Of a stretch of 32,000 nt of DNA, positions 1 to 32,000 are shown piece by piece; the first letter of the stretch is position 1; every line of letters starts with the position of its first letter. Source of the stretch: Mycolicibacterium smegmatis (GTDB lineage Bacteria; Actinomycetota; Actinomycetes; Mycobacteriales; Mycobacteriaceae). A program made the position numbers and the translations under genes. Below the pieces are notes generated by a model that worked only from the letters and a program-made list of their open reading frames with translations, did no database searches and was not told where the DNA came from. Location of the stretch: positions 3,450,001 to 3,482,000 of the forward strand of contig NZ_LN831039.1 in assembly GCF_001457595.1 (NCBI RefSeq), read 5' to 3'.

Positions 1-1
1 G

Positions 2-1060
2 CGGCCGTCGCCGCTGATCCGGGCGCGGCGGTTCGAAAAGGCGCTCAACACCGGGGCCCACATCTACGTCAAGTACGAGGGTGTCAGCCCGGTGGGTAGC
101 CACAAGACGAATTCTGCTGTCGCGCAGGCCTATTACAACAGCGTGGACGGGGTCCGCAAGCTCACCACCGAGACCGGTGCCGGCCAGTGGGGCAGTGCGC
201 TGGCGTTCGCCGGGGCGCAGTTCGGCCTGGAGATCGAGGTGTGGCAGGTGCGCGCGTCGTACGAGTCGAAGCCGTACCGCGGCCACCTCATCCGGACCTA
301 CGGCGGTGTTGTCCATTCCAGCCCGTCGGAACTGACCGAATCGGGCCGCGCGATCTTGGCGAAGGATCCGAACACGACCGGCAGCCTCGGTATGGCGGTC
401 AGTGAGGCCGTCGAGGTCGCCGCCGGGGATCCGGACACCCGTTACGCCCTCGGCAGTGTGCTCAACCATGTTGTGCTGCACCAGAGTGTCATCGGCCAGG
501 AGGCCGTCGCGCAGTTGGCCGCAGTCGAACCGAACGGCGCAGACCTCGTGTTCGGTTGCGCGGGAGGAGGTTCCAACCTCGCCGGGTTGGCTTTCCCGTT
601 CCTGCGTGAGAAGATCCACGGTCGTTCCGACCCGAAGGTGATCGCGGCCGAACCGGCGGCGTGCCCGTCGATCACCCAGGGGGAGTACCGCTACGACCAC
701 GGTGATGTCGCAGGTCTCACGCCACTGCTGAAAATGCACACGCTCGGAATGGATTTCGTGCCCGATCCCATCCACGCGGGCGGTCTGCGCTATCACGGGA
801 TGGCGCCCGCGCTCAGCCACACCGTCGAACTCGGCCTCGTCCAGGGCGTGGCCATCTCACAGCACGATGCGTTCTCCGCGGGTGTGCAGTTCGCGCGGAC
901 GCAGGGCATCGTGCCGGCGCCGGAGTCGACGCATGCGATCGCCGCGGCCGCGGCGCACGTGGCAGACGATCCGTCGGAGCAGGTCGTCGTGATCGGTCTA
1001 TCCGGACACGGCCAACTCGACCTGCCGGCGTACGCCGAGTATCTCGACGGGAAGTTCTGA
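2..1060 (+). CDS. TrpB-like (TrpB2-type) pyridoxal-phosphate-dependent enzyme; 5' end lies outside the window
   Basis: The frame is open from base 2. The translation RPSPLIRARRFE..IYVKYEGVSPVGSHKTNSA carries the PLP-lysine motif GSHKxN. It also has the glycine loop FGCAGGGSNLAG of tryptophan-synthase-beta-fold enzymes. Stop at 1058-1060. Confidence 0.85.
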   Translation, partial: RPSPLIRARRFEKALNTGAHIYVKYEGVSPVGSHKTNSAVAQAYYNSVDGVRKLTTETGAGQWGSALAFAGAQFGLEIEVWQVRASYESKPYRGHLIRTYGGVVHSSPSELTESGRAILAKDPNTTGSLGMAVSEAVEVAAGDPDTRYALGSVLNHVVLHQSVIGQEAVAQLAAVEPNGADLVFGCAGGGSNLAGLAFPFLREKIHGRSDPKVIAAEPAACPSITQGEYRYDHGDVAGLTPLLKMHTLGMDFVPDPIHAGGLRYHGMAPALSHTVELGLVQGVAISQHDAFSAGVQFARTQGIVPAPESTHAIAAAAAHVADDPSEQVVVIGLSGHGQLDLPAYAEYLDGKF

Positions 1061-1156
1061 AGCCGGCGTCGGTGATCTCGCGCCTCGGAACTTCGGTGTT
1101 TCGGCGCCGTCAATACGAGGTATATCGCTCAGCGTCCCCGAGCAGGAGGAATGACG

Positions 1157-1987
1157 ATGAGCGTGAGCGCCCGCCCGGTACACGGTGTCCTTGACAAAGC
1201 AACGGACAGTACAGCTTTCGAATACACGGCGCGGGCCGGTTTCGCCGCGAGTGGCGTTCTCCATCTGCTTGTCGCGTACATCATCCTGCGTCTCGCGTTC
1301 GGGTCGGGCGGTAACGCCGATCAATCGGGTGCGCTCGCGACGCTGGCCGCACAGCCCGGCGGAGCGGTGGTGCTGTGGGTGGCCGCGGCGGGTCTGGTCG
1401 CCCTCGGGCTGTGGCGCGTGGCAGAAGCGGTGATCGGATCGAAGCCGGGGGAGAGCCGCGGAGGAGGCAACAACGCGGCCTCGAATCCAGCCTGGAAGCG
1501 TGCCAAAGCGCTGGGGCTGGCGATCGTCAACTTCGCGATCGCGCTGTCGGCGGCACGTTTCGCCACGGGCGGCGGACAGTCCAGTGGCGAGCAGAACGCC
1601 GGACTGTCAGCCCAGCTGATGCAGACCGGCTGGGGCAAGCTCGTCCTCATCGCGGCCGGCCTCGGCGTGGCCGCTGTCGGCGCTTACCACATCTACAAAG
1701 GCGTGACGCAGAAGTTCTTCAAGGACCTGCGCGTGCGAGGGGGCACCGTGATCACCGCGGTCGGCGTCACCGGCTATGCGGCCAAGGGCGCCGTCCTCGC
1801 CGGTGCGGGACTGCTGGTGATCGTTGCGACACTGCGAGCCGACCCGGCCAAGGCGGCGGGACTCGACGCTGCGGTCAAGACTCTCGGCGAGGCGCCCTTC
1901 GGCAAGTTCCTGCTCGTGGCGGCCGCACTGGGGATCGCGGCTTTCGGACTGTACAACTTCGTTCGCAGCCGCCACGGCCGGATGTGA
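1157..1987 (+). CDS. DUF1206-type integral membrane protein
   Basis: Three repeated hydrophobic helix-pair units are present (GFAASGVLHLLVAYIILRLA / LGLAIVNFAIALSAARFA / GYAAKGAVLAGAGLLVIV / FLLVAAALGIAAFGLYNF). AGGAGGA at 1144-1150 abuts the first ATG (1151), so the second ATG at 1157 (6-nt spacing) is preferred. Confidence 0.75.
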   Translation: MSVSARPVHGVLDKATDSTAFEYTARAGFAASGVLHLLVAYIILRLAFGSGGNADQSGALATLAAQPGGAVVLWVAAAGLVALGLWRVAEAVIGSKPGESRGGGNNAASNPAWKRAKALGLAIVNFAIALSAARFATGGGQSSGEQNAGLSAQLMQTGWGKLVLIAAGLGVAAVGAYHIYKGVTQKFFKDLRVRGGTVITAVGVTGYAAKGAVLAGAGLLVIVATLRADPAKAAGLDAAVKTLGEAPFGKFLLVAAALGIAAFGLYNFVRSRHGRM

Positions 1988-1988
1988 C

Positions 1989-2216
1989 CTACCCGGTGTT
2001 GGCCCCCTGCAGCTTGGCCAGGAACTCATGGCATCGCTTGGCACGGTCGGCATCCTCTGCCATGACATGTTCGAAGAAGGATGCGACATCGTCGAGGCCG
2101 GCGTTCTTGGCGTCGCGGACGTACTGCCCATAATCGTGACCGGCTTTGAGTGAGTGGTACTGCACCGAGATCAGGTCGAAAGTGACGTCGCTGAACCCAG
2201 TTTGTCCCGCAGGCAT
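1989..2216 (-). CDS. Small (75 aa) conserved-looking helical protein; function not recognised
   Basis: Only the last 75 codons of track ORF 1989..2816 are plausible. ATG at 2216 is preceded by GGAGGAATC (minus strand). The translation MPAGQTGFSDVTFDLISVQYHSLKAGHDYGQYVRDAKNAGLDDVASFFEHVMAEDADRAKRCHEFLAKL is balanced and helical. The rest of the track ORF is antisense to the hemerythrin gene. Confidence 0.6.
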   Translation of the reverse strand: MPAGQTGFSDVTFDLISVQYHSLKAGHDYGQYVRDAKNAGLDDVASFFEHVMAEDADRAKRCHEFLAKLQGANTG

Positions 2217-2339
2217 GATTCCTCCGATTCGTCGATGAATGTCTTGTTGTGTCGCCGTACCCGGTGATGCCGTGGTCAAACCAGTGCGTTTCGGACCGCG
2301 GTCGCCGGGTACGCGCATCGGTGTACCAAGGAGGCAGTC

Positions 2340-2897
2340 ATGGCTGGTAGCAGAGGCAACATCATCGACGACATCATCGCCGACCACCGCGAATTCGAAT
2401 CTGTATTCGTCGAGATCGAATCCTCCGATGATCCGCGAACACAACCGGAACTGGTCGAACACGTGATTTCTGGCATCGTGCGGCATGCCGTGGCTGAAGA
2501 GCAGTACGTTTATCCCGCAGCACGCAGCGTTCTTCCCGACGGCGATGAGGTCGCCGACCACGAGCTCGAGGAGCACGCCGAGGCCGAAGAGGTCATGAAA
2601 GCCATCGAGAAGACAGATCCTGAAGATTCGCGTTACGGGGAGCTGGTTCGTCGGCTGATCGACGACATCCGGCATCACATCGAGGAAGAAGAGAGCGGGA
2701 TGCTGTCGAAACTTCGCGATGCCTGCCCGCCCGAGCGGCTGCACGAGTTGAGTGAAGAGTTTCAGCGTGCCAAGAGTCTCGCGCCCACCCGGCCGCATCC
2801 TCTGGCGCCCGACCATCCGCCGGCCAACAAGATCCTCGGGCCGGGCGCCGGCCTGGTGGATCGTCTGCGCGACATCCTCAGCGGCCGCAACAGCTGA
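2340..2897 (+). CDS. Hemerythrin (HHE cation-binding) domain protein
   Basis: AAGGAGG at 2328-2334 precedes ATG 2340. The H/E-rich helices (IIADHREFE, HAVAEEQYVYP, DHELEEHAEAEE, IRHHIEEEE) are typical of hemerythrin-like metal-binding domains. Confidence 0.85.
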   Translation: MAGSRGNIIDDIIADHREFESVFVEIESSDDPRTQPELVEHVISGIVRHAVAEEQYVYPAARSVLPDGDEVADHELEEHAEAEEVMKAIEKTDPEDSRYGELVRRLIDDIRHHIEEEESGMLSKLRDACPPERLHELSEEFQRAKSLAPTRPHPLAPDHPPANKILGPGAGLVDRLRDILSGRNS

Positions 2898-2909
2898 CCT
2901 TTGGTCTGA

Positions 2910-4100
2910 TCAAAAATTCTGACGCGCAACCCAATTCGCTAGTCCCGCCGGACTGGTGACGTCGTCGAGCGCCATCGCGACAGCACCGTGCAGCGGGCCC
3001 TCTTCACCGTGCTCGGCGTCGAGGACCGGCGGGGGTGAGTCACGGCGGAAGTTCATCAGGCCGTCACGGTACGCGGTGTCGAAGGCGTGCGCAGCGGCCG
3101 CGCGCAGCGGCGCGCCGACGCCGCCCAGCGTCACCACCTCGGGATCGTGGAGGTTCACCAGTCCGCCGATGCCACGACCCAGCGATACCGCGACCGCCTC
3201 GAGCGCGCGTTGTGTCACCGCGTCACGGTGGCCGGAGAGGATCCGGTGGACGTACTCGACCGGATCCTGCGGTTCTGCGTCGCCGCGGTGACGGGCCAGT
3301 GCGCGGCCGTCGACGGTGGGATCCCAGCATCCGCGCGCACCACAGAGACAGGTCAGCGCGGGATCCCCGAACGGGATGTGGCCGTACTCGCCCGCCGCTC
3401 CGTGCGTGCCGGATACGGGTTCACGGTCGACGACGAGTGCGCCGCCGATACCCGTGGCGACGATCAGATGCAGCGAGGTGCCGGCCGACCTGGCGGCGCC
3501 GGAGCGAGCCTCGGCCAATCCCGCCAGGGTCGCGTCGTTGCACAGCAGCACCGGCAGGGCCGCGCGGCGGGGGAGCTTGCTCGTCAGCACCGACAGATCC
3601 ACGTCTCGGCGACTGTGCGGCGTGAACTGCACCAGTCTTCCGTCACTGACGGTGCCCGCGACAGATACCCCCAAAGCGCTGACCTGCTTTGCCTTTCGCC
3701 GGTACGCGGAGCCGATCGCGTCGGCCAGGTCGCCCAACGCGGTGTCCAATCCGGCATCGTCGTAGGCGCCCTCGGCCACGATGCGCGGACTCTCGTCGAG
3801 CGCGGCCACCGCAAGCCTCCAGCCGGTGGCACGCAGGTCTGCGGCCAGTATCAGAGGCCCCTCGTGGTGTGGACGCAGTACCGTCGTCGGCCTGCCCCGG
3901 CCCTGGGCGGGTGCCGGGGTCTCGTCGAGCAACCGGGCCTGCCGCAGCCGCGCGACCAGATCGGTCGCGCTTCCGCTGCTGATGCCGAGGCGGTTGGCTG
4001 CGGCGGCGCGGGTGATGCCCGGCGCCGAACGCACCGTGTCCAGGAGTTGCGCGGCACCCAGCCATCGCAGCTGTGCGGGGCTCCGGGGTTCGTCGGACAT
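2910..4100 (-). CDS. ROK-family transcriptional regulator (NagC/XylR type)
   Basis: An N-terminal winged-HTH is present (ITRAAAANRLGISSGSATDLVARL). A sugar-kinase-like fold follows, with GIGGALV and the ROK zinc motif GHIPFGDPALTCLCGARGCWD. ATG at 4100; an alternative GTG lies at 4103. Confidence 0.85.
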   Translation of the reverse strand: MSDEPRSPAQLRWLGAAQLLDTVRSAPGITRAAAANRLGISSGSATDLVARLRQARLLDETPAPAQGRGRPTTVLRPHHEGPLILAADLRATGWRLAVAALDESPRIVAEGAYDDAGLDTALGDLADAIGSAYRRKAKQVSALGVSVAGTVSDGRLVQFTPHSRRDVDLSVLTSKLPRRAALPVLLCNDATLAGLAEARSGAARSAGTSLHLIVATGIGGALVVDREPVSGTHGAAGEYGHIPFGDPALTCLCGARGCWDPTVDGRALARHRGDAEPQDPVEYVHRILSGHRDAVTQRALEAVAVSLGRGIGGLVNLHDPEVVTLGGVGAPLRAAAAHAFDTAYRDGLMNFRRDSPPPVLDAEHGEEGPLHGAVAMALDDVTSPAGLANWVARQNF

Positions 4101-4130
4101 CACGGAAAGTATTGCATTGATTAAACTCGG

Positions 4131-5324
4131 GTGACGAGTATATTCGCGGTGGTGCCCCTCACCGCTTCGCGCACCGGCGGCTTGCGCTCGAGCCTGCCAG
4201 CTCTTCTCACCCTGGCTGCGGCCTCGGCACTTGCGGTGACGACCGAGATGCTGCCGATCGGCCTGCTTCCCCAGATCGCCGGCGCGTTCGGGGTCTCAGC
4301 CTCGGTCAGCGGGTTGCTGGTGGGCCTCTACGCCGTGATGGTCGCGGCATTGGCGGTCCCGTTGACAGTGGCCACGTCGCGGTTCGCGCGCAAGCCGCTG
4401 CTCATGGCCACGGTGGCCGGCTACCTGGTGAGCAATACGGTGGTCGCGGCCGCCCCGGTGTTCGCCGTGCTCGCGCTGGGCCGCGCGGTCGGCGGGATCA
4501 CGCATGCGTTGTTCTTCTCACTCGTGATCGGATACGCACCGCGACTGGTGCCCGGTGGGACCGTGGGCCGTGCGCTCGCCGTCGCCGGCAGTGGTGCATC
4601 GGTCGGTCTCGTGGTGGGTACGCCGGTGCTGACGACGCTGGGCGCTGCAGCCGGCTGGCGTGCACCGTTTGTGGTGTTGGCTGCACTGGCGGTGTGCACG
4701 CTCGTGGTGTTGAGCAGGATTCTGCCTGCGGTGCACCACGATCCGGATGGTCGGTCACCACAGACCGGAAGACGAGGACGCCTCGCGGCCGTAGCGGCCT
4801 CGAACACGCTGGTGTTTCTGGGCCATTTCACGGTGTACACATTCATCAGCGTCGTCTTGCTGTCCAACGGTGCCCCTCCTGCGCTGGTGGGGCCGACCCT
4901 GTTGATCTGCGGTGCCTGTGGGCTGCTGGGGCTCTGGTATGCCGGGCGTGGGCTGGATCGAAACCCGCGACGGACGACGCTCGCCTTGCTCGGGGCCGTC
5001 ATGCTCGCGGTGGCGGCACTGGCCGTGCCGTGGCCTGCGCTGTGGACGGTGTTGGTGGTGATCGCGTTGTGGAGCACCGCTTTCGGCGGCGTGCCGTCGA
5101 TCTATCAATCGTGCGCGGTGCGCACCCATGAGGTTTCACCGGAGCGTGCGGGCGCATGGATCAACGCGACAGCCAACGTCGGCATCGCGGGCGGATCAGC
5201 GATCGGGGCCGGGTTGCTCGAGACCGTGGGAGTGTGGTCGCTGCCATGTGCGGGTGCCGTGCTCATCGGACTCGGGTTGTCGGTGGCGCTGGTGTGTCGT
5301 CGTGCCTTTCCGGTCGAGCCCTGA
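4131..5324 (+). CDS. MFS transporter (12-TMS type)
   Basis: 397 aa, almost entirely hydrophobic helices, with a central basic loop (HHDPDGRSPQTGRRGR). GTG start lies 27-30 bp from the divergent ROK gene. Confidence 0.8.
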   Translation: MTSIFAVVPLTASRTGGLRSSLPALLTLAAASALAVTTEMLPIGLLPQIAGAFGVSASVSGLLVGLYAVMVAALAVPLTVATSRFARKPLLMATVAGYLVSNTVVAAAPVFAVLALGRAVGGITHALFFSLVIGYAPRLVPGGTVGRALAVAGSGASVGLVVGTPVLTTLGAAAGWRAPFVVLAALAVCTLVVLSRILPAVHHDPDGRSPQTGRRGRLAAVAASNTLVFLGHFTVYTFISVVLLSNGAPPALVGPTLLICGACGLLGLWYAGRGLDRNPRRTTLALLGAVMLAVAALAVPWPALWTVLVVIALWSTAFGGVPSIYQSCAVRTHEVSPERAGAWINATANVGIAGGSAIGAGLLETVGVWSLPCAGAVLIGLGLSVALVCRRAFPVEP

Positions 5325-5326
5325 AC

Positions 5327-5665
5327 TCACGGGAACACGATCGGCGGAATGGCCGACGGCAGAGGAACGGGCGGAATGTCCGAGGGCAATTGCATCTTCG
5401 GCACGTCGGCCGGCGCCTGAACCCGGGGGATGTCGTTGGGCATCTCGACCGCCGGCACCGCGTCCGGTAGCGGCACCACCGGGATGGCGTCGGGCAGAGG
5501 GAACGGCGGAATGTTGGGCGGGACGGGCAGGGTCGTCACCGGATTCTCCGGCGTGGCGGACCGATCACCGTCAGGGGCGCAACCGGCGCCCGATATGAGC
5601 ACACCGACCACCAGCGTCACCCGCGCCGCAGCGGCGCAGGTGCTTCGCTGCATTGCGATCGGCAT
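5327..5665 (-). CDS. Secreted lipoprotein with proline-rich nonapeptide repeats
   Basis: GGGAGG lies 8 nt upstream of ATG 5665. The signal peptide carries a lipobox (LISGAGC). The C-terminal half consists of about 7 tandem 9-residue units of the form P-x-(D/A/I)-(I/V)-P-x-x-x-(L/M/A). Confidence 0.7.
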   Translation of the reverse strand: MPIAMQRSTCAAAARVTLVVGVLISGAGCAPDGDRSATPENPVTTLPVPPNIPPFPLPDAIPVVPLPDAVPAVEMPNDIPRVQAPADVPKMQLPSDIPPVPLPSAIPPIVFP

Positions 5666-5919
5666 ACCGTCAACCTCCCGGCTGTATATACGGCGACGCT
5701 ACCACCGCCAATACGGACATTGCAGCATCGGACCAACCACGTCGTCCAACTCTTCTGGGCCACAACGTTTTCGCCTCTCCAACCGCGTTGCGCAGGGCGA
5801 AGCGGACTCGCGCGATCGAGATCGCATCGTTCGCCACGCGCGGTCGCAGAATCGCCGATAACCTTTGCGCACGGTCACGCTCCGCGGCCGGATTCCTGTC
5901 AGAAGTGAAGGTGACGTAC

Positions 5920-6927
5920 ATGTCCGATATTCGGGCCGTGGTATACGGCGTTGGCGCGATGAACTCGATCGTCGCCGGCATGCTGCTCGACAAAGGGGTG
6001 CAGATCGTCGGGGCGATCGCACGCAGCCCACAAAAGGTCGGGCAGGACCTCGGCGACCTGCTCGGTCTGGGCCGGCAACTCGGCGTCGCGGTGAGCGACG
6101 ACGCCGCGGAGGTGCTCGAGCAGACCCACCCCGACATCGCGGTGATCGCGGTCAACAGCTACCTCACCGATGCCGTCGAACAGTTGCGGATCTGCGCCGA
6201 GCACGGGGTCAACGCCGTCACGCTGTCCGAAGAGATGCTCTACCCGTGGGAGACCTCGCCCGAACTGTCCGCCGAGTTGGATGCCCTGGCCAAGTCGACC
6301 GGCGCGACCTTGACGGGGACCGGATACCAGGACACCTTCTGGGTCAACATGATCGCCCTGCTCATGGGCACCGCCCACCGGATCGACACCGTCCGCGGCA
6401 AGGCGAGTTGGAACGTCGACGACTTCGGCCCCGAACTGGCCACCGCGCAGCAGGTGGGACGGACCGTCGCCGAGTTCGACGAGTGGGTCCGCGGGGCCCA
6501 GCGGCCGCCGACCTTCGGTCGCAACGTGCTCGACGCCCTGGTCGCCGACACCGGTCTGACCGTCAAATCGATCACCACCGCCACCCGTCCGGACATCGCC
6601 TCTGCGGCAATGCGTTCCGAGGCCCTCGGTATCGACCTGGCACCAGGGGACGTGATCGGATTCACCGATATCGACCGGATCGAGACCGAAGAGGGACCGG
6701 TGTTCGAGTTCGAGATGTCGGGTCGGGTGTACGGACCCGGTGAGGGTGACATCAACGAGTGGACGATCGAGGGCGAGCCGAACCTGTTCCTGTCCAACGG
6801 AACCGTGCCGACCCAGACCACCACCTGCACCCAGATGGTGAACCGGATTCCCGACGTGATTGCCGCGCCGCCCGGCATCGTCACCGTCGACAGGCTTCCT
6901 CGACTGCGTTATCGACCCCAGTTCTGA
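5920..6927 (+). CDS. DapB-fold NAD(P)-dependent amine-dehydrogenase-like oxidoreductase
   Basis: The track ORF starts at 5653 but overlaps the lipoprotein promoter region. An in-frame ATG at 5920 gives MSDIRAVVYGVGAMNSIVAGMLLDKGVQIVGAIAR, a Rossmann N-terminus of the dihydrodipicolinate-reductase-like / diaminopentanoate-dehydrogenase-like family. Confidence 0.65.
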   Translation: MSDIRAVVYGVGAMNSIVAGMLLDKGVQIVGAIARSPQKVGQDLGDLLGLGRQLGVAVSDDAAEVLEQTHPDIAVIAVNSYLTDAVEQLRICAEHGVNAVTLSEEMLYPWETSPELSAELDALAKSTGATLTGTGYQDTFWVNMIALLMGTAHRIDTVRGKASWNVDDFGPELATAQQVGRTVAEFDEWVRGAQRPPTFGRNVLDALVADTGLTVKSITTATRPDIASAAMRSEALGIDLAPGDVIGFTDIDRIETEEGPVFEFEMSGRVYGPGEGDINEWTIEGEPNLFLSNGTVPTQTTTCTQMVNRIPDVIAAPPGIVTVDRLPRLRYRPQF

Positions 6928-8359
6928 ATGCCTGTGGAGACCTTTTGCGCCCCAGCATGATCACGGGTATTGCTGCCAGCGCGAACAGCGTACCGGCCAT
7001 GGCGACGTAGAGGTGCACCCCGCCGGCGGTGCTCACCGGGGCACCGCCGGCGGCCATGCCAAGAATCCGGGTCGCCTTGAGAACCTCACCACCGGCGAAA
7101 TTGAAGACGACAGAGCCGAGGGCGAGCATGACCGAAACGAGGCCGGCAATCGTGCCCTGGTGCTCGGGCGCCGCGAAGTCGATCGCAAGATTGTAGCCCG
7201 ATGCGCTGATCGCGCCCGCCGCCACACCGAGCATGGTGGCGCACACGATCGCCAGCGGCAGCGCCGAGACACCCAGCAGCATCGCGAATGTCGCCACCGC
7301 CCCGATGGTGATGCCGCCGAGCAGGGGCCGAGCCGGGCCGGATCCTCGCCCGGCCACCCATCCGGCGCACACACCACCGACGACGATGCCGAGATTCGGC
7401 ACGGCGAGCAGTATCGCGATGGCTTCTCCGTGACCCAGCCCGTAGCCGAGTCCGAGTTCGACGGGCACCTGGGCGACGACGCTCGTCAGTTGCAGCATGC
7501 TCCGGAAAGACCCCGCCGCCAACAGCAACGCCAGCAGCGTCAGCAGTATCGGGCGGTGTAACGCCCGGATGTCGATGAGGGGTTCGTCGACTCGCAGTGC
7601 ACACACCGCCCACCACACAAGTGCGCCTGCGCCTGCGGCCAGGAGTGCGATCATGCGCCCGTCCGACCATCCCACCGCTTGCCCCAGGCTGATATAGGCG
7701 AGCGTCGCGCCGATCCCGCCGCCGAGCAGGAGTGCCCCGAACACGTCGATCCGCGCCGCGATGCGGATCGGTGACTCCGGGACGAGGCAGCGCACGCCTA
7801 TCGCAGCAGCGGTGGCGAGCAGCGCGGCCACCACGAACACGCTCCGGTAGCCGAACGCGTCGATGACCGGTTTCATCAGGAACGGTTCGATGATCCCGAC
7901 GATCGACGGCCCAGAAGTCAGGAGACCCACGAGGACCACCGCCACCCCGGGAGCGCAGATCTGGCGCGCGAGGGTCACGGTGAGGAAGACCGCTGCCAGG
8001 GCCGCGCCCTGGAGGAACCGGCCGATGAGGAAGATCCAGAGGTTCGGTGCGGCAAGGCACACCAGCGCACCGACGCCTGCCATGACGAGCGTGCCCACGA
8101 GGATTCGGCGTTTGCCGAAAACGTCGGAGCTCTTGGCCAGAAGCGGCGCCCAGATCGCTCCTGCCAGCATTGCACTGGCATTGAGCCACGCGGCCTGATC
8201 GGTGTCGAAATGCGCCATCAGCTGCGGCATGACCATCAGCGGCGACCCGATGACGATGTCGACGAGCACGTTGGCGAGGATGAGAACGGCAGCCCAGATG
8301 AGCAGACGCGTACTCCAGCGGTTCTCTCGCGCCGCGGAACTGTCCGCTGTGACGGTCAC
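6881..8359 (-). CDS. MFS transporter, 14-TMS (DHA2/EmrB-like) putative efflux pump
   Basis: 492 aa and highly hydrophobic. The GTG start overlaps the upstream monooxygenase stop (GTGA, 8356-8359), implying translational coupling. Confidence 0.85.
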   Translation of the reverse strand: MTVTADSSAARENRWSTRLLIWAAVLILANVLVDIVIGSPLMVMPQLMAHFDTDQAAWLNASAMLAGAIWAPLLAKSSDVFGKRRILVGTLVMAGVGALVCLAAPNLWIFLIGRFLQGAALAAVFLTVTLARQICAPGVAVVLVGLLTSGPSIVGIIEPFLMKPVIDAFGYRSVFVVAALLATAAAIGVRCLVPESPIRIAARIDVFGALLLGGGIGATLAYISLGQAVGWSDGRMIALLAAGAGALVWWAVCALRVDEPLIDIRALHRPILLTLLALLLAAGSFRSMLQLTSVVAQVPVELGLGYGLGHGEAIAILLAVPNLGIVVGGVCAGWVAGRGSGPARPLLGGITIGAVATFAMLLGVSALPLAIVCATMLGVAAGAISASGYNLAIDFAAPEHQGTIAGLVSVMLALGSVVFNFAGGEVLKATRILGMAAGGAPVSTAGGVHLYVAMAGTLFALAAIPVIMLGRKRSPQAFRTGVDNAVEEACRR

Positions 8360-9582
8360 GTCTGCCGACTGGGGCTGCGTCGAAGATCGTTGTCAGGCAG
8401 GGACAGATCCGTGGTGGCCTCCCGACGCTCGGTGCGCAGCAATCGGTCGAGTCCGACTCGGTGCAGCCAGGGCGTCATCGCGACCACGATGTTGCGGCGC
8501 AGGAGTTGTCCGCGGGTGCGTGACAGCACGGTTCCATCGGTGCGCAACGCCAGATTCTGGTTCCTCACCACGAAATGGCGCATGCGGTGTTCGTAGGCAC
8601 TGAAGGCCTTCTCCGGTTGGTCATGTCGAACCAGTTCGCTGGCCAGCACGTAGGCACCGGCGACCGCTAGGCTGGTGCCCTGTCCGGACAGGAACGCCGG
8701 GGCGTACGCGGCGTCGCCGACCAGTCCGATCCGGCCGGTGCTCCAGCGATTCAACCGGACCTGACTCGCGGTGTCGAAGAATACATCGTCGGCGTCGAGC
8801 AGTGTGTCGATGATTTCGGCGGTGCGCCAACGATCCTCGGCGAAGGCGCGTCGCAGCTCGGCGGCAACCTCGGAGATGTCATGTCGATTCACGCTGCCCG
8901 GAGAGGGGTGGACGAACGTCAGGAACGCACGGGTGGCGGCACTGTCGAAGGTGCGTTCGATCCCTACCGTTCGGCCGGGGTGGGAGTACATGTAACCGGT
9001 TCCGGGAGCGATCATCTCGGTCGGGATGTCCCAGATGGCCACATAGGGGCCGAGGTGGCGGAGGTATTGATTCTCCGCGCCGAAAGACAGTGCCCGGACG
9101 TTCGAGTGGATCCCGTCGGCTCCGATCACGACGTCGAAAGTCTGGGGATCACGATGGCCGAACGTGACGTCGACACCAGCGTCGGTGGGGGACAGGCCAG
9201 TGATGGTGTCCCCGAACACGTAATCGGCACGACCGGCACTGGCTTCGAAGAAGATTCGAGTGAGCGCGCCCCGGGTGATCTCGATATCTCCGGCATCTGG
9301 GTCGTTGAGCACTTCACCCATGTCAAGCCGCGCGAGCCGGCGCCCGCCGGGGGTGAGGAAATCCATGAGCGGGTGCTGGTAACGGTTGGCGGTGATCTGC
9401 TGGAGAAGACCCATCCGATCAACGGCTTCGACCGCGGCGCCGCGAATGTCGATGGGGTATCCGCTGGAGCGGAGTTGTTTCGCGCGCTCGATGACAGTGA
9501 CCTCCCATCCGGCTTCCGTGAGCCAGAAGGCGAGGGCGGGTCCGGCGATGCCGGCGCCGCTGATCAAGGCGCTGCGCGTCAT
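8356..9582 (-). CDS. Class-A FAD-dependent monooxygenase (TetX-like architecture)
   Basis: The N-terminal dinucleotide fold is ALISGAGIAGPALAFWL. Other family motifs are DVVIGADGIHSNVR and GDAAYAPAFLSGQGTSLA. GGGAGA precedes ATG 9582. Confidence 0.85.
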   Translation of the reverse strand: MTRSALISGAGIAGPALAFWLTEAGWEVTVIERAKQLRSSGYPIDIRGAAVEAVDRMGLLQQITANRYQHPLMDFLTPGGRRLARLDMGEVLNDPDAGDIEITRGALTRIFFEASAGRADYVFGDTITGLSPTDAGVDVTFGHRDPQTFDVVIGADGIHSNVRALSFGAENQYLRHLGPYVAIWDIPTEMIAPGTGYMYSHPGRTVGIERTFDSAATRAFLTFVHPSPGSVNRHDISEVAAELRRAFAEDRWRTAEIIDTLLDADDVFFDTASQVRLNRWSTGRIGLVGDAAYAPAFLSGQGTSLAVAGAYVLASELVRHDQPEKAFSAYEHRMRHFVVRNQNLALRTDGTVLSRTRGQLLRRNIVVAMTPWLHRVGLDRLLRTERREATTDLSLPDNDLRRSPSRQT

Positions 9583-9657
9583 GAGTCTCCCAATTCCGTT
9601 GAGCAGGTTGACGTGACCACCGCGGAGATGAATCGGCGGTTCACCGGAAGGACAGAA

Positions 9658-9709
9658 TTAGCTACACATGTGTTGCTTATTCCGAACGGTACACATGTGC
9701 GTTAAGCTA
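9658..9709. promoter_or_regulatory. Candidate TetR operator pair in the divergent promoter region
   Basis: ACACATGTGT (9664-9673, perfect 10-bp palindrome) and CACATGTG (9692-9699) are each flanked outward by AGCTA. Both lie between the monooxygenase start (9582) and the TetR start (9715). Confidence 0.4.
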
Positions 9710-9714
9710 CGCAA

Positions 9715-10317
9715 GTGTCCTCTAAAAGTCCGTCCGTGCAGCGGCGTCGTGGGTCGGCACTGGAATCCGCGATCCTCGACGCGGGCTGGGACCAGCTCAT
9801 CGAAGCCGGCTACGACGGCTTCACCATCGAGGCGGTCGCAACGCGGTCCGGTTCGGCGCGGTCGGTGCTCTATCGACGCTGGCCGTCTCGGCTGGACCTA
9901 CTGAAAGCGGTCATCCGGCACCGCGGTGAGATCGACCGGATCCCGGTTCCTGACACCGGGACGCTGCGCGACGACGTGGTCGCGGTCCTGACCGAGTTCA
10001 ACGACCGGCGATCACGCATCATCGGAATCATCGCCGCTCGACTGGGTGCCTACTTCGACGAACCGGATGGGTCGCCGAAGCAACTGCGCGATCTGTTCCT
10101 GAGCGATGGGCCGACGGCGATGGAAACCATCGTCGAGCGCGCGGTGCAACGTGGCGAGCTTGCGGCGGTGCCGCCGGCCCGGATCGTCTCGCTGCCGGCA
10201 GACCTGGTGCGGCACGAACTGCTCATGACCATGACGGCGGTGCCGGCCGACACCATCCGCGAGATCGTCGACGACATCTTCCTGCCGCTGGCAACCAGAT
10301 CCGGCCAGGAACGCTAG
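9715..10317 (+). CDS. TetR-family transcriptional regulator
   Basis: The N-terminal HTH is FTIEAVATRSGSARSVLYRRWPSRLDLL, with a helical C-terminal ligand domain. The gene is divergent from the monooxygenase-MFS operon. Confidence 0.85.
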   Translation: MSSKSPSVQRRRGSALESAILDAGWDQLIEAGYDGFTIEAVATRSGSARSVLYRRWPSRLDLLKAVIRHRGEIDRIPVPDTGTLRDDVVAVLTEFNDRRSRIIGIIAARLGAYFDEPDGSPKQLRDLFLSDGPTAMETIVERAVQRGELAAVPPARIVSLPADLVRHELLMTMTAVPADTIREIVDDIFLPLATRSGQER

Positions 10318-10344
10318 CGACGCCCAGACGTCGCCATCTTGACC

Positions 10345-10769
10345 TCAGTCCGGGCGGTGAGGATCGCGATCGGCGTAGGCGGCGACCGCGGTGTCGCGGA
10401 AGGCTGCCGCCGATGGTGGCAGATAGCGGTCGGCAATCCAGCCCACGGCGATGGGACGAACCAATTCTTCGTCGTCGGTGCGGATCTCGACGGTGCCGGG
10501 GTGTCGGACCGGCGCGCGTGGGAGGACCCCGACGCCCAACCGAGCACCGATCAGTCCCCGCAACGTGGCAATGTCGGTCCCTTCGAAGATGATCGGCGGG
10601 CTGACGCCGTGTCGTCGGCACGCGTCGTCGAACAGTCGACGCAGGGTGTGATCGCCGTCGAGGGCAACCACGGGTTCCTCGGCCAGCTCGGCGAACCCGA
10701 TCGACCGCCGTTTTGCCAGACGGTGTCCATGCCACACCACGGCATAGAGCCGCTGGGTGAACAGCGTGT
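10345..10769 (-). pseudogene. LysR-family regulator, C-terminal (effector-domain) fragment only
   Basis: The translation ..TLFTQRLYAVVWHGHRLAKRRSIGFAELAEEPVVALDGDHTLRRLFDDACRRHGVSPPIIFEGTDIATLRGLIGARLGVGVLP matches the LysR substrate-binding domain. The HTH and the first ~150 aa are missing. The frame runs straight into the truncated IS3 copy at 10770. Confidence 0.75.
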
Positions 10770-11452
10770 TCGCTGTAGGGGTTGTCGTTGGATACCTTGG
10801 GCCGCGAATGCGAGCGGATGACGCCCAGATCCGAGAGCAGTCCGGCGACGGTGTTGCTGGTCATCGAGGTGCCCCGATCAGCGTGCACGACGTGTGGGAT
10901 GCCGTAGGTGCCGAAGATCTGTTCCATCATCTCCTTGGCCAGCTGGCCGCATTCGCGGGCGTGCACATGGACCCCGACGATGTAACGCGAGTAAATGTCG
11001 ATCATCACGTAGGCGTCGTAGTAGACCCCTTTGACCGGGCCGGCCAGTTTGGTGATGTCCCACGAATACACCTGCCGCGGCGCGGTGGCCACCAGTTCCG
11101 GGCAGACCGCTTTGCGGTGCCGGGCCAGCCGACGGCGCTCCTTGACCAGCTTGTTGGCATTGAGGACGCGGTACATCGTCGACACCGAACACAGGTAGCT
11201 GCCTTCATCGAGCAACGTGGCCCACACCTGCATCGGCGCGGCATCGACGAACCGGGCACTGTTGAGCACCTCAACCACCCGGGCGCATTCGGACTCGGTG
11301 AGCTTGTTGACCGGGACCGGTCGTGGTGCCCGATCGGCAGGCGCCGGCGCGGGTTTGGCGCGTCGAGTGGCCGTCGAGCGGTGCATGCCGGTCACCTCCG
11401 CGGCCTTGCGGGTCGGAATCTGGATATCCCGCAGATCGTTGTAGGCATCCAT
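10770..11452 (-). pseudogene. IS3-family transposase OrfB, 3'-truncated
   Basis: The first ~227 aa are identical to 21883..22896 up to ..SNDNPYSE. Track ORF 10223..11452 then reads through into unrelated DNA antisense to LysR/TetR. Confidence 0.85.
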
Positions 11453-11880
11453 CAGCGCTTGGTCGGCGGCGTGTCGGTGTCCGCGCTCTCGGAGAGAGAC
11501 TCCAAGAGCGCGTGTGCTTTTCCCATGATCCCCAGGGCAGCCTCGGTGGTCGCCAGCCGATTATTGGCCTGGGCGAGTTCCTTTTTCAGGCGGGCGATCT
11601 CGGCCTGCTCGCGGGTGAGTTTACCGACCTTCTCCCCAGGTGCCTTGCCTTCCAACACCCCAGCATCGCGTTGTTTGCGCCACTCGGCGATCTGCGAGGA
11701 ATACAACCCCTCACCGCGCAGGTACGCCCCACCATCGTTGGTCGTACAGGCCTGCTCATAGGCATCCAGGTGGGCCAGCTTCTGCGCCGGAGAAATCGAG
11801 CGCCGCCGGCGCGGGCCATCAGATCGCGGTGAAGGTGCCACCGCTCCAGTCTCGCGCACAGCAGCCATCGTCGTCGTCAT
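11452..11880 (-). CDS. IS3-family transposase OrfA (HTH/leucine-zipper part)
   Basis: The 142-aa translation is letter-identical to 21455..21883. It carries the LTREQAEIARLKKELAQANNRL coiled-coil typical of IS3 OrfA. Confidence 0.9.
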   Translation of the reverse strand: MTTTMAAVRETGAVAPSPRSDGPRRRRSISPAQKLAHLDAYEQACTTNDGGAYLRGEGLYSSQIAEWRKQRDAGVLEGKAPGEKVGKLTREQAEIARLKKELAQANNRLATTEAALGIMGKAHALLESLSESADTDTPPTKR

Positions 11881-11936
11881 GGTTCAGGTGATTCCGTTCT
11901 CGCCCCGAGATCAAGCCAAGTTGCCAAGTTGCTAAG

Positions 11937-13594
11937 CCTGAATCCGTGGAGCGGCCCTCCTTGAGGTGTCCGTGTGTGGTTTCTGCTGCGTTCGGTGTTG
12001 CGGGCATGCGGTAGTTGCTGGTCTGCCCAGCTTTTCCTGTGTGCTCCGGTTGGGCCTGTTCGGCGCGTTGGTCAGGTCGTTGCCGGTAGCGGTGGGCTGT
12101 ATCCGATGGTGTTGCGCCACAACGTGAGCCAGTGCTCTGTCCAGGGCCAGTGCTCGGGGAGGTGCAGGATCGGTCGACGCTGGGGTCGGGCCAGACGGGC
12201 GGGAATGTTGACGATCTTGCGGCGCAGCGTCGCGCCGCGGGCAACCACGTGGGCACCTCCTGCGAGCACGCCGGCGGCGCGCAGCAGGTTGTGCGCGATC
12301 GCCGCGCACAACACCCACGCACTGTTGGCACCGAACTGTCCTGAGGGCATGTGGGCCAGGGGTCCGTCGATCAGATCGGCGAAGACGGTTTCGATGATCG
12401 CGTGCTGGCGGTGGGTGATGTCAGCCTCGGCGGTCGGCAAGTCTGTGTTGGTGAAGAACGGGTGATACCGCCACACCGGGAACAGCGCGTCCCGAAATCT
12501 CGCGTCTTTGACTCGCCGCACCACCAACCGCGCGGTGAACCGATCTTTGGTAGAGGCGAAGGCGGTGTAGCTGACCTCGGCGACCTCGGCATCAGAAATC
12601 CAGTCACCGGTGTCGGGATCACGCACTGCACCGGGATAGTTGACCGGCTCCCAGGCCTGCTCGTCGATCGAACTGATGGCCCGATCAACCGCGGTATTGC
12701 GGGTCATCACCACCGAGAAGTGCGCATTGTGGGCTCGGCAGGCGCCCACCACCGACCGGGTGCCGTAGGACGAATCGCCACGCACCAGCAGTTGCCCGCG
12801 CACGCCGGCGGCGCGGGCGGTGGCGATGGCTTGGGCGACCATGCGGCCCGCACCCTTCCCGGAACTGGTCTTACCGGCGCGCAGCCGCATCCCGGCGATC
12901 ACCGGCGCCGCTCCGGGGGTGCTGATCGTCGTCGCCAACGGGGAGAGCCCTTTACGCAGAACCTGCTTACCAGCGATCTTGGTATGCCCGTAGGAGGCAC
13001 CCTGTTTGGCGTGGCCATAGACCGGGCGCAGCAGTGAGTCGATGTCGATGAACGCCCCCGTGTCGGATCCGGGCAGCAGGTCCACCCGCGCACAGAGTGC
13101 GGCCAGATGATGACGCAGGACCGACTCCAACTGCCGGGCGTGTCCGAAGGTGAACTCCCGCAACAAAGTACCAACAGTTGACGGTGCATACACACCGCCA
13201 AAGAGTGTCTTCATGCCACCGGCGCGAACCAAGTCGAGGTCATCGATGCTGTCCGCGCCGACACACATGCCGGCGATCACCGTGGTCAGCTTCGGGGACG
13301 GATTCGCCGAGCCGGATTTGATCTTCGGTGCCGGAATGGAAATCTTGTCGGCCAACAACTTCGGTAGTCCGGTCTGGGCCGCCAACGTCATCACCGGCAC
13401 CAGACCGGCGCACGACACGAGATGGGCATCATCGAAGACCGCCGACGACACGGCGAACCTATGGGACACTTGCACCGGAAGTGCCTTTCGAAGTTGTGCC
13501 GATAAGTGCCTAGAGAACACTCATCATCACAGCTCAGAAGGCACTTTCCTCGTCACGACACCCTGCGACCAGCCAATTCATCGGTGGATCGAGG
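11937..13594 (-). mobile_element. IS1380-family insertion sequence nested inside IS3 copy 1
   Basis: 1658 bp. The ends are CCTGAATCC.. and ..GGATCGAGG (imperfect inverted repeats starting CC). It is flanked by a direct CTAAG repeat (11932-11936 and 13595-13599). The uninterrupted sequence ..TTGCTAAGTACC.. is visible in copy 2. Confidence 0.8.
12072..13520 (-). CDS. IS1380-family DDE transposase
   Basis: 482 aa. The N-terminus ..SAVFDDAHLVSCAGLVPVMTLAAQTGLPKLL is typical of the IS1380 family, as are the later segments LVRGDSSYG and HRQHAIIETVFADLI. Confidence 0.85.
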   Translation of the reverse strand: MFSRHLSAQLRKALPVQVSHRFAVSSAVFDDAHLVSCAGLVPVMTLAAQTGLPKLLADKISIPAPKIKSGSANPSPKLTTVIAGMCVGADSIDDLDLVRAGGMKTLFGGVYAPSTVGTLLREFTFGHARQLESVLRHHLAALCARVDLLPGSDTGAFIDIDSLLRPVYGHAKQGASYGHTKIAGKQVLRKGLSPLATTISTPGAAPVIAGMRLRAGKTSSGKGAGRMVAQAIATARAAGVRGQLLVRGDSSYGTRSVVGACRAHNAHFSVVMTRNTAVDRAISSIDEQAWEPVNYPGAVRDPDTGDWISDAEVAEVSYTAFASTKDRFTARLVVRRVKDARFRDALFPVWRYHPFFTNTDLPTAEADITHRQHAIIETVFADLIDGPLAHMPSGQFGANSAWVLCAAIAHNLLRAAGVLAGGAHVVARGATLRRKIVNIPARLARPQRRPILHLPEHWPWTEHWLTLWRNTIGYSPPLPATT

Positions 13595-13633
13595 CTAAGT
13601 ACCAGTGGACTCAACTCACCCTGACACCCAGGG

Positions 13634-14623
13634 GCCGCAGGCGCGGTTCCATTGTCGGTGCCCAGCGAGATGCACGTGACCCAGACTTCCCGGTATCAAA
13701 AGATGCTTGCGGACTATCAGCTGTTGGCACGCGAACAACTAATCTGCGGGACCCAGATTCATATTGGAATCGACGACCGTGATGAGTCTGTCCTAGTGGC
13801 CGGCAGAGTGGCCGCCTATATTCCCACTCTGCTTGCGTTGAGCGCGAGTTCGCCATTCTGGTCCGACGGATCTGACACCGGCTACAGCAGCGTCCGCACA
13901 TTGGTATGGCAGCGATGGCCGACCACCGGTCTGGCGCCTCCGGCCACGTCAGCCGCGGAGTACGACACCTTGATCTCCAATCTGATTGCGACCGGAGCGA
14001 TCACCGATGCGGGGATGTCATATTTTGACGTTCGCCCCGCCCTACGAACCCCCACCTTGGAGCTGCGCGTGTGCGATAGCTGTCCACGCGCCGACACCAT
14101 CGTGCTCATCGCGGCGCTATTCCGCGCGCTCGTCGAACGCGAAATCGAGGGACTACGCGCCGGCGTGCCTGCCGCCATAGTGGTGCCCCCGCTCGGCCGT
14201 GCCGCGCTGTGGCGAGCCGCCCGGTCAGGGCTGGAAGGCGACCTGGTGGACTTGATACATCCGGCGAGTCGCCCCGCGTGCGATGTGGTTACCGACTTGG
14301 TCCAGATGCTGCGCCCACAGCTGGAGGCATCCGGCGACTGGCATCCCGTTGAGGAGTTGGCGCGCAAGGCTCTGGCGCAGGGCAGTTCGGCGGCCCGGCA
14401 GCGCCGCGTCATGCGCATGCGCAACAGCCTGCTCGACGTCGTGGATCACCTCATCGCTGAGACCTCAGACGTCGCGCCCGGCGCCCGCGGTGCGTTGGCA
14501 AGCCAGAGTAACGGGGTAGGATCACCACTATCAGTGGTATTTCGAACACGCGACCATTTTGAGTGTGTCATCACTGATTTGAAGGACAGGGCCGCATTAC
14601 ATGGTTCAGATGGGAGCGTCAGT
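13634..14623 (+). pseudogene. GCS2 / YbdK-type carboxylate-amine ligase, 5'-truncated at the IS3 end
   Basis: The frame is open from the first base after the IS3 terminus. The translation ..TSRYQKMLADYQLLAREQLICGTQIHIGIDDRDESV..LLALSASSPFWSDGSDTGYSSVRTLVWQRWPTTG..YFDVRPALRTPTLELRVCD matches family motifs. Roughly the first 100 aa are missing. The 3' limit is approximate because the frame continues in phase into the DUF5994 gene. Confidence 0.75.
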
Positions 14624-15169
14624 ATGACGCCACAGCAGACACGCAGAAATGATCAGCGCTCCATCGTTCCGGCGCGCACGCCGCGCCTGCGGTTAAAGCC
14701 CAAAGCACCTCAAAGCGGCTATGTTGACGGGGCGTGGTGGCCCCGCAGCGAAGATCTCAGCGTAGAGCTGCCAGACCTGTTGGCCGTGCTCTCGGTACGA
14801 CTGGGCCGCATCGACCGAGTGCTTTATCACCTGAATGCATGGGTCAAAGCGCCGCGAAAGCTCACCACCGGAGGACGGACGGTACGCCTGGACGGATATC
14901 GCCTTCAGCCGATCAACACCATCGAAGTTCTCGGGCTCGACGGTGACCGGCTCACGCTACTGGTGGTTCCGTCCCACACTGATGCCCACGACGCACACCG
15001 CACCATGATGACCGCGGCGCAACCCCACAACGCCGCGACCGTCGACGGACTTCTCATGATTAGCCAACGAGACCGTGACATACGCACCGAGGCATCGACT
15101 GCTCAAGAATGCTGGGAATCAGAAGGCGGAACTACGGCTTCCCCACGGTTGGCGCAGCTGCCCGGCTGA
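14624..15169 (+). CDS. DUF5994-family protein (paralogue 1)
   Basis: The translation MTPQQ..PRLRLKPKAPQSGYVDGAWWPRSEDLSVELPDLLAVLSVRLGRIDRVLY.. is about 60 percent identical by eye to the product of 16938..17525. A shared 14-nt element CAGATGGGAGCGTC lies just upstream of both ATGs. Confidence 0.7.
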   Translation: MTPQQTRRNDQRSIVPARTPRLRLKPKAPQSGYVDGAWWPRSEDLSVELPDLLAVLSVRLGRIDRVLYHLNAWVKAPRKLTTGGRTVRLDGYRLQPINTIEVLGLDGDRLTLLVVPSHTDAHDAHRTMMTAAQPHNAATVDGLLMISQRDRDIRTEASTAQECWESEGGTTASPRLAQLPG

Positions 15170-15197
15170 CACCGAAACTTCCACTGCGGATCCGCAC

Positions 15198-15238
15198 CCG
15201 CGGGAGGGCACGCTCCCTCTGGGGTCTTCGCGGTTTTT
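15198..15238 (+). terminator. Possible intrinsic terminator after DUF5994 paralogue 1
   Basis: CCGCG (15198-15202) can pair with CGCGG (15229-15233), enclosing an inner GGGAG/CTCCC stem. A TTTTT run follows at 15234-15238. Confidence 0.35.
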
Positions 15239-16731
15239 AAGTGGGTGGGCGTGTGGATCGTCGCCCGCCCCAACATATTCGGGCATTTGGTTGGGGGTGT
15301 CGAAGAAGTTCTCACAGACCCACGCCATCTCGTTGCCGTTGACCTGAACGGTGACCATTTTGATCTTCAAGATGCCGGAGTCCGAATCGCAGCGCGGTTT
15401 TGTTGCCGTGCCGGTGGCCGCAGTGTTCGAAAAAGACTTCGCCGTTGTATTGCGTGACATCCATGTCGACGTCGGTGCATGGGGGCCACACCATTGAAGT
15501 GAAGGCTTGGCCGGTGCGACGTCACAGAAATCGTGCTGACTGTTTAACCCGAGGCCACCTTTCGGTGACGTCTAACGACGGACTTCATGCGGGACCGGCT
15601 ATCCGCCGCTGCCGTCAGTATCTCACCGGCGACGCGTTCAAACAATCCACCCCACCATGTGTATATTGCTCGGGTTCACCGGCTGTGCCCGTGAAAGGCG
15701 CGCGGCGGGGCCGGACACAGCAGGGCATACTGGGCGTGCCGGGACACTCACTCAGTGCCTGGTCCGCGTCAGCGTGTGAGCGGTAGCTTCCGATCGGGCC
15801 TTTGTTGGCTGTCGGTCGTCGGTGCTCAGCTGCGTTGAACGGTGGCGTCCAGGTCGGGATCGCCAACGTGGGCGCTGAGCTGGTGGCGGTCGGCCAGCGC
15901 GATGCCCAGGTGCGCACCAACCTGTCCACAGCAGCTGATCGCGGTGGTGCTCGGCGGTGGTGCTGCGGCCGAAACGGTCGCGGTGCAAACGAAACTCGAC
16001 GCCGCCGGGCCTGTGGTGATCGGTGGGCCCGGGCTCCGCGTCGTAGTGCAGGTGTGGATCCTGGTGGTCGTCAGCGATAGTCGTCGGCTCACCAGACGGT
16101 GTAGTGGCCGTCGTCGAGTGAGGTTTGATAGCGGCGATCACCGCGGCGCTGACCAGGGCGTCGAGGGCGATGGTCGATTCAACAGTGGTGCGCAGGATGA
16201 AGCTGATCATGGGACCGGCTTGGTCAGTGTTTCGGGGCGGCCTGCTGTCTGAAGCTTCAAAGAGCTCGCCGGCCATGCGGAGTGTCACCGCGGGGCCGGG
16301 GAATCGTGCCCTGTGAATCAAGTCTAGATCCACCCGCATGGCCGCTGTGCGCCCGCGTTCGCCAACACAGCGTCGCCGTGAGTGCCGTGACAGTCGCAGC
16401 GGCGTTGATGTGCCAATCGGTTGTCGCGGCAGCAGTCGGCAAAGTCGTGCTCGGCGGCGAAGTCGGACGCCGGCCCATCGGTTATCTGCGTCGCGGCTGG
16501 CTGCAGCACAACGCTTTTACGGACACAGCAGTGCAGCAGCTGGGCTGAATCGACCAGTGATCACATCACCGACATCGTGGCCAGTCATCGTCTGACCTTC
16601 ATCAATCCTCATTTCCCAAGTACACGCGCGCCAATACGGCGCAGCACCTGGGGATGCTGAGCGGCGTACTCCTCGACCAGACGCTGAAGGATCGTCGTAT
16701 AGGTCCATAACCCCCTGATGAACTGCGAGCA

Positions 16732-16935
16732 CTATGCGCGGCGATGAAACAGACCGTGCGGCTTCCGCTTCTCGTCTCCGGCCACCTCGGTCCAGCCCCC
16801 CGCCGGATAGGTCGCGGGCTGCATTGTTCCGGCACGGATAACCTCTAATGACCCATCGGCGTGCTTGACGTAGCGGTCACCGAAGCGTGCAAACTCATCA
16901 GTGAGGCCGTCGTTGCGGGTTACTTGTACAGTCAT
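16732..16935 (-). CDS. Small hypothetical protein immediately downstream of DUF5994 paralogue 2
   Basis: ATG at 16935 lies 2 nt after the DUF5994 stop (TGACCATG). The translation is MTVQVTRNDGLTDEFARFGDRYVKHADGSLEVIRAG... It ends at a TAG that is followed in frame by 40 more protein-like codons. Confidence 0.45.
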   Translation of the reverse strand: MTVQVTRNDGLTDEFARFGDRYVKHADGSLEVIRAGTMQPATYPAGGWTEVAGDEKRKPHGLFHRRA

Positions 16936-16937
16936 GG

Positions 16938-17525
16938 TCAAGTCCGATCCCTGGCGTTATCGCCAGCGTCTTGTTCAGAAGCCTTCGCCGGATGGGTATT
17001 CAGGTACGCACTGCGTGGTTTGGAGATCTCTGATTCCCAGCGCTGCTGGGCAATACTGGCCCGGTCCAAGCTGTTTCGGACGCGCGGTTGGATCCCGAGA
17101 AGGCGGTCCACACACGTCTCGTCGCTTGGATGTGCGGCCCTCATCATGGTCGCGTGCGCGTCGGAGGCGTCCGCGTACACAGCTATGACCAGCAGATCGA
17201 GTCGACGGAATCCCGGCCCTAGCAGACTGATGGTTGAGATAGGTTGGCGCTCATATCCATCCAGCTTGACCGGGCCGCAACCAGCGTCGAGTTTTCGCGG
17301 CGCTGACTGCCAGTCAGACAATCGGTAGAGTACACGTTCGACGTGTCCCAACCTGACGGACAGGACCGCTAGAAGTTCGGGAAGCTCAGCGCTGAGGTCA
17401 TCGCTGCGCGGCCACCAAGCCCCATCAACATAGCCTCTTTGGGGTGCCTTGGGTTTCAACCGCAATCTCGGAGTACACGACAGGCCGTGCACCCGTTGCG
17501 AATTCTCCACTGCTTGTAGCGTCAT
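16938..17525 (-). CDS. DUF5994-family protein (paralogue 2)
   Basis: The start was chosen at the internal ATG 17525, which aligns with paralogue 1. The translation is MTLQAV..PRLRLKPKAPQRGYVDGAWWPRSDDLSAELPELLAVLSVRLGHVERVLY..; a C-terminal WESE motif is shared. Confidence 0.75.
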   Translation of the reverse strand: MTLQAVENSQRVHGLSCTPRLRLKPKAPQRGYVDGAWWPRSDDLSAELPELLAVLSVRLGHVERVLYRLSDWQSAPRKLDAGCGPVKLDGYERQPISTISLLGPGFRRLDLLVIAVYADASDAHATMMRAAHPSDETCVDRLLGIQPRVRNSLDRASIAQQRWESEISKPRSAYLNTHPAKASEQDAGDNARDRT

Positions 17526-17685
17526 GTGGACGCTCCCATCTGTGGTCGAGCCAATCGACCTATTGATCGATGCTCCAAACCCGAATGGACAATTTGCATG
17601 ACCGAACACCGACATGTTTAACGCTACTCGCAGTCACACAAAATTGCGACACACGGGGCCGGCGTCTTTCAAGTAGCTGTTGGTG

Positions 17686-18531
17686 TCAGGAGCCGCGGTG
17701 TGGTCCGAGCAATCTGGTGATCGGTCCCGCGGGTCGGTGCATCGCCAGGCGTTGGTCGCATATCCATTGGTCGAGGGCGCCGGTGCTCCCGCAGCGATCG
17801 GGGAATTCGGTCTCGATCCGTCGGTGAAGCGCGTCAAGGAGTTGGCCGCTGTGAGGATGCGTCGTGGCAATGTGGGGCCGATAGTCGGCAAGGATGACAG
17901 CCAAGGCGACGTGATCGCTGTAGGCGTCGAGGTATTCCTCCACCGTGATTTCTCGAAGTGACAGCACGGGTGTGATGGTGCGGCCTTCACGCCACCAGCA
18001 ATTCAGGATTCGGCGTGCATCACGCATAGCGAACGCAGCGAATTCCCTGTACTGGTAGGCCATTCGCGCATGCCTGTGTGCTGCTGTGAGCACTGCCGGG
18101 CGGTGTTCGAGTGGTCGTTGATCGCCCCACCGGCGTGCTGGTGCACCGATCCATCGGCGATGGCGGAAACACACAGTGCGGTGTTCGGGCAGCCAGCAGT
18201 AGACCGGCTCATATGTTCCACGGCGCGCCATACACAACCGGCATGCGGACCGTGATCGGCGCAGCTGTTCGGCGAAACCATGGCCTCGGGTGAGGCCTTT
18301 GAGCCGAATTTCCAGCAGATCGAGGGGGTAGCCGCTGGCAGTTGCGAGCCATTCGGGCCGCGGCTGGTTGCTGACCGCTGTGCCCGACAGATAGGTGTGC
18401 AGTACCTTCAGGGGTAGGTGGTTGGCCTGGGCCAGTCGCATCGTGTAGGAATGCACCGTTTCGGTCTGCACCGGCCACACTCTGCGCGGCAGCGCCTGTT
18501 GTGGTCCATGGGGCCATGGTCTGGGATTCAT
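17686..18531 (-). CDS. tniQ: TniQ-family transposition (target-selection) protein
   Basis: The N-terminus LPRRVWPVQTETVHSYTMRLAQANHLPLKVLHTYL is the TniQ-domain signature. A Cys/His cluster follows (CRLCMARRG..CWLPEHRTVCFRHRRW). The start lies 6 nt after the tniB stop. Confidence 0.8.
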   Translation of the reverse strand: MNPRPWPHGPQQALPRRVWPVQTETVHSYTMRLAQANHLPLKVLHTYLSGTAVSNQPRPEWLATASGYPLDLLEIRLKGLTRGHGFAEQLRRSRSACRLCMARRGTYEPVYCWLPEHRTVCFRHRRWIGAPARRWGDQRPLEHRPAVLTAAHRHARMAYQYREFAAFAMRDARRILNCWWREGRTITPVLSLREITVEEYLDAYSDHVALAVILADYRPHIATTHPHSGQLLDALHRRIETEFPDRCGSTGALDQWICDQRLAMHRPAGPITRLLGPHRGS

Positions 18532-18742
18532 GCCGGTTCAGCTGGCGGTGCGGGCGGCGGCGGTGTGAGCGGCATAGTCGATCAGCACGGTGTCCATGAG
18601 CGCCCGCGAGACCTGTTCAGTGCCATCCAGCATGGCCTGGATGGCTGCGGCACGGATCAGATGGGCAAGGCTGCCGATCATGCCGCCGGTGCGGCGGTGC
18701 AGGTATCGTGCCTCGGCCACAAGGGTTCCCGGTGTGTGACGG

Positions 18743-20230
18743 GAGGAATTGTCAATACCTGTGGATCGGGGTGTTTCAGGCGACCTCCGTTCCGGCGTGC
18801 TGACCGCCGTCTGAGGGCGATGTTGGCGGGGTGATGTCGGTGGGTCGTTCGAGCAGTCTGCCTTTATGGAAGACCGCGCCGGCGCGGACCAGGGCGACCA
18901 GGTGTGGGGCGTTGACGGCACGCCAGCGGGCCGCGGCGGCGTCGATGAGCTTGTAGGCCATCGCTAGTCCGGCCGCTCGTGATCCGGGCCCCTTGGTGAC
19001 CTTGGTCCTCAAACGCACTGTGGCAAAGGTGGATTCGATCGGATTCGTCGTTCGCAGATGAATCCAATGTTCGGCCGGATACTTGTAGAATTCCAGCAGC
19101 ACATCGAGGTCGTCGGTGATCTTAGCGACCGCCTTGGGATACTTCGCGCCGAAGTCGGCCTCGAAGGCCTTGACCGCGATCTGGGCCTTGTCGATATCCT
19201 CGGCGTTGTAGATCTCCTTGATCGCCGCCAGCGCCGACGGGTGCGCTGATTTCGGCAGTGCAGCAAGAACATTGGCCTGCTTATGAAACCAGCACCGCTG
19301 CTCTTTGGTGGCCGGGAAAACCTCGCGGACTGCTTTCCAGAACCCGAGCGCGCCATCGCCGATCGCGAGTACGGGGGCGGTCATGCCGCGGCGCTTGCAG
19401 TCGCGCAACAGATCGGCCCACGACTCGGCCGACTCGCGGTAGCCGTCGGTGATCGCCACGAGCTCCTTGCGGCCATCAGCACGCACGCCCAGCATCACCA
19501 GCAGACAGAGCTTTTCCTGGTCCAGCCGCACCTTGAGGTGAATGCCGTCGACCCACAGATACACGTAATCAGTGGCCGAGAGGTCGCGGGCCCCAAACGC
19601 GCGGGCCTCGTCTTGCCACTGCGCCGTGAGCCGGGTGATCGTGCTGGCCGACAGCCCAGCGCCGGAGCCGAGGAACTGCTCGAGGGCAGGGGTGAAATCG
19701 TTGCTCGACAGGCCGTGCAGGTACAGCAGCGGCAGTACCTCGCTCATCTGCGGCGACTTGCGCGCCCAGGCCGGCAGGATCGCCGAGGAGAACCGCTTGC
19801 GTTCACCGGTGTCGGGGTCGACACGGCGGTCGTTGACCCGCGGCGCTTTCACCTGCACCGCGCCGGCGGCGGTCAGCACCTCCCGGGGCTGGTGATAGCC
19901 GTTTCGCACCACCAACCGGTGACCGTTCTCGTCGAGTTGATCGGCGAACTGCGCCACGTAGGCGGCGACCTCGGCCTGCAACGCCGCGGCCAGCATCTGC
20001 CGGGCCCCGTCGCGGACGATCTCATCCAACAACGACCGACCAGCACCGCTGGCCTTGTCGTTGGCGTCCTCGGTGTCGTGAACTACGGTGAGCATGGGCG
20101 TACCTTCCCAACCAGCGCGCCAACGCCGGTCTTGATCGAATACCTGATTCCGTGAAGATCATCCCCGGGAAGGTGCGCCCATCTTCACGCCCCCACACCG
20201 AGGCTCATCCACAGGTATTGATCATTGCTC
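18743..20230 (-). mobile_element. IS256-family insertion sequence
   Basis: 1488 bp. The terminal inverted repeats GAGGAATTGTCAATACCTGTGGAT and GAGCAATGATCAATACCTGTGGAT match at 21 of 24 positions. A 9-bp direct repeat GTGTGACGG lies at 18734-18742 and 20231-20239. Confidence 0.85.
18776..20095 (-). CDS. IS256-family (mutator-type) transposase
   Basis: 439 aa. Family blocks include LLDEIVRDGARQMLAAALQAEV, YLWVDGIHLKVR, AIGDGALGFWKA, CWFHKQANVL and TNPIESTFATVRLR. Confidence 0.9.
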   Translation of the reverse strand: MLTVVHDTEDANDKASGAGRSLLDEIVRDGARQMLAAALQAEVAAYVAQFADQLDENGHRLVVRNGYHQPREVLTAAGAVQVKAPRVNDRRVDPDTGERKRFSSAILPAWARKSPQMSEVLPLLYLHGLSSNDFTPALEQFLGSGAGLSASTITRLTAQWQDEARAFGARDLSATDYVYLWVDGIHLKVRLDQEKLCLLVMLGVRADGRKELVAITDGYRESAESWADLLRDCKRRGMTAPVLAIGDGALGFWKAVREVFPATKEQRCWFHKQANVLAALPKSAHPSALAAIKEIYNAEDIDKAQIAVKAFEADFGAKYPKAVAKITDDLDVLLEFYKYPAEHWIHLRTTNPIESTFATVRLRTKVTKGPGSRAAGLAMAYKLIDAAAARWRAVNAPHLVALVRAGAVFHKGRLLERPTDITPPTSPSDGGQHAGTEVA

Positions 20231-21056
20231 GTGTGACGGTGCAGCCGCAACGTACCCTCCATCGCCGCCACGAGCTGACGCCATTCTTTTGCGTCCGGGA
20301 ACGCACTGGTGTGGATGACACCACAGCGGCCGGCGAGCTGGCGTCCGCGGGTGCCGGTGAACAGCCCCGAACGCTCCACGTCGATCCCGGCATACACAAA
20401 CGTCGCGGGCAGGTGTTCGGTGAAGTATTTCAGGTGATCAGACAATTCTTCCCCGGCGCGGGTATCCAGGTTGAGGTTGTGGATCTCGTCGACCACGACG
20501 ATGTCGGTTCGCGCGTCGATGAGCACTTGGCACACCGCATCGGAGATGTCGGTGACGTTCATCCGCGGGTTGAGCATCGGTAAGCCCAGAAACCGGGCGA
20601 ACTCCATCGCCAGTTTGCGTGGTGACCCTTTCGGCGGTGCGGTCACATACACCACCGGTATGCGGCTGTCGTCGCCGGGGAACCGTGCCCTGGTGCGTAG
20701 TTCGTGAAATCTGCCCAGCTGTTTGATCGCGGTGGTCTTGCCGGTCGCAGCAGCGCCGGAGATGATCAGGCCACGTCGCGCGCCAATCTCGCGCTGGTTG
20801 AGCAGGGTCAGCAGTCGGCCCTGATGGGTGATCGATTCGATCGCTGATGTCGTGACCACCACCAACTCCGAGTGATGCGCCACGCGGGCCTCGTTGTAGC
20901 GGGTCCGGGCATCGTCGTCCAACTGCGACCATGTCAGATCGTCGAACAGTTCGAACTCGGGCGCATCGGCCTCAATGAAACGCCGCCAGCCCTCCAACGT
21001 TGTGGTGGGCTGGCGGCGATCCTCCAACTGGTTCACGGCCACTGTTTGCGGCTCGG

Positions 21057-21364
21057 TCACAGTCGCCACGATTGGGCCTCCTTGCGTGCATCGAACACCG
21101 GCAGAGGAATCACCTCGGCTACAACGTCTTCACTGCCTGCGTCGTCGGCCGTTTGGTCGCTCGGCGACGCATCGTGCTCGGCCGGCGGCACCGGCACGCC
21201 GGACCAGCCACGGCCGGCGCTCGCAGCGGCATGCCAGCAGATTTCACGAACCGGTCCGGCTCGGACAATTCGTCACAGTGACGATTCGCAGTGGGGCAGC
21301 CCGCGAGGTAGGCGGGGATCTCGACGGGCTCCACAATGAGATGGCTCAGAGTTCATCGCGGTCG
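21057..21364 (-). pseudogene. tniA: Possible 3' remnant of the tniA (TnsB-like transposase) gene
   Basis: The evidence is positional only. A minus-strand frame ending ..SEDVVAEVIPLPVFDARKEAQSWRL-stop overlaps the tniB start as in tniAB operons. It is closed by a TGA about 75 codons upstream, and no DDE domain is present in the window. Confidence 0.3.
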
Positions 21365-21454
21365 CCCTGGGTGTCAGGGTGAGTTGAGTCCACTGGTACT
21401 TAGCAACTTGGCAACTTGGCTTGATCTCGGGGCGAGAACGGAATCACCTGAACC

Positions 21455-21883
21455 ATGACGACGACGATGGCTGCTGTGCGCGAGACTGGAGCGGTGGCAC
21501 CTTCACCGCGATCTGATGGCCCGCGCCGGCGGCGCTCGATTTCTCCGGCGCAGAAGCTGGCCCACCTGGATGCCTATGAGCAGGCCTGTACGACCAACGA
21601 TGGTGGGGCGTACCTGCGCGGTGAGGGGTTGTATTCCTCGCAGATCGCCGAGTGGCGCAAACAACGCGATGCTGGGGTGTTGGAAGGCAAGGCACCTGGG
21701 GAGAAGGTCGGTAAACTCACCCGCGAGCAGGCCGAGATCGCCCGCCTGAAAAAGGAACTCGCCCAGGCCAATAATCGGCTGGCGACCACCGAGGCTGCCC
21801 TGGGGATCATGGGAAAAGCACACGCGCTCTTGGAGTCTCTCTCCGAGAGCGCGGACACCGACACGCCGCCGACCAAGCGCTGA
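21455..21883 (+). CDS. IS3-family transposase OrfA
   Basis: Identical to 11452..11880. Its stop shares one base with the OrfB ATG (TGATG). Confidence 0.9.
   Translation: MTTTMAAVRETGAVAPSPRSDGPRRRRSISPAQKLAHLDAYEQACTTNDGGAYLRGEGLYSSQIAEWRKQRDAGVLEGKAPGEKVGKLTREQAEIARLKKELAQANNRLATTEAALGIMGKAHALLESLSESADTDTPPTKR
21811..21817 (+). promoter_or_regulatory. Candidate -1 programmed frameshift heptamer G GGA AAA (OrfA to OrfAB)
   Basis: This is an X XXY YYZ motif in the OrfA zero frame (ATG GGA AAA GCA). It lies inside the only stretch (21775-21883) where the OrfB frame is open upstream of its ATG. Confidence 0.4.
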
Positions 21884-22896
21884 TGGATGCCTACAACGAT
21901 CTGCGGGATATCCAGATTCCGACCCGCAAGGCCGCGGAGGTGACCGGCATGCACCGCTCGACGGCCACTCGACGCGCCAAACCCGCGCCGGCGCCTGCCG
22001 ATCGGGCACCACGACCGGTCCCGGTCAACAAGCTCACCGAGTCCGAATGCGCCCGGGTGGTTGAGGTGCTCAACAGTGCCCGGTTCGTCGATGCCGCGCC
22101 GATGCAGGTGTGGGCCACGTTGCTCGATGAAGGCAGCTACCTGTGTTCGGTGTCGACGATGTACCGCGTCCTCAATGCCAACAAGCTGGTCAAGGAGCGC
22201 CGTCGGCTGGCCCGGCACCGCAAAGCGGTCTGCCCGGAACTGGTGGCCACCGCGCCGCGGCAGGTGTATTCGTGGGACATCACCAAACTGGCCGGCCCGG
22301 TCAAAGGGGTCTACTACGACGCCTACGTGATGATCGACATTTACTCGCGTTACATCGTCGGGGTCCATGTGCACGCCCGCGAATGCGGCCAGCTGGCCAA
22401 GGAGATGATGGAACAGATCTTCGGCACCTACGGCATCCCACACGTCGTGCACGCTGATCGGGGCACCTCGATGACCAGCAACACCGTCGCCGGACTGCTC
22501 TCGGATCTGGGCGTCATCCGCTCGCATTCGCGGCCCAAGGTATCCAACGACAACCCCTACAGCGAGTCCTGGTTCAAGACCTTGAAGTATGCGCCGGCGT
22601 TCCCGGAACGCTTCGAATCCATCCATCACGCGAGGGATTTCATGGACCGATTCGTGCAGTGGTACAACCATGAACACCGCCACAGCGGCATCGGGCTGCA
22701 CACACCCGCCGATGTGTTCTACGGCCTCGCCGGCGGGAAAGACACCCAGCGCCGAGCCGTGCTCGCCGACGCCAGGGCGCGCCACCCACGCCGATTCGGC
22801 CGCGACACCGCACCCAAGGTCATCGACCTACCTGAATCCGCGGCGATCAACCCACCCAAACCGGCCGAACAGGAGACCGAAACGGAAGCCGCTTAA
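21883..22896 (+). CDS. IS3-family transposase OrfB (DDE integrase core)
   Basis: 337 aa. It has the DDE/rve motifs WDITKL.., HADRGTSMTS and SNDNPYSESWFKTLKYAP..YNHEHRHSGIG. It lies in the -1 frame relative to OrfA. Confidence 0.9.
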   Translation: MDAYNDLRDIQIPTRKAAEVTGMHRSTATRRAKPAPAPADRAPRPVPVNKLTESECARVVEVLNSARFVDAAPMQVWATLLDEGSYLCSVSTMYRVLNANKLVKERRRLARHRKAVCPELVATAPRQVYSWDITKLAGPVKGVYYDAYVMIDIYSRYIVGVHVHARECGQLAKEMMEQIFGTYGIPHVVHADRGTSMTSNTVAGLLSDLGVIRSHSRPKVSNDNPYSESWFKTLKYAPAFPERFESIHHARDFMDRFVQWYNHEHRHSGIGLHTPADVFYGLAGGKDTQRRAVLADARARHPRRFGRDTAPKVIDLPESAAINPPKPAEQETETEAA

Positions 22897-23187
22897 CACC
22901 CACTGGACTCAAACACCTTGACAAATTCCGTCGGACACCGTGCGGCGTGAGTACCGACGCTTGAGTCCGACGCGGCGACGCACCGAGACGGGATCCTTGG
23001 TGGCTCGTCCATGGCCGCGCCGCTTGTGGGGCTTGCACATGGCGCAACCACGCCACGAACGTGAAGGGTGATGACTGGGCATCGGCGATGCTCCCGAGGT
23101 GACTCCGCTCAGAGGCGAAGGAGATGACGATACGCGACCCGACGGCCACTCACCTGCGATCCGGAAGTACCGATAAGCTACATTATG

Positions 23188-23998
23188 TCAACTAATCCAC
23201 CGCATCGCATCGAACGCCGCCCCTAGTTCACCGCCAGACCACCTCTGAAAGCAGTCGACGGATATTGCTTCCGGGTGATGCCCGATGATCAGATCGGCTC
23301 TGGCGTCAACGAGACACCGAGCCAGGCCAGCGGGCCCTGCGAGGTTGGAAGGTATGCGAATGGGACGCGCCAGTGCATCGCGACGACGACAATACGTTCT
23401 GCGCCTTCGCTTCTCGCATGAGTACTTCGGCTCTTTGGACGTCCGGCTCGTATGCATGCGTGTGCACGAAGGGCGGGACGCCAGGGGTTTCGTCAAGCAA
23501 GCCACTGTCGACCTCGAACGTCGAGCGAACCCGTATGGCGGCAACTCCTGGCCTATCCCCCGTCGCATTGGCCCCGCGTGGCAGGGCCGAACAAAAACTG
23601 AAGAAGGCTACCGACTGACCCGCGACTGTAAGCACCTGCAGGCGAGTGGCCTCTGATTGGGATTCGCCGCAACCGGCGTGCCTGACGCCTACTGCATCGA
23701 GCGACCGGATCGTGTCCCGCAATCCCCTTGGCGCCGAAGTTCATCGTATGGTTCGTTGCCAGCGACACAAGGTCAAAGCCCAACTCGGCCAATTCTTTAG
23801 CAGCTGATATTGGTGCGCGCATCGCGACGAGTTTCTCGGCGCGGTCATTCGAGTCCGTGAACGAAACCTCGAGATTGCCGATGGTCAGATCCCTGCAAGC
23901 AGCAGGCTGAGGGCCGATTCTCCCGGGCTGGGACGGTCGGGCGTTGGCCGGCGAGGTCGTCCAGAAACTACTACGTCACCCACCACGGTTAACTCCAC
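23188..23998 (-). pseudogene. CapA-family (PGA_cap metallophosphatase-like) gene with multiple frameshifts and a truncated C-terminus
   Basis: Family blocks are spread over three frames: VELTVVGDVVV, DLTIGNLEVSFTD, DLVSLATNHTMNFGAKG, RDTIRSLDAVGVRHAGCG, ERIVVVAMHW and ADLIIGHHP. At least four frame changes are needed to join them. Confidence 0.65.
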
Positions 23999-24022
23999 AT
24001 CCTGTGTTCCATACTACGGCGC

Positions 24023-24045
24023 GTCATGCCATAGAACGGCATGAC
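24023..24045. promoter_or_regulatory. Perfect inverted repeat upstream of the IclR gene
   Basis: The sequence is GTCATGCC-ATAGAAC-GGCATGAC (8-bp arms). It lies in the 113-bp gap between the CapA-like pseudogene start and the IclR start. Confidence 0.35.
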
Positions 24046-24111
24046 AATCAATTATCGGCGCCGCGTGTGCCACTATGCGGAACGGTGTACGGGTGTTAAT
24101 GTCAACTTCCC

Positions 24112-24921
24112 ATGAACACACCAGGTGACAGTGCTGGAGCGCCGAATCCAGGGACTTCGACCAGCATCCGTTCGATGAACAGCGTCTTGAGCACTCTCCG
24201 GATCTTCGAAGAGGTGGCGACACGCCAACCAATCGGTGTCTCCGACTTATCGCGCGTCACTGGGATACCGAAGAGCACCGTCCAGCGGTGCCTGGTGACG
24301 CTCAAGCAGGCTGGATGGCTGAAAGTTGTCGACACGGCCCAGACTCGTTGGGGCGTAACGGCGCGGGCGCTTTCTTTGGGTCTTCGCGGGGCTGGTGAAC
24401 AAGATCTCCGACAATTGGCCGATCCGGTGATCAAGCGCCTTGCAGCCGATACCGGCGAAACTGTACACCTTGCCCTGCGGGACGGAAACGAGAGCGTCAT
24501 CATTGGCCGGGCCGACACGACGAAGGATGTACGGGTGATCCTGGAGCTCGGCACCCGCCTGCCACTGCAAGCCACGTCCGCGGGTGTCGCCATGCTGGCT
24601 CGCCTCGCGCCCGCCGAAGTCGCCGAGGTGCTCAGCCACGAAGTAGATCAGGTCGAGGGTGCCTCGGTACCAAGCACCGATCAACTAAGGCGCGAAATCG
24701 AAATGACCGCCGTGCGCGGCTACGCGCTCAACGTCTCGTCCTGGTACCGACCCCACGTCTGCTCTGTCGGGGTTGCGGTGACGGACTCGATGGATAGGCC
24801 GATCGCCGGGATTGCGATATCAATACCCGAGATGCGGTACGACGCGGCCAACGAAGCAACGCTGGCCGAGTTGGCGAACGCTGCGGCCGCAGAAATCAAC
24901 GGGCTCATCCGTTCCGCATAA
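24112..24921 (+). CDS. IclR-family transcriptional regulator
   Basis: The N-terminal wHTH is SVLSTLRIFEEVATRQPIGVSDLSRVTGIPKSTVQRCLVTL. The C-terminal effector domain includes GETVHLALRDG..LPLQATSAGVAML..IAGIAISIP. Confidence 0.85.
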   Translation: MNTPGDSAGAPNPGTSTSIRSMNSVLSTLRIFEEVATRQPIGVSDLSRVTGIPKSTVQRCLVTLKQAGWLKVVDTAQTRWGVTARALSLGLRGAGEQDLRQLADPVIKRLAADTGETVHLALRDGNESVIIGRADTTKDVRVILELGTRLPLQATSAGVAMLARLAPAEVAEVLSHEVDQVEGASVPSTDQLRREIEMTAVRGYALNVSSWYRPHVCSVGVAVTDSMDRPIAGIAISIPEMRYDAANEATLAELANAAAAEINGLIRSA

Positions 24922-24961
24922 CGCGCTCGCCCAAAATGCTGCGGCGTTCGCCAAGGGACTA

Positions 24962-25759
24962 TCAGACGCTCACCACCGACGTCAGCAGCTTCGCCGTGTC
25001 CTCGGGTGACTCAACCGGAAAGTGGTGGCTGCCCAGTTCGACGGGAACAAAATCTATCCGATCACCGAACCGCTCAACGGCTTCTGACGAGAGAAGCTCA
25101 CGTACCGCAAAAGCCGTGATCGGCTGAGTCGTCTCACTCAAGGCATGTTCCATGTTCCACCGCACCAGTCCCTCGATTGCTCGTATGCCGGCCGGTTGCC
25201 GAACCTTCACCATCATGCTGAAGTAAGAGTCAATCAACTCTTCACTGAATCCCTCGGGCGAACCGCCCTCGACCAGGGCGCGGACCGCCGCCGCAAAGTC
25301 ATCGTGAAATGGCCGAATAATTGCCTCTGCTTTACTGTCGTCCATCGCGGGAAACAGCCCGAGATAGTGCAAGGCGTCGAGAACCACGACGTGGGTGACG
25401 ACGTCGGGCAGCTGGCGACCGACTTCGACGGCCACCGCGCCCCCGAGCGAATGTCCAACCACGACGCATCGGGTGATCGACTCAGCGCTCAGTACGGCGT
25501 CCACGTCGCGAGCGAATTCCTCCATGGTCCAGACAGTTCGACTCGATCGCGAGTCGCCATGCTCGGCAAGGTCGACAGCGACGACCCGAAGATCGGCTGG
25601 CAACTGCGCGACCAGATCATCGAAATAGCGTCGTTCACAGCCCCATCCGTGAATCAAGACCAGCGTAGACCCCTCCGACGGTCCGGTGATCGAGTATCGG
25701 ATCGTGGTCTCATCAGGCCGCTCGACCATACGATCCCCAGCTCGCAATCCTTCAGTCAT
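24962..25759 (-). CDS. Alpha/beta-fold hydrolase
   Basis: It has an HGWG oxyanion motif (LVLIHGWG), the nucleophile elbow GHSLGG, and a C-terminal GSHHFP histidine region. Confidence 0.85.
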   Translation of the reverse strand: MTEGLRAGDRMVERPDETTIRYSITGPSEGSTLVLIHGWGCERRYFDDLVAQLPADLRVVAVDLAEHGDSRSSRTVWTMEEFARDVDAVLSAESITRCVVVGHSLGGAVAVEVGRQLPDVVTHVVVLDALHYLGLFPAMDDSKAEAIIRPFHDDFAAAVRALVEGGSPEGFSEELIDSYFSMMVKVRQPAGIRAIEGLVRWNMEHALSETTQPITAFAVRELLSSEAVERFGDRIDFVPVELGSHHFPVESPEDTAKLLTSVVSV

Positions 25760-25816
25760 GTTTCCTCCTGTGGCATCTTTTTGCAGGCGTGTCTTCTGGC
25801 CGCAGCGGCGGCATCG

Positions 25817-26217
25817 TCAGCATGTCGATTTGGTTGAATGGTCGCGTCGTCGTGTCTGAGCCGCCGGCTCCGACTGGAGGTCGGTGAAATCGATCGTGTA
25901 TGGCGTGCTCTCGCACACCGGGTAAGCGCTAAACATTATCCGTCCGGCATCCAGGTCCATCACCACCGAAAACAGCGATGCGCTCTGTTCCAATGGGTGA
26001 TCGGCGATGTCCGGGTGACGGCAGATGCTCTTCGGATAGCTCAGGTGATCTTTCAGAACCGTCTGGACGTCGCTCACCGACACGTCCCGCGCGCGACCGC
26101 TCGCCTTTGGGCGGCGTCGAGTTGAATATGATTGTGCGCCAACTGAACTTGATGCAGCTCCTTGCTTGCAGCGCTACGCAGGACGGTGGCCCCGGCTTCA
26201 GCGCCCCCTGTGTCCAC
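25817..26217 (-). pseudogene. C45-peptidase / acyl-CoA:6-APA acyltransferase-like C-terminal fragment, frameshifted
   Basis: The frame 26217-26074 gives VDTGGAEAGATVLRSAASKELHQVQLAHNHIQLDAAQ... The frame 26083-25817 gives ..VQTVLKDHLSYPKSICRHPD..SVVMDLDAGRIMFSAYPVCE... This resembles the C-terminal third of C45 enzymes. The N-terminal catalytic part is absent. Confidence 0.45.
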
Positions 26218-26304
26218 GCGTTCTCCTGACTCTTTTGATGCCACCTCGTTCGTTAAGCCTGGGGCGTGATGACGTCTCCCCGCTGTTCCTTAACGTGGCA
26301 TGTT

Positions 26305-26321
26305 GTGCCGTAATACGGCAC
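26305..26321. promoter_or_regulatory. Perfect 17-bp palindrome upstream of the OYE gene
   Basis: The sequence is GTGCCGTA-A-TACGGCAC, 38 bp upstream of ATG 26359. Confidence 0.35.
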
Positions 26322-26358
26322 GCAAGTGAGCGCAAGCTTCGGCGAAGAGGAGTTGTTG

Positions 26359-27444
26359 ATGGACATGGAACGCATCGCTCAACCAATCCAATTGCGCAAG
26401 GTTGAGGTACGAAACCGCATCTGGATGTCACCGATGGCGCAGTATTCCGCTACCAGCGACGGCTGCCTTTCCGAGTGGCATTCGCTGCACTACGGTGCGC
26501 GTGCTGTCGGCGGCGTGGGAATGGTCATGGTCGAGAGTACGGCGATTGGCCCCGATGATCGATGCACTCTCAGGGACCCAGGCATTTGGACTGGGGCACA
26601 GGTTGATTCGCACCGAACAGTAACCGACATCATCCGCCGCGCAGGTGCCGTGCCTGCGATCCAACTACAGGCCGCCGGCCGGAAGTCGTCACATCGCCTA
26701 CCCTGGGAGCGCAGGGGCCAGAACAGCCCCGTCGCCGTCGAGGAGGGCGGTTGGACTCCGCTCGCCCCGTCCGCAATCCCGTTCGGCAACCTCACCGTGC
26801 CCCGGGCATTGACGCGCGCCGAGATCGCGATGACGGTCGATCGCTTCGCCCAAGCGGCGGTCAACGCACACGAAGCGGGATACGACGTGGTCGAGGTGCA
26901 TGCCGCCCACGGCTATCTGCTACACCAATTCCTCTCCCCCCTCGCGAACCAGCGAGTCGACGAGTACGGGGGATCTCTTCAGAACCGCCTGCGGTTCCCG
27001 CTGGCAGTGGCGCGGGCAGTCCGCTCGGCGTTGCCAGCGGACAAGCCAGTGTTCATCCGCATCAGTACAAACGACTGGACAGGTGGGGGGTTTGATTTTG
27101 CTCAGGCCGTCGAGTTCGCCAAGTGTCTGCGAGAGTTGGACATCGACTTGCTCGACGTGACATCGGGCGGGTTACTGGTCGATGCTCCTCCGCCGCCGAG
27201 GCCAGCTCTGAACGTCGAGCCGGCAGACCGCATTCGACAGGATGTGGGAATCCTGGTTGCACCGGTGGGCCAGATCGGCGATCCGAATGTCCTAGAAGAG
27301 GCTATTAGTCGGACTAAGGTGGATGCGGTATTTCTGGGGCGCCCGCTTCTGCGCGACCCGTACCTTGCCCTCCGGTTCCTCCCTGGTGACCCCCATGATC
27401 TATGGCCGACGCAATACCACCGCGCTCTTATTAATCCACGCTGA
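26359..27444 (+). CDS. Old Yellow Enzyme family NADH:flavin oxidoreductase (YqjM/NamA-like)
   Basis: GAGGAG lies 6 nt before ATG 26359. The translation is ..LRKVEVRNRIWMSPMAQYSA..HYGARAVGGVGMVMVESTAI..PAIQLQAAGRK..VEVHAAHGYLLHQFLSPLANQRVDEYGGSLQNRLRF... Confidence 0.85.
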   Translation: MDMERIAQPIQLRKVEVRNRIWMSPMAQYSATSDGCLSEWHSLHYGARAVGGVGMVMVESTAIGPDDRCTLRDPGIWTGAQVDSHRTVTDIIRRAGAVPAIQLQAAGRKSSHRLPWERRGQNSPVAVEEGGWTPLAPSAIPFGNLTVPRALTRAEIAMTVDRFAQAAVNAHEAGYDVVEVHAAHGYLLHQFLSPLANQRVDEYGGSLQNRLRFPLAVARAVRSALPADKPVFIRISTNDWTGGGFDFAQAVEFAKCLRELDIDLLDVTSGGLLVDAPPPPRPALNVEPADRIRQDVGILVAPVGQIGDPNVLEEAISRTKVDAVFLGRPLLRDPYLALRFLPGDPHDLWPTQYHRALINPR

Positions 27445-27806
27445 CGCCGCCGTTGCTATCGGCGGTACCGGATGCTGTTCGGCGGCAACGACTGGTTTGC
27501 TTGGGAACTGAACGAGATGCCAGCCTTCCAGCTTCGTTTTCGAGGGGACAATTCCAGCCCTGACCACTCTTGACGCCGCCGAGTGGGGCGAGCACGGTAC
27601 CGGTCCCCCTTCGAACCGGTGGGTGGCTGCTTACCATCCGGTCTCGAGTCGTGCCATGACGTAGGAGTGATATCGGTGCAGCAGCCGTGCGCGTTTCGGG
27701 TTCGGGTCCGGTTTACTTGAATTTCTCTGTCACAGAAGCTGTTTCATTCGCTGTTTGAATCGCTGGTCATGTGCGCCGCCGCTACTTTCCGCGGCCGGCA
27801 TGACGC

Positions 27807-28289
27807 TCAACCGCGCATGTTCGCGAAGGGAAGTCGTCCGTGGTGCGCGCGGAAGGCGGCAAGCATCTGGGTCTCCAGGGCGGCGGCCTCGGCGTCGGGC
27901 GTGACGCGCCATCCGACAAGCAGGGTGTCGTGGTCGGCGAGTTGCCAGATGCGTCTGCCGCCGGAGTGTCCGACAGGTTGACCCGCTCCGAATCTGCGGA
28001 ACTCATCGAGGCGTTTGCGTAGGTGGCGCTTGCCGCCGGTGCCGGCGTTTGCCTTGCCGATGTAGACAACTCGTTCACCGGGCACCCACATCCTGTCTAG
28101 TTCGGCGACGGTAACCGTAGGGTCTTTGCCTTTGAAGTGTGCGGCGGGCGACTGGGCGAGGAACCGTGGCGACTCGTCGGAGGGGCGCACGATGACATAC
28201 ACCCCTGGATGCACGGGGACGTCCGCAGTGGGCAGGGCGGCGAAGGGAACCCAGCCGCCGAAGCCGCTGAGGTCAACGGCGCCGGTCAT
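27807..28289 (-). CDS. GIY-YIG-like small nuclease-fold protein (160 aa)
   Basis: The motif order is PGVYVIV (GIY), VVYIGKA (YIG), LRKRLDEF (Arg), HSGGRRIWQL, ALETQMLAAF (Glu), LPFAN (Asn). The ATG overlaps the upstream gene's stop (ATGA, 28286-28289). Confidence 0.6.
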   Translation of the reverse strand: MTGAVDLSGFGGWVPFAALPTADVPVHPGVYVIVRPSDESPRFLAQSPAAHFKGKDPTVTVAELDRMWVPGERVVYIGKANAGTGGKRHLRKRLDEFRRFGAGQPVGHSGGRRIWQLADHDTLLVGWRVTPDAEAAALETQMLAAFRAHHGRLPFANMRG

Positions 28290-28677
28290 GTTGAGGTGCC
28301 GTTGCGGTCGTTGAACCCGTCGATGCAGCCTTTCTCGACCTGCCGCATTCGTGTTTGGTATTTGTTCTCACCGGGGTCTACGGCGGTGAGGGTCCGCCAG
28401 CGGCAGGCGGTCTCGGCGTCGGTGTAGACGACCGATTTCTTGGTGTTGTAGCCGATGTCGTAGCCCTTTTGATACCACTTGTTGTGGGTGTTGGTGTCGC
28501 CGAGCAGGTATGAACCGATTCCGACGACGGCGACGATGCCGGTGACGGCCAGCGCGATTCGTCGGACTCTACGTCGGGGACGTGGGGCCGCGGGGGCGGT
28601 GTAGCCGCTCCAGGCCGGCGCGGGCCAGCCGGGGGTGCCAGCGGCATAGGGGTTAGACATCCCAGGTGCGTAAGTTG

Positions 28678-29889
28678 TCAAGCGGCGGCAGGTGTGCGGT
28701 GTGCCCAGGCTTTGTGTTCGTCGTAGCGGGTCCGGTGGCGTAGGCAACCGTGCAGGATGCCGACGAGGCGGTTGCCCAGAGCCCGCAGTGCTTGGTGATG
28801 GAGGTCGCCTTCAGCGCGGCGATGGTCGTAGAACTGTCGAGCTCCGGGACTTCGGGTTAGCGCGCAGAAGGCCCACTGGTCGATCGCGTCGTAGAGCCGA
28901 CGGTTGCGGATGTGGCGGGCCAGTACGGCGCGCTTCCTGCCGGACGCAATGGTCAATGGCGAGGTTCCGGCGTAGTTTTTGCGACACTTGGCGTTGGTGT
29001 ATCGGTTCGGGTCGTCCCCGAACTCACCGAGCACCCGGGCGCCGAGGATGACACCAAGTCCTGGCAGGGAGCGGTAGATGTCGGCGTCCGGGTGCGTCTC
29101 AAAATGCGCGGCCAGTTCGTTCTCCAGGTCGTCGATCTGACGACTCAACTCGACGACGAGCCCGACGGTGGCCCGCGTTGTCGCTGCGAACGCCGCGGTG
29201 ACCGCAGCCGGTGCTGCGAGTTGTTCGGATCGTAGTGCGGCCTGGATCTCCTGGGCTCGGATGTCGATGTTGCGTTGGCGCCCAGCAGCTTTGAGTGCGG
29301 AGCGGATCTTGGCCAGGCTCAGGCTGGATGCTTGTCGGGGGTCGGGTGCATGTCCGAGGATCGCCAACGCGTCGCGGTCGGACAGATCGTCGAAGGCCTC
29401 CAGCGCCGCGGGGTAGTACTCGCGTAGTGCCGAGCGCAGTGCGTTGGTGTGCCGGTTGCGGGTCCAGATCAGATTCTGATGCGCCCGCGCGAGGACCTTG
29501 ACCGCTTCGGCGTCGGGTGTGTCGCCGGCGATCAGACGGTGGTTGTGTCGGTCGGTGCGCACTAGATCGGCCAACAGCTTGGCGTCGGCGGCATCGGACT
29601 TGGCTCCCGACACCGCGTGGCGGTCGCGATAGCGGGCCACAGCCAGCGGATTGACCGCGTACACCTGATAACCGGCGCCGGTCAGTGCCTCCACCCACAG
29701 TCCGCGGTCGGTTTCGATTCCGACGGCGACCTGAGCGGGGTCATCGGCGTGGGCCGCGATGAGATCGTGCAGTAGTCGAATTCCGGCCAGCCCCTCGGGC
29801 AGCCGCCGTGAGGCCAGCCTGTCGCCGGCCTCGTTCATCAGGTACAGGTCGTGGTGGTCTTCTGCCCAGTCGTCTCCGACGAAGAGCAT
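28678..29889 (-). CDS. IS110-family DEDD (RuvC-like) transposase/recombinase
   Basis: AAGGAGG lies 7 nt before ATG 29889. The N-terminus is MLFVGDDWAEDHHDLYLMNEAG, followed by YAVNPLAVARYR..SGAKSDAADAKLLA. The C-terminal Tnp_20-like block is LPGLGVILGARVLGEFGD..AGTSPLTIASG. Confidence 0.9.
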   Translation of the reverse strand: MLFVGDDWAEDHHDLYLMNEAGDRLASRRLPEGLAGIRLLHDLIAAHADDPAQVAVGIETDRGLWVEALTGAGYQVYAVNPLAVARYRDRHAVSGAKSDAADAKLLADLVRTDRHNHRLIAGDTPDAEAVKVLARAHQNLIWTRNRHTNALRSALREYYPAALEAFDDLSDRDALAILGHAPDPRQASSLSLAKIRSALKAAGRQRNIDIRAQEIQAALRSEQLAAPAAVTAAFAATTRATVGLVVELSRQIDDLENELAAHFETHPDADIYRSLPGLGVILGARVLGEFGDDPNRYTNAKCRKNYAGTSPLTIASGRKRAVLARHIRNRRLYDAIDQWAFCALTRSPGARQFYDHRRAEGDLHHQALRALGNRLVGILHGCLRHRTRYDEHKAWAHRTPAAA

Positions 29890-30150
29890 CGCATCGCCTC
29901 CTTGGCTCGATGTGGATGAAACCGTTCGAGCCGAAGGACATCTGGCGGCGACCTAATGGATCAGTGCTCGAACCGGCACGACATCCCATGAGCGCTGTAG
30001 ATGACCTCACCAACCGGCCGGGGCACGATCTAACCCTAGAAATCGACCATCGTTCCAGGCGGCAGGAGTGCTCACCGGCCAGCGGCTCGGTGATCAGCGT
30101 CCCCGCGCTGGACGGTTATCCGTTCGAGGCACGCCGATCAACACCCATTA
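29890..30150 (-). ncRNA. Candidate IS110 bridge-RNA-encoding left arm
   Basis: The arm is non-coding and lies 5' of the recombinase gene. A stem is possible between CCGGTTCGAGC and GCTCGAACGG. Two internal segments match the insertion junctions: a 9-nt identity to the right flank and an 8-nt complement to core plus the IS 5' end. Confidence 0.4.
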
Positions 30151-30606
30151 GGCGGGTGTGGCTGGCGGTGGTCGGTCCAGCGGTGTCCGTCCCAGTAGCG
30201 TGCTGCGCCGGGGTCGGCGGGGTCGTTGTACCAGCCGGGAGGGACGTAACCGGGAGTCATGTCTCGAAGCGTAACGTCAGTGGGCGTCGCGTTCGTCCTG
30301 CTCTAGCCTCTCTACTCACAGGTCGACGCACCCTTCGAAGCTGAGGTCGGTCGGGCTGACTCCGTAGCTTTTCATGTGGTGCTCGCCCCCTTCCTGGTAC
30401 TTGCTTTCCCGGGGTTGTTCGATCAGCAGGCCGATGCCCCTGACGGCTCATGGAAGGCCCTCGGCCCGATATCGATCCCACGCCGTACGCGCAGGTCTTC
30501 AGTTGCCGCCACCGACGTTGACCCGCAAGCCCCCATCGCTGTGCGTGGCCGATTTCGGTTGACGCGCCGATATGATCGCGGGATCGGTGTGCAGAGGGGG
30601 CTCTCG

Positions 30607-32000
30607 ATGAACCGCACGGCTGTTCGTGTCGGTCAGGCTACGGCGGCTGGTGCGCTTGTGGCTGCCGGTATCGGACTCGGAGCCTACAACGCCTGGTGGT
30701 TGGCGCTGCTGATCGGGATTCCGGTCCTCGTGGCCGGACTGATCATCGTGCCGCGGCCATCGCAACTGTCCGTGCTTGATGTGTTCGAGAGCGGTGCGCC
30801 GCGAAGGTCAGTGCCGGTTCGTGTCGATGCACTGACCCGCAGCAGCCGCAGCCCCGACGACCTGCAGCCGACGTTGGTGACCGCGACGATAAGCCCACCG
30901 CATGACACCGAGTATCAAGGGCGGTGGATCGTCTCGATGTCTCGCGGTGACTTTGAGGCACTGACCAATGAGCCCGAAACCGCGTTGGCGCCGGACCAAC
31001 TGCCGCCGCGCGAAGCGGTGCCTGCGCCCCAGTTCGACCGTCTGCCCGGCCCACAGTTGCTGAGCTATTCGGCTGTGACCGTCGTGGTGGCTCTGGCGCT
31101 GCTGTTCGGTGTAGGTGACGCCTGGCGCATCTCCCTCGACAGGCCCACGCCGCCCGCACCCGGGGAGGCGCAGACTGCCCCCGGGCACAAGGAAATGAAC
31201 CTCAACGCCCGCCTGCGCGGGATGATCGAGGCGGTCTCCAACCAGTTCGGTCCGGCGGCCGCCAACAATCTGCTCGAACTCCGCTTCACCGGCAGCGGAT
31301 CGGACTACGGCACCGTTCTCGATCCGGCCAACGGTGACACGACAATCGTCTACGTCAACAACGGTGGCGATGCGTTCACCACGCCTTCGGCACAGGTTCT
31401 GCGTAAAGACAGCACGTTCACCGCCGGCGATATCGCATCTGCCGATCTGACCGCCATCACGCGCAAGATGGGCGAGCGGCTCGATTCTGCGGGCGGACAC
31501 GTCGACCTGGACAGCTTAGAAATCGAACGGTCGCGTCCAGGAGGTCCGGTGATACTGACCGGCATCTTCGGCAGCAAGACGGTCAAAGCCCTTCCCGACG
31601 GCACCGTCGGGGAGATCTTCGATCCGGCAGATTTCGCGGTGTCATTCCAGCGAGCACGGGAGTCCCTGACGCTGGCTGGGATCACACCCTCGGATCGGGT
31701 CTTGACGAACTTCGAAATCCGCGGCACCCACCGAGCTACGCCGATCGCGCACGCAAGTGAGCTCCAAACCCGCGGAGGTGTGCTGCTGGAGTTCCAGACC
31801 GAAGACCGGTCTGGTCAGATCGTCATCGTCCCCGGAGAACTGCCCGAGATCACTCAGCAGGCCGGCCACGTCGGGTCTCAGACCTTCTCCTTCAACGACA
31901 TCTCACCGCAAGTCTTCGACTCCGTCCGAGCGCAGGCAATGCAGCGGGGTGATCTCGAACCCTACGAGCGAGAAGCGGTCCACATTTGGATGACTGACCG
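30607..32000 (+). CDS. Membrane-anchored protein of unknown function; 3' end lies outside the window
   Basis: This ORF is not in the supplied track because it has no stop in the window. GAGGGGG precedes ATG 30607. Frame 1 stays open for 464 codons. The translation is MNRTAVRVGQATAAGALVAAGIGLGAYNAWWLALLIGIPVLVAGLIIV.. with a further TM helix (LLSYSAVTVVVALALLFGV) and then a soluble domain. The long minus-strand ORFs here are Arg-rich shadows. Confidence 0.7.
   Translation, partial: MNRTAVRVGQATAAGALVAAGIGLGAYNAWWLALLIGIPVLVAGLIIVPRPSQLSVLDVFESGAPRRSVPVRVDALTRSSRSPDDLQPTLVTATISPPHDTEYQGRWIVSMSRGDFEALTNEPETALAPDQLPPREAVPAPQFDRLPGPQLLSYSAVTVVVALALLFGVGDAWRISLDRPTPPAPGEAQTAPGHKEMNLNARLRGMIEAVSNQFGPAAANNLLELRFTGSGSDYGTVLDPANGDTTIVYVNNGGDAFTTPSAQVLRKDSTFTAGDIASADLTAITRKMGERLDSAGGHVDLDSLEIERSRPGGPVILTGIFGSKTVKALPDGTVGEIFDPADFAVSFQRARESLTLAGITPSDRVLTNFEIRGTHRATPIAHASELQTRGGVLLEFQTEDRSGQIVIVPGELPEITQQAGHVGSQTFSFNDISPQVFDSVRAQAMQRGDLEPYEREAVHIWMTD

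What the first reader, a model, noticed from the sequence alone, without database searches (positions are those of the whole stretch)
28656..30152. IS110-family element whose 5' arm contains short matches to its own insertion junctions (bridge-RNA-like guides)
The element lies in the minus orientation. In its 261-nt non-coding arm, 29980-29988 (GACATCCCA on the plus strand) is identical to 28656-28664, the 9 nt of host DNA directly abutting the inferred right junction. About 20 nt away, 29952-29959 (CCTAATGG) is the exact reverse complement of 30145-30152 (CCATTAGG). That second site is the CC core plus the first 6 nt of the IS at the left junction. The two segments flank a small hairpin (GTGC-CGGTTCGA-GCAC in the RNA sense). 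The IS110 subgroup is known to encode a structured bridge RNA in this arm, whose loops base-pair with target and donor DNA. A 9-mer hit to one specific flank within a few hundred nt is not expected by chance. If real, the guide-to-target pairing of this element can be read directly from a single insertion.
Basis: partly seen in the sequence, partly recalled or inferred. Interest (0 to 1): 0.7.

Follow-up and report, generated by a model that had tools for sequence, protein, structure and literature searches.

The report
Mycobacterial IS110 element with bridge RNA

Summary
The string matches are real and non-random, and the element is an IS110-group insertion sequence with a bridge RNA in its 260-nt 5' arm.

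Four empty-site alleles (flanks 99.9% identical) and about 67 related copies in other genomes place the boundaries. The element is 1495 bp, window 28655/57-30149/51 on the minus strand. Its core dinucleotide is CT, not CC.

The 9-mer TGGGATGTC is therefore the element's own right terminus, not host DNA. The 9-mer in the arm (29988-29980) is the left donor guide. The 8-mer (29959-29952) is the right donor guide, plus the core complement, plus one handshake base. Together with the hairpin between them, they form the donor-binding loop.

The real target-binding loop lies upstream. The left target guide is CUGCCGCCU (30065-30057). The right target guide plus handshake is GGGUUAGAU (30036-28). These read the true target CCGC-CT-AACCC.

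Across 63 and 54 non-redundant insertions, these two columns track the host flanks about 16 sd above permuted pairings. The RNA fold is a 5' stem-loop plus two stem-enclosed loops, with 28 compensated pairs. The recombinase profile hits IS621 (8wt6) at E=2e-15.

This is a new member of a known kind, of modest interest.

The parts
28655..30151 (-). Whole IS110-group element including both copies of the CT core. It measures 1495 bp counted with one CT, and 1493 bp (28657-30149) between the cores.
   Evidence: Empty-site alleles L081-L084 carry a single CT. The window flanks align to L082 1261-3109 and 3112-5766 at 99.9% identity. The ends CT|AATGGG... and ...TGGGATGT|CT are conserved in relatives.
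30150..30151 (-). Core dinucleotide CT at the left junction (LT-core-RD)
28655..28656 (-). Core dinucleotide CT at the right junction (LD-core-RT)
28678..29889 (-). Recombinase/transposase gene, 403 aa, with a DEDD (RuvC-like) domain and a Tnp domain. Invariant D7, E59, D99, D102 and S316 align with the IS621 active-site residues.
   Evidence: Pfam PF01548 at 1.2e-34 and PF02371 at 2.2e-10. Invariant columns are listed. The profile hits IS621 8wt6 at E=2.4e-15 and ISCro4 9t56 at 1.9e-14.
29936..30139 (-). Predicted bridge RNA, about 205 nt. The 5' end is inferred from the junction promoter and the 3' end from the last conserved helix.
   Evidence: Consensus structure on 64 sequences: 92.8% of cells paired against 31-46% for slid controls, and 28 pairs with compensatory changes. 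Model R1 scores 228.6 bits here and finds no second copy in the window.
30092..30139 (-). 5' stem-loop of the bridge RNA
   Evidence: Helix 1 (6 of 9 pairs have compensatory changes, e.g. GAUC/GAUC to GAAC/GUUC). Minimum-free-energy fold.
30057..30065 (-). Left target guide (LTG) CUGCCGCCU. It has the same sense as the host LT plus core. In this insertion the last 6 nt, CCGC+CU, match host CACCCGC-CT.
   Evidence: Family-wide, LT equals LTG at 286/441 positions against 132 +/- 9.4 when permuted. Per-locus listing.
30039..30056 (-). Inner hairpin of the target-binding loop
   Evidence: Helices 3-4. Pairs 108:130, 109:129 and 110:128 show 15, 12 and 20 double changes.
30028..30036 (-). Right target guide GGGUU, then core complement AG, then handshake guide AU. 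It is antisense to the right junction (G)T-CT-AACCC.
   Evidence: Family-wide, RT-RTG complementarity is 249/378 against 146 +/- 6.5 when permuted. Listing. Handshake concept from PMC11208158.
29980..29988 (-). Left donor guide (LDG) UGGGAUGUC. It equals the IS right terminus TGGGATGT plus the C of the core.
   Evidence: LDG equals LD in 40/64 loci (37+3). Most of the remaining differences are an RNA G where the top strand has A, which gives a G-T wobble with the bottom strand.
29964..29979 (-). Inner hairpin of the donor-binding loop, GUGC-loop-GCAC.
   Evidence: Helix 8: paired in 64/64 sequences, with one GC-to-AU compensatory change.
29951..29959 (-). Right donor guide CCAUU, then core complement AG, then handshake guide GU. 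It is antisense to the left junction (G)C-CT-AATGG.
   Evidence: RDG CCATTAG pairs with CTAAT in 67/72 loci, and L070 has a compensated change (CCATGAG with CTCAT). The first handshake base pairs with LT position -1 in 60/63 loci against 31 when permuted.
28657..28664 (-). Left donor half (LD), TGGGATGT: the last 8 nt of the IS.
30142..30149 (-). Right donor half (RD), AATGGGTG: the first nt of the IS
   Evidence: CTAATGGG nearly invariant
28676..28681 (-). -35 hexamer TTGACA, overlapping the stop codon. In the excised circle it would lie 18 nt upstream of TCTAAT, which is formed across the RE-core-LE joint.
   Evidence: TTGACN is present in 67/67 relatives with a 17-18 nt spacer. No sigma-70-like promoter is found in the integrated copy. 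The circle-junction promoter principle is from PMC11208160.
30152..30260 (-). 5' part of the interrupted host gene (DUF2510 protein). LT is CACCCGC at 30158-30152.
   Evidence: Reconstructed ORF. Intact allele P0001: 159 aa, 99% identical, PF10708.
28286..28654 (-). 3' part of the interrupted host gene. RT is AACCC(CT), starting at 28654.

Best explanation
The region is one intact copy of an actinobacterial IS110-group insertion sequence, 1495 bp with a CT core. It has recently inserted into a DUF2510 gene.

Its 260-nt left end encodes a canonical bridge RNA. This consists of a 5' stem-loop, a target-binding loop (LTG 30065-57; RTG plus handshake 30036-28) and a donor-binding loop (LDG 29988-80; RDG plus handshake 29959-51).

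By analogy with IS621, the mechanism would run as follows. The element excises as a circle. Joining RE-CT-LE assembles a promoter (TTGACA-18-TCTAAT) that would transcribe the RNA. The DEDD/Ser recombinase would bind the RNA. The donor loop would pair with the circle junction TGGGATGT-CT-AATGG, and the target loop with a genomic site resembling CCGC-CT-AACCC. Strand exchange at CT would then insert the element.

Shown here: the boundaries, the guide-flank covariation, the conserved fold, the homology and catalytic residues of the recombinase, and the promoter motif. Inferred: transcription, RNA-protein binding and the chemistry.
For: Boundaries: four independent empty-site alleles read CACCCGC-CT-AACCCC, with 99.9% identical flanks. 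In 64 related loci the sequence is conserved up to ...TGGGATGTCT and then diverges. CTAATGGG starts the conserved left end.

Guides: LT/LTG identity is 286/441 against 132 +/- 9.4 when permuted. RT/RTG complementarity is 249/378 against 146 +/- 6.5. The handshake base pairs with LT-1 in 60/63 loci against 31. There are 61 distinct target-guide pairs among 72 loci, while the donor guides stay constant. One RDG/RD change is compensated, and the LDG/LD differences are mostly G-T wobbles.

Structure: 43 pairs, 92.8% of cells paired against 31-46% for slid controls, and 28 pairs with double changes; 0 of 500 shuffles reach the observed values.

Protein: PF01548 + PF02371. The profile hits IS621 (8wt6) at 2.4e-15, and D7, E59, D99, D102 and S316 are invariant and aligned to the IS621 active site.

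Promoter: TTGACN with a 17-18 nt spacer is present in 67/67 relatives, and the -10 element is formed only by circle closure. No promoter is found in the integrated copy.

Point-by-point match to IS621 read from L085. In both elements the LTG and LDG abut an inner hairpin, the LDG matches through the C of the core and mismatches the T, and the handshake dinucleotides are AU and GU.
Against: There is no expression or biochemical evidence for this element. Rfam 15 has no matching family. A covariance model built from this clade does not detect the IS621 bridge RNA (best 3.4 bits), so RNA-level homology is argued from architecture, not sequence.

In this particular insertion the LTG matches only 4 nt of LT plus the core; positions -5 and -6 mismatch.

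The permutation tests ignore relatedness among the IS copies, although the host flanks come from different genomes and loci.
Confidence: 0.93

Rival explanations
1. The 9-mer in the arm is a target guide that matches host DNA abutting the right junction. The core is CC, and the arm carries one target match and one donor match side by side.
For: Exact 9-nt identity between 29980-88 and 28656-64, found only twice in the window. The sequence does sit at the right junction.
Against: Empty-site alleles lack TGGGATGT. The same 9-10 nt end the element in 64 related loci with unrelated flanks. The intact host protein is 159 aa (HPPNPY), not the 162 aa (HPPGMSNPY) that the CC model predicts. The 9-mer has the same sense as the top strand, whereas a guide for the right target half must be antisense (PMC11208160).
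Confidence: 0.02
2. The internal copies of the termini are DNA-level subterminal repeats bound by the transposase protein, as in many IS families. No guide RNA is involved.
For: The donor-loop segments are nearly invariant across the clade, so for them alone conservation cannot separate RNA pairing from protein binding.
Against: The neighbouring loop covaries with host flanks in 63 and 54 independent insertions. A protein-binding repeat cannot explain this. Helices around both loops show compensatory changes, which indicates selection at the RNA level. The LDG/LD differences are biased toward G-opposite-A, a wobble-compatible pattern. The homologous IS621 and ISCro4 enzymes were solved as RNA-guided complexes (PMC11208158).
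Confidence: 0.03
3. The matches are chance coincidences in GC-rich DNA.
For: Short 8-9-mers do recur by chance: 7 of 100 shuffles give at least 2 copies of the 9-mer somewhere in 32 kb.
Against: Both matches fall in one 40-nt stretch of the arm, at columns conserved in 64 relatives, and each faces the cognate terminus. The family-wide statistics are about 16 sd from permutation.
Confidence: 0.01

Closest known systems
IS621 (E. coli) bridge recombinase and its 177-nt bridge RNA (Durrant et al. 2024, PMC11208160; Hiraizumi et al. 2024, PMC11208158; PDB 8wt6)
   Same: - Same two-domain DEDD + Ser recombinase (profile E=2.4e-15, catalytic residues aligned).
- Same CT core.
- Long LE and short RE.
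- RNA with a 5' stem-loop, then a target loop, then a donor loop.
- The 5' guide of each loop has the same sense as the left half plus core; the 3' guide is antisense to the core plus right half.
- Guide lengths of about 5-7+2 and 4-5+2 nt.
- Handshake dinucleotides AU (target loop) and GU (donor loop), identical to those read in IS621 at L085.
- The LDG mismatches the second core base in both elements.
- A promoter is assembled at the circle junction.
   Different: - Protein similarity is detectable only with a profile; single-sequence phmmer finds nothing.
- The RNA is longer (about 205 nt against 177 nt), GC-rich, and not detectable across families with a covariance model.
- The predicted -10 hexamer TCTAAT spans LD-core-RD, whereas in IS621 (read from L085) the -10 lies inside the LE.
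- The RDG pairs contiguously (CCAUUAG) rather than discontiguously.
- The host is a high-GC actinobacterium.
- There is no experimental evidence for this element.
ISCro4 bridge recombinase (PDB 9t56)
   Same: Second solved homologue hit by the family profile (E=1.9e-14). Same family of RNA-guided IS110 recombinases.
   Different: Its RNA and ends were not compared here.
IS1111-group elements / seekRNA
   Same: Same DEDD recombinase family and the same principle of RNA-guided target choice.
   Different: According to PMC11208160, IS1111 elements carry the RNA in a long RE and have 7-17 bp subterminal inverted repeats. This element has a 21-nt RE, a 260-nt LE and no such repeats, so it belongs to the IS110 group.

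Membership tests
IS110 family, IS110 group insertion sequence | Recombinase with an N-terminal DEDD (RuvC-like) domain and a C-terminal Tnp domain | tested here: met
   PF01548 at 1.2e-34 and PF02371 at 2.2e-10
IS110 family, IS110 group insertion sequence | Catalytic D-E-D-D tetrad and nucleophilic serine conserved | tested here: met
   D7, E59, D99, D102 and S316 are invariant in 24 relatives. They align to the IS621 motifs GID, IEATG, KTDTVDA and ESG.
IS110 family, IS110 group insertion sequence | Insertion by exchange at a 2-nt core: core at both junctions, single in the empty site, no long target duplication | tested here: met
   CT at 30151-50 and 28656-55, and a single CT in L081-L084
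IS110 family, IS110 group insertion sequence | Long non-coding LE and short RE (the reverse of IS1111) | tested here: met
   LE is 260 nt (29890-30149) and RE is 21 nt (28657-28677), read directly from the sequence
Bridge RNA (IS621 type) | [quoted passage not shown] | tested here: met
   RNAalifold and pair counts on 64 sequences. All 8 helices are supported and 28 pairs have compensatory changes.
Bridge RNA (IS621 type) | First loop: the 5' side equals LT plus core (pairs with the bottom strand), and it covaries with host flanks | tested here: met
   286/441 against 132 +/- 9.4. In the window, CCGCCU matches CCGC-CT.
Bridge RNA (IS621 type) | First loop: the 3' side is antisense to the core plus RT, and it covaries with host flanks | tested here: met
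   249/378 against 146 +/- 6.5. In the window, GGGUUAG pairs with CT-AACCC.
Bridge RNA (IS621 type) | Second loop: the 5' side equals LD plus core, and the 3' side is antisense to the core plus RD (the element's own ends) | tested here: met
   LDG/LD and RDG/RD tables, with one compensated RDG/RD change
Bridge RNA (IS621 type) | Handshake guides: the base 3' of each core complement pairs with the non-cognate left half | tested here: met
   The donor-loop handshake base pairs with LT-1 in 60/63 loci against 31 when permuted. The target-loop handshake A faces LD-1 T in 58/72 loci.
Bridge RNA (IS621 type) | Promoter reconstituted across the RE-LE circle junction | tested here: met
   The sequence motif TTGACA-18-TCTAAT is conserved in 67/67 relatives and is absent from the integrated copy. 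Promoter activity was not tested.
Bridge RNA (IS621 type) | Match to a curated or published bridge-RNA covariance model | tested here: inconclusive
   No Rfam 15 hit. The published models are not available here. Model R1, built from this clade, does not find the IS621 RNA.
Bridge RNA (IS621 type) | The RNA is transcribed, binds the recombinase and is required for recombination | not testable with these tools
   Needs RNA-seq, binding assays and recombination assays

The most novel reading that the evidence does not exclude
This clade of at least 60 actinobacterial elements may be a naturally diversified bridge-recombinase toolkit that works in high-GC hosts. It spans Mycobacterium, Rhodococcus, Nocardia and Acidimicrobiia, and reaches Dehalococcoidia MAGs. 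It carries 61 different target-guide pairs on one constant donor loop.

Two regulatory features are not described for IS621. First, the -10 promoter element is built from LD-core-RD itself, which would tie RNA expression strictly to the circle. Second, there is an antisense sRNA (Rfam Ms_AS-4) across the most conserved part of the recombinase gene.
Probability: 0.3. Interest if true: 0.45.

Novelty: new member of a known kind. Interest (0 to 1): 0.3.

Why it matters
This is a worked example of reading a complete bridge-RNA code from sequence alone: target loop, donor loop, handshake bases and core. It also shows that a wrong junction call turns a donor guide into an apparent target guide.

The element and its relatives are simply annotated "IS110 family transposase" in public records. 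Their target preferences can now be predicted from 30065-57 / 30036-28 and the homologous columns. That is useful for interpreting IS-mediated gene disruption in mycobacteria and related genera. The clade is also a possible source of bridge recombinases adapted to high-GC hosts.

It does not change the known mechanism.

Tried and rejected
- Rfam 15 scan of 28400-30500 at E<=10. No bridge-RNA family was found, only Ms_AS-4 antisense to the transposase gene.
- Single-sequence phmmer against PDB found no hit. A 24-sequence profile was needed.
- Covariance model R1 (220 positions) searched against an IS621 locus with filters off. Nothing significant was found, with a best score of 3.4 bits at the wrong place. 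RNA homology to IS621 therefore cannot be shown by sequence or structure scoring.
- Megablast of the whole IS against PLSDB plasmids. Only 77-82% identical relatives turned up, annotated 'IS110 family transposase', and none was a named IS.
- Search for a second copy or other target-like sites in the window found none.
- RNAalifold on the stretch between the bridge RNA and the start codon gave no consensus structure.
- Joining the L042 flanks to test for a split tRNA gene: ARAGORN finds none.
- Rejected: the CC core. TA and AA cores are also compatible with the shared CTAA in this one copy, but relatives whose RT does not start with A (L013, L037, L058, L063, L066, L070) fix the shared dinucleotide as CT.
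Full report
**1. Observation**

The minus-strand ORF 28678-29889 (403 aa) carries the two IS110 transposase domains PF01548 and PF02371. GACATCCCA occurs only at 28656-64 and 29980-88 in the window. CCTAATGG at 29952-59 is the reverse complement of 30145-52. Both strings are therefore exactly as described and are unlikely by chance. The 9-mer is expected 0.51 times in 32 kb, which by my scaling is about 0.004 times in the arm.

**2. Boundaries**

In the IS orientation, both junctions in fact share CTAA: ...CACCCGC-CT-AATGGG... and ...TGGGATGT-CT-AACCCC....

A scan of species-representative genomes with the transposase returned 80 loci with 60-90% identical proteins. In 64 of them the sequence after the stop codon is conserved up to ...TGGGATGTCT and only then diverges into unrelated flanks such as AACT, AGCC, GGAG, TTCC, CAAC and CTTA. 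On the other side, conservation starts at CTAATGGG. Relatives whose right flank does not begin with A fix the shared dinucleotide as CT.

Removing the IS with a CT core restores a 159-aa DUF2510 ORF. A 99% identical, 159-aa protein exists (P0001). Its DNA in four assemblies reads CAGCCACACCCGC-CT-AACCCCTATGCC. The window flanks align to L082 at 99.9% identity over 1849 and 2655 nt, leaving exactly one CT between them.

The element is therefore 1495 bp (28655/57-30149/51), with a 260-nt LE and a 21-nt RE.

**3. What the two matches are**

In the published IS621 model, the 5' side of each bridge-RNA loop has the sense of the top strand of the left half plus core. The 3' side is antisense to the core plus right half (PMC11208160). 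The one or two bases after the core complement are handshake guides, which pair with the non-cognate left half after strand exchange (PMC11208158).

In RNA sense the arm reads UGGGAUGUC - GUGCCGGUUCGAGCAC - UGAU - CCAUUAG-GU.
- UGGGAUGUC equals LD (TGGGATGT) plus C. It is the left donor guide.
- CCAUUAG is antisense to CT-AATGG. It is the right donor guide plus core complement.
- The following G pairs with the last host base, C30152. It is the handshake guide.

Across relatives, LDG equals LD in 40/64 loci. Most of the remaining differences are an RNA G opposite a top-strand A, which is wobble-compatible with the bottom strand. One relative (L070) has a compensated RDG/RD change, CCATGAG with CTCAT.

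**4. The real target guides**

About 70 nt upstream in the RNA lies a second loop with the same layout: CUGCCGCCU (30065-57), then the hairpin GGAACGAUGGUCGAUUUC (30056-39), then UAGGGUUAGAUC (30038-27). CCGCCU equals host CCGC plus CT. GGGUUAG is antisense to CT-AACCC. The next base, A, faces the last base of LD. The insertion therefore reads as an 11-bp contiguous match, CCGC-CT-AACCC, with mismatches at LT -5 and -6.

Family-wide, these columns follow the host flanks:

| Comparison | Observed | Permuted pairings | Notes |
|---|---|---|---|
| LT/LTG identity | 286/441 | 132 +/- 9.4 (max 169) | signal decays from position -1 to -7 |
| RT/RTG complementarity | 249/378 | 146 +/- 6.5 | signal strong for +1 to +4 or +5 |
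| Donor-loop handshake base pairs with LT-1 | 60/63 | 31 | |

There are 61 distinct target-guide pairs among 72 loci, while the donor loop is constant.

**5. RNA structure**

An alignment of 64 non-identical arms (A1) gives a consensus with four components:
- a 5' stem-loop;
- a long helix enclosing the target loop and its inner hairpin;
- a helix enclosing the donor loop;
- the invariant GUGC/GCAC hairpin.

With the 5' stem added by hand, 92.8% of cells are paired against 31-46% when partners are slid. 28 of 43 pairs show changes on both sides, and no shuffle out of 500 reaches the observed values. The model built from the alignment (R1) scores 228.6 bits on 30151-29931 and finds no other copy in the window.

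**6. Protein**

Single-sequence search of PDB finds nothing. A profile of 24 relatives (A2) hits the IS621 transposase (8wt6, E=2.4e-15) and ISCro4 (9t56, 1.9e-14). D7, E59, D99, D102 and S316 are invariant and aligned to the IS621 active-site motifs.

**7. Expression logic (inferred)**

The RE carries TTGACA overlapping the stop codon. After circle closure, TCTAAT is formed from the last base of LD, the core and the first three bases of RD, 18 nt downstream. TTGACN with a 17-18 nt spacer is present in 67/67 relatives. The integrated copy has no sigma-70-like promoter on either strand. This matches the circle-junction promoter reported for IS621 (PMC11208160). It would place the RNA 5' end near the base of the 5' stem-loop, around 30139.

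**8. Comparison with IS621 itself**

An annotated IS621 copy (L085) shows LTG AUCGGGCCU, RTG GCGUAG-AU, LDG ACAGUAUCA and an RDG ending ...CAAG-GU. The order, the strand senses and the handshake dinucleotides (AU, GU) are the same as here. The mismatch of the LDG with the second core base is also shared. Minimum-free-energy folds of both RNAs have the same three-module topology.

However, R1 does not detect the IS621 RNA, and Rfam 15 has no family for either. Membership therefore rests on architecture and covariation, not on a model score.

**9. Verdict**

It is wrong in the key particular: the 9-mer is a donor guide matched to the IS's own end, not a target guide, and the core and right boundary are misplaced.

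The element is an ordinary, apparently active member of the bridge-recombinase class, described in 2024. It belongs to an actinobacterial clade for which I found no specific description. Public records label its relatives only as 'IS110 family transposase'.

Noticed in passing
window 28987-29068 (+); also L001, L007, L038, L047 2322-2403 (-), and L066, L079 2319-2400 (-): The Rfam family RF02464 (Ms_AS-4, 'Actinobacteria sRNA') matches at 107.5 bits on the strand antisense to the transposase gene, over its most conserved segment. It matched at the equivalent position in all six related IS copies tested. The Rfam family therefore tracks this IS110 clade and may be an antisense regulator of the recombinase.
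   Followed up: partly
window 29890-29945 (-): Between the bridge RNA and the start codon, a hairpin (UCCUUCGGCUCGA...UCGAGCCAAGGA, -20 kcal/mol) pairs CCUU with the AAGG of the Shine-Dalgarno AAGGAGG. The CCUU(G/C)GGCUCGAAC motif is conserved in relatives, but RNAalifold gave no consensus structure on my alignment.
   Followed up: partly
window 27807-28289 (-), and L082 3477-3959: A 160-aa ORF with no Pfam hit on record overlaps the stop of the interrupted DUF2510 gene by 4 nt, so the two look like an operon. The IS insertion probably also affects expression of this ORF.
   Followed up: no
L045 1152-1225; L001 420-915; L042 ~1100-1235: Some relatives sit next to tRNA genes. L045 lies 15 nt from a tRNA-Thr, and L001 lies about 320 nt downstream of a cluster of four tRNAs. 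The L042 left flank reads like the T-arm and anticodon region of a tRNA, but the rejoined flanks are not called as a tRNA.
   Followed up: partly
L010 and L015 (arms): These two relatives keep the donor loop and the transposase gene, but the 5' half of the arm (5' stem-loop and LTG; in L010 also the RTG) is replaced by unrelated sequence. They may be truncated or rearranged copies that lack a functional target loop.
   Followed up: no
L082 5902-6480: The contig carrying the empty-site allele has an IS21-type IstB gene about 2.4 kb beyond the DUF2510 gene. At that position another allele (L081) instead has an alpha/beta-hydrolase gene. The neighbourhood is variable for other mobile elements too.
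   Followed up: no
L066/L067 and L079/L080 (Dehalococcoidia MAG chromosomes), L011/L077 ('Sericytochromatia' MAG): Close relatives of this actinobacterial IS (60-85% protein identity) occur in genomes labelled as Chloroflexota and Cyanobacteria-related MAGs. This means either horizontal spread or binning contamination.
   Followed up: no
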